From positions 1,024,001 through 1,088,000 of the forward strand of contig OY970166.1 of assembly GCA_963706595.1 (NCBI GenBank): 64,000 nt of DNA, given 5' to 3'. Shown here piece by piece: positions 1-64,000 of the stretch. A program made the position numbers and the translations under genes. Numbering within the stretch: the stretch's first letter is position 1; each line of letters begins with the position of its first letter. Source of the stretch: an uncultured cyanobacterium. Lineage in GTDB: Bacteria > Cyanobacteriota > Cyanobacteriia > Cyanobacteriales > Nostocaceae. The notes below the pieces were generated by a model that saw only the letters and a list, made by a program, of their open reading frames with translations, searched no databases and was not told the origin of the DNA.

Positions 1-27
1 ATGTCTATGTTGATCAGGAGTAATTGA

Positions 28-363
28 GTGCAAAAACTACTAATATTGTTAACGGTGACAATTTTTTTATTATTCAATAATTTTAGTTCTCCTGCAATCG
101 CCGCACAAACAAATCATGGCGCAGAACTTTTTAGTATTCATTGTGCAGGTTGTCATATCAACGGTGGTAACATCATCCGTCGGGGGAAAAACTTAAAAAA
201 ACCAGCCCTAAAAAAATATGGCATGGACACCATAGAGGCAGTTACAGGTATAATTACTAATGGTAAAAATAATATGTCAGCCTACAAAGACCGCCTGACA
301 ACACCGGAAATTCAAGAAGTTGCGGCTTATGTCCTTGAACAAGCCGAAATAGGTTGGCGTTAG
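28..363 (+). CDS. petJ: cytochrome c6 family protein (c6-like/PetJ2-type paralogue)
   Basis: Signal peptide, CAGCH haem motif, GKNNMSAY axial Met, GWR C-terminus. GTG start. Confidence 0.85.
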   Translation: MQKLLILLTVTIFLLFNNFSSPAIAAQTNHGAELFSIHCAGCHINGGNIIRRGKNLKKPALKKYGMDTIEAVTGIITNGKNNMSAYKDRLTTPEIQEVAAYVLEQAEIGWR

Positions 364-419
364 ATACAGCACTTGGCGACGAATATCGGCGATCACCAAA
401 ACTAACAGGAGTTTCTCGT

Positions 420-878
420 ATGCAATCTAGCACTACCCCCCAAACTAGCCTTGTACCCGGAAACCTGCGTTGTGTGCATCATATTGCTCTCAATGTCCAA
501 GATATGCAAGCTTCACGGTATTTTTACGGTACTGTTTTAGGTTTGCATGAACTGACAGGCGATGAAGTACCAGCCACCTTGATAGAACTTGTGGCTACAG
601 GGAAAGTTGCCAATTTTGTTACCCCCGATGGCACAATTTTGGATTTATTTTGGGAACCGGAATTATCACCACCAGATCCCAATCCCGAAAAGACATTTAC
701 CAGAGCATATCATCTGGCCTTTGATATAGATCCGCGATTATTTGAGTCAGCCGTGGCAGTCCTGAGAGAAAATGAGATTGCGATCGCACACGGTCCAGTA
801 ACTCGTCCGACCGGGAGAGGTGTGTACTTTTATGATCCCGATGGCTTAATGCTGGAAATTCGTTGCAATCCAGAATAA
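420..878 (+). CDS. VOC/glyoxalase family protein
   Basis: HHIALNV, YHLAF and YFYDPDG..LEI motifs. ATG at 420 preferred to the upstream TTG. Confidence 0.85.
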   Translation: MQSSTTPQTSLVPGNLRCVHHIALNVQDMQASRYFYGTVLGLHELTGDEVPATLIELVATGKVANFVTPDGTILDLFWEPELSPPDPNPEKTFTRAYHLAFDIDPRLFESAVAVLRENEIAIAHGPVTRPTGRGVYFYDPDGLMLEIRCNPE

Positions 879-936
879 CATCCAAATTCTCCCCTCTCCT
901 TAGCAAGGAGAGGGGCTGGGGGTGAGGTTATCTATT

Positions 937-1551
937 TTATTGGGAAGATGTATTTGGATTTAACATCGTAGTTGGTGGAGAAGTGAGATTCAAGAAAGTG
1001 ATCAGTTTGAGAGTACGACTTTTAATTTTCCAATGCCCATTGACTTTGACGACTTCATCCTCATAAGTACCATTAGCTATATCAATGCTGGTGTCCGAAC
1101 GTTTGTGAGTTGCATGGAGGTAAGAAGACATATTTCCTTCGTTCCCTTGAACTGAGATATTTATCGTCCCAATCAGATGTTGAGTAGCCTGATAGCCATT
1201 ATTTTGAAATACGGAAGCCACGAAATCCGCCCATGCATCCGTTCCGATCAGAGTTTGACTAACGCCATCAGGAAAAACTGCTGTAATAACTGCATTCTGA
1301 GTAAAACAATCTCGATAAATATTCTTTCCTTCTAAAACATTTCCGCTACCAATAGCGTCAGTTCCCAGGGCGTAACAAGTTGTTAATTTTTGAAGTTCCA
1401 ATTGCGCGTTCGGTTGAGTTGCATTTGCTGGCTCAAACCTACCCCCAATCAACAACACAAAAGTAATTGCTAGGGCGATTAAGGTGACACGATGCAACAA
1501 AAGTGAGATAAATTTTGAAAATGTGCGCCTGTTTTCTCTTCTGATTTCCAT
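937..1551 (-). CDS. SnoaL/NTF2-like family protein with N-terminal signal or anchor
   Basis: TQHLIG and GTYEDEVVKVNGHWKIKSR, typical of SnoaL_4-like folds. Confidence 0.75.
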   Translation of the reverse strand: MEIRRENRRTFSKFISLLLHRVTLIALAITFVLLIGGRFEPANATQPNAQLELQKLTTCYALGTDAIGSGNVLEGKNIYRDCFTQNAVITAVFPDGVSQTLIGTDAWADFVASVFQNNGYQATQHLIGTINISVQGNEGNMSSYLHATHKRSDTSIDIANGTYEDEVVKVNGHWKIKSRTLKLITFLNLTSPPTTMLNPNTSSQ

Positions 1552-1802
1552 GAAATGACTTCCTGATTTTTGCTATGCTTGGATCTTGACTTTGAGGTAA
1601 ACTAAAACATCAAAAAGTTTTAGCTCATAAAAATGGGTTAATCAGATTAACCTCAATCCGGTATTTTACTTTTACAGAAAATAATTCTGCGAGTACAAGA
1701 CTTGTACACTGACTTGTTTATAACAGGTATAGAGATAATTTGTAACTGTTAAATAAAACTAATTTAAGATAAATTTTTAATTTTGCTCGCCTGATTTATA
1801 GA

Positions 1803-1909
1803 TATAGCGGTATGCACTTCAATAAAGTACATTATAGCCCTCTCCTCGCTTGCACCGGAGGGGGTTGGGGGTGGGGTTCTTGTATCTCACATAACTGATA
1901 ACCGCTATA
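1803..1909. mobile_element. MITE-like element with TATAGCGGT/ACCGCTATA ends carrying the G-rich dispersed palindrome
   Basis: Terminal inverted repeats seen directly. The internal CCCTCTCCTCGCTTGC..GGAGGGGGTTGGGGGTGGGG is shared with many copies in the window. Confidence 0.65.
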
Positions 1910-1919
1910 GAATATAAAC

Positions 1920-4900
1920 TTATATAGGAATAGAAATAATAAATTCCGTGCCTTCTCCTAAAACTGATTCACAGGTAAAACTACCATCGTGCTTTTCTTC
2001 TATAATTTTTTGACTGATAGATAATCCTAATCCTGTACCTTGTCCGACAGCTTTAGTAGTAAATAAATGATCAAAAATACATGATTTTACTTCTTCTGTC
2101 ATTCCTTTACCATTATCTTTGATCTTAATAATTAAATTTTTATGATTGTGAGATAATTTAGTATGAATTGTGATCATTTGAGCAGGTTTAGCTTGGTTCT
2201 CTGCATAAGTACAACCATTAGCTACTTCATCTAAAGCGTCAATAGCATTTGCTAATATATTCATAAATACCTGATTTAATTGTCCTAAATAGCATTTTAC
2301 TTTGGGAATATTTCCGTATTCTTTAATAATTTGAATAGCCGGACGATGTTGATTCGCTTTGAGGCGATGTTGTAAAATCAACAAAGTGCTATCAAGTCCT
2401 TCGTGGATATTGGCTAATAATTTAGATGTAGTATCAGCACGGGAAAAAGTACGCAGAGAAGTGCTGATGTTGCGGATACGTTGTGTACTCAATTTCATAC
2501 TATCAATCATCTTTGGTAAATCTGCTATCAGGTAATTTATATCTATTTCTTCGGCTTTTTCGGCAATTTCTGCCCCAGGATTCGGAAATTTTTCTTGGTA
2601 CATTTCTAGATAACTGATTAAATCAGTTACAGCATCTTTGGCTTGTACGATACTACCTGAAATAAACCCCACGGGGTTATTAATTTCGTGTGCTACCCCA
2701 GCAACTAAATTTCCCAGAGAAGACATTTTTTCACTTTGCATCAGTTGGATTTGTGTTGCTTGTAAATCTTTGAGCGATTGTTCTAATTGTCGAGATTTAT
2801 CTTGTTCTCTAGTATATAAGCGGGCATTTTCTATAGCACTCGCCATTTGAAAAACTAAAATTTTTAATACTTCTACCCTTTCTGGAAGAAAAGCTCCTAC
2901 TGTTAACTGATTTTCTAAGTAAATAATGCCTGTAAGCTGTGATTGATAAATAATCGGTAAACAAAAAATTGATTTAGATTGAAATTTCTCAACATAGCTA
3001 TCAACATTAAATGGTTCAGCCACTGTCGCGTCATTTAAGACAAGACTTTTCTGCGTTCTCAAAACGTAATTCACAACAGAAAGAGGTAAATATTGGGAGT
3101 TTTCAATAGGAATAGATTGTAAAACAATTACCTCATGATTAAACGCAGCACCAGAGGCTTCTATGTAAAGTTGATTATCTTTATATAGCAATAGCAATAC
3201 TTTCTGTGCGGCGGCATTTTGGAGTAAAATTTTGATTAACTTCGTCAGGAGATTTTCTAAGACGATTTCATTAGTAATCGCTTGAGAAAACTTGATAAAT
3301 GTCTTAAAATCTAGGACAGCACTAAAACCACTGCTGGTAGTAGTTTTAGTAGCAATGTGAGTCAAATCTGACTTGAAGGTAGAAGTTTCGGTATTGCTTG
3401 TTTGTTTAACTAGGAAATCATACTTTGATTCTAAGTGTTTAACTTTAGCGATCGCACCCCAACGAATATATGTATAATAGGCTTTAGTTATATAAGTTTG
3501 TTTAATTAATTCCTTGCCTAAAGCTTGATAAAAAACTCCAGCTAACTCATAGGCTAAGGCTTCTTCTTGGAGATAACCATTTTCCTGTGCTTGAGCAATA
3601 GCATTGTCATAGTATTCCATTGCTGCCAGTTTTTCACCCAAAACTCGATATCTTTCAGCCTCCACCAGATAAAATTTGTGTAAGTGATTCATGGGGGCGT
3701 GAGTAGCCCAGAGTTTCATTTTTTGCTGATTAGCTGCTACTTTTTCCAGAATAGAATTTTGCTCAGACTCTTGAGCAGTACCATAAATAGCTAGTTGGGC
3801 TAAAGAATCGTAAAAATAAAATAGAGGGACAACAAATAACCCTGTGACTCCACCTAAAGATTGTTCTGCCATTGCTGCATTTTCCACAGATTGATAGTAC
3901 TCTCCAAACAGATAAGAGAGCATCAGCTTATTAATAAATAAATGATTAATTGTGTAAAGGTCGTTAAATTTCTGATGAATTGGGAGCATATTTTGCTCAT
4001 TGTATGCTTCTCCTAATAAACAGGTGACATTTTCGGGATTAGTTTTCAAATTTATCACTGTTTGTAAATAGATGTGATTCCAAGTTAAAGCTACTTGTTG
4101 CTTAATTCTTTTGAGTGAATCACAGTAAGCAACCAGTTCCTTCTCTAACCCCCAAATTTCTTTACCTAGCCAAAATGAATGACAAGGATAAATATAACCA
4201 CAATAGCCAGCGTATTCTAAATCTCCAGTTTCCAAACCGCAAACATAGCCAGTTTTAGATGTTGAAAATGTTTCTCTAATATGTTCTTTCCAATGCAAAA
4301 CATGGGCGCTAATAACTGTGAGAATCTTCGCTTTGAGTTCTGTGGCGTTAAATTGTGATACCAGACTGAAAGCCAATTTCCCAAAATCATAGCCAGAATC
4401 AATTTTTCCTTGAACTCCGCACAGAATTAAGCCATAAAGACTATAACCATAAGCAGATACGGCTGTATTACCATATTTTAAAGATAAATTCACCATTTCA
4501 CAGGCAATAATTGGCATGATTGCTGGAGCAGTTTGAAAAGCCGCAGGGAGAACTCCCATTAAAATTTTCATTGCGGCTATCTGGTTAGGGTCAGTCATTA
4601 ATGGTAAATTAATTAAATCTGCGATTGCTTGACCTTCTAAATCATTAGCAGTTCCATCCATTCTTTGCTGAATATCAGTAGCAGTAGGCTGATTAGGCAG
4701 ATATATCCCCAATAATTGCAGAACTAATAGTGCAGTCTGGATAGCCTCTAATTGTTTGTTCTGGACTGTAGAAGCGACAATTTTAACTTCGTAAACTTTG
4801 ACTTTATCTAATAAAGTTTTGGCTTGTTGCAACACCAATTCAGCCCATTGCTGCATCTGCTCAAAGTTACCACTGAGATAGGCTAACTCTGCTGCGCCAT

Positions 4901-7334
4901 TATATAAACCAAGAGTTAATTTGTATTCAGTTTGCCAAGCATCTTCACTTAAAAGTTTGATCCCAGTTTCCAAGTATTTCAGCGCCGCTTCGTAAGCTGT
5001 AGAAGCTTTGGCTTTACATCCAGCCATTAAATTTAGTCGGGCTAATTCAGTTTTTTCAGATTTATTAACTAGGTAAACAATACCGATATTTAACTGATTT
5101 ACAAGATCAAAAATATGGGTTTCTATTTCCTCTTTAGGTGTATTTTTTAAAAGTAACTCACCTATTTTGAAATGAGTCAGTTTTTTTTGAGATTCAGGAA
5201 TTAAGGAATAAGCAGCTTGTTGCACTCTGTCATGTAAAAATTTATAACCTACCCGCGAACTATCAAAATTTAAATTAACTGCTTCTGCTTGATTAAATAC
5301 TAAAGGAATGCGGTAAGCCTCATTTAAAGGCAAGATTAATCCTGCTTGCAAAGCTGAGTACAAATTATTTGCAGTCAAAGAAGACGATTTTTCATAAATA
5401 ATTGATAAAACATCTAAATTAAAACTGTCACCCACACAGGCTGCTAATTTCAAAACATCTTGGGTAACTTTTGGTAGCTTCTTCAACCGACTAGCAACCA
5501 GTTCAACTACATTTTTATCGGTAATGCCAATTGCTTGAATTTCTGCTAAACTCCATTGCCATTGAGCAGCTTTAAAGTCAAAGTGTAAGAGCTTTTCTTG
5601 ATAAAGTACCTGAAGTAGTTGGGTAATAAAGAATGGGTTCCCGCCTGTTTTATTACAAATTAATTCAGCTAATTCAATCAGGTTTTTATGATTTTCTTGA
5701 CCAGTATTAACAATTAAGTCCCTTTCTTGTGTGGTTTCAGCAATTAACTGAGTCACATTCTCTAAATCCAAAGGCTGCAAGACAATAGTATTAACGACTG
5801 CGCCAGCATCTTTAATTTCTGCTATAGTTTGAATTAATGGATGTGCCGAACTGACTTCATTATCCCGATAGGCTCCAATTAATAATAAATGTTTACTGTT
5901 AGCATCGTTCATTAATATTTGGACTAAATTTAATGTAGCAGCATCTGCCCATTGCAAATCATCTAAAAATATCACTAAAGGGTGTTCTTTTTCAGTAAAG
6001 ACTTTAATAAATTTCTCAAAAACACGATGGAAACGATTTTGCGATTCCGTTGCGCCAAGTTGAGGAAGTTCCGGCTGTTTATCGATAATTAATTCCACTT
6101 CCGGAATGACATCAATAATTACTTGTCCATTACTTCCTAGCGCTGCCAAAATTTTATTGCGCCATGCTTCTATTTTCTGATTATTCTCTGTTAATAAGCA
6201 ACGGATTAAGTCAGTAAAAGCCTGAATTAAAGCAGCATAGGGAACATTGCGCTTTAATTGGTCAAATTTCCCTGAAATAAAATAACCTTGCTGGCGGGTA
6301 ATTGGTTTACTAACTTCATTAACCAGTGCCGATTTACCAATACCGGAATAACCAGACACTAGCATGATTTCGCTAGTTCCAAATGTAACGTTTTCAAATG
6401 CGGCTAAAAGTTGTTTAACTTGTTGCTCACGTCCATATAATTTTTGTGGAATTAATAGCTGACTTAATACATCTAAGTGTCCGGGAACAAAGTTAATAAT
6501 TTCACCAGCATTTTTCAAATGATGAAGACATAACTCTAAATCTGCTAATAATCCTGTTGCACTTTGATATCTATCTTCCGCATTTTTCGCCATCAACTTC
6601 ATCACAATAGCTGAGATGTTGGTAGGTATTTGTGGATTTAATGACTGTGGGTTTATGGCTGTAACAGCAATATGACTGTAAACTATTTCTAAGGGGTCTT
6701 CGCTAAAAAATGGAATTTTCCCAGTGAGCATTTCATATAAGGTAACACCCAGAGAATAAAAATCACTACGATAATCAAGAACTCGGTTCATTCTCCCGGT
6801 TTGTTCAGGAGACATATAGGCAAGTGTACCTTCAACACAATTGGGGTTAGTAAATTGGGGATTTTCTTGATTAAGGCGGGAAGCTATACCAAAATCAGTG
6901 AGTTTAACCAGATATGTTTGCGAATTAATAATAATATTACTGGGCTTAATATCCTTATGAATAATCTGATTTTTATGTAAATAATCTAAAGCTTGAGTTA
7001 TTTGAATAGCTATATTTAAATGGTTAACTAAAGTGAGTTTTTTGACTTGGAGGATTTGTGCTAAAGACTGACCCCCAAAGTCTTCTAACAATAATCCCAT
7101 GCGATGCTCGAATGTTTCCAGGCTGATGGCTTTAACTATATGGGGATGTTCTAAACCTTGCTGAATTTGATACTCATTTTTCAGGTGGGTAAAGGCTTCT
7201 AGGGTGGGGTATTCATTTTTCAGAACTTTGAGAATAACTGGCTGTTGCGTGTTGGGTATTTGTGTTTGATAGATAATAGTCTGACTTCCTTCGTGGAGAG
7301 TGGAGTTGATTTGGTATCCAGTAAGGTTTAACAT
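1920..7334 (-). CDS. Ser/Thr kinase - AAA ATPase - GAF - histidine kinase multidomain sensor (HstK/Pkn type)
   Basis: HKDIKPSN and DFG kinase motifs, GYSGIGKS Walker A, GAF region, AHEINNP H-box, GTGLGL G2 box. Confidence 0.93.
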   Translation of the reverse strand: MLNLTGYQINSTLHEGSQTIIYQTQIPNTQQPVILKVLKNEYPTLEAFTHLKNEYQIQQGLEHPHIVKAISLETFEHRMGLLLEDFGGQSLAQILQVKKLTLVNHLNIAIQITQALDYLHKNQIIHKDIKPSNIIINSQTYLVKLTDFGIASRLNQENPQFTNPNCVEGTLAYMSPEQTGRMNRVLDYRSDFYSLGVTLYEMLTGKIPFFSEDPLEIVYSHIAVTAINPQSLNPQIPTNISAIVMKLMAKNAEDRYQSATGLLADLELCLHHLKNAGEIINFVPGHLDVLSQLLIPQKLYGREQQVKQLLAAFENVTFGTSEIMLVSGYSGIGKSALVNEVSKPITRQQGYFISGKFDQLKRNVPYAALIQAFTDLIRCLLTENNQKIEAWRNKILAALGSNGQVIIDVIPEVELIIDKQPELPQLGATESQNRFHRVFEKFIKVFTEKEHPLVIFLDDLQWADAATLNLVQILMNDANSKHLLLIGAYRDNEVSSAHPLIQTIAEIKDAGAVVNTIVLQPLDLENVTQLIAETTQERDLIVNTGQENHKNLIELAELICNKTGGNPFFITQLLQVLYQEKLLHFDFKAAQWQWSLAEIQAIGITDKNVVELVASRLKKLPKVTQDVLKLAACVGDSFNLDVLSIIYEKSSSLTANNLYSALQAGLILPLNEAYRIPLVFNQAEAVNLNFDSSRVGYKFLHDRVQQAAYSLIPESQKKLTHFKIGELLLKNTPKEEIETHIFDLVNQLNIGIVYLVNKSEKTELARLNLMAGCKAKASTAYEAALKYLETGIKLLSEDAWQTEYKLTLGLYNGAAELAYLSGNFEQMQQWAELVLQQAKTLLDKVKVYEVKIVASTVQNKQLEAIQTALLVLQLLGIYLPNQPTATDIQQRMDGTANDLEGQAIADLINLPLMTDPNQIAAMKILMGVLPAAFQTAPAIMPIIACEMVNLSLKYGNTAVSAYGYSLYGLILCGVQGKIDSGYDFGKLAFSLVSQFNATELKAKILTVISAHVLHWKEHIRETFSTSKTGYVCGLETGDLEYAGYCGYIYPCHSFWLGKEIWGLEKELVAYCDSLKRIKQQVALTWNHIYLQTVINLKTNPENVTCLLGEAYNEQNMLPIHQKFNDLYTINHLFINKLMLSYLFGEYYQSVENAAMAEQSLGGVTGLFVVPLFYFYDSLAQLAIYGTAQESEQNSILEKVAANQQKMKLWATHAPMNHLHKFYLVEAERYRVLGEKLAAMEYYDNAIAQAQENGYLQEEALAYELAGVFYQALGKELIKQTYITKAYYTYIRWGAIAKVKHLESKYDFLVKQTSNTETSTFKSDLTHIATKTTTSSGFSAVLDFKTFIKFSQAITNEIVLENLLTKLIKILLQNAAAQKVLLLLYKDNQLYIEASGAAFNHEVIVLQSIPIENSQYLPLSVVNYVLRTQKSLVLNDATVAEPFNVDSYVEKFQSKSIFCLPIIYQSQLTGIIYLENQLTVGAFLPERVEVLKILVFQMASAIENARLYTREQDKSRQLEQSLKDLQATQIQLMQSEKMSSLGNLVAGVAHEINNPVGFISGSIVQAKDAVTDLISYLEMYQEKFPNPGAEIAEKAEEIDINYLIADLPKMIDSMKLSTQRIRNISTSLRTFSRADTTSKLLANIHEGLDSTLLILQHRLKANQHRPAIQIIKEYGNIPKVKCYLGQLNQVFMNILANAIDALDEVANGCTYAENQAKPAQMITIHTKLSHNHKNLIIKIKDNGKGMTEEVKSCIFDHLFTTKAVGQGTGLGLSISQKIIEEKHDGSFTCESVLGEGTEFIISIPI

Positions 7335-7623
7335 TGCTGTTTAACTATAAACTTACAAAAATCCCCCTACCTCAATGGGAAAGGGGTGATGGTTTCATTA
7401 TTCCCAATATCAAGGGATTATTATCATTTTATAGCGATCGCACTCAGCCCAGGGATCAATACGGTTCAGTTCAGGGTCAATTCGCTCAAAAAAACCCAAA
7501 TCAAAGAATTAAACATCTTGACTTCTCGGCGGTTAATTCTTCAAATTTCACCGTATTAGCTCTAAAATTAGAAATATCATTGCCTGACCGCAGGATAATT
7601 AGCCGACCTGTACGAGACTGAAA

Positions 7624-7743
7624 TTAACCAAAGATTGCGCCATTCCCACCCCACATTGTACATTTAGCATCGGTAAATTCTCTATCTCTATAAATCCGAT
7701 TTTCTGGTACACCCAAATTTTGGTTAATTTGTTGACAAAAGTC
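7624..7743 (-). pseudogene. diverged duplicate of the 3' end of the MIF/tautomerase gene
   Basis: Aligns to 9738-9851 with about 13 mismatches plus a 6-nt insertion. Translates DFCQQINQNLGVPENRIYRDREFTDAKCTMWGGNGAIFG*. Confidence 0.85.
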
Positions 7744-7816
7744 CTTTCAAGGTGAATAAAAATCATCCCCATCATAGATTCCGCCATAACCTATTACTGT
7801 GTTAAACAGCTAACCG

Positions 7817-8698
7817 TTAACTGCTCTGTACCTCAACGCTTGCTTCCGGCTCAATCTTCTCAGGGATTTGACTGAGAACCAGCGCTACTAACACCAGAAT
7901 CGCGCCAATTACACCGCGTATTCCCAGATGTTCTCCAAGTAGCCAAAAGGAGAAAATGGTCGCAAACAATGGCTCAAGTGTATAGAGTAAGGCAGTTTCC
8001 TCAGATGAAACCCATTGCTGTGCTAATGTTTGCAGCCAGATGACAGCAGCAGTCGCCAATAGCCCTAAGTAGAGAATCGCGCCCCAGTGTTGTTGAATCA
8101 CCTCAAATTGGTCAATGATTTGCGTATTATTCCAGAGTAACCCTAGCCCGGCGATGAACAAAAGTTGAACACTGGTGAGTGTTAAAGTCGGGTGACGGGA
8201 AGCGACGCGTTCTAAGAAAAGTATGTAGACTGCATAGACAAAAGCATCAATGAACATCAAAACATCGCCAATTCCTAGTTCTCCCCCTTCCCAAAACATC
8301 ACCCCAATACCCAGAACAGCTACACCAGAGGCGAGGAAAGTTCTCAATAGTACGCGCTGACCACTCAGCCATCCTAGTAGAGGGACGATGAGTGCGTTCA
8401 AACTGCCAATGAATGCCGCCCGGTTTGCTGGTATAGTTTTGAGTGCAATTGTTTCTAAAGCTAAGAAAAAGAACAGCAAAAGCCCTAAGACTGTACCATC
8501 ACGACATAAAAGTGCGTTAATATTACGTAAATTTAGGCTAAAAACGCCAGCAGCGATCACAAAGCGTGTAGCAATTAATGCGCTTGGTGCAAGGCTACCA
8601 ACGAGGTCTTTAGTCAATGGAAAAGTTGTAGCGCTAATTACATTCACAAAGATAAGCAGCATGATTCCTTTGAAATGCAGCGTATTTTTAATTTCCAT
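7817..8698 (-). CDS. DMT/EamA family transporter
   Basis: About 10 hydrophobic segments, two EamA repeats, LYTLEPLFATIFSFWLLGE motif. Confidence 0.9.
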   Translation of the reverse strand: MEIKNTLHFKGIMLLIFVNVISATTFPLTKDLVGSLAPSALIATRFVIAAGVFSLNLRNINALLCRDGTVLGLLLFFFLALETIALKTIPANRAAFIGSLNALIVPLLGWLSGQRVLLRTFLASGVAVLGIGVMFWEGGELGIGDVLMFIDAFVYAVYILFLERVASRHPTLTLTSVQLLFIAGLGLLWNNTQIIDQFEVIQQHWGAILYLGLLATAAVIWLQTLAQQWVSSEETALLYTLEPLFATIFSFWLLGEHLGIRGVIGAILVLVALVLSQIPEKIEPEASVEVQSS

Positions 8699-8870
8699 TA
8701 AACTAATTGATTGACTAATGTTTCTTTACATCCATTGAGAATGCGAAAAAGAGATAAAAAATGTTGGTTTTTTTCAGTCGAATCAGTGGCTTTTGAATTA
8801 AGCATTTTGATCAGAGGATGTGGAAAAAGTCAAACAATTTTAGATTTTAGATTTTAGATTTTAGATTTTA

Positions 8871-9033
8871 GAGGATGTTTCAAAAGTCGTAAAGTATACT
8901 AAAAACCTCACTTCCATTCCTCTCTCCTACAAGGAGAGAGGCTTTGAAACCCCCATTCCCTTGTAGGGTAGGGGGTAGGGGGGTTAGGTTTATAAAATTT
9001 TTGAGTAATAAACAATACTTTTCAAACAACCTC
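8871..9033. mobile_element. MITE with GAGGATGTTTCAAAAG/CTTTTCAAACAACCTC ends and TTA duplication (IS5/IS1031-like ends)
   Basis: TIRs and flanking TTA seen directly. Inserted in a (TTTTAGA)n tract. Confidence 0.7.
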
Positions 9034-9066
9034 TTAGATTTTAGTTCAACCCACAAATAAATCTAG

Positions 9067-9160
9067 TAGGACTTACGCACAAATTACGGAATAACGAACC
9101 ACTCCAGACGCAGAGAAAACAGAGGAATAAAGGTTTGAGAGAGTTTTTGCGTAAGTCCTG
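9067..9160. mobile_element. MITE with AGGACTTACGCA/TGCGTAAGTCCT ends
   Basis: 12-bp perfect TIR. A related element lies at 48152-48341. Confidence 0.7.
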
Positions 9161-9222
9161 TTTAGTACAGGTCGGCGGAAATATAGGAATCCGATTTAAT
9201 TTATGAAACAACCTAAGTACAG

Positions 9223-9304
9223 GTAGGGTGTGTTAGGCGTAAGCCGTAACGCACCGAAGGCCTTGGGGAAGGTGCGTTACGGATTTCATCCTAACGCACC
9301 CTAC
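9223..9304. repeat. GTAG-type REP-like doublet (GTAGGGTG...CACCCTAC)
   Basis: Two inverted palindromic units bounded by GTAG and CTAC. Related copy at 40773-40852. Confidence 0.75.
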
Positions 9305-9517
9305 TGGGGTGACAAGGCTAAAATGTTGCAATAGATTTTTGACAAAATTGAGATAAATCAATGTTTTCTGCTTTTATCTAATGCACTATTTTAAGCTTGT
9401 CAGTCCACTACTGGCGTGGCAAGGCTAAAATGTTGCAATAGATTTTTGAGAAAATTGAGATAAATCAATGTTTTCTGCTTTTTCCTAATGCACTATTTTA
9501 AGCTTGCCACGCCACTA
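9302..9517. mobile_element. two tandem 107-bp IS630-derived MITEs sharing TA junctions
   Basis: TA at 9302, 9409 and 9516 (period 107). Ends match the IS630 TIRs at 40957-42209. Confidence 0.85.
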
Positions 9518-9737
9518 CAATACCTAATCCTGTTCAAAAATCAAATAGTAATCCTATAGGACAACAATTTTAAATCAATAAAAAGCCTATTTATTGTATA
9601 GCAACCGCCAAGGCAATTAGGAGATGACAAAATTACAAACCCCAGTCACAGCCAGCATTTCACTTTTGACTTTTGACTTTTGACTTTTGACTTCCGCCTT
9701 GCGGTACTAGGGGCTAGATGATTGACACCCGAATTAA

Positions 9738-10091
9738 TTAACCAAAAGTTGCGCCATTCCAACCCCACATTGTAGCTTTAGCATCGGCAAATTCTATATA
9801 AATCCGATTTTCTGGTACGCCTAAACTTTGCTTAATCTCTTGACAAAAGTCTTGACTCATGGATTTAGTTTGGTCTGGTTTCATTGTGCCGATACTCTTA
9901 ATTTCAATATAGCAAACTGGGTCTGTAGTTCCGGCAAAGGTCATCGCCATACCCGGTTCAAAAGCTGTCATTACATAAGATTCAGGTTTACCCAGATGTT
10001 TCGCTAATTTGCTAGATAAGTTTTTCAGCATGGTCTCAACATCAGCTTTTTGGGGCGCAGATACAGAAGTTTGGACTTTAATTAAAGGCAT
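9738..10091 (-). CDS. MIF / phenylpyruvate tautomerase family protein
   Basis: N-terminal Pro (MPLIK), GKPESYVM, RIYIEF..WGWNG.TF. Confidence 0.9.
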   Translation of the reverse strand: MPLIKVQTSVSAPQKADVETMLKNLSSKLAKHLGKPESYVMTAFEPGMAMTFAGTTDPVCYIEIKSIGTMKPDQTKSMSQDFCQEIKQSLGVPENRIYIEFADAKATMWGWNGATFG

Positions 10092-10146
10092 TGTCTAAAA
10101 TTTAAATTGTGGTTTTTGTTGCTATTTTTCAGTTTATCGAATTCAT

Positions 10147-10213
10147 TCCCCACTCCCCACTCCCCACTCCCCACTCCCCACTCCCCATTCCCCATTCCCC
10201 ACTCCCCACTCCC
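10147..10213. repeat. STRR1-type heptamer tract (CCCCACT/CCCCATT)n
   Basis: About 9 tandem heptamers abutting the cobM stop codon. Confidence 0.9.
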
Positions 10214-10974
10214 TAATTATGGGATGAGCGAAATATATGGTTGTGTTCTGGATGATATAATCGCGATCGCCCTGTGGTTGCAGAAAGTGCTGGACTAATT
10301 AGGTAAAGTGTGGTACGAATTAAATTTTCTTCATTGGTACATTTTGCCATTTGGTTCAGAGGGACAACCATGATTTTTTCATCAGGCCATCCGATGCGAT
10401 AGCAAATGGCTATGGGGGTTTCGGCTGGGTAATGTTCTAAAAGTTTGGCTTGGGCGTTTTCAATGTGACGCGCACTCAGATAAAGACAAAGACTCGCCTG
10501 ATGTGCGGCGAGGGTGGCTAATTCTTCTGTTGGTGGGACTTGTGTCCGTCCACTGATGCGGGTGAGAATAATAGTTTGAACTAAACCGGGGACAGTTAAT
10601 TCTATTTTAAGTTTAGCGGCTGCGGCTTGAAAGGCGCTAATTCCTGGGATGACTTCAAAGGGTATATTTGCCTCCGCTAAGAGTTGCATTTGCTCATGGA
10701 CGGCGCTGTAAAGACTGGGATCTCCAGAATGAAGACGAACTACAGATTGATGCGATCGCACCCGTTCCACCATTAGCCCGATAATTTCCTCTAAAGTCTT
10801 ATTTGCCGTGGGAATAATTTCTGCATCTTCTCGGCATAAATCTAAAATCTCTTCTGGTATTAAAGAGTCAGCAAATAAAATCACATCCGCAACAGCCAGC
10901 AGTTTCTGGGCTTTGACTGTCAATAAATCCGGGTCTCCAGGACCTGCTCCCACAATATAAACGGCTGAATCCAT
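10213..10974 (-). CDS. cobM: precorrin-4 C11-methyltransferase
   Basis: VYIVGAGPGDPDLLTVKA, VVRLHSGDPS, ELTVPGLVQT. Confidence 0.93.
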   Translation of the reverse strand: MDSAVYIVGAGPGDPDLLTVKAQKLLAVADVILFADSLIPEEILDLCREDAEIIPTANKTLEEIIGLMVERVRSHQSVVRLHSGDPSLYSAVHEQMQLLAEANIPFEVIPGISAFQAAAAKLKIELTVPGLVQTIILTRISGRTQVPPTEELATLAAHQASLCLYLSARHIENAQAKLLEHYPAETPIAICYRIGWPDEKIMVVPLNQMAKCTNEENLIRTTLYLISPALSATTGRSRLYHPEHNHIFRSSHN

Positions 10975-11182
10975 AATATTTAGATTGTTTTTTATACAGA
11001 ATTGTGTCAATTTTTTTCAGTAATTTTCCATAAAGAGCAATTCTCAAACCATGTTTTTTGAGATTCTTTTGAGTAACGTTCCGGATTAGCCTTTTATTTC
11101 TCGTAGAGATGAATGGTAGATGCACCCTGGTTAAGCCCTAGAGAATACTCTGGGGCATTTTTTTATTTTTAGTCTATCCCCT

Positions 11183-12058
11183 TCATTCCCTCATTCCCTG
11201 ACTCCCTCTCTGTGGCGAAACCACATCAGGTAAAGGGCGTTTAAGCAAGTAAAGCCAAGCTAACCCAGCTAATCCCACAAGAATACCCGTTAAACTCACA
11301 ACTTGTGCAATGCGAAGCGGTCCGAGCATTAAGCTATCAATGCGAAAACCTTCAATCCACAGGCGACCGCAGCTGTAAGCTATTAAATAAGTTAAAAATA
11401 ACGTACCTAAGCGCAAGGATGGCTTGCCAGATAAACTCCGAAAAAATAAAGTGATCAGCAAGGAGAATACGATCAAATTCCACAGCGATTCGTAGAGGAA
11501 TGTGGGATGAAAGTATTCAAAATTAGCTAAATCTGGAGGACGATTTTGCAGGGGAATATATAGCTTCCAAGGTAAATCGGTGGGACGACCAAAAGCTTCT
11601 GAGTTAAAGAAATTTCCCCAACGTCCCAGGGCTTGCCCTAAAATCACTGAAGGAGCGATTAAATCAGCCAGTTGCCAAAAAGACACCTGATTGATTCTGG
11701 CAAAGATTAATGCGGCTAAAGTACCGCCAATAATCGCCCCGTGAATAGCAATACCTCCTTGCCAAATCGCAATTATGCGTTCTGGGTGCTGGGAGTATTC
11801 TGACCATTGAAAGAAAACATAATAAAGTCTGGCTGCGGGAATCGCCCCAATCACTAGCCAAATTGATAAATCACTAATCAACTCTGGGTCAACATTACGG
11901 CGCTTTGCCAGATACTGAGAAAGACTAACACCGATTAACACGGCGATCGCAATCAATAAGCCATACCAACGGATACTTATTGGTCCTATCTCCACGATAA
12001 CTGGGCCTGGAGAAGTGAATTGAAACGCTAAAGGCAAAGTGGAAATATCCAGAACCAT
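11183..12058 (-). CDS. lgt: prolipoprotein diacylglyceryl transferase
   Basis: [23 protein letters not shown]. Confidence 0.95.
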
Positions 12059-12278
12059 GCAAAACTACCTATTTAATTACATTTTTAAGCGTTACAGCAA
12101 TTAAAGCAAATTTTGCTTCGAGTGGGTTATGAAACTTGATGCCTGATGCAGCACGTAGTAAATAAAACACCCCTGACAATTCAGTGAAAAGCCTATAAAA
12201 TCAACTGTTTGACTTTTGACTTGTGGTACTAATGCCCTATACTTACTTAAGTAGCTTTGGTACATTTAATAAAATTTT

Positions 12279-12830
12279 GTGATTGCTATTTACCCTGGCA
12301 GCTTTGACCCTATTACTTTAGGTCACCTTGATATCATTCAGCGTGGTAGTCGGCTGTTTGACCAGGTGATTGTTGCTGTACTGCGAAATCCTCACAAAAT
12401 CCCTCTGTTTACTGTGCAGGAAAGATTAGATCAGATTCGCCGCACTACTCAACATCTCTCGAATGTGGAAGTTGACGGTTTTGACGGTCTGACTGTGAAC
12501 TACGCCCAGAAACGACAAGCACAGGTTTTATTGCGAGGTTTACGGGCAATTTCTGACTTTGAAGTTGAGCTGCAAATGGCTCATACTAATAACACTCTTT
12601 CAACTGAAATAGAAACCGTTTTTTTAGCCACATCAAATGAGTATAGTTTTTTAAGTAGTAGTGTGGTAAAAGAGATTGCAAGGTTTGGTGGATCTGTTGA
12701 TCATCTTGTTCCCCAACAAATTGCCCTAGATATATACAAATGCTACAACCACACCTCTCTAATGGACAACCCAATGACAACGGAAGTTATCCCTCCTCGG
12801 AAGAATATCCCAACGGAACGGGAAGCGTAG
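12279..12830 (+). CDS. coaD: pantetheine-phosphate adenylyltransferase
   Basis: [36 protein letters not shown] start. Confidence 0.95.
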
Positions 12831-13408
12831 ACATTCTGGAAGAACTCAATCGTTTAGAGGATTTAATTCTCTATGGTTTTCGTGTTCCTCTGACTGGGCG
12901 CACTTTAGTAGATGAAGATAAGCTGATTGAACAGATTGATTTTATTCGCATCTCTTTACCAGAGATTTTCCAGCAAGCAACTATTGTCCTCCAACAGAAG
13001 GATGCGGTTTTGCTCGAAGCTGAAGAATATGGACAGCAAGTTATTGAGGCGGCTCAAGCTAAACGAGCGCAAATTTTAGCGGAAAGCGATATCATCAGAC
13101 ATGCAGAACAGGAAGCTGAACAGTTGCGGCGACAAGTACAGCAGGAGTGTGAGGCAATGATGCAAGCAACTCTGATAGAAATTGAGCAAAAGCGACATAC
13201 CTGCCAAAATGAGTTGGAGGAACTGCGACAAACTGCGATCGCACAAGCTCAAAATATTGAAAATGGCGCTGATGAATACGCTGATAGTGTGCTAGATGGT
13301 ATCGAGCAAGACCTGAAGGATATGCTGCGTATTATTACGAATGGGCGGCAACAATTACGACATGATGTGCCGCCACAGCGTAATTCTCCACCTCCTAAGA
13401 AGAAGTAG
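12740..13408 (+). CDS. DivIVA-like coiled-coil cell division protein (Cdv3-like)
   Basis: Long coiled coil. Overlaps the coaD 3' end, an arrangement seen in other cyanobacteria. Confidence 0.75.
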
Positions 13409-13666
13409 TTTTGAGAAGCGAAGAAATTGGTCATCCATTAGCCTAGTCATTTGTTCGTAGTGAGTGCTTTAGCGCTCAATTTCATCTTTTAAAAGGTAAG
13501 GAAACATTTTTTGTTTGTTTACTTCTATTTACTAATATTTAGACTAAACGGTTTAGTTCAAAATCTTGATTACATAATTTTATCCGGTTATTTAGTCGTG
13601 ATTTCTACAGTCGTTTCACCCCACCCCCAGCCCCTCCCCGCAAGCGAGGAGGGGAGTAAGAAGGAT

Positions 13667-14204
13667 TTTTCAATACTTCATAGGGATTAAGTGGTTTTTC
13701 AACTAGGGAATTAATTAGGAAGAAGAGGATTTTTATAGTTTCAATCCCTGATAGGGATTAAGTGGTTTTTCAACTACTAATTTCATCGCTAAAATTCCCG
13801 GTGGTTTTAGGTTTCAATCCCTGATAGGGATTAAGTGGTTTTTCAACGAATGCGAGTATCAGCCGCTTTCTGATTTTCTACTGTTTCAATCCCTGATAGG
13901 GATTAAGTGGTTTTTCAACCTACTCCGCCACTTGTCCGTTTTTTTATTTCAACCGTTTCAATCCCTGATAGGGATTAAGTGGTTTTTCAACTAGCTCAGA
14001 CATTTTTATCTCCCTTGAATTGCGTTGTTTCAATCCCTGATAGGGATTAAGTGGTTTTTCAACCTTGATTGTCACCTTCTGCATTTCCTTCTTAGTTTCA
14101 ATCCCTGATAGGGATTAAGTGGTTTTTCAACCGTAGTCGGTCATTTGTACCAGTCATAATCTGGGCTGTTTCAATCCCTGATAGGGATTAAGTGGTTTTT
14201 CAAC
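13667..14204 (-). CRISPR. orphan CRISPR array: 8 repeats of 37 bp (GTTGAAAAACCACTTAATCCCTATCAGGGATTGAAAC on the minus strand) and 7 spacers of 31-36 bp
   Basis: Repeats start at 13667 (degenerate, 4 mismatches), 13738, 13811, 13883, 13955, 14027, 14095 and 14168. Internal ATCCCT-AT-C-AGGGAT hairpin and ATTGAAAC 3' end. Confidence 0.97.
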
Positions 14205-14467
14205 TGACCGATTTTAGAAGCCTTAATATATTTAGTTTTCAAGGTTCAGTTCCGTCAACCTAAAGCGATAGTAGCATTCCAGCCACAGGAGTTGTCAAGA
14301 GGGGTAGTCAGATTTGGGCAAAAATCACCTAATAGCAAGCGTTACAGCGATCGCGTCAACCTATTTTGATCACATAATGCTCCAAACCTTTGTACAGCAA
14401 GCAATACAGCCGATATTTTACACACCCCTGATTTTACACCTACTGGTTGACGCAAAATACCACCAGA
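14205..14467 (-). promoter_or_regulatory. CRISPR leader with candidate promoter
   Basis: Lies opposite the degenerate repeat. Minus-strand TTGACA (14298-14293) and TGcTACTAT (14276-14268), with a long 19-nt spacing. Repeated CGTCAACC motifs. Confidence 0.6.
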
Positions 14468-15814
14468 TTACAAGGTGTAGGTGAAATCATTTACCAACAT
14501 CCCCGGAACCAAACTACCTCCCAAGTTGCGACTGTCATAAGTTCCGACTTCGGGGATAAATTCCTGAAAATCGGTCAATTCTACGAGATTATCTCCCCAG
14601 AAGCGATAAAGGCTTTCATCAAAGCGTAAGTTTTCTATGGGGGCGACGATTTCACCGTTTTCTACCCAAAAGCAAGCATAACGGGTCATACCTGTAATTC
14701 TACCAGTGGGGCGATCGCTCCAGTTCAAGTAATGCAAGTTCGATATATATAGTCCTGTATCTAAACTCTGCAAAATCTCGTCAAAACCTAAATTCCCCAG
14801 ACTGATTTCCGGCGCACGTAAAGTTTCAGAACTATTCGCACCGTTAGCTGTTTTGCCATATTCCTTGGCTGTGCGAGAATTAACCAGAGTATTAACTAAA
14901 ATCCCTTGTGTAATTAAAGGTAATTCCGGGGCTACCATTTCCCCCAATTGGTTAAATCGTGGTACAAACCCTTGTTGAAAGTTTTCCTTTAAACTAAACT
15001 TGGGCGAAAGTTGTTTTTCTCGGCGTGATAGCATCGCCAAAGCACTGTTTCCCTGTTGTAAATCAGCTTCACTCACAGCAGACCAAGAAAGCATCCCCAA
15101 TAAATCTGCCACAGCCGCCGGTGCAAAATAAGTTTTATACTGTCCTCGTGTTAATTGTTTAGCAGGACGGGAAAGTAATTGCAGTTGGGTTTTAGCTTCA
15201 TTAATCTTGGCAATATAAGCGGTTTCATCCCAATTACTTCCGGCAAATATACCTTTAACGGCTTGTCCACAGTGATCAAATAAAGAATAATCTAAGGTAA
15301 AAGTATCAGTTGCAAACCAGTGTTTTTGACCCTGAGAATCACCATAAGCTTTAATTACGACTCCGCCAGCATACATCCCAGTGAAATCTAATTCAGCTAC
15401 CAGTTCTAATAATGTTGGTACGACTGATTCTGCTGCTAATAATTGCCCAGAGTTGATTTCTCGACTGGTATTATTTCCTGATGGTAAAACTAAATAGGGG
15501 TCAATTGGTAATAGTGTCAGTTCTTCGCGCAGTTCGAGTAAAGCTGTGTATGCGGTTTGCCAATCTTTATCCCAGTTTCCAGTGAAGGGAAAGGAGCGAA
15601 AACTGCTGCGCTGATTTTCCATTAATGTTAGTTCTATGGAACCATCTGCAACTAAACCTGTTTGTCGCACTTTCGCATGATTAAAACGGGTAAATTGGCT
15701 TTGTTCACTGCTGAGTCTGACGGTGAATTCTTCAGTTGCGGTTTTTTTAATTAGTAGGGTTTCAATTAGTTGATTAAAGCTAGTTTCTAAGGTAGATGAT
15801 TCGGCAAGTTTCAT
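14468..15814 (-). CDS. TldD/PmbA family protein (PmbA/TldE-like partner)
   Basis: PmbA-type C-terminal motifs (TGMTR, NLRFDES) and no HExxH. Start set at MKLAE because the upstream extension is repeat-derived. Confidence 0.88.
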   Translation of the reverse strand: MKLAESSTLETSFNQLIETLLIKKTATEEFTVRLSSEQSQFTRFNHAKVRQTGLVADGSIELTLMENQRSSFRSFPFTGNWDKDWQTAYTALLELREELTLLPIDPYLVLPSGNNTSREINSGQLLAAESVVPTLLELVAELDFTGMYAGGVVIKAYGDSQGQKHWFATDTFTLDYSLFDHCGQAVKGIFAGSNWDETAYIAKINEAKTQLQLLSRPAKQLTRGQYKTYFAPAAVADLLGMLSWSAVSEADLQQGNSALAMLSRREKQLSPKFSLKENFQQGFVPRFNQLGEMVAPELPLITQGILVNTLVNSRTAKEYGKTANGANSSETLRAPEISLGNLGFDEILQSLDTGLYISNLHYLNWSDRPTGRITGMTRYACFWVENGEIVAPIENLRFDESLYRFWGDNLVELTDFQEFIPEVGTYDSRNLGGSLVPGMLVNDFTYTL

Positions 15815-15847
15815 AATGGAGAATGGGGATAAATAATTATATCTCTT

Positions 15848-16144
15848 GTAGAGACGCGATTCATCGCGTCTTCTTCTTGTCGATTGTTGTAGAATCATCG
15901 CGTCTTCTTCTTGTCGATTGTTGTAGAATCATCGCGTCTTCCTTCCTTTCAACACAAAAGCGAGAAATTCAACGCGATGATTTGGATAAATTCAACATGA
16001 TAATTTGGATAAATTTAACGCGATGATTTGGATAAATTCAACGCGATGATTTGGATAAATTTAACGCGATGATTTGGATAAATTTAACGCGATGATTTGG
16101 ATAAATTTAACGCGATGATTAGACGCGATAAATCGCGTCTCTAC
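15848..16144. repeat. REP-bounded element with internal 34-bp (x2.4) and 23-bp (x6.8) tandem repeats
   Basis: Ends are GTAGAGACGCGAT..ATCGCGTCT and AGACGCGAT..ATCGCGTCTCTAC. AAATTYAACGCGATGATTTGGAT units run 15965-16120. Confidence 0.85.
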
Positions 16145-17577
16145 AAGCCGCCAAAGACTTCGACATTGGCAAATACGCATACTGGTGAACCGTGTCCTAC
16201 CCAAATGGCTTGGTTGGGTTCTCCTTTTCCACACATCGCTGTACCATACATTTGCCAGTTGTCTGTGTTTCCTACTTGGGTGAGGCTGTGCCAAAATTCT
16301 GGGGTTGTGGCTCGATAGTTGGGATTTTTCAGGGTTTTGGTGAGTTTACCTTTTTCGATTAATTTGGCGTATTCGCAACCAAATTGGAATTTATAACGCT
16401 GGTCGTCTATTGACCAAGAGCGATTTGATTCCATATAAACGCCGTGTTCAATTCCGCCAATCATTTCTTCGACGCTGGCGTTTCCTGGTTCTAAGTTTAA
16501 ATTCGCCATGCGGTCGATGGGGGGACGATTCCATGAGGATGCACGGGCGCAAGCTACACCGGATATCCCGGCTCTGGCTTGGCTTTCTAGGCTGCCTAAT
16601 CCTCTTTGTAAGACTCCTCCTTTAATGACATATTCTCGTGTCGCCACTGCCCCTGTATCATCAAATCCATAGCTGGCAAATTGACCTGCTACGGTGGGGT
16701 CAAAGGTAATGTTCATCAGGGGGGAACCATAAGCTAGGTTGCCAAAGTCACTCTTTTTGACGAAGCTACCGCCGGCGTAGTTGCGCTCATCTCCTAAAAT
16801 TCGGTCGATTTCTAGGGGATGTCCGACACTTTCGTGAATTTGCAGCATCATTTGGTCTGGTGCTAAGACTAAATCTGTGCGGGTGTTGGGACATTCCTCG
16901 GCTGTTAACAGTTCTATGGCTTGTTCTCCAACTTGCTGGACTCGCGGCCATAATTCATCTTGTTTTAATAGTTCCCAACCGCCTTGATAACAGTGGGCTT
17001 GCCAACCATTATTACTGCGTTGTTGGACTATTGCACCATCTTGAGCGATCGCGCCATAATGTGTTCCTAATGAGACAATCTTTTGATATACTTCTGAGCC
17101 GTTGCTGCTGACAAACCAAGTTTCTCTTTCGGTGGTGCTGGCGCTGGCTGAGGTCTGCACTATTTTGTCATCAACTTTCAGCGTTTGACAGACACGCACC
17201 AGCAAGTTGTTGATTTCTCCGGGGCTGAGTGTATCTAATGGCTGTGAAATTGGAGATTTATATTCACCTACGACTTTGGGGCGTTGACTTTCTTGAAAGG
17301 GATATATCCACCATTTGCTAGCGGCTAAGGCTTGTTGATAAGCTGTTTGGGCTGCTGCTTGTAGTGATGACAATTCTAGGGAATTTGTGGCTGCATAACC
17401 AAGACAGCCATTCACTAAAACTTCTAGCATTGCCCCCATTGTGGAGGATTTACCGTTAATTTGGGGTAAACCATCCCGAACATGACGAGTTGAGGAATTT
17501 TTCTTAACGGCTCTAATTCCAACCCAATCAGCCGGAATATCGAGATTAGCGATTGCTTGTGTAAGTTCAGACCACAT
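16141..17577 (-). CDS. tldD: TldD family metalloprotease
   Basis: IHESVGHPLE zinc motif, RMANLNL, CGKGEP. Confidence 0.9.
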   Translation of the reverse strand: MWSELTQAIANLDIPADWVGIRAVKKNSSTRHVRDGLPQINGKSSTMGAMLEVLVNGCLGYAATNSLELSSLQAAAQTAYQQALAASKWWIYPFQESQRPKVVGEYKSPISQPLDTLSPGEINNLLVRVCQTLKVDDKIVQTSASASTTERETWFVSSNGSEVYQKIVSLGTHYGAIAQDGAIVQQRSNNGWQAHCYQGGWELLKQDELWPRVQQVGEQAIELLTAEECPNTRTDLVLAPDQMMLQIHESVGHPLEIDRILGDERNYAGGSFVKKSDFGNLAYGSPLMNITFDPTVAGQFASYGFDDTGAVATREYVIKGGVLQRGLGSLESQARAGISGVACARASSWNRPPIDRMANLNLEPGNASVEEMIGGIEHGVYMESNRSWSIDDQRYKFQFGCEYAKLIEKGKLTKTLKNPNYRATTPEFWHSLTQVGNTDNWQMYGTAMCGKGEPNQAIWVGHGSPVCVFANVEVFGGL

Positions 17578-17685
17578 ATTTATTTATAATGAAATTCTTG
17601 ATAACAGCAATGGTAAATTATTATCTTTACTACAGAATTACATATTTGTAAAGTTATTGCATTGATTGCAAACACCGAGAAGCCC

Positions 17686-17718
17686 AGATCCCCGACTTCT
17701 CTAAGAAGTCGGGGATCT
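17686..17718. repeat. 33-bp palindrome AGATCCCCGACTTCT-N3-AGAAGTCGGGGATCT (dispersed repeat or terminator-like)
   Basis: 15-bp perfect arms. Second copy at 24612-24644. Confidence 0.85.
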
Positions 17719-17742
17719 ATTTGTGTCAGTATAAAAATTAAC

Positions 17743-18894
17743 TTATTTTTCCACAGTTTGAGACACACCATCGGCTAGATTATCTGAGTTTGATGTTGGT
17801 TGATTATCGGAATTTAGCGCCAGTTTGTAAATAGCGGATTTTTCTTCATTCAAAAACTTCGGCTGTAAATAAAGGTTTTCCACCAGAACACCGACACCAG
17901 CTACCCAAGGCGGGACAATGACAGCGCCAATAATGCCTAAAACTTGTGTTCCTCCCAATACGGCTAAAAGTTGATATAAAGGACGGACTCGCACGGAAGA
18001 ACCTACCAGCAAGGGGTCAAGTACATAGGTTTCTAGATTTTGAATGATCACAAATAAGAGCAATACCCAGAGAAAAGTCAAGCCACTTTGGGGAATTGCC
18101 ACAATTAACGCCGGAATTGCCCCTAATACTGGACCGACAAAGGGAATTAAGTTGGTAAACCCAGCAATTACACCGAGGGCTAAGGAAAATTCTGATAGTC
18201 CCAAAATGCTCAATCCTACGGTAATCACAACGCCTAAAATGGCGGAAACTAAAACTCGCCCTTGAATATATCCCCCCATGCGGCGAGAAATAGGTATAAC
18301 TTGTTCGGCTAGGCGTTCGTCCCACGGTTGGGGAAACAGACTGACTAGACCTTTGACTATGCTTTTGCTTCCAGCGACCATATAGGCGGACATGACTAGG
18401 GCTAAAATCAAATTGACTACGCCGCCAATAAAGCCACGCGTAAAGCCGAAGGAACGGACGAGTAACTGCTGACTGGAACGAAATAACCAATTCGTGAGTG
18501 ATTGGAGGTCAAAAAATTCTTCTACTGACTCAATTTGAGTGATTCCCAATCTCAAAGCGAGATTTTCTACTGCAATCACCAAATTATCTAAATAAATTGG
18601 CAATTTACTAGCTAATCGCTGAATTTGTTCGGAAACAGATGGTCCAATGATTAAACCTGCGCCAATTAATCCAAAAATTAGGCTAACGTAGACGATAATT
18701 ACGCCTAGCCAACGGGGAAAACGCAATTTTTCGGCGGCGTTTACTAATGGCGCAATCGCAGCTGCCAATACTACCGCTATCATTAAAGTTAAGATTAAAC
18801 TCCGTAATTGCCACAGTAAGACGACGACAAAGAAAACGGCGACAATTAGCAAGAGGTCAGCTAAGGAAACAGACTTACGCTGGTTATTAGTCAT
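17743..18894 (-). CDS. AI-2E family transporter
   Basis: Multi-pass membrane protein with NLIPFVGP, IQNLETYVLDP and LG.IGA..VPP motifs. Confidence 0.9.
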   Translation of the reverse strand: MTNNQRKSVSLADLLLIVAVFFVVVLLWQLRSLILTLMIAVVLAAAIAPLVNAAEKLRFPRWLGVIIVYVSLIFGLIGAGLIIGPSVSEQIQRLASKLPIYLDNLVIAVENLALRLGITQIESVEEFFDLQSLTNWLFRSSQQLLVRSFGFTRGFIGGVVNLILALVMSAYMVAGSKSIVKGLVSLFPQPWDERLAEQVIPISRRMGGYIQGRVLVSAILGVVITVGLSILGLSEFSLALGVIAGFTNLIPFVGPVLGAIPALIVAIPQSGLTFLWVLLLFVIIQNLETYVLDPLLVGSSVRVRPLYQLLAVLGGTQVLGIIGAVIVPPWVAGVGVLVENLYLQPKFLNEEKSAIYKLALNSDNQPTSNSDNLADGVSQTVEK

Positions 18895-19024
18895 TTGTCA
18901 TTAGTCATTGGTTATTAGTCATTAGTCATTAGGAAGTTACCGTCTTCTCCCCCCTGCACCCTGCACCCTGCACCCCTGCCTCTTCCCCCCCCTACTCCCC
19001 ACTCCCCACTCCCCACTCCCTCTT

Positions 19025-20479
<1,455 letters not shown>

Positions 20480-20728
20480 ACGATTTTAGATTTTAGATTT
20501 TAGATTAAGGGGCTTGAGAATTTTAGACTGGGGTTAGCCAAGGGTATGCAGCGCAGCGATGTAGTTTCGAGTAATAATAGGGTAAAACAGCTGCAATCAC
20601 AGCCCATCATCCCTATGCTAGTACGGCAAGGCAGAAATCAACCATCCCCTCCCGAAAAATTAACCCCTCATACTAGCGTAATTACCAATTACGAATTACT
20701 TAACTTTTTGATATTTGATAACAGCACT

Positions 20729-21799
20729 ATGCAATCAGTAGTTAGTTCCGAATATACAGCAATGGATGCACCCAAGCAAGGAATGCCAGTTACAATTATT
20801 ACTGGTTTTCTGGGTAGTGGGAAAACAACTTTATTAAATCATATCCTCAGTAATCAACAAGGGTTAAAAACTGCGGTATTAGTGAATGAATTTGGAGAAA
20901 TTGGCATTGATAATGAGCTAATTGTCTCCACAGAAGATAATATGGTTGCTCTCAGCAACGGTTGTATTTGCTGCACTATTAATAATGATTTAGTAGATGC
21001 AGTTTACCAAGTTTTAGAACGCCAAGAAAATCTTGATTATTTGGTGGTAGAAACCACAGGATTAGCTGACCCGTTACCAGTGGCTTTAACCTTTCTCGGT
21101 ACAGAACTAAGAGATTTAACTCGTCTCGATTCCATTATTACTGTCGTAGATGCAGCTAACTACAGTCTGGATTTATTTAACTCTGAGGCGGCATATAGTC
21201 AAATCGCCTATGGTGATATAATTATCCTGAATAAAGCAGATTTGGTTGATGAGGCGGCCTTGAATGATTTGGAACGCAAAATCAATGATGTCAAAGAAGG
21301 TGCTAGAATTATCCGCACAGAGCGATCGCAAGTTCCATTACCTTTAATTCTCAGCGTGGGTCTGTTTGCCTCTGAAAAGTATTTTGATGAACCAGATAAG
21401 CATGACCACGACCATGAACACCATGATCATGATCACTCAAAATGTGAACACGATGAGCATGATCATGAACACCATCACCATGATCATTCCCACCATTTAG
21501 AAAATGATGGTTTTACTTCCATCTCTTTCCAAACTGACCAACCTTTGGGGATTAGGAAATTTCAATATTTCTTAGATAATCAATTACCCGCAAACATTTT
21601 CCGGGCTAAAGGAATTATCTGGTTTGAAGAAAGTCCCAACCGTCATATTTTCCACCTTTGCGGTAAACGCTTTACTTTGGATGATGACCAATGGAAGGGT
21701 AAGCCGAAAACTCAGTTAGTATTCATTGGTCAAGATTTAGATCGTGAAACTCTGATGTCGCAGTTGGAAAATTGCCTTTGTGTTCCTTCTGCAAGCTGA
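20729..21799 (+). CDS. CobW/COG0523 family GTPase (metallochaperone) with His-rich insert
   Basis: GFLGSGKTT, NGCICC, ETTGLADP and a long His/Asp tract. Confidence 0.92.
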   Translation: MQSVVSSEYTAMDAPKQGMPVTIITGFLGSGKTTLLNHILSNQQGLKTAVLVNEFGEIGIDNELIVSTEDNMVALSNGCICCTINNDLVDAVYQVLERQENLDYLVVETTGLADPLPVALTFLGTELRDLTRLDSIITVVDAANYSLDLFNSEAAYSQIAYGDIIILNKADLVDEAALNDLERKINDVKEGARIIRTERSQVPLPLILSVGLFASEKYFDEPDKHDHDHEHHDHDHSKCEHDEHDHEHHHHDHSHHLENDGFTSISFQTDQPLGIRKFQYFLDNQLPANIFRAKGIIWFEESPNRHIFHLCGKRFTLDDDQWKGKPKTQLVFIGQDLDRETLMSQLENCLCVPSAS

Positions 21800-21944
21800 G
21801 GTTTGAAATCAGTTATGGCGGTTCTGAGATCAAAGAACCCCACCCCCAACCCCCTCCCCGCAAGCGAGGAGGGGGCTATGAAACAGTTAACAAATCATGA
21901 GGTTAATTATATCTCTTGACTGATAACTGATAACTGATAACTGA

Positions 21945-23477
21945 TTACCTTGGTCTTCCCAGTGTTGTCACATATATCACAGCTTCCTCTGAGGGAATGC
22001 CTAAAATCTCGTTTACTTGGTCGTCGAAGAAGCCACCGATACCACTGACACCTACACCCAGGTTAGTTGCGGCTAAGTTCAACCTTTGTCCTAAATGTCC
22101 CGCATCTGTATGTAAATAACGGTAAACGCGATCGCCATATTGTGCGATCGCAGTTTTAAGATCAGCTGTATGAAACAACACGGCGGCTGCATCTCTGCCT
22201 AAATCTTGCCCCAAGCAAAGAAAGTGTAACTCTCGTCGGAAGTTTTTGAAGCGAATTTGTCTTAATTCTTGGGCTTTAGGTGCGTAATAATAACAGCCTG
22301 ACTCCAAACCTTTCACCCCACTCACAGCAATAAATGTTTCAATTAAATTCAGGTCAAAATAGTCTGGAGAACTATCTAAACCTTGGTCGATGTAATTTTG
22401 TGGTTGATAGGTGAAATCGAGTAAACTTTTGAGTTCATCGAAGCTTAAATCATCACCACTGTAGGCGCGGGTAGAACGTCGCTTGTACATGGTGGTTTCC
22501 AAATCTGCCAGTTTTGTTCCCCAGGAAATCGGTGTGGTAGCTGTGGGAATTTTTAGACAGAAAGGAAAATTGTATTTATCTTCCAAGATTTTCTCTGACT
22601 TAACTCTTGGTAAATTCACCTTACCAGTTACACTTGGTTGAATTTGAGTGCGACGATGAAAATATTTCAGCAGTTCACCATCGGGAATGGGTGGATAATT
22701 AGTTTCGCTGGCTGAGGGTAAGGCTGTACATCCCACTGGTAAATTTTGTTGCACATCTAATAAGTCTGCCAGAGGTAGGACAGCGATCGCACCTTCTTGT
22801 TGCGAATCTATATATAGTAAATCATTGATAGCTTCATCCACAAAACCACCAATCAAGTGTGGGCGATAGTCATTCATCGCCGCAGCTAGCTCTATATTGC
22901 CCAGCAGATGCCCTGTATCTAAAAATATGCGACGATAGGCTCTATCTTCATATCGCCAGGCTGAACGATAAAAAACCCCAGTTATGACAATTGCCAATTG
23001 GGTATTTTCAACGGCTGGATGCCAAAAACAAGCTTCTTGCAAAGCTGGCCAAACATCGCTTTCCCAATAGTGCATTAAAGAATGAGTCCGACATTGGTAG
23101 TTATATAATCCCGGTGGTAATAACGGCGTACCACGGGAAACTAGATACACTTCCGCCGGATATAACCCCCCTGCACTGGGCGCAGCGCGTAAATATACCG
23201 CACTCCCCATTGAAGGCATTCTTGCCGTTAGTCCGTAACTGCGGAATAATAACCTTGAAAGTCTTTGCCACCATTGTGCATCTGGGTTATTAGCAAATGT
23301 CTCTGATGTGTCTTGGATGTAGGGTTTGAGGTCGAAAGTTGTCCCAATTTTGTACTCTTTAAACGGGACTGGCTGTTTAGCCCAGTCTAACCCCTGAGAT
23401 TTAGAGGCTAGAGTCTCAGGATCGTATTTAGTCCGTTCGTGGTAGTGTTGAGCGATGGATTCGCGTAGTTCTGGCAT
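21945..23477 (-). CDS. SagB/ThcOx-type nitroreductase-fold dehydrogenase (two domains)
   Basis: YHERTKY, RAAPSAGGLYP, RRSTR, DAGHLGQ. Confidence 0.88.
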   Translation of the reverse strand: MPELRESIAQHYHERTKYDPETLASKSQGLDWAKQPVPFKEYKIGTTFDLKPYIQDTSETFANNPDAQWWQRLSRLLFRSYGLTARMPSMGSAVYLRAAPSAGGLYPAEVYLVSRGTPLLPPGLYNYQCRTHSLMHYWESDVWPALQEACFWHPAVENTQLAIVITGVFYRSAWRYEDRAYRRIFLDTGHLLGNIELAAAMNDYRPHLIGGFVDEAINDLLYIDSQQEGAIAVLPLADLLDVQQNLPVGCTALPSASETNYPPIPDGELLKYFHRRTQIQPSVTGKVNLPRVKSEKILEDKYNFPFCLKIPTATTPISWGTKLADLETTMYKRRSTRAYSGDDLSFDELKSLLDFTYQPQNYIDQGLDSSPDYFDLNLIETFIAVSGVKGLESGCYYYAPKAQELRQIRFKNFRRELHFLCLGQDLGRDAAAVLFHTADLKTAIAQYGDRVYRYLHTDAGHLGQRLNLAATNLGVGVSGIGGFFDDQVNEILGIPSEEAVIYVTTLGRPR

Positions 23478-23589
23478 ATTAATTTCAATACTCTTGGCTT
23501 CCTCCTTTTGATCTTGACATTCATCAGCCTCATTGTTTCGTGTTAATTAGTACAAACTGTAAACTCATTATGTGATTTCAGGAAATTCG

Positions 23590-24522
23590 TTAATCGGAAT
23601 GAGTTGATTCTGGGATATCTGCCAAAATTGACCTCTGGGTTCGTCGCCAACGAATAACGCCATAGATACCCGCAGCTAAAATGAACCACACGGGACTGTA
23701 AACCATGAACCAAATACCCAATTTCAACAAGCCTACACTCAATTTACCTAATGAATCAGTGGAGTTATTCCAGGTTTCTTGAATTTGGGATGCTAAGGTA
23801 ATCTGGGGACTGCTGCTAGATATCGCTGCTTCTAGGTTCAGGGTAATGGTGGAGTATGCAACTTGATTTTTTAAGCTTTTTAATTGAGCATCAATTTGTT
23901 CTATGGATTGTCGGACGTTATTCAATTGTTGAGCAACACTTAGCACATCTCTAATGGAACCCGCCCGATCCATAATTTTTTGCAAATTGGCTTCAGTTCG
24001 TTGCAGGTTATTTAATCTGGCTTGGAAATCCACCAAGCGATCGCCCACATCTTCTGCGGTAATATTACGATTACTCACAGTGCCTAATTTAGCTAATTCT
24101 TTGATGGTAGGTTCTAGAAGGTTTTGGGGAACTCGCAGCGTCATTGATGCAGTATGGCGAGAAGTTTCCCGTGTCGGCTGACGTTCGTTTAAACTGATTA
24201 AATCCCCTTGTTGTTGATTAATAATTTGGGAGACAGCATCGATACTCTGACTAACAGAGTCAACAATTACAGTCATTGCAGCCTTTTTAATCAGTTGAGG
24301 CCGGGCGCGGGGTACTGGTGCAGCTTCCGCCTGTTGGGGCATACTTTCACTAATTGTAGGTGGTGCTGCGGCTGAATTCTCAAGGCGAGCGCTCGAAGAC
24401 AAAGCCGAATCCAAAGATGGCTGCACAGAAGAAGCACAACTACTAAATATCACCCCACCCAATAAAGCACTCACCAACACAACAGATTTTTGTGGCGATT
24501 TCGTCGAGACTTGCATAATCAA
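23590..24522 (-). CDS. DUF4349-domain lipoprotein
   Basis: Lipobox-like FSSC, LRVP, EDV..R.VD, coiled coil and C-terminal TM helix. Confidence 0.8.
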   Translation of the reverse strand: MIMQVSTKSPQKSVVLVSALLGGVIFSSCASSVQPSLDSALSSSARLENSAAAPPTISESMPQQAEAAPVPRARPQLIKKAAMTVIVDSVSQSIDAVSQIINQQQGDLISLNERQPTRETSRHTASMTLRVPQNLLEPTIKELAKLGTVSNRNITAEDVGDRLVDFQARLNNLQRTEANLQKIMDRAGSIRDVLSVAQQLNNVRQSIEQIDAQLKSLKNQVAYSTITLNLEAAISSSSPQITLASQIQETWNNSTDSLGKLSVGLLKLGIWFMVYSPVWFILAAGIYGVIRWRRTQRSILADIPESTHSD

Positions 24523-24741
24523 CCCCCAGATAGGTGAAACTAATTTCAGTATGGCTGGGGAAACAACTCAAACTTGGTATGGTTGCGATTTATGTAACAC
24601 AAAAGAGGCTCAGATCCCCGACTTCTTGAAGAAGTCGGGGATCTTTCTTGCTATTCGATAAACCACCCCATAGATGAATTGTCAAAAATCCCTAAGTAAT
24701 TACTAAATTAGGTAATGGTATTGCAAACTAAAACGAAAAAC

Positions 24742-26740
<1,999 letters not shown>

Positions 26741-26870
26741 ATAAGGTACATCTTAGCCCCCTCATCGCTTGCGGGGAGGGGGTTGGGGGTGGGGTTCTTA
26801 TACCTCATAACACCGGGAAGTGCTGTACAGATATCATTCATCATTTACGGGGATATTGGTAAACCCGCCC

Positions 26871-27632
26871 CTACGAATAACCCAAAAAAGAATTTATCCT
26901 AGCTACAGCATAGCGGACGCTTTTTTCATCAGTATATTCGGGATTAATGGGAATCTCATCGAAAGATTGCAGCACAATCACAATGCGATAACGTTTACCA
27001 TATTTAAATTGCTTATCTCGAATCTCCAAACGCAGAATATTTTCTAGTGGTTCCTCAATAACTTGCTGAACACGTAAACTTTTTCGCTCTATAAATACCT
27101 GATTCAGACTTTTGTAGAAAATACAATTAGTCATAGGTGTTGTTAATGCAACAGCACTAATAGCTATTCCAATTAACATACTTACATTTTTAACAAACAG
27201 TAGTTGACGTTGATTTTGTGCTACCAATAAAGACATTTGTCCAGAATTAATAAAGGTGTTAATTTGCTGGGAATCTCGCTGATTGTTTCCATAGTTCCGA
27301 CTAGATATCAGTTCCCGTTCTCCCACAGGAGTCACAATGACGACGCGATAAATTTTACTCCTGCTACTTCTGGTGGTTTTTACGTATGCGCTATGAATAT
27401 CAAAAATTCTTAGCCTCTGTCTCCTTCCCAGCAAACTAGACCGCCTCAATTCACAGTTAATTTCATTAGATAAAGGGCGTTGACAAGTAAGACTAGCGGC
27501 TGCAAATTCAAACCACAAGAAGTAAATTAAAAAAACCAAACAGCCAATAAAAAATGACCCTCCAAACAACCATACACGAATCGGTCGGTGCTTGAGTCGT
27601 AATCTAGTACGCGTTTCTTCGACAATTTCCAT
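26871..27632 (-). CDS. hypothetical membrane protein
   Basis: Two hydrophobic segments and an internally repeated YR(V/I)VIV..E module. Confidence 0.65.
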   Translation of the reverse strand: MEIVEETRTRLRLKHRPIRVWLFGGSFFIGCLVFLIYFLWFEFAAASLTCQRPLSNEINCELRRSSLLGRRQRLRIFDIHSAYVKTTRSSRSKIYRVVIVTPVGERELISSRNYGNNQRDSQQINTFINSGQMSLLVAQNQRQLLFVKNVSMLIGIAISAVALTTPMTNCIFYKSLNQVFIERKSLRVQQVIEEPLENILRLEIRDKQFKYGKRYRIVIVLQSFDEIPINPEYTDEKSVRYAVARINSFLGYS

Positions 27633-27668
27633 GAATATTGGTATATAAAAGACTTAACTTATAATTTG

Positions 27669-27677
27669 AGTATTCCC
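27669..27677 (-). promoter_or_regulatory. J-box-like element GGGAATACT (candidate SigJ-dependent promoter)
   Basis: Exact nonamer on the minus strand, 36 nt upstream of the ATG at 27632. Confidence 0.5.
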
Positions 27678-27705
27678 TTCCAAGTCAGTTTACCAATCAA
27701 TAAAT

Positions 27706-28542
27706 ATGCCAAAAACACACCTTAACCCGGCAAAGCAGCAACATCACAGGCTGATAAGTCTATTATTCCTGGCTTGCTTCCTGGGGATGCAAAATACAGC
27801 ACAAGCACAGTCTCAGCCACCAGCTAAACTGTTGCCATTTTTCGATAATATCAATAACCCGATTCCTGTAAGATTCCCCAGAGGGCAGAGATTAGACATA
27901 ACACCACCCGCACCACTGCTAAATCCCTTTGACAAAGCTGTTCTCAATATCTGTGGTCCCATAGGAACAAGAGTTAACCGGAATAAATTTAAACAGTTGT
28001 TGTCCTCTTACCCAGGTGTATTACAGAAACTTCAAACAGTTAGCGGCGGCGAAATTCGTCCAGGACGCAGGAATAAAACCCAATTTATCGCAGATTTAAC
28101 CGATGTTTGGTTTAAAAATCGGGGGTTTGAACATATTTTTTGTGGCGAACTTAAGAGCGATAATAAAATTGGTGGCTTGCATTTTTATGGGAGATATTTA
28201 CAGTTACAAAATCAAGGAATTGGCGGACGCTTACCGAATAATCAGAGGCGTGAGGAAGTTGTTCCTGGTGTCATTTATACAATGGGTGTGGTAATTAACC
28301 AAGGAAACCGCACATTTACAGATGTGATTAAAGGCTATAGTTATCTGAGTAATGCTCAAGAATTGCTTGTAGATGCTACCCAAATTTTTAAGCTCCAAGG
28401 AAATTCTGAAGGAGCGTGTATTTTTAATCTCCGAGACCAAGATACTGGCAAAACTTTTCCTAAAGTTTTTGTGCGGAGACAACAGGCTATAGTTACCTTC
28501 TATCCTGATGCTACTCCCCAAGGTGCAAACTGTAAAAGATAA
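27706..28542 (+). CDS. secreted bacterial EndoU-type nuclease
   Basis: Signal peptide, GFEHIFCGE..IGGLHF, C-terminal TFYP. Confidence 0.8.
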   Translation: MPKTHLNPAKQQHHRLISLLFLACFLGMQNTAQAQSQPPAKLLPFFDNINNPIPVRFPRGQRLDITPPAPLLNPFDKAVLNICGPIGTRVNRNKFKQLLSSYPGVLQKLQTVSGGEIRPGRRNKTQFIADLTDVWFKNRGFEHIFCGELKSDNKIGGLHFYGRYLQLQNQGIGGRLPNNQRREEVVPGVIYTMGVVINQGNRTFTDVIKGYSYLSNAQELLVDATQIFKLQGNSEGACIFNLRDQDTGKTFPKVFVRRQQAIVTFYPDATPQGANCKR

Positions 28543-28548
28543 TTTCCT

Positions 28549-28568
28549 TCTTTGAGCTACCTCAAAGA
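28549..28568. promoter_or_regulatory. Crp/Fnr-type operator TCTTTGAG-CTAC-CTCAAAGA
   Basis: Perfect 8-bp arms with a 4-nt spacer. TTGA-N6-TCAA core as in FNR boxes. 56 nt upstream of the methyltransferase ATG. Confidence 0.6.
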
Positions 28569-28624
28569 CAGCAGCATAAATTTATGACAAATTGAGGATA
28601 TAAGCAGTTCGGAGGGTTACAGAG

Positions 28625-29401
28625 ATGACCAACGCTATCCTCAATTTCCAAACAGCTTCGGGACACCAAGTTTTAGCCGCAGCAGGTAAAAAATATCTGC
28701 GTCCTGGTGGAAGAATAGCAACAGAAAAATTATGCCAATGGGCGAATTTTCAGCCCGGTGAAACAGTTTTAGAATTAGCTTCTAGCTTTGGATACAGTGC
28801 AATATCTCTAGCGCAACGCTACCATGTGAAAGTAGTAGGGATAGAAAAAAATCCTGAGAGTGTAGTTCGTGCGCGTGAAAACGTCTGCGCTGCTGGTTTA
28901 GAAAACCAAATTGAAATCATTGAAGGTGATATTTTTCATCTGGATGTCATACCAGAAAAGTTTGATTATGTTTTAGCTGAAGCCATTCTCACAATGCAGT
29001 CTCCAGCCGGAAAAGCCAAGATTTTGCAGGGAATTCACAACCGACTGAAAGCAGGAGGTAAGTTTCTCTCCCATGAATTATTAGCAACTGACAAAGAAGA
29101 AAAAATTAGTGCAGATTTAGCAAAAGTAATTCGAGTTAATTCTACACCACTTTCAGCCGATAACTGGATTGGGGCTTGTGCAGAAGCAGGATTAGAAGTA
29201 GATAAACATCAAACTGGAAAGATGAGTTTATTGGACTTAAGGAAGATGTTTCAAGATGAAGGTATTTTTAACACCATCCAGATTTTGTGGAATATTCTGA
29301 CGCAAAAATCTATCCGCAGAAGAGTATTAGAAATGCGCCATATTTTCCAAAAATACCATCAAGAATTAGGCTATATCATTCTGTGCGCTGTTGCTCAATA
29401 G
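28625..29401 (+). CDS. class I SAM-dependent methyltransferase
   Basis: LRPGG, VLELASSFG, FDYVLAEA. Confidence 0.88.
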   Translation: MTNAILNFQTASGHQVLAAAGKKYLRPGGRIATEKLCQWANFQPGETVLELASSFGYSAISLAQRYHVKVVGIEKNPESVVRARENVCAAGLENQIEIIEGDIFHLDVIPEKFDYVLAEAILTMQSPAGKAKILQGIHNRLKAGGKFLSHELLATDKEEKISADLAKVIRVNSTPLSADNWIGACAEAGLEVDKHQTGKMSLLDLRKMFQDEGIFNTIQILWNILTQKSIRRRVLEMRHIFQKYHQELGYIILCAVAQ

Positions 29402-29566
29402 CTAGCCATACCATTTCCTTAATTCCTTCCTTCATTTCTTCTTTGTGTACTTTGCGGTATGCGCTGCGCGCACGCTACGCGAACATTCCTCCAAACTACA
29501 CCACACCAGCTATCATGCAGATTTGATATTAATCCTGAAAATACCTCAAATCAAAACCTAAAAAAT

Positions 29567-29908
29567 ATGACTAATCAAATAACAAAAAACCAATCTCTAA
29601 TTACCCAATTGCGAGAACAAATTGAATATCCTCATTCTGGCGTTCTCAGCAAGGTGATAACTCAAGATAAAGCTTGTCAATATACTTTATTTTGTTTAGC
29701 AGCTACAACTGATATTTCTGAGCATACTTCTACTCGCAATGCAACTGTTAATGTCTTGGAAGGTAGAGGTGTACTCACCTTATTAGGCGAAGATATTACC
29801 CTTGAACCTGGGGTTTTTGTATTTATGCCTGCTCATGCACCTCACGCTTTAAAAGCAGAGGAAAATTTAGCTTTTTTACTCACACTTTCTGAAAAAGTAG
29901 ATAAATAA
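29567..29908 (+). CDS. cupin domain protein
   Basis: ISEHT..VLEG.G and MPAHAPHAL. Confidence 0.88.
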   Translation: MTNQITKNQSLITQLREQIEYPHSGVLSKVITQDKACQYTLFCLAATTDISEHTSTRNATVNVLEGRGVLTLLGEDITLEPGVFVFMPAHAPHALKAEENLAFLLTLSEKVDK

Positions 29909-29923
29909 TAGGAACTTTACCAA

Positions 29924-30418
29924 ATGTCAATGTTAATTTCAACTTTCACCCAGCACTTAGATATTTCTCCAATTCAATTAGAAGCTATCTTCACAAAATC
30001 CCTAATTGAGTTACTTAATTCACCTGAAGTACAAGCAAAACTAAATAGTTTAGATACCAATTTGCTCAGAGAAACTTTACCTACAGCCGGGGCAGTTTTA
30101 GCGAAAGAATTACCGCCTTTTTACCACTGGCTGAAAAGCGAGTTAGGTGTCAACCGCGTTCCTGATAGCCCAGATCATACGACAAAATGGGTAATTGATT
30201 TTGTAAATAATCAAGAAAGTTTAACTCGTTTAGTTGAGTTGCATCGTCCAGTTCCCGGACAGGCTTTAGAAGCTGCTATTCCTCGGTTGGTGGGCGTGTT
30301 TGCAGGTGTGGAAGATGAGTGCATTAGACAAGAATGGCAAAAGGCTGTGGCTGCACTTTGTTTAGTTTTAGTTGTCGCATCTCGTGAACAAGAGAGGTTA
30401 AATTTAGCAGTTGGTTGA
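29924..30418 (+). CDS. hypothetical protein
   Basis: Long ORF 15 nt after the cupin gene, with an RBS-like AGGA. Confidence 0.7.
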   Translation: MSMLISTFTQHLDISPIQLEAIFTKSLIELLNSPEVQAKLNSLDTNLLRETLPTAGAVLAKELPPFYHWLKSELGVNRVPDSPDHTTKWVIDFVNNQESLTRLVELHRPVPGQALEAAIPRLVGVFAGVEDECIRQEWQKAVAALCLVLVVASREQERLNLAVG

Positions 30419-30636
30419 AGTAGGATAAAAGTTAGTTGTGATGAGCCGGTTCATTACAACTAGATTTAATTAAATGTGAATAATTATGACTATTGGGAAC
30501 AATACAAGAACCCCACCCCCAACCCCCTCCCCGCAAGCGAGGAGGGGGCTATGATAGATATATATTGTATATAGTTTGTATTATTAGGAAAGGCTACAAC
30601 GTGGTAGACTGACACAGCGAAAATAATGTATTAGAC

Positions 30637-30709
30637 GTAGGTTGGGTTAAGCGCAGCGCAACCCAACGCTGCCAATGATGTTGGGTTTGGTTACGTCAGC
30701 CCAACCTAC
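30637..30709. repeat. GTAG-type REP doublet (GTAGGTTGGG...CCCAACCTAC)
   Basis: Near-identical copies at 55802-55874 and 58058-58130. Confidence 0.85.
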
Positions 30710-30718
30710 AATTATGAT

Positions 30719-31420
30719 TTAATCATCTATATTTCCAGATGCGATCGCCTCTAATTTCTCCCTATCCAATATAATAATTTTACCACCCCGACTATAGGCA
30801 ACTACGGAATTTAAACTTTTAATTAATCGCAGACATTCTTCGTAAGTAATCCCAATACTCCGCGCCATCCGATAGTAAGTTAATTTAACTTTTAAAATCT
30901 CACCTTGGGAACTAGTTTCGGTTCCTGATGTGTCAGCAAAATATTGGATTAATCTAGTCAGGCGAATAATTGCTCTTTCGGAAACTAATCCATGTACTGT
31001 TTCATGTAGTTGCTGAATCCGAGTGTTAAAAACCATCAACATCCGTAAGGCAATTTCTGGTTGATTTTGGATGGCTTGGAGTAAAGCATCACGTTGGACG
31101 GTGAGAATTTCACAATCGCATTCAGCAGTTACGGTTGCTGGTGAAATCCCATTTCCTAAAAGTGCAGGTGCGGCGAAAATTTCCCCAGCATTTAGTCCCC
31201 GCAAAATGGTTTCTTTGCCTGTGGTTGCTGTTTTGGTGACTTGAATTGCACCACTGACTACAGCATATAACTTTGCGGGTAGGCGATCGCCTTCATGCAG
31301 AATAATCTCTCCTTTGCTGTAACTTTGCACCAAGGTGTCAGGTTGCAGTTTTAACTTGTCTGCGGTTTCTAATCCAGCAAACACGATAATTTCTGAGAGT
31401 TGTGCTAAAGATGCCTGCAT
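30719..31420 (-). CDS. Crp/Fnr family transcriptional regulator
   Basis: cNMP-binding beta-barrel (GEIF) and C-terminal HTH (MARSIGITYEECLRL). Confidence 0.9.
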   Translation of the reverse strand: MQASLAQLSEIIVFAGLETADKLKLQPDTLVQSYSKGEIILHEGDRLPAKLYAVVSGAIQVTKTATTGKETILRGLNAGEIFAAPALLGNGISPATVTAECDCEILTVQRDALLQAIQNQPEIALRMLMVFNTRIQQLHETVHGLVSERAIIRLTRLIQYFADTSGTETSSQGEILKVKLTYYRMARSIGITYEECLRLIKSLNSVVAYSRGGKIIILDREKLEAIASGNIDD

Positions 31421-31422
31421 AA

Positions 31423-32826
31423 TTAAGCTACAGTTGCCAAGGCGGGACGATGTTGAATCCAGGGATTTGCGGCTTCTAGTTGCGCCGCCAGACTGATTAA
31501 AGTCGCCTCTGCCGCAGGTTTGCCAATCAGCTGTACACTCATGGGTAAGCCATGACTATCAAATCCTACCGGAAGTGCGATCGCAGGTTGTCCGGTAGCG
31601 TTAAAGGCTGGACAAGGTGCAACCCAGTGGATAATTTTTTGGAATGTCTCTTCTGGACTCAAATTAGCCCATTCTCCCACCCGAATCGGGGAATGCAGAT
31701 AAACGGGTAATATTAGTACATCTACGGTATCGAAAAACGCCACAATTTGCCTAGCAACAATTTGCATTTGGGAAACAGCCCGGAGGTATTCACCCACGGA
31801 ACCTGTGCGCGAGAACAGCAACTGATTCACTGGCTGTAACGCCTCAATGGGGATTCCAGAAGCCGCTACCGCACCTTGCCAGACGGTTTGAAAAGGTTCG
31901 ACTAAATCAGTCAAATCAGGGCATTTCTCTACTATTGTGTGACCAAATTCTGCTAATAATTTGACTGTTTGCAGTACCCCTTGCTGACAATTAGCATCAG
32001 CCTCGCCCAAGGGAGGGATATTTGTACTAAAGGCAATTCGCAATTTACCGAGTTTTTCGGTAGTAGCAGCGAGAAATGAGGGTTCAGGGTTAGGCAACCA
32101 GTAAGGATCACCGGTGAAGTAGCCAGACATGACATCTAAAAGGGCAGCAGCATCAGCCACAGTCCGGGCAATTGGTCCATTGGTAGCAATTCCCGCTAGG
32201 CGATTGCCTACGGGCGCATGAGTGACTCTACCGCGTGATGGTTTGATGCCTACCAAACCACAGCAAGCCGCAGGCCCCCGCACTGAACCGCCACCATCGG
32301 AACCCTGCGCGATCGCACATAATCCTGCTGCTACGGCTGCTGCTGCGCCGCCACTGGAACCGCCGGGAGTGTATTCTAAATTCCAAGGATTTCTAGCTGG
32401 GGGAAAACCTGTAGGCTCAGTGTAAGGAAAAGAACCTAACTCTGAGGTGGCAGTTTTACCGAGAATAGTAAATCCAGCTTGCTTAATCCGAGTTACTACC
32501 CCATCATCGTAGTTAGGAATATTTTCTATTAATGCTGGATGACCGTAATTACACGGTATCCCTGCCACGGCATTGAGGTCTTTAATGGAAATCGGCACAC
32601 CAAAAAATGGCGGTAGTTCTGAGGTAGTTGTCAGTGTCTCTGTTTTGACTTTAGCATCTGCGATCGCCAATTCTGCTGCCACCGTAAAGTAACTTCCCAG
32701 TTGGGGGTTCAATTGCGAAATCCTGTCTAAATATAATTCCACCAACTCTAACGGCGACACTTCCCGGCGACGAATCAAGTTGGCTAATTCTAGGGCTGGG
32801 GTAAAAGCTAAATCAATTTCATTCAT
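31423..32826 (-). CDS. amidase
   Basis: GGSSGG and [12 protein letters not shown] amidase signature. Confidence 0.93.
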
Positions 32827-33039
32827 AAGTTAGTTGATGGGCTATTTTGTCAATTGCTGAAATTTTTCCCGGAAAATCGTTACTTTTATCCCATGTCCGG
32901 GAATCATGTAATATATAGATCCTCAAATTTGTCAATCAATCACAAGGCATAACTTGAATAGGCAGGGTGACATTCTTATTACTGCATAGTTATTTTAATT
33001 GTTTCGGATCAAATTTCGACAAATCGCCAAGGGATATTT

Positions 33040-34560
33040 ATGGCTAACTTAGAAAAAATTTTTGATGAATTACCCCAACTTGTTCTTCATCTGAAGTTGA
33101 ATCTTGGGAATTCACACGAAATTATGGAACAAATTATCCTGATTAATAATATTCAGGATCAACTACGTCTCCAGCAAAAAACCATTATTGAAGAACTCAG
33201 CTTTGTCAAACTTAATAATTATTCAATTCATACCCTCCCTCGTATTGGTACAATAGCAAGTCTGTTTCTGACTCATATTTGTGTATTAGAGACAGATACT
33301 AATGCTAGAACAAAATATATTACCGCAAAATTTGGCAATCCTTACACAGAAATATCACTTAATGACTTACAATCAAAAATTGATTATTGGATTGAATGGG
33401 GTGATCTTCTTCATGTTATATCTGCCGATATTTTAAATAAACCTGAATTAGTCAGTCAACTAAATTCTGATAGTCATTATGCCAATTTACCTGTTCAAGT
33501 GCAAAAAGTTAGTCAAAACTTAAAATTTAACTTAGCATTTACCAACCCTGAGATTTTACAGCAGCAACTCCAGCAACTTAACAATACTCAAGCAGAAGCT
33601 TTGCAGGTAAAAGAGAAATTAAATTATATTTTTAATACAATTAAGAGTAGCCCTGATTTGTTAACAATTTTGTTAGGTGTATCATCTTTTTGTGGTAAAT
33701 CTGGCTTGAGCTTAGAATGGTGGGATGATGATCAAGAATTAATTATATCTAGTGATGGTAAATTTCATGAATTAACAGATATTCTCAATGAATCTGAAAA
33801 ATTACAGGAAACTATTAATACTTTAATTATCAAGATTAATACTTTAACACAACAGGCAGAACATTCACTGAGACAGTTTACACCAGAAACTCCGCCAGAA
33901 CCAGAAACTCCGCCAAAAGCAATCATTCATCATCCAAAAAAAGTCATACCAAAAAATAGATCATCAAAAGTATTTCCTCTGAATTTAACCATAGTTTCAA
34001 GTTTACTATTCTTGGTTTTTAGTGGCTGGATAATTAATCACAAAGTTCCATTTTTTCAGCAAACAATATTGATTTCCAGTCAGGAAACCACAGCAGCTAC
34101 TAACTTTAAATCTGCCCTCAGACTTGGTTTAGAAGCTTCCAATTTGGTAAAAAATCCGCCGCATTCTTTAAGCCTATGGGAACAAGCAGAAACCAAATGG
34201 GAACAAGCAATAGAATTGTTAACCACTATCCCTGAAGGTACATCTGTGTATACTCCCGCAACTGAGAGATTAGTTGTCTATCGCCTTAACCGAACTGCTA
34301 TCAATAAAAGAGCATTAAGCGAAAAACAAGCCCAAGAAAATTTCCAACAAGCCCAAAAGTTGGCAACAGAAGCTACTTTTTTTGTAAAAAGTTCACCTCA
34401 ATCATTGTCAAATTTAACCGAAGCAAAAAATAAATTACAGCAAGCAATCAATATTTTAGAAAATATTCCCAAAAGTGTCTCTATTTATCAACAAGCTCAA
34501 GAAATGCTTCCTACTTATAAAACTAGCTATGCAAGTATTAAGATTATCATTAAAGATTAA
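33040..34560 (+). CDS. hypothetical membrane-anchored protein with coiled coil and helical repeats
   Basis: Long ORF with one TM segment and repeated W..AI..L..IP....Y..A helices. Confidence 0.7.
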   Translation: MANLEKIFDELPQLVLHLKLNLGNSHEIMEQIILINNIQDQLRLQQKTIIEELSFVKLNNYSIHTLPRIGTIASLFLTHICVLETDTNARTKYITAKFGNPYTEISLNDLQSKIDYWIEWGDLLHVISADILNKPELVSQLNSDSHYANLPVQVQKVSQNLKFNLAFTNPEILQQQLQQLNNTQAEALQVKEKLNYIFNTIKSSPDLLTILLGVSSFCGKSGLSLEWWDDDQELIISSDGKFHELTDILNESEKLQETINTLIIKINTLTQQAEHSLRQFTPETPPEPETPPKAIIHHPKKVIPKNRSSKVFPLNLTIVSSLLFLVFSGWIINHKVPFFQQTILISSQETTAATNFKSALRLGLEASNLVKNPPHSLSLWEQAETKWEQAIELLTTIPEGTSVYTPATERLVVYRLNRTAINKRALSEKQAQENFQQAQKLATEATFFVKSSPQSLSNLTEAKNKLQQAINILENIPKSVSIYQQAQEMLPTYKTSYASIKIIIKD

Positions 34561-34601
34561 GTTTTTATCCAACTCAACATGAAAACTGCTTGCAGAAAAG
34601 A

Positions 34602-35225
34602 TTACAAATTACTTCCTACTTGAAAAATTTGATCCACAGTCAAATTTAACTCTGGGAACACTGGCGATTGAATGCAATCGCTTCCCCGAAACTGGCTAAC
34701 TTGATACTCACCTTCAATGAGTTGGTATACAGAAATAGTCGGTTGTTTGGGATTACCGATAAATTTTCTTCCCCCTAAAGCTAGATAATCCACTACCCAA
34801 TATTCAGGAATACCCATTTCCTCGTAATCAGCTAACTTTTTGTAGTAATCATCTCGCCAATTACTACTAACCACTTCAATCACCAATGGCGCTGATGCAC
34901 CTTGAGTAACAGTTGATTGTTTTTTCCACAACTCTTCATTTACCAAATTAGCCCGGTTCAATATCAAAACATCTGGTAAATAAGCTGATTCGCTTTCAGG
35001 TGGTTTAACTAATGCTTGTTTAGGGATAGTATAGGGAAGATCCAATCTGTCAAATTCTACAGTGATTTTTCTGGCTAAAAACCCTGTAACTTCTTCATGT
35101 TCTCCTAATGGTTGTGGCATTTCAAAAATTACTCCATCATGTAATTCATAGCGTCTACCTTCAGGTTTCCACTCGACAAACTCTGCATAAGTTACTACTT
35201 TGGGTTTGGTTATGGCTTGAGTCAT
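34602..35225 (-). CDS. Uma2 family endonuclease
   Basis: YELHDG, PDV, LVIEVVS, GIPEYWVVD. Confidence 0.92.
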   Translation of the reverse strand: MTQAITKPKVVTYAEFVEWKPEGRRYELHDGVIFEMPQPLGEHEEVTGFLARKITVEFDRLDLPYTIPKQALVKPPESESAYLPDVLILNRANLVNEELWKKQSTVTQGASAPLVIEVVSSNWRDDYYKKLADYEEMGIPEYWVVDYLALGGRKFIGNPKQPTISVYQLIEGEYQVSQFRGSDCIQSPVFPELNLTVDQIFQVGSNL

Positions 35226-35442
35226 AAAACCTCATCTATCAGTTAACAGTTAACAGTTATCAGTTAAGTGAGATACAAGAACCCCACCCCCAACCCCCTC
35301 CCCGCAAGCGAGGAGGGGGCTATGATGTACTTCATTGAAGTCGATACCGCTATATCAGTGAACAGTGAACAGTTATCAAGTATATGTAGGGTGTGTTTCA
35401 TAAATCCAATATGAGTCCTATAACTGATAACTGATAACTGAT

Positions 35443-36270
35443 TTAAACTTTTGTGCGGTCTGTCAAAATTTCGTAACCTGTTTCTGTCACCAAGACTGTA
35501 TGCTCAAACTGGGCGGATAGGGAATTATCTACAGTTACAGCCGTCCATCTGTCAGATAATATTCTGGTGTGCTTAGAACCTGCATTCAAAATTGGTTCAA
35601 TTGCTAAGGTCATCCCGGCGCGAAGTTTCACATTGGGCATTTCGCGGGTGCGGAAGTTGAAAACTGATGGTTCTTCGTGTAAATTCCGACCAACACCATG
35701 TCCGGTAAATTCTTCAACTACACTGAAACCATTACCTTTTACATGGTCTTCTATTGCTCCTGCCAAGTCCAGCAAATAAGCGCCTGCTTTGACTTGTTCA
35801 ATACCTTTAAAAAGAGCTTCTTCAGCTATGCGAATTAATTTAGCAGCATCTGGTGTTACTTCACCCACGGCAATTGTAATGCAGGAATCACCATGAAAAC
35901 CTTGATAATAAGCACCTGTATCTACTTTTAATACATCCCCAGTGCGAATTACTTTCTTAGCATTGGGAATGCCATGCACGACTTCATTATTAATACTAGA
36001 GCAAATAGAACCCTTAAAACCGTGATATCCCTTAAAGCTGGGTGTAGCATCCATTTCGCGGATACGTTTTTCTGCATAAGCATCTAAATCTGCTGTACTC
36101 ATTCCTGGTTTTACCATTTCAGAAATTTCTTTGAGTACAGTAGCGACAATTTTTCCTGATTGCCGCATAATGTCAATTTCACGCGGCGATTTAATTTCAA
36201 TACCCCGACGTTGTTTTTGTGCAGGTTTAGGCTGGGTTTTTTGAGCAAGCAAATTAGTGAGAATGTTCAT
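35443..36270 (-). CDS. map: type I methionine aminopeptidase
   Basis: [28 protein letters not shown]. Confidence 0.96.
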
Positions 36271-36426
36271 GGGGAGTGAATAATTACTGATGTTTTACTA
36301 CTACAATCGCCGGATTTTTTCTTAATTGAAAAACAATATCTATAATTTAAGTTAACGTATTTTTGCTCCAGGCTCTGCTAATTCTGGGGACGGTTGACGA
36401 TTGACTGGGCTTTTCCCCACTCCCCC

Positions 36427-36475
36427 GGTTACTGAGCGACTTGTACTGAGCGAAGTCGAAGTAAGTCGAAGTAAC
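36427..36475. repeat. small dispersed repeat with a self-nested copy, inside a CCCCACT tract
   Basis: GGTTACTGAGCGA[CTTGTACTGAGCGAAGTCGAAGTA]AGTCGAAGTAAC. Confidence 0.7.
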
Positions 36476-36482
36476 TCCCCAC

Positions 36483-36992
36483 TCATCGGATAGCAATTTC
36501 ACCAATCATACCTGCTTCTGTATGTCCTGGGATGGAACAGTGCAATTTATAGCTTCCTGGTTTCATGGGTACAAACACCCATTCTGCTTCACCACCTGGC
36601 TTGAGTTCTAGTTCATGAATTGCGCCTTTAACTTCTACTTTGCCTGCTTGGACTTTTTGTGTCCAGATACCATCGGCAAAGTCTTTGGCGGTGAAATAAT
36701 GCTTCAATTGGCTGGGATTATTCAGGCGCAGTAGATAGCGTTTACCGGGGACAAATTCTAAATAATCGGGTTCAAACTTGAGTTCGTTAGCAGAATTACC
36801 TAAACTAATTGTAATTTCTGTGGCTGGTTGTTTGAGTAAATTGTCTGGAGAATTAGCGGCGATCGCCTGCTCATTACTCCCAAAACCCAGGCACAGTAAC
36901 AAAAATACTACAGTTAATCGCCGAATTGTTTGCAGCCTAGCCAGAATAAACGGGTATAAAATTTTTTGAATTTCTTTAAATAACCAAGTCAT
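36483..36992 (-). CDS. cupredoxin / plastocyanin-azurin family protein
   Basis: C-terminal CSIPGHTEAGM copper ligands and an export signal. Confidence 0.88.
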   Translation of the reverse strand: MTWLFKEIQKILYPFILARLQTIRRLTVVFLLLCLGFGSNEQAIAANSPDNLLKQPATEITISLGNSANELKFEPDYLEFVPGKRYLLRLNNPSQLKHYFTAKDFADGIWTQKVQAGKVEVKGAIHELELKPGGEAEWVFVPMKPGSYKLHCSIPGHTEAGMIGEIAIR

Positions 36993-37012
36993 TATTATTC
37001 AGTAGTCCTCAA

Positions 37013-37447
37013 TTACGAATTATTAATTGTAGCCATACACCTAATAAATTCTAAAGGTAAACCATCAGTATCAGCAATAAAAGCTACCTCCCAGATGCGA
37101 TCGCCTATTTGCTGCTGCGTCGGTTCTAATAGTATTTTCAGGGGTGGTAAATCTGCCACCGCATCTACACATAATTGTAAATTTGTCAACCAGCTAGGTA
37201 AATCTGATGTAATATCAGTTAAATCAAAAGACAGATGATAATAGCCCACATAATGTTCATCTGTAAACGCATCCGGGGCTGGTTTCGGTTCAGGAATTTG
37301 GATTAATTCAATTCTGCCATTTAGCCCTTCCATCCAGCAAGCCAGAGTATAACCTGTGGTGAAGCGTTCACAAACTGTAAAGCCTAATTGTTCATAAAAG
37401 GCGATCGCGCGATGAATATTCGCAGTCCGAATCGAAGCATGGTGCAT
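37013..37447 (-). CDS. VOC family protein
   Basis: MHHASIRT, YYHLSF, FIADTDGLPLEF. Confidence 0.85.
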   Translation of the reverse strand: MHHASIRTANIHRAIAFYEQLGFTVCERFTTGYTLACWMEGLNGRIELIQIPEPKPAPDAFTDEHYVGYYHLSFDLTDITSDLPSWLTNLQLCVDAVADLPPLKILLEPTQQQIGDRIWEVAFIADTDGLPLEFIRCMATINNS

Positions 37448-37581
37448 AATTTAGTCATTAGTCATTAGTCACTAGTCATTAGTCATTATTGCTCCCCTCC
37501 TCGCTTGCGGGGAGGGGCTGGGGGTGGGGTGATTGATTTAATAGCCACTGGGTTTATACTCAGCACTCAGCACTTCCCACC

Positions 37582-38094
37582 TTACTCAAACAAGCGAAAA
37601 TAAGGATAACGTACAGGGACACCAGGCTCTTTTTCCAAATCAAAATTAATCACATCCCAACAAGGATCTTCCCCACCATCTGGACTAAAATCCACAGGCA
37701 GTCCGTATAATCTTGCATAGGTAGTTTCCGGCTGTCCAGAACGCCAAGGAGTGCTGCGTTCTAAATAGCCACTCATCATTTCCTGATAACGTGCAGCAAT
37801 AATTACTCGTGTTGCTCTGTAACCTTGAGTGTATAGCTTATCCAGTGCCTCGTGGATTTCAAAGCGAATCCCATCAGGATGGGTATGCTGTCTATACCAA
37901 TCATTATTCCAACGTCGCCAATGACGACCCGACTGTAGATGAACTAACTCTTCAGTTTTAGGGTCAGCCTCAAAAGCACCGTGTCGGGGACACAAATAGG
38001 TATCTGTTAGTGTCAACGCCGGAATAGTCTGACGACAGTGGGGACACTGAATGTCAGGGCCAAATATAGGGTACTGCAAGCCTGGATTCATCAT
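37582..38094 (-). CDS. TIGR02652-like conserved cyanobacterial protein
   Basis: CPHCR..CPRHG, RQHTHPDGIRFEIHEALD. Confidence 0.8.
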   Translation of the reverse strand: MMNPGLQYPIFGPDIQCPHCRQTIPALTLTDTYLCPRHGAFEADPKTEELVHLQSGRHWRRWNNDWYRQHTHPDGIRFEIHEALDKLYTQGYRATRVIIAARYQEMMSGYLERSTPWRSGQPETTYARLYGLPVDFSPDGGEDPCWDVINFDLEKEPGVPVRYPYFRLFE

Positions 38095-38332
38095 GAAGTG
38101 CGTACAAACATAGTTTCGTCTTCACCAGCACCAGTGAGTTGAATTTTACAATTCGGCTTCTCTATTTTCAAGGCTGGCTCGTTGCTGCAAAGAAACGGAG
38201 TTACAGCATGAGCAATTTTCACTAGCATCAGACTCAGTTGAGAGACCTGACACCGTGATATCCTGGTTGTGCAACCAGCCTCAAACGTGAGAGTTTCAAA
38301 GAGTTTCCTGGGTACCATATTCATATTCTATC

Positions 38333-38863
38333 GTGTCTACAGTTTCTTACTGGCCATCTCCCGATTTTTCTCAAGCAGTCTTCATTGCAGCCAACGCTGT
38401 CATCATCGGTTCGGTAAACATTCAAGCCGGGGCGAGCATCTGGTATGGTGCAGTCGTGAGGGGAGATGTAGAACGAATTGATCTTGGCGAATGTACAAAC
38501 ATTCAGGATGGGGCAGTTTTACATGGTGATCCAGGTTTGCCCACAATTTTAGAAGATCATGTCACCGTCGGGCATCGTGCTGTCATTCATTCCGCCTACA
38601 TTGAACGTGGCTGCTTAATTGGCATTGGGGCGATTATTTTAGATGGGGTCAGAGTCGGTCATGGTAGTATTATTGGAGCTGGCTCAGTCGTCACTAAAAA
38701 CATTCCCCCCCACTCGCTGGTTGTGGGTGTTCCCGGTAAAGTATTGCGCCAAATTTCCGCAGAGGAAGCCGCAGAATTGATCGAACACGCCGAACGTTAC
38801 AAAAAGTTAGCTTTGGTTCATGCGGGAAAAGGAAATGATCTCGGCTTTCACCCAAAGAAATAG
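38333..38863 (+). CDS. gamma carbonic anhydrase family protein
   Basis: Hexapeptide repeats, RGD, NIQD..LH, VGH..IH. Confidence 0.9.
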   Translation: MSTVSYWPSPDFSQAVFIAANAVIIGSVNIQAGASIWYGAVVRGDVERIDLGECTNIQDGAVLHGDPGLPTILEDHVTVGHRAVIHSAYIERGCLIGIGAIILDGVRVGHGSIIGAGSVVTKNIPPHSLVVGVPGKVLRQISAEEAAELIEHAERYKKLALVHAGKGNDLGFHPKK

Positions 38864-38954
38864 CTCAAAACATTGTAATATAACTATATATTGGTCAGGT
38901 AACACCAGACAATAAATAAGACTTTTATTTTCACTTAAAAGAGGGGTTCTAGAA

Positions 38955-39080
38955 ATGGATATCGATTACCGTATTGCCATCGTTGTTGCACCAATTGCCA
39001 TTGCTGGTGCTTGGGCTGCTTTTAACATTGGAGCCGCAGCTTTAAGACAAGTGCAAAACTTTTTGAACAAAGAAGCATAA
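38955..39080 (+). CDS. psbY: photosystem II protein Y (not in the ORF track)
   Basis: Translates [48 protein letters not shown] upstream. Confidence 0.92.
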
Positions 39081-39101
39081 GCTTAATCACAATCATCCAT
39101 C

Positions 39102-39141
39102 TAAAACCGGCTGTTTCTCTAATCAAGGGAAGCCGGTTTTA
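39102..39141 (+). terminator. intrinsic terminator after psbY
   Basis: TAAAACCGGCT...AGCCGGTTTTA stem with U-tract. Confidence 0.7.
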
Positions 39142-39244
39142 TTGCAAAGTGCTGAGTGCTTATTCCTAACTAAGCCTCTTCTCCCCTGCCCCCTGCCCCC
39201 TGCCCCCCTGCTTCTTCTCCCCTGCCCCCCTGCCTCTTCTGCTT

Positions 39245-40507
39245 GTGGATATCAACTCTTTACTCCAACCCTTTGGGCGTTTCGGCGTTAATTTAGGACT
39301 GTCGCGCATTATCAAACTGTTGGCAAATCTCGGCAACCCTCACCAGCAAGTTCCAGTCATTCATGTTGCCGGCACTAACGGCAAAGGTTCGGTTTGTGCT
39401 TATCTTGACTCTATACTGACTGAGGCTGGTTATCGTACAGGATGTTATACCTCTCCTCATTTAGTCCATTGGACAGAACGCATTAGCATCAACAAACAGC
39501 CAATTTCCTCTGAGGAATTTAGCCAATTAATCTTACAAGTTCAAGACGCTATTCAACCTGATGATGAGTACCCGACTCAGTTTGAAGTGATTACCGCAGC
39601 TGCTTGGTTGTATTTTGCTCAAGCTCAAGTTGATGTGGCTGTGGTAGAGGTGGGTTTAGGCGGGCGCTTGGATGCGACTAATGTTTGTGAGCAGCCGTTA
39701 GTGACAATAGTTACATCAATTAGCCGTGAACACTGGCAGCAATTAGGACCGACTGTAGCTGATATTGCTAGAGAAAAAGCTGGTATTCTGAAATCAGGAT
39801 GTCCGGTGATAGTTGGGCAGTTGCCACCAGAGGCGGAAAATGTGGTGCGATCGCGCGCCCAAGAATTACAATGCTCATATATTAAGCCTCAACCTGCCCA
39901 TCAAATATCTCCCAGATGGGCTGAGTATAAAACTATTAAAAATTCTCACATCCTTAAATATCCTCTACCATTACATGGGCAAATACAATTAACTAATTCT
40001 GCCTTGGCTTTAGCTGCTGTAGAAATTCTCCAAAACACAGGTTGGGAGATTTGTCAAGAGTCCATTGTGAATGGTATGAGCAAAACTCAATGGCCGGGGC
40101 GAATGCAATGGGTGAGTTGGAAACAACAAAAATTATTAATTGATGGCGCTCATAACCCAGCCGCAGCCCACGCACTGCGAGATTATATAGATAGCTTAGA
40201 CACCCCTAAAATAACTTGGGTGATGGGAATGCTTTCTACTAAAGAGCATAAAGATATTTTTCAAGCTTTGTTGCGCTCATCGCATGACCAATTATATCTC
40301 GTCCCAGTACCAGATCACAGTTCAGCCAATCCTCTGGAATTAGCCAAAATAGCTCGTGAAACCTGTCCAGAATTATCAGTGTGTGAAACTCATCCAGATT
40401 TATCATCAGCCCTAGAAGCAGCATTCACTTCCACAAATCATCAAGTTGTTTTGTGTGGTTCCCTTTACCTAATCGGGCATTTTTTCACAACTTTGCCCTC
40501 AAAGTAA
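39245..40507 (+). CDS. folC: folylpolyglutamate/dihydrofolate synthase
   Basis: HVAGTNGKGS, EVGLGGRLDATN, DGAHN, CGSLYL. Confidence 0.95.
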   Translation: MDINSLLQPFGRFGVNLGLSRIIKLLANLGNPHQQVPVIHVAGTNGKGSVCAYLDSILTEAGYRTGCYTSPHLVHWTERISINKQPISSEEFSQLILQVQDAIQPDDEYPTQFEVITAAAWLYFAQAQVDVAVVEVGLGGRLDATNVCEQPLVTIVTSISREHWQQLGPTVADIAREKAGILKSGCPVIVGQLPPEAENVVRSRAQELQCSYIKPQPAHQISPRWAEYKTIKNSHILKYPLPLHGQIQLTNSALALAAVEILQNTGWEICQESIVNGMSKTQWPGRMQWVSWKQQKLLIDGAHNPAAAHALRDYIDSLDTPKITWVMGMLSTKEHKDIFQALLRSSHDQLYLVPVPDHSSANPLELAKIARETCPELSVCETHPDLSSALEAAFTSTNHQVVLCGSLYLIGHFFTTLPSK

Positions 40508-40849
40508 CTTTGAACTCCGGGTTTTACCCCCCTTAATCCCCCCTTGCAAAGGCTACGGTGTACACACAAGTCTTGAATTGTCTGTTGTGTCATAAGACCC
40601 CACCCCTAGCCCCTCCCCGCAAGCGAGGAGGGGAACAAGATTTTTGATTAAATCTGGTTTTTAGGGCTGGAAACTCTCTTTGGGTCAGGATTTGTGTACA
40701 CTGTAGCTTGGAAAGGGGGGAGACCGGAAAATCTAGTTACCTCCCCTTTCCAAGGAACCACCGTGTACGTGTGTAGGGTGTGTTGTCGCGTAGCGCAACG
40801 CACCATCTTCAATTACTGGTGCGTTATGGACGTTAGTCCTAACGCACCC

Positions 40850-40958
40850 TACTAGCGTGGCAAGGCTAAAATGTTGCAATAGATTTTTGAGAAAATTCAG
40901 ATAAATCAATGTTTTCGGCTTTTTCCTAATGCACTACTTTAAGCTTGTCACGCCACTA
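40850..40958. mobile_element. 107-bp IS630-derived MITE at the CTAC end of a REP doublet
   Basis: Same sequence family as 9302-9517. TA junctions at both ends. Confidence 0.85.
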
Positions 40959-42209
40959 CTGGTGTGACAAGCTTAAAATGTTGCATTAGAATGGAGGAAA
41001 AAAAAGGAGAAATTGATGGGGAGAGGTCGGAGAGATAAAGTAATATTAGATACAGAAAAAAGACAAAGATTAGAAGCGATCGCGCGCAACGGATATGCCC
41101 CAGCCAAAAAAATATTGCACGCACAGGTGTTGTTAATGTGCGATGAGGGAGAGGGTGCAACGAAGAAATGGACAGATGAAGAAATAAGTATAGCCTTAAG
41201 GGTTCATCGCAATACGGTGGCAAGAATTAGGAAGAGGTTCCTTGAAAATGGAGAAGAACCTGCCTTAAATCGTTATCAGAGGTTAAAACCACCAAATCCC
41301 AGCAAAATAGATGGTTATACTGAAGCCCAAATCATCGCATTATGTTGTTCTGAACCTCCCACGGGGCAAGCACACTGGAGTCTAAGATTACTGACGCAAG
41401 AAATTCAAAACCGAAAAATTGTCATAGAAATTTCTAGGGAGACGATTAGAAAGACATTAAAAAAAACAAATTACGCCCCTGGAAAACAGAAAGATTTTGT
41501 ATTCCCGAACGGGATATAGCACGTTTTGTCTCTCAAATGGAAGTAGTTTTAGACCTCTACAGCCAAGAACATAGTGATTTGGAACCTTTAATCTGTATGG
41601 ATGAAGCTTCTAGACAATTAACAGGGCATCTTTATGAGCCAAAACCAATGGAACCGGGTGAAGATGCAAAAGAAGATTATCACTATACTCGCGAAGGAGT
41701 CCAAGCTTTGTTCATGTTTTTTGACCCAATCAGAGGTTGGCGACGTGTCAGCAATCGCGCTCATCGGACTCGTGTTGATTGGGCCGAAGAAGTCCGTCAA
41801 CTATTAGATGAAGACTATCCCCAAGCCACCAAGGTCAAATTGCTATGTGACAACCTCAACACTCATAGCATTGCATCGCTTTACGAAACTTTTCCCGCAC
41901 CAGAAGCTCACCGCTTGGCTAGAAGACTTGAGATTTATTACACTCCTCGCAATGGAAGCTGGCTCAATGTTGCCGAGATTGAATTAAGCGTTTTAAGCCA
42001 ACAGTGCCTAGACCGACGAATTCCTAGTATTTGTCAACTATCTACAGAATTGACCGCTTGGCAAAACGAACGTAACCGCACCGCAGGTAAAGTTATTTGG
42101 CGTTTTACTACTGATGATGCTCGTATCAAACTTAAACATCTTTACCCAGTGTTTGAAACTCACAAAATCGTTGATTCTAATGCACTATTTTAAGCTTGCC
42201 ACGCTACTA
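40957..42209 (+). mobile_element. IS630 family insertion sequence (about 1.25 kb, TA target)
   Basis: Imperfect TIRs of about 33 bp (TACTGGTGTGACAAGCTTAAAATGTTGCATTAGAA / TTCTAATGCACTATTTTAAGCTTGCCACGCTACTA) enclosing the transposase. Confidence 0.93.
41016..42193 (+). CDS. IS630 transposase split over two frames, joined by a -1 frameshift at A8 (41459-41466)
   Basis: OrfA HTH (HWSLRLL). The -1 frame reads KKNKLRPW..FCIP..MEVVLDLY into a DDE domain (CMDE, DNLNTH, SWLNVAEIE). Confidence 0.9.
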
Positions 42210-42316
42210 CTGGCGTGACAAGGCTAAAATGTTGCAATAGATTTTTGAGAAAATTGAGATAAATCAATGTTTTCTGCTTTTGCCTAATGCACTACTTTAA
42301 GCTTGCCACGCCACTA
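42208..42316. mobile_element. 107-bp IS630-derived MITE directly downstream of the IS630
   Basis: TA at 42208 and 42315. Same family as the other 107-bp copies. Confidence 0.85.
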
Positions 42317-42381
42317 GACTAAAAACTACTGGACTAAAAACAGAATTTAACCGGAAATCCAGTTCCCCTCCTCGCTTGCGG

Positions 42382-44002
42382 CTATCCATTACCCGCATCT
42401 TTCTTAACAATCCAACAAGATACTTAATATAAAGGGAAAAAGCTTGCTAAGTATAGTGTGGAGAGAACAGAATCGGGTAATGGAATCATGGAAAAGTGGG
42501 CAGCCAAGGAACTGTCTGGGGTAGACCTAGGAGACCTTCGTCGAAACAAGCGGTTAATCAAGATAGTAGAGGACTTAGCCGCACAGCCGGATAGCAGCGT
42601 ACCACAAGCGAGCGGAAATATGGCAGCAACCAAAGCGGCATATAACTTTTGGAAATCACCATATTTTCCCGCCAGTGAAATTCGTCAAGGGCATATAAAT
42701 AGCACAATCGAAAGAATCAAAGAACATCAAATAGTCTTAGCGATTCAAGACACAACAAACATAGATTTAACAGACCACCCCAAAACTAAAGGTGTGGGTT
42801 ATCTTGACCATCGTCAATCATCAGGATTGAAAGTACATTCAACATTTGCTGCCACAAGTAATGGAGTGCCGTTAGGAATTATTGAACAGCAGGTATGGGC
42901 TAGACCACCTGAAAATTTGGGCATAGCGAAAAAACGTCGTCAAAGGGAAACACTTTTAAAAGAAAGTCAGCGCTGGTTAGATGGATTAGAAGTCACACAA
43001 AGCTCAGTCCCATCAGAGATTCAAGTGGTGACAATAGGTGACTCAGAAGCAGACATATTTGACTTATTTAATCTCAAACGTTCAGAAAATTCCCATTTGT
43101 TAATTCGTGGGACTCACAACCGCAAAGTTGACCATTGTGCGAAATATCTACATCTTGCAATCCGCCAAATTGAACCCAATGGAACACTGACAGCAGAGGT
43201 CAAACGCAGTCCAGAACATAGTGCTAGAAAAGCGATACTTACAATTCGATTCACTAGTGTTGATATCCAAGTCCCATTACATCACATCGGGCGTTCACAG
43301 CTAAAACCTGTCAAGTTACAAGTAATTCTGGCATCAGAAGATCATCCACCACCCGGAGTCAATCCTATTAGTTGGTTATTGCTCACCAGCCTTGAGATTC
43401 ATAACTTAGAAGATGCCGCGCGTTGTGTGCAATGGTACACCTATCGTTGGTTGATAGAACGCTATCATTACACTCTAAAGAGTGGGTGTAGAATTGAACA
43501 ATTACAATTGTCCACTGCTGACCGCATCAATATGGCACTAGCCACTTATTCTGTTGTCGCTTGGCGTTTATTATGGCTAACTTACTCCTCACGAGTTCAC
43601 CCTGATTTATCCTCTGATGCTGTTTTAGAAACTGATGAATGGCAATCTTTATGTGCCACTGTCAACAAAAATCCCACCCCACCAAAAAAACCTCCATCTT
43701 TACGAGAAGCGGTGCGAATGATTGCCACTCTCGGCGGCTTTCTGGCTCGCAAGGGAGATGGTGAGCCGGGAGTTAAAACTATTTGGCGGGGTTTACGGCG
43801 ATTACACGATATCGCCGCTACCTGGAAACTTCTCCATTCCCACTCCCCATCTGATGTTTCTGGTTAACGATCGCATCCCAATATAGATATATTCATTTTC
43901 ATGTTTTGTCTAGTTTGTCAACCATCCCCTCTCATGGAAGCTATGTCATCCCCACACAGTCTGCTTTACAGCCATGTTAAGAAAGATGTGGGTAATGGAT
44001 AG
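42382..44002 (+). mobile_element. IS4 family (IS50/Tn5-like) insertion sequence, 1621 bp
   Basis: 28-bp TIRs CTATCCATTACCC(G/A)CATCTTTCTTAACA with 1 mismatch. 10-bp direct repeat TCGCTTGCGG at 42372-42381 and 44003-44012. Confidence 0.95.
42488..43867 (+). CDS. IS4 family transposase
   Basis: LGDLRRNKRL, IQDTT, Y..RW.IERYHYTLKSG (YREK), LGGFLARKGDGEPG. Confidence 0.95.
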   Translation: MEKWAAKELSGVDLGDLRRNKRLIKIVEDLAAQPDSSVPQASGNMAATKAAYNFWKSPYFPASEIRQGHINSTIERIKEHQIVLAIQDTTNIDLTDHPKTKGVGYLDHRQSSGLKVHSTFAATSNGVPLGIIEQQVWARPPENLGIAKKRRQRETLLKESQRWLDGLEVTQSSVPSEIQVVTIGDSEADIFDLFNLKRSENSHLLIRGTHNRKVDHCAKYLHLAIRQIEPNGTLTAEVKRSPEHSARKAILTIRFTSVDIQVPLHHIGRSQLKPVKLQVILASEDHPPPGVNPISWLLLTSLEIHNLEDAARCVQWYTYRWLIERYHYTLKSGCRIEQLQLSTADRINMALATYSVVAWRLLWLTYSSRVHPDLSSDAVLETDEWQSLCATVNKNPTPPKKPPSLREAVRMIATLGGFLARKGDGEPGVKTIWRGLRRLHDIAATWKLLHSHSPSDVSG

Positions 44003-44037
44003 TCGCTTGCGGGGAGGGGTTAGGGGTGGGGTCTTAT

Positions 44038-45339
44038 TTACGCCCGATTATCCCATTCTTGAGCCGCATCTGACAAGGCTTTATCTACAGTTTTTTGATC
44101 TAACATTGCTGCTTGCAAATTCTCATAAATTGCCTTTTGCAGACGTTTAGAATCTTTCAAAGTGGGAGTTAAAATCTCCGCTTGTTGTAATTGTTCAGCA
44201 CTAATAACTCGCGCTTTGTCCACAGTGGAAGCAGTATCAGGGACACTTTTAAAGTAACTATCTCCCAATGCTTTGATTGTAGAGGGTAAGACATTAGCCT
44301 CTTTCGCAAAGGCTAATTGATTTTCGTCATTGGTGAGAAATAAAGCAAACTTTACAGCCGCGTCCGGGTGTTTGCTAGCACGGGGAACAACTACATTCAT
44401 CACAGCCACATTTTTTTTGCCAGTATTACCGGTCATTTGGGGCGCAATAGCTGAAGCTTTGGCAACTTGGGGCGCATTAGTCGCAATTGTGCGGAGAAAC
44501 TCTGGTCCAGAAGCTAAAAATGCCGTTTGTCCCGATTGGTATAAATCAATTGCATGGCGATGTCCTTGGGTTAAAACTTCCCTGGGAAGTAGCCCTTTTT
44601 TATATAAATCTACCCAGTATTGAAACGCTGCTTTACCTTCTGGAGAATTAAAAGCCGCTTTACCTTCGGTATTTACTAGGGTTACTCCCATTTGCACCAA
44701 TGATTCCAACACTTCTCCGGAATCTTGCGGTGCAAAAGTCACAAAAAAAGCATATTTCCCCGTCTTATCTTTAATTTGCTGGGCTACATCTGCTAATTCT
44801 CCGAAGGTAGTCGGTACTTGAGTGATACCTGCCTGTTTTAATAAATCAGTGTTATAAATAGTTAACCTTGTTGTGAGGTACCAGGGAACACCAAAACTCT
44901 TACCATTCAGGGTGCTGGCTTTCCAGATATTCGGTAAATAGGAGGAACGTTCTTCATTCGAGATTTTTGGATCTAAGTCTAACCATGCATTTCTTCCCGC
45001 CAGTTGGGAAGCAAAAACTGGGTTGAGATTGACAACATCAGGAGGCGTATTTGCTGAAACAGCTGTTAAAATTTTGTTCTCCATCGCTGACCAGGGTACA
45101 TCCACCCAGTTAACCTTTATACTAGAATTCTGAGCTTCAAAATTTGTAATCAGATTTTGGAAGTATTCAGTAAATTGCGGTTGGAGTTGCATTGTCCAAA
45201 ACTCAACAGTGGCCTCTCCTGAAGCAGACTGTTGTGTATTTGTACCAACATTTGCAGCACTACAACTGACCATCCAACTGGTAAATAAGCCAATTAATGC
45301 CCAAGTAGCCAGTTGTTTGAATTTTTTAAATTGCATCAT
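44038..45339 (-). CDS. sugar ABC transporter substrate-binding lipoprotein
   Basis: Lipobox VSC, PPDVVNLNP, VPWY, IYNTDLL. Confidence 0.9.
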   Translation of the reverse strand: MMQFKKFKQLATWALIGLFTSWMVSCSAANVGTNTQQSASGEATVEFWTMQLQPQFTEYFQNLITNFEAQNSSIKVNWVDVPWSAMENKILTAVSANTPPDVVNLNPVFASQLAGRNAWLDLDPKISNEERSSYLPNIWKASTLNGKSFGVPWYLTTRLTIYNTDLLKQAGITQVPTTFGELADVAQQIKDKTGKYAFFVTFAPQDSGEVLESLVQMGVTLVNTEGKAAFNSPEGKAAFQYWVDLYKKGLLPREVLTQGHRHAIDLYQSGQTAFLASGPEFLRTIATNAPQVAKASAIAPQMTGNTGKKNVAVMNVVVPRASKHPDAAVKFALFLTNDENQLAFAKEANVLPSTIKALGDSYFKSVPDTASTVDKARVISAEQLQQAEILTPTLKDSKRLQKAIYENLQAAMLDQKTVDKALSDAAQEWDNRA

Positions 45340-45479
45340 TTTAGCAGTATTTTTACGCTTGCTCAGGGTGACAAAGTTATGCAGAATTGTCGAGATTATA
45401 GGCTAAATCAGTTACCTAGTCTTCAGAGAATTCTTTAGTATCATGTAAAGTTTCCATTTAGCAGTCTACTGGCATAAGT

Positions 45480-46586
45480 GTGGTGAAAAGCTTTAATAAT
45501 CTGTTTGGCAAATCTAATCGAGGGGTGGGTATCGAACTTGCACCTGAACGGGTGAATGTAGTTCAGCTACGCAAGCAACGCCAAGGCTTGAAATTAGAAT
45601 CCCTGACTTCAGTACCGGTTCCCGAAGGGGTAATTGTCGATGGTCAAATTATCGACATCTCAACAATGGCTGAATTAATTCAGCAAGCACTAGCCCAGAG
45701 TAATATCAAGGCTTCTCGTGTGGCTACTGGTGTACCAGGGAGAGATTCCATCGTTCGTCTGATACCTATACCAGCTGAGTTGGACGACAAAGAACTAAGG
45801 GAGATGGTGTTAAACCATGAAGCCGGGTTGTATTTGCCCTATCCCCGTGAAGAAGCTGATGTAGATTATCAAAAACTTGGGTACTTTGTAGATGAGGATG
45901 GCATTGAAAAAGTACAGGTATTGTTAGTTGCCACCCGTAAGGAGGTGACAGATACCTATCTTAATACTTTTGAACAGGCAGGATTGCAAATCGATATTTT
46001 AGAGATTAACAGTTTTGCTCTGATTCGGACTATTCGTGAGCAACTGCGACGATTTGGGATGCAGGAAGCGGCGGTATTGGTTGATATAGAGTTCGACAGT
46101 ACAGAGATAGCTATTGTGATTAATGGCGTGCCGCAATTTTCGCGCAGTGTGCCGATTGGTACTTATCAAATGCAAATGGCTCTCTGTAGGGCGATGAGTT
46201 TACCGACATCACGGGATATGGATTTGTTACAGGGTATGGTGATTCCCGCAAATCCTTTAGATGGCGGACAAACTGGGGTGACAGAGGCTAATCCTGGGAT
46301 GGCGGCTTTGTTGAGAGTTTTGGGAGAACTCACCGATGAACTGCGCCGTTCTATCGATTTTTACCTAAATCAAAGTGAAAACCTGGAAGTGGCACAGATT
46401 TTCTTGGCAGGGCCAGGAGGCGGACTGCAACAGCTAGATGAGTTTTTCACTCAAAGATTAGGACTGCCAACTAGTCAAATTGACCCCATTGTGTCTTTGT
46501 CTTTACAAGTTGATGAGGAACAGTATCCCATAGCACAACGTTCTGGCTTGGGAATCATACTTGGTCTTGGAATGCGGGAGGTATAA
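45480..46586 (+). CDS. pilM: type IV pilus assembly protein PilM
   Basis: Actin-like fold (GIEL, LVDIE, FLAGPGG, LGLGMR). First gene of the pil operon. Confidence 0.93.
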   Translation: MVKSFNNLFGKSNRGVGIELAPERVNVVQLRKQRQGLKLESLTSVPVPEGVIVDGQIIDISTMAELIQQALAQSNIKASRVATGVPGRDSIVRLIPIPAELDDKELREMVLNHEAGLYLPYPREEADVDYQKLGYFVDEDGIEKVQVLLVATRKEVTDTYLNTFEQAGLQIDILEINSFALIRTIREQLRRFGMQEAAVLVDIEFDSTEIAIVINGVPQFSRSVPIGTYQMQMALCRAMSLPTSRDMDLLQGMVIPANPLDGGQTGVTEANPGMAALLRVLGELTDELRRSIDFYLNQSENLEVAQIFLAGPGGGLQQLDEFFTQRLGLPTSQIDPIVSLSLQVDEEQYPIAQRSGLGIILGLGMREV

Positions 46587-46590
46587 CAGA

Positions 46591-47358
46591 ATGTACAGTT
46601 TAGATGTTAATTTTCTTAAAGATCGGGTCCTTGAGCAGAACACGCCTAACAACAGACCAGGATTTCAAATGCCCACGGGCGATTTCACACCAGTGTTTGT
46701 GGGATTGGCTATTGGTGTGTGTTTGCCGGCTTTTGTTGGGGCAGGTTTGTGGTTTTTGCAGTCGAAAAATAGTCAATTAGATCAGCAGATAGCAGAATTA
46801 ACTCAGGAAAATGCGAGATTAGAAACGGAAATTGGGAATATTAATAAAATCCGGGAGGAGACAAAAAGAGTTAAAGCGGAAACACAGGGTTTAGTGACTG
46901 TGTTTGATCAGATTCGCCCTTGGTCTGCCATGTTACAAGATTTGCGCGATCGCATACCAGCAACAGTGCAAATTGAAACCGTTAAACAAATTGAACCCGC
47001 CGCCCCAGCCCAAGGACAGCCACCCAGCAGTCGGGCTGGAGGATTGGAAGTTACCGGTATAGCTCGTTCTTTCAATGATGTCAATGACTTTCTCTTGACT
47101 CTGCAACAGTCTCAATTCTTGAAATCATCATCAAGCAGAATTACCACAGCCACCTTAGTAGATGCACCAATTCCACCAGGGAGTAATCAATCTGGTGGTG
47201 TCCAAATTAAACTACCCCAAGTAGTGAGATACACAATTCAATCCAGTGTGAGTGATGTTCCAGCTTCTGAGTTAATTCGGGAATTAGAGAAAAAAGGCAC
47301 CGTGGGATTAGTAAGTAGAATTCGCAGTATGCAAGAATTAGGAGTCATTTCCAAATGA
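46591..47358 (+). CDS. pilN: type IV pilus assembly protein PilN
   Basis: LDVNFL N-terminal motif, TM helix, coiled coil. Confidence 0.9.
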   Translation: MYSLDVNFLKDRVLEQNTPNNRPGFQMPTGDFTPVFVGLAIGVCLPAFVGAGLWFLQSKNSQLDQQIAELTQENARLETEIGNINKIREETKRVKAETQGLVTVFDQIRPWSAMLQDLRDRIPATVQIETVKQIEPAAPAQGQPPSSRAGGLEVTGIARSFNDVNDFLLTLQQSQFLKSSSSRITTATLVDAPIPPGSNQSGGVQIKLPQVVRYTIQSSVSDVPASELIRELEKKGTVGLVSRIRSMQELGVISK

Positions 47359-48128
47359 CAATGAGTCAAGGTTTTAATTTTGATGAGCAAGGTGGGGAAT
47401 TCGGTTCAGAAACTTCAAACTACCCCGTTGCTTTTGGTATTACTTTCACACCCAAAGTTCTTGGCATTTTGGTGGGTGTATTGGGATTTGCGGGAGCAGC
47501 GTATATGCTGCTTAACGTAGTAATGCCAGCATGGGAATCTTTTCAGGAAAAACAAACACAAGCTAATGATTTGCAAAGTCAAGTTGAGCAAAAAAAAGCC
47601 AGCATTCAACAAATTGGCCAAGTAAAAGCTGATTTAGCCGCAGCCAAGCAGGAAACAATCCAGGTTTTAAGTTTATTTGCTGATGAAAACACCTTAGATA
47701 CTCTATTGCTGGATATAAATCGTTTAGTTGAGTCTAGTAATGCTGAAGTTTCGGCTAATGCAGTTAGAGCCAAACTACAAAGATTTGTCCCAGCTTCAGA
47801 GGCAGCAGAACCAATTAAAGATGGCTCTCTTGGCCCTACTGTCGATGGCAAATTGAAACGCAGTAGTATTACTGTGGAAATTCAGGGAACATTTGAACAA
47901 ACCCAATCAATTGTTCGTAATATTGAACGTTTGCAGCCATTGTTAATAGTTAAAGATTATCAAGCAAGATTGTCTCCTGAACAAGCCAGAGACTCATCAG
48001 GCGAAGAAGTGATTCGGGTGGGACCAGCGCCCATTACTACGTCTTTTGAAATTCAGGCATTAATGCCACTTAATTCAGAAGAAGTTGCTGCTGCGGCTAA
48101 GGCGGCTGAAGCTGCAACTACACAATAA
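47355..48128 (+). CDS. pilO: type IV pilus assembly protein PilO
   Basis: TM helix, coiled coil, LDTLLLDINR, IERLQPLL. ATGA overlap with pilN. Confidence 0.85.
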   Translation: MTMSQGFNFDEQGGEFGSETSNYPVAFGITFTPKVLGILVGVLGFAGAAYMLLNVVMPAWESFQEKQTQANDLQSQVEQKKASIQQIGQVKADLAAAKQETIQVLSLFADENTLDTLLLDINRLVESSNAEVSANAVRAKLQRFVPASEAAEPIKDGSLGPTVDGKLKRSSITVEIQGTFEQTQSIVRNIERLQPLLIVKDYQARLSPEQARDSSGEEVIRVGPAPITTSFEIQALMPLNSEEVAAAAKAAEAATTQ

Positions 48129-48151
48129 ACTTTTGAGTAGAAACACAAATA

Positions 48152-48341
48152 TAGAACTTACGCACTTTACAAATTAATCAGGGTATGCTTTGAATAAAAT
48201 ACATTGTTTCAGACTTTTATCCACGATTATTTTGATTGTAAATAAACCAGCATTGTGGGGTTTTAGCAATGCTAAACCCCTACGAAAGATATGGTTTTTG
48301 ACAACACATATTTAATGTTAATTGTCAATGCGTAACTTCTA
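48152..48341. mobile_element. MITE with TAGAACTTACGCA/TGCGTAACTTCTA ends containing a REP-like palindrome
   Basis: Ends resemble those of 9067-9160. Internal GGGGTTTTAGCAATGCTAAACCCCTAC. Confidence 0.6.
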
Positions 48342-48402
48342 GAATACTACTACTCAAAAATTTTTGGTTAACAGGTGTTTTCTATATAGTGAGGAATGAA
48401 CG

Positions 48403-50940
48403 GTGAAACAATTTCACGGTAATGGTGTTATTTTAGGCGCTGCTGCTTTTGCATTTATCGCAGCTCAACCAGCATCAGCCCAGGTAGCTCAAGTAACTGG
48501 GGTGAAGCTCAACCCAGCTAATGGTGGAGTTAGCGTTGTTTTGCAAACTTCTTCAGGGTCGCGTCCCCAAGTTTTCACAACGAAAAGAAATAACGCTTTA
48601 GTCTCAGATATTATTAATACTCAATTGCGTTTACCGCAAGGAAATAATTTTCGCCAAGATAACCCGGCTGAGGGAATTGCCTCAGTGGAAGTTGTACAAC
48701 TTGATTCCAATAGTATTCGAGTCATCGTGACTGGTAATAATAATATCCCCACAAATCAACCTGTGGTGCGAAAGGCAAATGAATTAACTCTCAGCTTTAC
48801 GCCATCTTCCAGCACAGCATCAACAGCAGCACCGTCTGCTGGGACTCCAGCCCAAACTAGCCCAAGTGTTCTGGTTCCTAACCCACAAATCTCAATTGAT
48901 GGCAGACCTGCGCTACCTGCTAGCCCTAGTCAACCTGTGAGTCAAGCGCCGCCTTTTTTACCCAGAGCCGTCGCCCCACCAGTGGGAGATATCTCTGTTT
49001 CTAATACAGATGCGTCTCCCACAACTATTGACTTAGGCACTCAGGAACGTGTCCCCCGGTTGGTATTGAGAGATGCATCAGTGCGCGAGGTTTTGTCATT
49101 GCTGGCTCGTGCGGCTGGGATGAATTTGGCTTATATCGGAGAAGATGATGATAAGCAAGGTTCTACTTCTACCAGTCAGATTAATCGTGGTGCTACTGAT
49201 GCAGCGCCAATATATCAAAGAATATCCTTAGATATAGAAAATGAGCCAGTGCAAGATGTGTTTAACTACGTTTTGCGATTGAGTGGTTTAGAAGCTAACC
49301 GCAGTGGACGCACGATTTTTGTAGCTCCTAAACTCCCTAATACTACTCGTGATGTAGTAGTACGTAACCTGAGACTTAACCAAGCAACAGTACCAGAGAT
49401 TTTAAGGGTTTTAGTTAACTTGGGAGCAGAAAGTGCTGTCAATGCTGAACCTAAGACTACTAGGGTAACAACAGATGTGATAGGTACAGAAGAGGGATCG
49501 CGAAGAGAACTTGCTGAAGATACAAATCTTCAGGCTCAACGAATTACGTTTATTGACTCAATACCTATATTGCGAGGTTTACAAGTATCAGGAGACGTGC
49601 GAACCAATACTATTACCTTAATTGGTATGCCTAAGCTAGTTGAAATTGCCATGTCTCAAATTGTTCCGCTTGATCTCCGCCGTCGTCAAGTGGCAGTTAA
49701 CGTCAGGATTATCGATGTTAACCTCTTAAATACTAAAGACCAGAATGCCAGTTTTTCCTTTGGTATTGGTAATAACTTCTTTAGCAGTGATGGTGGTGCA
49801 GCATCTGTGAATTTTGGCGGTGTTAATCCGCCTTCCTCTAATGATGTGCGTAACAGTCTACAAAGTCCAACTATCATCCCTAATCCCTATTCAGGTGCTA
49901 ATACTTTCGTAGATTTAAGTGGCTCCACGCCTATTCCAGGCACTGGAATAGGTAACAGATTAATTGATAATGGGCGTTTACGAGAAGATATACCAGGAGG
50001 GACTGAATCATTCTTCAACCGTCAAGCAGGGGTTTCAGAAAATCCATTTCAAGCGGGTATCACAGACTTTACAAGGGGAACACCAAATGTAACCCGGATT
50101 ACAGATATTCCTGCTACTCCTGGTACTCCTGCTACGCCTGCTATTCCTGCTGTGGTTGAAAATGGTATTATTATTGTTCCAGCAGTTCCTGCTACTCCTG
50201 GTACGCCTGGTACTCCAGCGCGTAGAGAGTTTACGTTTGCACCAGGGACTTTGGGAACAGCAACATCTGCTCTTCCATCCCTTTACCAGTACCCTAGACG
50301 ACTTCTTGCGAGTTTGCAAGCTCAAGTCCAAAATGGCAATGCCAAGATTTTGACCGACCCTACCTTAATTGTGCAAGAAGGTCAAACAGCTGACGTTAAA
50401 TTAACTCAAGAAGTTGTGGGTAACATTATCAGGGAAATAACTCGTGGTGATGGCACTTCTTCAGAATCAGTCACAGCTGAGAAAACAAACGTAGGTTTAG
50501 AACTGGCTGTGAGAGTTGATCGAATCGATGATAATGGTTTTGTATCTCTTTCTGTGTCTCCAAGTGTTTCAACTCCTCAAGCTCCAGCCGACATTAGTTT
50601 GGGTGGTGGTGGTAGCCAAAGAATATTTTTGGTTTCGACACGTTCCCTTACTTCTGGTACTGTTCGCCTGCGAGATGGTCAGACTTTAATTCTCTCAGGT
50701 ATCATTCAAGAGTCAGATAGAGTAAGTGTTTCTAAGCTTCCTATTTTGGGTGATCTTCCTCTGATTGGTTCTCTGTTTAGAAGAACAAACAGAGAGAATC
50801 AACGTCAAGAGGTGATTGTGCTGCTAACTCCTCAAATTATGGATGACTCTGAGAACTCGGCTTATGGCTATAATTACAGCCCCAGCCCAGAGGTACGGCA
50901 AATGATTGAGCGTCGTGGGTTGAGTGCGCCGAGACGATAA
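48403..50940 (+). CDS. pilQ: type IV pilus secretin PilQ with AMIN domain
   Basis: Signal peptide, AMIN domain, secretin C-domain (LPILGDLPLIGSLFR, VIVLLTPQI). Confidence 0.92.
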   Translation: MKQFHGNGVILGAAAFAFIAAQPASAQVAQVTGVKLNPANGGVSVVLQTSSGSRPQVFTTKRNNALVSDIINTQLRLPQGNNFRQDNPAEGIASVEVVQLDSNSIRVIVTGNNNIPTNQPVVRKANELTLSFTPSSSTASTAAPSAGTPAQTSPSVLVPNPQISIDGRPALPASPSQPVSQAPPFLPRAVAPPVGDISVSNTDASPTTIDLGTQERVPRLVLRDASVREVLSLLARAAGMNLAYIGEDDDKQGSTSTSQINRGATDAAPIYQRISLDIENEPVQDVFNYVLRLSGLEANRSGRTIFVAPKLPNTTRDVVVRNLRLNQATVPEILRVLVNLGAESAVNAEPKTTRVTTDVIGTEEGSRRELAEDTNLQAQRITFIDSIPILRGLQVSGDVRTNTITLIGMPKLVEIAMSQIVPLDLRRRQVAVNVRIIDVNLLNTKDQNASFSFGIGNNFFSSDGGAASVNFGGVNPPSSNDVRNSLQSPTIIPNPYSGANTFVDLSGSTPIPGTGIGNRLIDNGRLREDIPGGTESFFNRQAGVSENPFQAGITDFTRGTPNVTRITDIPATPGTPATPAIPAVVENGIIIVPAVPATPGTPGTPARREFTFAPGTLGTATSALPSLYQYPRRLLASLQAQVQNGNAKILTDPTLIVQEGQTADVKLTQEVVGNIIREITRGDGTSSESVTAEKTNVGLELAVRVDRIDDNGFVSLSVSPSVSTPQAPADISLGGGGSQRIFLVSTRSLTSGTVRLRDGQTLILSGIIQESDRVSVSKLPILGDLPLIGSLFRRTNRENQRQEVIVLLTPQIMDDSENSAYGYNYSPSPEVRQMIERRGLSAPRR

Positions 50941-51479
50941 GAAGCCCTGGAACCCTTAAAAATCCCGGAATCAACCACCCAAACAAAGTCCGCACTATGG
51001 CTAACGCCACGCTCAGTGAGCGCCAGCGCGGACTAATAGAAAATTCAGAATTTGAAACCCGCGTTGGCGGCCTTCCCGACCGAATGCCGCTACGCGTCTT
51101 GTCTGTGTAAATGTGGGTTATGACTGCCGATTTTGCTGATGTGATTTCTGGTTTTTGAATTTTAAATTTGAATTTTGAATTTCACAGTCAGGAGCTTTTA
51201 TCAGTACTTTTGCAATTTTATGTATAATTTATCGAAAAAAATCACTGAAAAATCACAAAAAATCCTGAAATCTATATAAATTAATGGTTTCATCTATCCA
51301 CTTCAGGCTACAACACCTTAGAATGATTCATTGAAAAGTCGAGCCGATGGGATGTACAGCCATTTTTTATGTAAATATTCCCAAAGGACGACTTTTGTAA
51401 TTCTCTGTTTGGAGAATTAAATAAATATGCCGCCGGGTGTAACAGTAAAGAATCTGAAGTAAACATCAAGGAGTTTGAT

Positions 51480-51782
51480 ATGAACAAGGGTGAATTAGTT
51501 GATGCTGTGTCTGAAAAGGCTAGTGTTACCAAAAAACAAGCTGATGCTGTTTTAACTGCTGCTTTGGAAACGATTGTTGAAGCTGTTTCTTCTGGCGATA
51601 AGGTCACGCTAGTAGGATTTGGCTCTTTTGAATCACGCGAACGCAAGGCGCGTGAAGGTCGTAACCCCAAAACTAATGAAAAGATGGAAATCCCTGCCAC
51701 TAGGGTTCCAGCTTTCTCTGCTGGTAAGCTGTTTAGAGAAAAGGTTGCACCCCCAAAAGAACCAAAAGAAGTAAAAGAATAG
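51480..51782 (+). CDS. hup: DNA-binding protein HU
   Basis: MNKGELV, VTLVGFGSF, GRNPKT, PAFSAGK. Confidence 0.96.
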   Translation: MNKGELVDAVSEKASVTKKQADAVLTAALETIVEAVSSGDKVTLVGFGSFESRERKAREGRNPKTNEKMEIPATRVPAFSAGKLFREKVAPPKEPKEVKE

Positions 51783-51808
51783 CTCACGTTTTAGGAGACC
51801 TCTTTTTG

Positions 51809-53041
51809 ATGCGGCAACCAGTTCACGGCGGAAATTTAGTTTGGGCAGCAGCACTAGCTGGTTGTCCACCTGAAGCTATTGTGGATTTTTCTGCCAGCAT
51901 CAGTCCCTTGGGTCCACCTAATAGTGCGATCGCAGCTATTTATTCTCAAGTTGGTAATCTTAAACACTATCCTGACCCAGCTTACAGTGACCTAAGACTA
52001 GCTCTGGGTCGCTTTCATCAACTACCTCCTGAGTGGATTCTGCCGGGGAATGGTTCAGCAGAATTACTGACTTTAGCAGGTAGAGAATTAGCAAATTTAA
52101 CCGCAACAACCTTAATTACTCCAGCCTTTAGCGATTATTACCGCACCCTCACGGCATATAACGCTAAAATTCTGGAGTTTCCCCTTTCTTTGGAATGGGG
52201 AGTGGGGAGTGGGGAGTGGGGAGAAGAGGAACGGGTGCAGGGGGCAGGGGGCAGGGGAGAAGAAGAATGGTTGTTAAGTAACCAGAACTTTAAAATAATT
52301 TCTAACTCCCCCTTACTCCCTGCTCCCTGCTCCCCTGCTTCTTCTGGGGTGGGGAGAAATTCTTCTTCTTCTTCCTCATCTGCGTTATCTGCATTTGCCA
52401 GTTCGGGATTATTGCTGAATAATCCCCACAACCCCACGGGGAAGTTATTCTCACGAGAGGCAATTTTGCCTTATTTGGAGCAGTACGCCTTGGTGGTGGT
52501 GGATGAGGCGTTTATGGATTTTGTGCCTCCTGATGCGGAACAAAGCCTGATAGGGGTGGTGCAGGAATATCCAAATTTAGTAGTATTGCGATCGCTCACC
52601 AAATTTTACAGTCTACCAGGACTGAGATTAGGATATGCGATCGCACACCCTGAGCGTCTTTCTCTATGGCAATCATGGCGTGACCCCTGGCCTGTCAACA
52701 CCCTGGCGGCGGCCGCAGCAGTTGCAGCCGTCCAAGACCAAGAGTTTCAAGAACTCACCTGGAAATGGCTCCCACTGGCAAGAAACCAACTTTTCCAAGG
52801 TTTAGCCTCAATTCCCGGTTTACAGCCTCTAGAAGGCGCTGCTAACTTCTTACTGGTGAAATCACAGCAATCGGTTTTGCAGTTACAAAAAAAATTACTC
52901 CAGCATCACCAAATTTTAATTCGTGATTGCCTGAGTTTTCAAGAATTAGGCGATCGCTTTTTCCGGGTTGCTGTCCGTTCCCAGTCAGATAATGAACGCT
53001 TATTAACAGCATTATCTTCAACCTTGATTGATGACGAGTAA
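51809..53041 (+). CDS. cobD: threonine-phosphate decarboxylase (CobD) with in-frame repeat insertion
   Basis: HGGN, DFSASISP, GNGSAE, NNPHNPTG, DEAFMDF, RSLTKFY..PGLRLGY. Confidence 0.9.
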   Translation: MRQPVHGGNLVWAAALAGCPPEAIVDFSASISPLGPPNSAIAAIYSQVGNLKHYPDPAYSDLRLALGRFHQLPPEWILPGNGSAELLTLAGRELANLTATTLITPAFSDYYRTLTAYNAKILEFPLSLEWGVGSGEWGEEERVQGAGGRGEEEWLLSNQNFKIISNSPLLPAPCSPASSGVGRNSSSSSSSALSAFASSGLLLNNPHNPTGKLFSREAILPYLEQYALVVVDEAFMDFVPPDAEQSLIGVVQEYPNLVVLRSLTKFYSLPGLRLGYAIAHPERLSLWQSWRDPWPVNTLAAAAAVAAVQDQEFQELTWKWLPLARNQLFQGLASIPGLQPLEGAANFLLVKSQQSVLQLQKKLLQHHQILIRDCLSFQELGDRFFRVAVRSQSDNERLLTALSSTLIDDE

Positions 53042-53092
53042 AAACTTCAGCCCTTTCGAGAGGACTAAAGTCCTCACTACAAACTTGGACTA

Positions 53093-54547
53093 ATGACGAT
53101 TGATTACGACTTAGTAATTATTGGTGGTACTCTAGCCGGACGTTATGCAGCCCTAGTTGCAACCCAACTCAAAGCTACTGTGGCTTTAGTAGAGTCTCAA
53201 GTAAATTATGAATTTAGTCAACAGCAAGCATTGAGCGAAATCGCCAAAATCGTTCATAACATGAATGATGTCGCTGGTTTGGGAATTCACACCAGACAAG
53301 CTGATACTGCCGACAAATGTCAAGCATCCGTGACATGGACAGAAGCCAAGCGGTATACTCAAGGCGTTGTGTCCAATATCCAAGAACAGCACTCTCTCGC
53401 TAATTTAGCTGCCCTTGGTGTCGATGTGATTCTTGGCAGTGGTCAATTTCAATCTTTACCCCATTTAGTCTTTGCTGTCAATCAACGCCTGCTACGGGGG
53501 CGGACTTATTTATTAGCTAGTGGTTCTGTGCGAGGCGTTCCAGATATTGAAGGATTACAAACCACAGGCTACTTAACTTTATCTGATATTTGGCGATCGC
53601 TCAAGCAAGCAACTTTACCCCAAAATTGGGTAATTATTGGCGGTGTTCCCCAAAGTATTGAAGTAGCTCAAACCTTGGCGCGGTTGGGTTGTAATGTAAC
53701 TTTAGCAGTCAAATCTGCATCTATTCTGCCCTATGCTGACCCAGAAATCGCCCATTTGCTGCAAGCACAGTTAGAAGTGGATGGTGTGCGTGTTCTCACT
53801 CAGAAACCAGTAACTCAAGTAAAATTAATTGAGGGTAAAAAGTGGGTTCAAGCCGGAGATAAGGCCATTGAAACTGATGAGATTTTAGTAGCAACTGACC
53901 AACAACCAAACGTTGAGTTTCTCAATTTGGCGGCTGTGGGCGTAAAATGGCGGCAGCGTCGCTTACTTGTCAATGATAAATTACAAACCACAAACCACCG
54001 CATTTATGCCTGTGGTGATGTGATTGGTGGTTATGATTTTACCAATGTTGCTAATTATGAAGCTAGAATTGCTGTGAAAAATGCCCTGTTTTTTCCCAGA
54101 TTAAGGGTAAATTATCAATGTATACCTTGGGGGCTAAATTCTCATCCCAGGTTGGCGGAAGTGGGTTTGACTGAAGCGCAAGCAAAACGCCAATTTAAAC
54201 CAAATGAAGTTTTAGTTTTGCGACAATATTATAAATCAGTTACAGCCGCGCAATTGCGGGACGAAACGACAGGTATATGTAAGTTAATTGTACTCCGCAA
54301 TGGGGAAATTTTGGGTGCTTCTATATTGGGGGCAGAAGCCGGGGAATTAATTAATTTAATTGCTTTGGCGATGGCTGAAAAAATTTCGGTTAAACAGTTA
54401 GCAAATTTAGCTGCTGTCTATCCCAGTTTTTCAGAAATTATCGAAAATACAGCTAGAGAGTGGGGTCAGCAAAAGTTAAATAGCAATTCTGCTTTACAAG
54501 ATTTTCTGGAAGGATTTTTTCATTTTCGCCGTGACTGGAATTTGTAA
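53093..54547 (+). CDS. pyridine nucleotide-disulfide oxidoreductase family protein (MerA/Lpd-like, lacking redox Cys)
   Basis: YDLVIIGG, IYACGDV and a dimerisation domain. No CxxxxC motif. Confidence 0.85.
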   Translation: MTIDYDLVIIGGTLAGRYAALVATQLKATVALVESQVNYEFSQQQALSEIAKIVHNMNDVAGLGIHTRQADTADKCQASVTWTEAKRYTQGVVSNIQEQHSLANLAALGVDVILGSGQFQSLPHLVFAVNQRLLRGRTYLLASGSVRGVPDIEGLQTTGYLTLSDIWRSLKQATLPQNWVIIGGVPQSIEVAQTLARLGCNVTLAVKSASILPYADPEIAHLLQAQLEVDGVRVLTQKPVTQVKLIEGKKWVQAGDKAIETDEILVATDQQPNVEFLNLAAVGVKWRQRRLLVNDKLQTTNHRIYACGDVIGGYDFTNVANYEARIAVKNALFFPRLRVNYQCIPWGLNSHPRLAEVGLTEAQAKRQFKPNEVLVLRQYYKSVTAAQLRDETTGICKLIVLRNGEILGASILGAEAGELINLIALAMAEKISVKQLANLAAVYPSFSEIIENTAREWGQQKLNSNSALQDFLEGFFHFRRDWNL

Positions 54548-54577
54548 TAAAAGAACGCTAGAACTGTTTACTAAATG

Positions 54578-55603
54578 CTAACGCATATTTTTTACAAGTA
54601 ATAATTTTCTAGCTTTGTACATCCAAAAAAACATCGACAAAAATAGAATCAATGCAAATATAGCCGTATAAATTACAGGCAATGTGAGAGGAACCAGTAA
54701 AAGTGAACTCACCAACTCTACAAAGATTAAACTGACGAGTACCAAAATAACTGTTGTGCGATTTAATAAAGTGCATAAAATTGCACCCAATGGCGCACCA
54801 ACCACAACTACTGGGACTGCTGCCAACCAATAATTACTAACAGGTTCGACAAAATTTCCTAAAATAAATTTGTGCAGGAAAAAACCTACAGCAGTGTTGA
54901 TTGCCATTAAAATTACTGAGTTGGGAGTACTCACTTTTTCACAAACCCCAAACAATAATACCATTACAGAAAAAGCAAAAATATCCATTCCACTCCCTAC
55001 TAAACCGCTAATCATTCCCCCGATTATTCCCACACAAAAAGAAACATTTCGTTCCCATTTTCCCCATGATTTTATAACTAAGTTGGGCTGACTTATACTA
55101 CGATTTAAAAGTAATAAAATTATCGCAAAACTGCTAATCATAATTGTAAAACAAATCTTGATTACATTCGAGGGGATCATGGGAGCTAAAAAAACTGAGC
55201 TAATAATAATTCCTGGAACACCTCCCAGACTTACCCAACGAATAAATTTCCATTCTAAGGGAGTACCCATTGCCACAATAGTTAAGGATGCAGACCCCAT
55301 ACCAATAGTTTGAATAGCAAGGGAAAAAACTCTAGCTTCATGTGCAGGAACTTGCAACACTTTAGTCAGAACTGGAAAGGCTACTGCCCCCCCACCCATA
55401 CTTGTACCACCAGCAATCATTGAACCAAAGACCATAGTTACAGCGATTTTCCAGTGTTCAATCATATTAGATATTGCTGAACTAGGACCAACACCGATTA
55501 ACCAGACTGTCCATACAGTGAAAGCGACTAGAGTACTCACACGAATCAAAGGACGAGAACACCAAATCTTAGTAACTAAAGAAAAAAAGTTGTGGCTCTT
55601 CAT
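54578..55603 (-). CDS. sulfite exporter TauE/SafE family protein
   Basis: GGTSMGGGAVAFP, GLVGSG, multiple TM segments. Confidence 0.85.
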   Translation of the reverse strand: MKSHNFFSLVTKIWCSRPLIRVSTLVAFTVWTVWLIGVGPSSAISNMIEHWKIAVTMVFGSMIAGGTSMGGGAVAFPVLTKVLQVPAHEARVFSLAIQTIGMGSASLTIVAMGTPLEWKFIRWVSLGGVPGIIISSVFLAPMIPSNVIKICFTIMISSFAIILLLLNRSISQPNLVIKSWGKWERNVSFCVGIIGGMISGLVGSGMDIFAFSVMVLLFGVCEKVSTPNSVILMAINTAVGFFLHKFILGNFVEPVSNYWLAAVPVVVVGAPLGAILCTLLNRTTVILVLVSLIFVELVSSLLLVPLTLPVIYTAIFALILFLSMFFWMYKARKLLLVKNMR

Positions 55604-55995
55604 ACAGTTGTAAATTTGTACTTATATGAATTTACTCGTTTTTTCTATAAATTCAATACAGCAATTTCCAATTATATAAGGTACTCTTAGCCCCCTCATC
55701 GCTTGCGGGGAGGGGGTTGGGGGTGGGGTTCTTGTACCTCATAACACCGGGAAGTGCTATAAAATAACCCTCTTTTATAACTCTGAAAAAATAAAATATT
55801 CGTAGGTTGGGTTGACGTAAGGAAACCCAACATCATTGGTCGCGTTGGGTTGCGCTGCGCTTAACCCAACCTACGTCTAATACACTACTTTAAGTTTGCC
55901 ACGCCAGTAGAGTAACGCCACAATCCCTGGTTGTGTTGCAATACTACTTCGGTTAAGGGACTTCCAAGAAATAAGATACCCAAGTTTAATGCCTT

Positions 55996-57765
55996 TTATT
56001 TAGGTCGCTCACCATTGCGTTTAAAATTCTTTTCTGTTAGGGATACACTGCCAATTCCTTGCAGGATACCACGACCGATTAAACCTAAACCTCGACCAAC
56101 TATTTTTGTGAGTAGGAAAACAATACCGCTACCGACAATAGCTAATAAAGATTTTAACCGGGGTGCGATCGCATCACGAAATTCTAGTGTTAATGTGACT
56201 AATAGGGGAATACCAGAAAGTTTTGCTAATTCCTGACCACGGGGAGCATAAAGTGAAGTTTTGGCAATACCGCGCGGTGCTAATACAAATAGCTCATAGC
56301 TACTTTCAAACATAGCTTTCGGCTCATTAATATACTTGTTTAAACGATATTTCCATGACAACTCATTACGAAAGCGTTCTATTTCTCTTGTGGAAATTAA
56401 TCTGCGGTCATAATAATTTTGTTTGATTTCTTCCACATCTGCTAAAGAGTTGAGTAATGGTTGCACTACACCATTGGCTACTTGAATTAATAGATTTTCT
56501 AAAATTATTAATGCTTGAGATTTAGCCTCAGAACTCCCGGCTGAGTAGCAAGTATTATCAATGTGTAAATCTGTCTGAAATACCAAATAAGCAAATAATT
56601 CTACAACTAAGGGAATTTTATTAAAAATCTCTGTTTGGATAACTCGATAATTTTGCAGCAGTAAATTAACGACTTCTATATTCTGGTTAGCTATTTGTAC
56701 TCGATAAAATTTACCGAAGAAATCTGTAATTACTGCTTGCCATATATCATATAATATGCTGTCTTTAATGTCTTGCAGTTGAGCAATTGTCACTTGAGGA
56801 ACAGGCAATTCATCAAGTTTTTGAGCCAGTTTTTGCAGCGTTAAATACAGTAATTCCCGTTTTTTATCTTCACGAAAAATGTCAATTTCTAAAGCTACAT
56901 CTGTGACATTTTGTAAAGATAATTGCAATTTGGTAACACATAAAGAGAATAATTCAGATTGAAGCGATCGCGGGCTAAGTAGAGGCGGCGAAGTTGGTTG
57001 TTGTTCTAACTCGAATGGCACAATAGCACTACTTAAAGACGGCTTTACAGAGAGTTGCTGAGGCGCAGAAATTGTCTGTTCCTGTTGTCTTTCCTGTGGT
57101 GAAACTAACAACCGAGTCAATAACGAACGAGCTGCTAACAGTTCCCGTCGTTGTCCAGCGAAAACGGCTCGATCTATTAATGGTAATCCAGGGATTTGTA
57201 ATTGTGTCGTAACTTCGGCTAAACTCGCTTCAATGTAACCAATTCCTGACAAATACCAATTTTTCCGCAGCCTAGCTAAGGGTAGACTAGGTAATGGGGT
57301 GATGGGCTGATGAGTAGTTGCTTCTACACTTCGCTGTTCAGGAAACCAATAAAAACCACCATCTGCGACTGCTTCCATAGCAGCAACTAATTGGGAAATC
57401 GGAGTACCCTTAGCACAGTAGCCATTCACACCAGCCGCCTGAACTGCTAACAGTAATCCTGGTTCTTGCACAGAACTAAGTAGCAACACTGGTAATTGCG
57501 GGTATTGGATTTTTAGTTGTTGACAGAGTTGTAAACCTTGCTGCTGGCTGGAAATTGAGCGACCATTGCCTAATTCTAAAACTACCAAATTTACTTGGTT
57601 CGGGTCTTGTTGAGCCAATTCTGCTAATATCTGCAAAGCCGTTGTCTCTGTTTCAGCTTCCGATACCACCTCAATGTCAGGTAATGCTGACAATGCTACC
57701 CTTAGTCCTAACCGAAATATGGGATCTTGGTCAATTAACAATAATTTTAGGGGTCTATTGCTCAT
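55996..57765 (-). CDS. Ycf55-like receiver domain plus DUF3685 protein
   Basis: N-terminal receiver (LLLIDQD), STREIERFRN, LEFRDAIAPR. Confidence 0.85.
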   Translation of the reverse strand: MSNRPLKLLLIDQDPIFRLGLRVALSALPDIEVVSEAETETTALQILAELAQQDPNQVNLVVLELGNGRSISSQQQGLQLCQQLKIQYPQLPVLLLSSVQEPGLLLAVQAAGVNGYCAKGTPISQLVAAMEAVADGGFYWFPEQRSVEATTHQPITPLPSLPLARLRKNWYLSGIGYIEASLAEVTTQLQIPGLPLIDRAVFAGQRRELLAARSLLTRLLVSPQERQQEQTISAPQQLSVKPSLSSAIVPFELEQQPTSPPLLSPRSLQSELFSLCVTKLQLSLQNVTDVALEIDIFREDKKRELLYLTLQKLAQKLDELPVPQVTIAQLQDIKDSILYDIWQAVITDFFGKFYRVQIANQNIEVVNLLLQNYRVIQTEIFNKIPLVVELFAYLVFQTDLHIDNTCYSAGSSEAKSQALIILENLLIQVANGVVQPLLNSLADVEEIKQNYYDRRLISTREIERFRNELSWKYRLNKYINEPKAMFESSYELFVLAPRGIAKTSLYAPRGQELAKLSGIPLLVTLTLEFRDAIAPRLKSLLAIVGSGIVFLLTKIVGRGLGLIGRGILQGIGSVSLTEKNFKRNGERPK

Positions 57766-57926
57766 AGTATTAAGAAATACATAAGGTCTGTTTTTTTACA
57801 GTCACAAAGACTTTTGATGCTAAACTTAGTCCCCCTCATTGTCACTTGTTTTCGCCAATTGCAAAACTTCTGTATTCAGCATTTATTTATGTTTATGTAC
57901 CAAATTAGTTAGTAGTGCATTAGACG

Positions 57927-58060
57927 TAGTGGCGTGGCAAGCTTAAAATGATGCATTATATTTCTCTTGTGGAACAGGCATCTTGCCTGTTCTGGGCGGG
58001 CTAGAAGCCCACCCCACAATATTTATGCTTATGCACTATTTTAGGCTTGTCAGTCCAGTA
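57927..58060. mobile_element. IS630-type MITE carrying palindromic cargo, inserted at the GTAG of a REP doublet
   Basis: TAGTGGCGTGGCAAGCTTAAAATGATGCATTA left end and TGCACTATTTTAGGCTTGTCAGTCCAGTA right end. Confidence 0.75.
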
Positions 58061-58224
58061 GGTTGGGTTAAGCGCAACACAACCCAACGCGACCAATGAT
58101 GTTGGGTTTCCTAACGTCAACCCAACCTACAATTTTTCGCCTCATTTTAAGCTTGTCACGTCAGTAGAATATTAATATTGATATGGATGATGAGGACTAA
58201 AGTCCTCACTACAAACTTTTAAAC

Positions 58225-58674
58225 TTATGGTTTTTCTGGGGAATTGCGATAACCATAAAAGTTAATACTGTATTCTGTAATCCGTACTCCTGTTTTTTGT
58301 TCCACTTCACGGAGTAATTCTTCTGGCAGTTCTATGTGAATATCCATAAGTTGATTAGTATCAATACAGTTGACGTGACTATGGGAATCACTGATGTTGC
58401 CGTATAAACGCCCGTCACAGCGTTCGATACACTCAATGATGCCTTGAGTTGATAAGGCTTCTAAATTTTGATAGACAGAAGTGTGTCCAATATCTTTACC
58501 TTGCTGGCTAAGGCGGTCATAAATTTCTCTAGCAGAAAGATGTTCATTGGCTGACCACAGCAATTCTAAAATAAAGCGACGCTGGCGGCTGACGCGCATA
58601 CCTAGCTGTTGACACCGTTCTAAGGCATCTTCTAGGGAACGAATGGATTTTGTCGATAGCGATTGATTTTGCAT
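58225..58674 (-). CDS. furC: Fur family regulator, FurC/PerR type
   Basis: GMRVSRQRRFILELLW, EHLSAREIY, IGHTSVYQNL and SHSHVNC match my recollection of Anabaena FurC. Confidence 0.85.
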   Translation of the reverse strand: MQNQSLSTKSIRSLEDALERCQQLGMRVSRQRRFILELLWSANEHLSAREIYDRLSQQGKDIGHTSVYQNLEALSTQGIIECIERCDGRLYGNISDSHSHVNCIDTNQLMDIHIELPEELLREVEQKTGVRITEYSINFYGYRNSPEKP

Positions 58675-59030
58675 AGTTAAATTTGTTAACTATTAAGGGG
58701 TTTTTCCCGTTTCAATGTTGATTAATTGTTCTGATATGCAAGGATATTACATGAGTGATTTTGCCTCTACCTGTGCGGCTGTGTAATTTACAGTTTTAGG
58801 TGATTGTTAGCGTTTGCTTGATTCTACTTTCACCTTAAACAAACTCATTACAACTTTAACTTAAAATTGTGGCCAATGTCCATCTTTAGGCAGGTGTTAT
58901 GTCTGCACAATTAGGCGGATACAGATATATTAGGGAGTTATATGGGGTAAATGTCGCATCAAACCCAGAAAGCTGGTAGTCTGTATTCTCGATCCTACTG
59001 TTAAGCATAAAGAAAGTACCTGCCGAATCA

Positions 59031-59510
59031 ATGACTATCACGATTACACTCGATACTGACTGCGTTAACAATCTAGATATTTCACCTGCCTTAAAGGTGA
59101 TTTCGCCACTGCTGGATGAGAACGCGACCATTGCATCTCACGAACAGCAACTAAGTTTTGATATAAAATATACCTTAGAACCTGGAGACCCCCGCGAACT
59201 TTCCGAAATTCCAGAGTTAAGGCTGTGGTTTGTGCGTTTGGATGCCAAATATCCCTGGTTGCCATTTTTACTGGATTGGAAATCTGGCGAATTTGCTCGT
59301 TATACGGCTATGCTTGTACCACACCAATTTAGTGCTAAAGAAGGTATTCAATATAACCCGGAAGCTTTAGAAATATTTCTGATGCACAAAATCTTTATTT
59401 TAGGTGATTGGTTCAAGGAACAAGGTATCCCCAGTCAGTCGCGCTTAAAGTCTATGGCGCAAATGCTCGGCTATGACTTAGATGATACCTTCTTTGAGAT
59501 TTTTTCTTAA
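59031..59510 (+). CDS. CRR6 family NDH-1 maturation factor (DUF1817)
   Basis: DPRELSEIPELRLWF.RLD..YPW, AMLVPH, PEALE.F. Confidence 0.85.
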   Translation: MTITITLDTDCVNNLDISPALKVISPLLDENATIASHEQQLSFDIKYTLEPGDPRELSEIPELRLWFVRLDAKYPWLPFLLDWKSGEFARYTAMLVPHQFSAKEGIQYNPEALEIFLMHKIFILGDWFKEQGIPSQSRLKSMAQMLGYDLDDTFFEIFS

Positions 59511-59770
59511 GAACCTCAGCCTTAAGAACCTCACCCCCAGCCCCTCTCCTTAGTAAGGAGAGGGGAGATTTTGATGCAAGTTATACCAATTCCGGTTGAA
59601 TACTTACGAAACGCGAAAACCTGCCAAATCTTTGCTTTATCTCCCCTCCTCGCTTGCGGGGAGGGGTTGGGGGTGGGGTAATTCGATAACTTGTGTATAC
59701 ACGGTGTTTCCTGAGCAAGGAGAGGGGAGAGTTTGATAGAAGTTAAAAATCCTGCCATGTATATACATAA

Positions 59771-60649
59771 TTATTTTTCTGAGTTTTGATCATCTAAAGT
59801 ACCTTTACGGGCAAAAATTTCGATAGCCTCACTTCTAGTTAAATTATTTTCAGATGCTAATTCTGCCAGTTTTTCCCAAGCTGTATCTGTGAGTCGCATT
59901 GACCTGAGATGTTTGGGTTCACGACCATAATCCATTTTAAATTTACCCGACGCAGTACGCTTGCGCCTGGGCGATTTCTGAAGAGTACCGGAATACTGAT
60001 TGACGGTTGGCGGGTGGGGTGTTTGATTACTGGTGAGTAAGTTAATTAGATGATCAATCAGGCGATCGCGCTCCATTGGTAACAACTGGTGACTATGTAG
60101 CATATTCTGAATAATGGTGAAATGTACTAATGTCCCCATAAAAATCCGCGCCGCTACTGCTGCGTCAGTTAGTTGCAGTTCTGGATGCTCTGTAAAATAT
60201 TGCGTTAGCATTTCCAAAGCAGGTTTGTGTATATTACGGACAAACTCTTGCGCCAGCAACGGGAAACGTCCAGACTCACCGATAATCACTCTGACTAAAT
60301 TCAATACTTCCTGTTGTTCGGTCATCCGCACCAAAATGTTGGTTGCTAAACGGCGCAACACAGTTTGAGGTTCTCCTTCCAGGAAATGCGGGTCTTGGGG
60401 ATTAAATACAGCCCGAAAATTTTCCTGGGCTAGTCGCTCAATCAGTGCAATAAATAATCTCTCTTTGTCTTGAAAGTAGCTGTAGACGGTTGTTTTGGAT
60501 ACTCCGGCTGCTGCTGTCACTTTATCCATTGTGGTGGCTGCATAGCCATTTGCTAAAAATTCTTGCATAGCACCAGCGAGAATCGCTTCAACTTTTTCTG
60601 GTGACAGCAAACGCTCTACCTGATTACTTTCTGTCTGTTTCTTTTTCAT
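59771..60649 (-). CDS. TetR/AcrR family regulator with C-terminal ribbon-helix-helix-like extension
   Basis: GY..TTMD.V...AGVSKTTVYSYF HTH. C-terminal LRSMRLTDTAWEKLAELA..NNLTRSEAIE. Confidence 0.88.
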   Translation of the reverse strand: MKKKQTESNQVERLLSPEKVEAILAGAMQEFLANGYAATTMDKVTAAAGVSKTTVYSYFQDKERLFIALIERLAQENFRAVFNPQDPHFLEGEPQTVLRRLATNILVRMTEQQEVLNLVRVIIGESGRFPLLAQEFVRNIHKPALEMLTQYFTEHPELQLTDAAVAARIFMGTLVHFTIIQNMLHSHQLLPMERDRLIDHLINLLTSNQTPHPPTVNQYSGTLQKSPRRKRTASGKFKMDYGREPKHLRSMRLTDTAWEKLAELASENNLTRSEAIEIFARKGTLDDQNSEK

Positions 60650-60667
60650 ATTCAGATTTCTGGACTC

Positions 60668-60731
60668 TTGACATTATTAGAATGTACAGTTTAGTTTAGT
60701 GAGATAACAACTGAACTAAATAGTTTACTTA
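60668..60731 (+). promoter_or_regulatory. divergent promoter with two imperfect ACTAAAC-N-GTTTAGT operator-like sites
   Basis: TTGACA at 60668, with sites at 60679-60698 and 60712-60731. Confidence 0.55.
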
Positions 60732-60750
60732 TACGTAAAAGAGGGGGCTT

Positions 60751-62052
60751 ATGCTACCTGATAGCACAGCTAAAGGTTCCGCATTCTTTAAGCCTAGCTC
60801 TCGCCAACTGATTATGTTGGCAGTAGCTACAAGTTTGGCGATCGCTGGTACAACAGGTTACAAATTTTGGCAATCACAAGCAACTCAAACGACTCCCACC
60901 ACCCAGGTGAGCATACCTGAGATTAAAACAGTGACAGCCTTGGGAAGATTAGAACCCAAAGGAACAGTAATTAAACTTTCCGCACCGTCATTGAGTCAAG
61001 GTAGCCGGGTAGAACAGCTATTAGTCAAGGAAGGAGATCAGGTTAAAGCTGGGGAGGCGATCGCAATTTTAGATAATCGCGATCGCTTACAAGCCGCATT
61101 ACAAGAAGCCGAAGCTGGCGTGAAAATAGCACAGATAAATTTGGCAAAAATCCAGGAAGGTGCAAAAGTCGGCGAAATCCAAGCCCAAAAAGCCGAAATG
61201 GGGCGTATTCAAGCACAGACTCTAGGAGATGAAAGGCAGCAAACAGAGACAGTCACCCGATTAGAGGTACAGTGGCAAGGAGAGAAAACAGCACAACAAG
61301 CCACAATTAACAAGCTAGAAGCAGAACTGAAAAATTCCGAAGTAGAATTTCAACGCTATCAGCAGTTGTACTCAGAAGGAGCAATTTCTCAGTCTTTATT
61401 TGACAGTAAGCGCCTGAGTGTAGATATCATCACCCAGCAGTTGAGTGAAGCCAGAGCTATTCTCAAACGCATTGATGGCACTGGTCGCCAGCAAATTACT
61501 GAAGCTCAGACAGTGCTAACTCGACTTCAAGCAACTGGCAATCAACAAGCTAATGTGGCATCTGCTACCTTAGACCGGATCGCCGAAGTCCGACCGATAG
61601 ATGTCGCCGGCGCAAAAGCAGAAGTTACTCGTGCGATCGCAGTCACAAAACAGGCAAAGGCAAACTTAGCTCAGGCTTATGTCATATCGCCCCAAGACGG
61701 CGTGATCTTTGACATTCTGACCCGCCCAGGCGAAATGGTATCTAATGACGGCATTATCGAGATTGGGCAAACCAAGCAGATGTATGCAGTTGTCGAAATT
61801 TATCAAAGCGACGTGAGCAAAGTCCAACCACAGCAACGGGTGCGGATATCCAGTAATTCTCTATCAGGTGAATTAGTCGGAACAGTAGATTGGGTAGCCT
61901 CGAAAGTGCAACGGCAAAATATTATTAACAGTGACCCCACCGAAAATATTGACTCCAGAGTGGTGGAAGCTTATGTAAAACTTGATGCAGCATCCAGCCA
62001 AAAAGCCGCTAAATTTACCAATTTACAAGTAAAGGCGGTGATTGAACTATGA
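60751..62052 (+). CDS. devB: DevB-family ABC exporter membrane fusion protein
   Basis: VTALGRLEP, LLVKEGDQV, long coiled coil, RVVE..V.L, FTNLQV. Confidence 0.88.
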   Translation: MLPDSTAKGSAFFKPSSRQLIMLAVATSLAIAGTTGYKFWQSQATQTTPTTQVSIPEIKTVTALGRLEPKGTVIKLSAPSLSQGSRVEQLLVKEGDQVKAGEAIAILDNRDRLQAALQEAEAGVKIAQINLAKIQEGAKVGEIQAQKAEMGRIQAQTLGDERQQTETVTRLEVQWQGEKTAQQATINKLEAELKNSEVEFQRYQQLYSEGAISQSLFDSKRLSVDIITQQLSEARAILKRIDGTGRQQITEAQTVLTRLQATGNQQANVASATLDRIAEVRPIDVAGAKAEVTRAIAVTKQAKANLAQAYVISPQDGVIFDILTRPGEMVSNDGIIEIGQTKQMYAVVEIYQSDVSKVQPQQRVRISSNSLSGELVGTVDWVASKVQRQNIINSDPTENIDSRVVEAYVKLDAASSQKAAKFTNLQVKAVIEL

Positions 62053-63230
62053 AAAATTTGATTAAAGAACTACAACGGCGAACACCACTAGGATGGCTAC
62101 AACTCAGCCATCATAAAAGTCGTTTGGTTGTCGCTATAGCCGGTATTGCCTTTGCAGATGTCCTGATGTTTATGCAGCTAGGCTTTCAGAATGCCCTCTA
62201 CGACAGCAACACTACCATAAATCGGGCTGTGCTGGCAGACATTATATTAATGAGTCCGCAAAGTCGGAATATGCAAAGTATGTCTACCTTTTCACGGCGG
62301 CGATTATTGCAGGCTGCTGATGTTCCGGGTGTGCAATCAGCTACAGCCATGTATATCGGTTTAATCACTTGGAAGAATCCCCAAACACGCCGCAAAACCC
62401 CAGTCCAAGCCATTGGTGTCACTCATGAACAGCCTGTTTTAGACTTACCAGAACTAAATGCTCAATTAGACAAGATTAAACTACCTGATTCCTTTATTTT
62501 TGACCGTGGAGCCAGAGGTGAATACCAAGAGGTATTTCGCCAAATTGACGCAGGTAAAACCGTATCCACAGAAGTAGATAAACGTACCATTAACATTACT
62601 GGCGCATTTAAATTAGGCGCATCCTTTGGCGCTGACGGCACATTGATTTCTAACGATGACAATTTTTTACGGCTATTTCCCCGACGACAAGTAGGGAGTA
62701 TCAGCCTGGGCTTGATAGATATTGAACCAGGCTATGATTCCCAGCAGGTAGCAACAGCCTTAAAATTCCACCTCCAAAATAATGAAGATGTGAAAGTGCT
62801 AACACGGGAGGAATATATCAAATTTGAGGAAGACTACTGGAAAAGTGAAAGCCCCATTGGATTTATCTTCAGTTTGGGCGTAGCTATGGGATTTCTGGTA
62901 GGTGTGATTATTGTCTATCAAGTTCTTTCTACTGACGTGAATGCCCATTTAAAAGAATACGCCACCTTCAAAGCCATGGGTTATCCCAATTCATACCTAT
63001 TAGGGGTGATTTTTGAAGAAGCGATTATTTTAGCTTTCCTGGGTTTTATTCCCGGATTTGTTGTGCCTTTGGGACTTTACCACTTGGCTCGCAATGCGAC
63101 AAATTTACCGATATATATGACTTTATTCAGGGGAGTGATTGTATTATTACTCACAATTATTATGTGTACTATTTCGGGAATTATCGCCACTCAGAGATTA
63201 CAATCTGCGGACCCGGCGGATATGTTTTAG
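62049..63230 (+). CDS. devC: DevC-family ABC exporter permease
   Basis: PLGWLQL, GIAFAD.LMFMQLGF, EYATFKAMG, ADPADMF. Confidence 0.9.
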   Translation: MKNLIKELQRRTPLGWLQLSHHKSRLVVAIAGIAFADVLMFMQLGFQNALYDSNTTINRAVLADIILMSPQSRNMQSMSTFSRRRLLQAADVPGVQSATAMYIGLITWKNPQTRRKTPVQAIGVTHEQPVLDLPELNAQLDKIKLPDSFIFDRGARGEYQEVFRQIDAGKTVSTEVDKRTINITGAFKLGASFGADGTLISNDDNFLRLFPRRQVGSISLGLIDIEPGYDSQQVATALKFHLQNNEDVKVLTREEYIKFEEDYWKSESPIGFIFSLGVAMGFLVGVIIVYQVLSTDVNAHLKEYATFKAMGYPNSYLLGVIFEEAIILAFLGFIPGFVVPLGLYHLARNATNLPIYMTLFRGVIVLLLTIIMCTISGIIATQRLQSADPADMF

Positions 63231-63344
63231 GGAATGGGGAGTGGGGAGTAGGGAGTGGGGAGTGGGGGGAAAGAAAAGAGGCAGGGGGGCAGGGAGCAGG
63301 GGGGAGAAGACGGTAACTTCCTAATGACCAATGACTAATGACCA

Positions 63345-64000
63345 ATGACTAATGTTATCTCTATTGAAAATCTAGATCATTACTTTGGTAGTGGTCAACT
63401 GAGTAAGCAGGTTTTATTCAATATCAATCTGACAATTAATGCTGGTGAGATTGTGATTATGACAGGTCCTTCTGGTTCTGGTAAAACGACACTGCTAACT
63501 TTAGTGGGAGGGTTGCGTTCTGTCCAGTCTGGTAGTATGCGAGTTTTAGACAGAGAACTTTCTGGTGCTAGTAGCAAAGATTTAACAAAAGCCCGGCGAA
63601 GTAACGGTTATATCTTTCAAGCGCACAACTTGCATGGTAGTTTAACAGCACTTCAGAATGTGCGGATGGGTTTGGAAGTGCAACCGCAAATTTCGCCCCA
63701 AGAAATGCTTCACCAATCACAAGAAATGCTCAAAGCAGTGGGTTTGGGCGAACGACTCAATTACTATCCCGATAATTTGTCTGGTGGACAAAAACAACGG
63801 GTTGCGATCGCACGAGCGTTGGTAAGTCAGCCTAAAATTGTCTTAGCAGATGAACCCACCGCCGCACTGGATAAACAATCGGGGCGCGATGTGGTGGAAA
63901 TTATGCAAAAATTAGCCAAAGAGCAAGGCTGTACAATTTTGCTCGTCACCCACGATAACCGCATTTTAGATATCGCTGACCGGATTATTTATATGGAAGA
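63345..64000 (+). CDS. devA: DevA-family ABC exporter ATPase (truncated by the window end)
   Basis: MTNVISIENLDHYFG, GPSGSGKTT, LSGGQKQRVAIARAL, LADEPT, VTHD. Confidence 0.92.
   Translation, partial: MTNVISIENLDHYFGSGQLSKQVLFNINLTINAGEIVIMTGPSGSGKTTLLTLVGGLRSVQSGSMRVLDRELSGASSKDLTKARRSNGYIFQAHNLHGSLTALQNVRMGLEVQPQISPQEMLHQSQEMLKAVGLGERLNYYPDNLSGGQKQRVAIARALVSQPKIVLADEPTAALDKQSGRDVVEIMQKLAKEQGCTILLVTHDNRILDIADRIIYME

Follow-up and report, generated by a model that had tools for sequence, protein, structure and literature searches.

An IS630-type insertion sequence (IS) and three families of MITEs in a cyanobacterial genome probably duplicate the four bases CTAC on insertion. Their preferred sites appear to be the CTAC/GTAG foot of a single REP family and the ends of copies already in place, probably owing to a transposase that would cut with a 4-base stagger and read the adjacent bases. 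This reading is built on the structure of the elements, their 4-bp direct repeats, their enrichment at REPs, the presence of arrays of mixed haplotypes and a split between CTAG and CTAC/GTAG relatives, all of which were observed directly. The window, i.e. the whole stretch of 64,000 nucleotides that was analysed, is part of a single 5.57-Mb contig of genome G000, which to judge by its close relatives is probably that of a filamentous cyanobacterium.

The focal array and its elements

In the window a GTAG-type REP doublet (GTAG-hairpin, linker, hairpin-CTAC; its motif family was counted genome-wide) lies at 40773..40852 on the plus strand, and its final four bases, CTAC at 40849-40852, are the duplicated target. 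It is followed on the same strand by a family A MITE of 103 bp (40853..40955) with the 27-bp imperfect terminal repeats common to the IS, a CTAC junction (40956..40959), the autonomous IS630-type element of 1,247 bp (40960..42206), a further CTAC junction (42207..42210) and a second family A MITE of 103 bp (42211..42313), of which the haplotype is unlike that of the first (h6 versus h10). The first-pass annotation had described this order of REP doublet, MITE, IS630 and MITE with TA at 40850, 40957, 42208 and 42315, and all of it is present. The element sizes of 107, 1,251 and 107 bp had to be corrected to 103, 1,247 and 103 bp, the shared junction being the 4-mer CTAC. At its distal side the array ends in CTAG (42314-42317), and apparent decayed terminal-repeat fragments were read by eye in this region (42314..42345, plus strand). 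With one mismatch to CTAC, this last junction is an imperfect duplication that may be due to mutation or deletion. When the two flanks of the array were aligned to each other, no meaningful match was obtained. An empty allele of the site was not found in congeners, where the orthologous locus matched the upstream gene region only (query 1-775). Between the REP doublet and a gene for a protein with a Mur-ligase fold (39245-40507) lie further palindromic repeats (40540-40772), of a type that also forms the distal flank of two arrays at non-REP sites. An unrelated IS4/Tn5-type transposase of 469 aa is encoded at 42458-43867, 145 bases past the array.

Three other sites in the window carry related elements. 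A second array (9179..9560, plus strand) has long carrier palindrome arms at both ends, and by eye its flanks match the carrier consensus given by Di Nocera (2013; PMC3733652). It consists of a REP doublet (9223-9304), a family A MITE (9305-9407), CTAC, another family A MITE (9412-9514) and CTAC (9515-9518), the REP doublet and two MITEs being as annotated. The insertion at 57926 also exists, and it proved to be a nested one, in which a MITE of a different family entered the REP doublet of a third MITE family, now decayed: a family B MITE of 128 bp (57930-58057), between GTAG copies at 57926-57929 and 58058-58061, lies inside a decayed, REP-carrying family C MITE (57911..58167, minus strand; terminal repeat 58137-58163, REP doublet 58058-58130). 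Half a family C MITE, flanked by GTAG, is found at 55802..55910 on the plus strand, with its REP doublet at 55802-55874 and one terminal repeat at 55880-55906.

A terminal-repeat profile run over G000 gave 231 matches, which resolved into 100 paired elements and 31 unpaired ends. The paired elements comprised 11 ISs, 74 family A MITEs (103-104 bp, 38 haplotypes) and 15 others, mainly of families B and C, and they were distributed over 53 arrays of one to seven elements: 34 singles, seven arrays of two, five of three, two each of four, five and six, and one of seven. The MITEs have no coding frame, occur in many copies and have their ends and target in common with the autonomous IS. Family C (136-185 bp) contains a whole GTAG REP doublet between IS ends; apart from the two cases in the window, examples are found at G000:C1 1351585-1351722, 5023942-5024079 and 3880073-3880208. 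Its carriers hold 12 of the 93 REP doublets of G000, and two of them have themselves been hit by other insertions. The doublet carried by family B is of the form GTGG...CCAC. At G000:C1 3005245, 3005374 and 3005503 unpaired terminal repeats with a common flank recur at a period of 129 bases.

All 11 full copies of the IS (96-100% identity) are 1,247 bp long, with imperfect 27-bp terminal inverted repeats, both frames intact and a run of eight A residues (A8) at the frame overlap. The first frame, orfA (41016..41519, plus strand), encodes 167 aa with helix-turn-helix domains (Pfam HTH_32, HTH_23 and HTH_29), a length kept in all copies. The orfB frame (41459..42193, plus strand) encodes 244 aa with the DDE catalytic domain (Pfam DDE_3; D48, D131 and E173 in orfB numbering), and the right terminal repeat contains its stop codon. 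In an alignment of 26 sequences D131 and E173 were invariant and D48 nearly so. The A8 run (41459..41466, plus strand) is a candidate -1 shift site, at which orfA and orfB would be joined into a single transposase of about 392 aa; fusions of this type by frameshift have been described for IS630 elements (PMC5009743). The IS630 model NF033545 was the only IS-family model that this transposase matched above the model's own cut-off (orfB 119.2 bits, cut-off 100), whereas orfA alone remained below it with 74.2. The AlphaFold2 model of orfB (pLDDT 87) has a DDE/RNase H-like fold. In a fold search with this model Mos1 gave the longest alignments (182 and 203 residues, Z 12.9), and retroviral integrases reached Z 13-14 over about 135 residues, so that Mos1 was not singled out by Z; a search of solved structures by sequence gave nothing real. 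Cut and paste, as demonstrated for ISY100 (PMC2170065), is the mechanism by which we assume that the fused transposase would mobilise both IS and MITEs. The annotators' proposal that the IS in the array is the likely mobiliser of the MITEs is supported.

With IS630, ISY100 and Mos1 of the IS630/Tc1/mariner family the element shares a transposase with helix-turn-helix and DDE domains, two frames that meet at an A-run, short terminal repeats and a TA in the centre of the target. It differs from them in its 4-bp direct repeat, in its use of the non-palindromic CTAC at REP feet instead of CTAG, and in arrays of up to seven elements. The nearest named match is the ISMae29 family (50% aa), and the ISMae29-type copy that was checked had CTAG at both ends.

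The target duplication and the REP ends

When each element was defined as running from T to A, the flanking 4-mers were identical at both sides of 80 of the 100 elements in G000 (51 GTAG, 29 CTAC). The 20 that did not match were GTAG/CTAC (seven), CTAC/GTAG (seven) or other combinations (six). Read in the orientation of the element, the flanks of family A were CTAC/CTAC in 34 cases and GTAG/GTAG in 28, and identical MITE haplotypes occurred in both polarities (h2 at three CTAC and two GTAG sites, h1 at two and four, respectively). The outer C or G thus tracks the target and not the element, which indicates that CTAC itself is duplicated. The idea that a TA target acquires its C-TA-C context from the ends of the element was wrong, as the outer base belongs to the target. 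An empty paralogous site with one CTAC was found for 16 of 41 testable arrays with matching ends (at most three mismatches in 24 bases). The same 4-mer was present at both sides of all 11 copies of a related element in genome G093 (eight CTAC or GTAG, two CTAG, one ATAG) and of 14 of the 16 copies in the planctomycete G170 (12 CTAC or GTAG, two CTAG).

In the IS630/Tc1/mariner family the stagger is 2 bp, strictly at TA, and TA is duplicated (PMC2170065, PMC5481204). It could be argued that this textbook duplication also applies here and that the element has an outermost base which varies or was converted by repair, in which case the seven GTAG...CTAC elements would simply have G...C ends and a TA repeat. 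This is very unlikely, since the outer bases of four-fifths of the elements match a direct 4-bp repeat, and one and the same element has ATAG/ATAG as well as CTAG/CTAG flanks. The GTAG...CTAC arrays, for their part, are better explained by loss of the REP doublet: the arms of the carrier palindrome (n = 37) were followed by a GTAG-REP in 21 cases, by a GTAG-repeat in ten and never by GTAC. Elements with mismatched flanks would need a second event, and in the GTAG...CTAC arrays later recombination or adjacent deletion presumably removed the doublet. Arrays bounded in this way and devoid of the REP doublet, some of them between both carrier arms, were seen at G000:C1 1207671-1211741, 1281020-1282506 and 223479-223629 and at loci L090, L098, L108 and L109. 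At one flipped junction (G000:C1 2492307-2492312) the facing ends seem to have swapped their outer bases, as inversion of a junction hairpin would do. In place of the 2-bp TA duplication of the IS630 family, then, a 4-bp direct repeat with a central TA was found, and the element is for this reason classed as an IS630-related variant and not as a plain member. The transposase would likely cut its target with a 4-base stagger and read the bases beside CTAC. With an asymmetric target a 4-bp duplication becomes visible that would escape notice at CTAG sites, so that the cut geometry of the subgroup can be tested directly.

Of the 231 terminal-repeat matches, 221 have CTAC or GTAG just before them. 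REP ends were scored with a 9-base motif that had been written after inspection of the insertion flanks, so that the comparison was not blind. The motif was present at 35 of 59 CTAC-side outer array ends versus 265 of 7,386 intergenic CTACs (odds ratio 39, p 2e-34). Both results exceed chance, and the REP targeting put forward in the first-pass annotation is supported; a distribution over arbitrary TA or CTAC sites without REP enrichment was not seen. By eye, about seven of the 24 ends that were off the strict motif are REP variants or lie within doublets; the strict hairpin test overlooked many REP arms with mismatches. The targeted family is palindromic with GTAG at its foot and is frequently paired into doublets: 332 ends with the motif and 93 doublets were counted in G000. 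Of its CACC-type ends 33 of 220 were occupied, versus two of 86 CAAC-type ends. A second GTAG-REP family was avoided, with 192 intergenic ends empty and none occupied (p 2e-8); a degenerate copy at 2623878, which the pattern did not capture, may hold an insertion. No insertions were found in other hairpin-CTAC families of G000 with 49, 50 and 15 copies.

If the enzyme needed CTAC alone, the link with REPs would reflect the survival of intergenic insertions. It is true that 55 of the 59 CTAC-side ends are intergenic, that 24 ends are off the strict motif and that the 84 empty CACC-CTAC sites outside REPs may be mostly coding. We consider this extremely unlikely nonetheless, because the enrichment was computed among intergenic CTACs, the other intergenic hairpin-CTAC families are unused, and G170 shows the same pattern at another repeat. 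A stop-free frame ran across the empty site of two of 53 arrays; in CTAG-type relatives it did so at 12 of 34 sites (p 1.5e-4), and among random CTACs at 1,141 of 2,000. That so few insertions break open frames fits the safe harbour that had been suggested, and this branch of IS630 has likely re-aimed its enzyme at gene-sparing sites. For work with cyanobacteria, an enzyme that inserts at intergenic repeats and can use its site again could provide a means of integration that spares genes.

Many of the target doublets are located within the long palindrome reported around GTAG-15 dimers (Di Nocera, 2013; PMC3733652). The parts of that report on cyanobacterial GTAG-15 dimers describe no IS or MITE at their ends; the comparison with that report is one of carrier palindromes. 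The presence of many doublets in this repeated carrier, and of one common flank in several arrays, might mean that REP and MITE spread together as passengers of another carrier and that true insertions are few. Hardly any credence can be given to this, as same-flank sites differ in haplotype and orientation (941494 h6, 1856764 h3, 1917969 h21, 2074017 h0), which points to separate insertions, and empty copies of those targets are present. In the cases checked the genealogies of flanks and MITEs disagreed.

A host REP-binding protein, RAYT or other, might instead recruit the transposase, which would then not read the DNA itself. The targeted repeats do differ between hosts (CACC-CTAC versus TGAC-CTAC), Y1 transposase genes occur in both G000 and G170, and the element of G093 is weakly linked to REPs despite an enzyme that is 76% identical. 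When RAYT genes were sought, however, the targeted repeat lay beside none of the six Y1 genes of G000 and none of the 14 of G170; a cognate gene may have been lost or missed. Moreover, the target word correlates with position in the transposase tree and with 14 diagnostic columns (see below), and the specificity of IS1397 and ISKpn1 is reportedly set by the transposase (PMC1525189). Recruitment by a host protein is thus unlikely, and recognition by the transposase is preferred. Mimicry of the element ends by REP ends was also considered and rejected, because the repeat targeted in G170 is unlike the ends of its element.

The element works like the known REP-targeting ISs (IS1397, ISKpn1, ISPsy8, IS621, ISPpu9/10, ISPa11 and ISRm22), most copies of which lie at a fixed point of the REP, and its transposase is not of their families: the survey of Tobes and Pareja (2006; PMC1525189) lists IS3, IS110, IS4, IS256 and IS5, and IS630 is absent. 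Unlike in those cases the REP tetranucleotide is duplicated here and the hairpin stays intact, so that the site is reusable. An IS110 element is known from REP-like repeats of Anabaena (PMC3184786). In the ISPpu9 and ssr9 module, also of the IS110 family, autonomous and small non-autonomous units adjoin in REPs and likely depend on one transposase (PMC12288879). That module has an IS110 recombinase, circular intermediates and a small RNA, whereas the present system has a DDE transposase, its MITEs are bounded by terminal repeats, and its arrays are longer and mixed. The literature search yielded no report of IS630 at REPs or of a 4-bp IS630 duplication; supplements, e.g. the repeat tables of PMC3733652 and PMC3542288, may list such elements.

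Growth of the arrays

Adjacent family A MITEs differed in 22 of 24 pairs, by a mean of 6.6 columns as against 6.9 for all pairs. As neighbours are mostly of different haplotypes, the arrays likely grow by insertion at element ends. REP-anchored arrays were over-dispersed relative to a Poisson distribution, with two or more elements in 12 (5.0 expected) and three or more in seven (0.31 expected). None of the 11 ISs stood alone (p 0.008) and nine were internal (p 0.025); these p-values are modest and assume independent events. The IS occurred in either orientation within arrays (five versus six), and where MITEs lay on both sides of an IS they were always co-oriented (6/6). An IS that is never alone, mostly internal and placed between co-oriented MITEs fits insertion into existing element junctions. 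The self-extending arrays by repeated insertion that the annotation had envisaged are in agreement with these observations. A five-element array was even found at a non-REP site with empty paralogues; element ends attract insertions also without a REP. Each insertion would leave a CTAC beside a terminal repeat, which would be a better target than an empty REP end and would let the array grow. Insertion beside own ends is also known for IS30 and IS911, which the present element resembles in that its ends apparently act as hot targets and tandem copies result; the IS30 and IS3 families use circular intermediates.

Unequal recombination or local duplication would be a competing origin of the tandem copies. 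All 31 extra family A MITEs in 16 arrays are co-oriented, which independent insertion alone does not explain, and both identical neighbour pairs have gains or losses of 3 bases at their junctions. As a general explanation it is nevertheless most improbable: besides the difference between neighbours, which is about as large as that between MITEs at large, the arrays mix IS, A, B and C elements with the IS in either orientation. Furthermore, where the two ends of an array match, its internal junctions (24 in all) have the same polarity as the outer target in 18 cases, are flipped in two and odd in four, so that movement of ready-made blocks was also minor. Recombination or duplication is disfavoured for most junctions and probably accounts for the two identical pairs. 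For the co-orientation, loss of perfect palindromes is the preferred explanation, in that inverted neighbours would have been lost or never formed. An age gradient along the arrays was looked for by eye and not seen. In the arrays at G000:C1 3574415-3574623 and 3831297-3831505 identical MITE neighbours are bordered by the same pair of odd junctions, with a gain of 3 bases at the first and a loss of 3 at the second. The elements also appear to move and delete REP doublets, which would offer a route of REP turnover without RAYT.

Relatives and the split between CTAC and CTAG

MITE ends in four congeners gave 77 pattern matches, of which the loci were examined for 72. Their CTAC-side outer ends were at the REP motif in 7/7, 8/9, 9/14 and 3/8 cases (the last in G003), i.e. 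27 of 38 as a raw count. In G093 two of the 11 copies were at a REP-like repeat, four at MITE ends and five at neither. REP targeting is leaky, as the figures for G093 and G003 illustrate. In G170 13 of the 16 copies were at a different GTAG hairpin, which has 32 exact 12-mer matches in 8.4 Mb. Outside G170 three of 20 CTAC-side flanks folded with z below -2; the result of the folding test was driven by this one element, and a hairpin is not a clear requirement. Among 28 CTAC-side loci with matching ends, which are not independent, CACC preceded CTAC in 16 and TGAC in eight (one element). At two loci of G170 (L249 and L251) the flanks of the IS are exact inverted copies over the 30 bases shown, either a real inverted duplication or an assembly artefact.

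Relatives of the transposase at E 1e-60 were present in 26 of 151 genomes of the taxonomic family. A scan of genome contigs gave at least 510, of which the best 80 were kept. The tree had 81 rows, from which L160-L169 (ten copies of a single element), nine loci that were partial and fragments shorter than 170 aa had been excluded. A branch with 100/99 support separated 50 rows (35 CTAC/GTAG, two CTAG copies of the G170 element and 13 unlabelled) from 31 rows (21 CTAG, nine unlabelled and L031, which was miscalled and had CTAG on inspection). The first side contains Cyanobacteria, Planctomycetota, one acidobacterium and one alphaproteobacterium. The CTAC/GTAG target marks one side of the tree across four phyla, and the CTAG side is without REPs. 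The CTAC lineage may have arisen by a shift from CTAG to CTAC, a direction that depends on the midpoint root and is not given by it. CTAG was present at both sides of 18/18 copies in G135 and of 13 of 17 examined in G139 (for one of which no ends were found). In an IS870 study CTAG was reportedly required as target, and the 4-bp reading may already be on record for IS870-like CTAG elements. In G135 two copies (L064 and L229) form a tandem pair that shares a single CTAG, so that stacking is not unique to the CTAC side.

Fourteen alignment columns separate the two sides of the tree (41 versus 31 rows), including orfB 17-22, A50, H75 and R164-N165. Counted from the first catalytic Asp, and so by spacing alone, A50 and H75 may be near W159 and R186/F187 of Mos1, which is a lead only. 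These Mos1 residues are among those that contact the target (PMC5481204). Sister groups with different target words and a set of diagnostic columns constitute a natural experiment on target change by a DDE enzyme. A wider scenario, which we put forward tentatively and do not hold to be the likelier outcome, is that an old IS630 branch (Cyanobacteria, Planctomycetota, Acidobacteriota and Pseudomonadota) exchanged CTAG for GTAG, the guide word of REPs, by changes at a few residues and re-tunes to the REP family of each host. It would feed itself by the 4-base stagger, its hot ends and REP doublets on MITEs that seed landing sites, and the whole CTAG subgroup might have the same stagger, masked by the symmetry of CTAG. 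In G151 the REP doublet whose GTAG adjoins the end of a related IS (L056) has an apparent CRISPR array a few hundred bases away.
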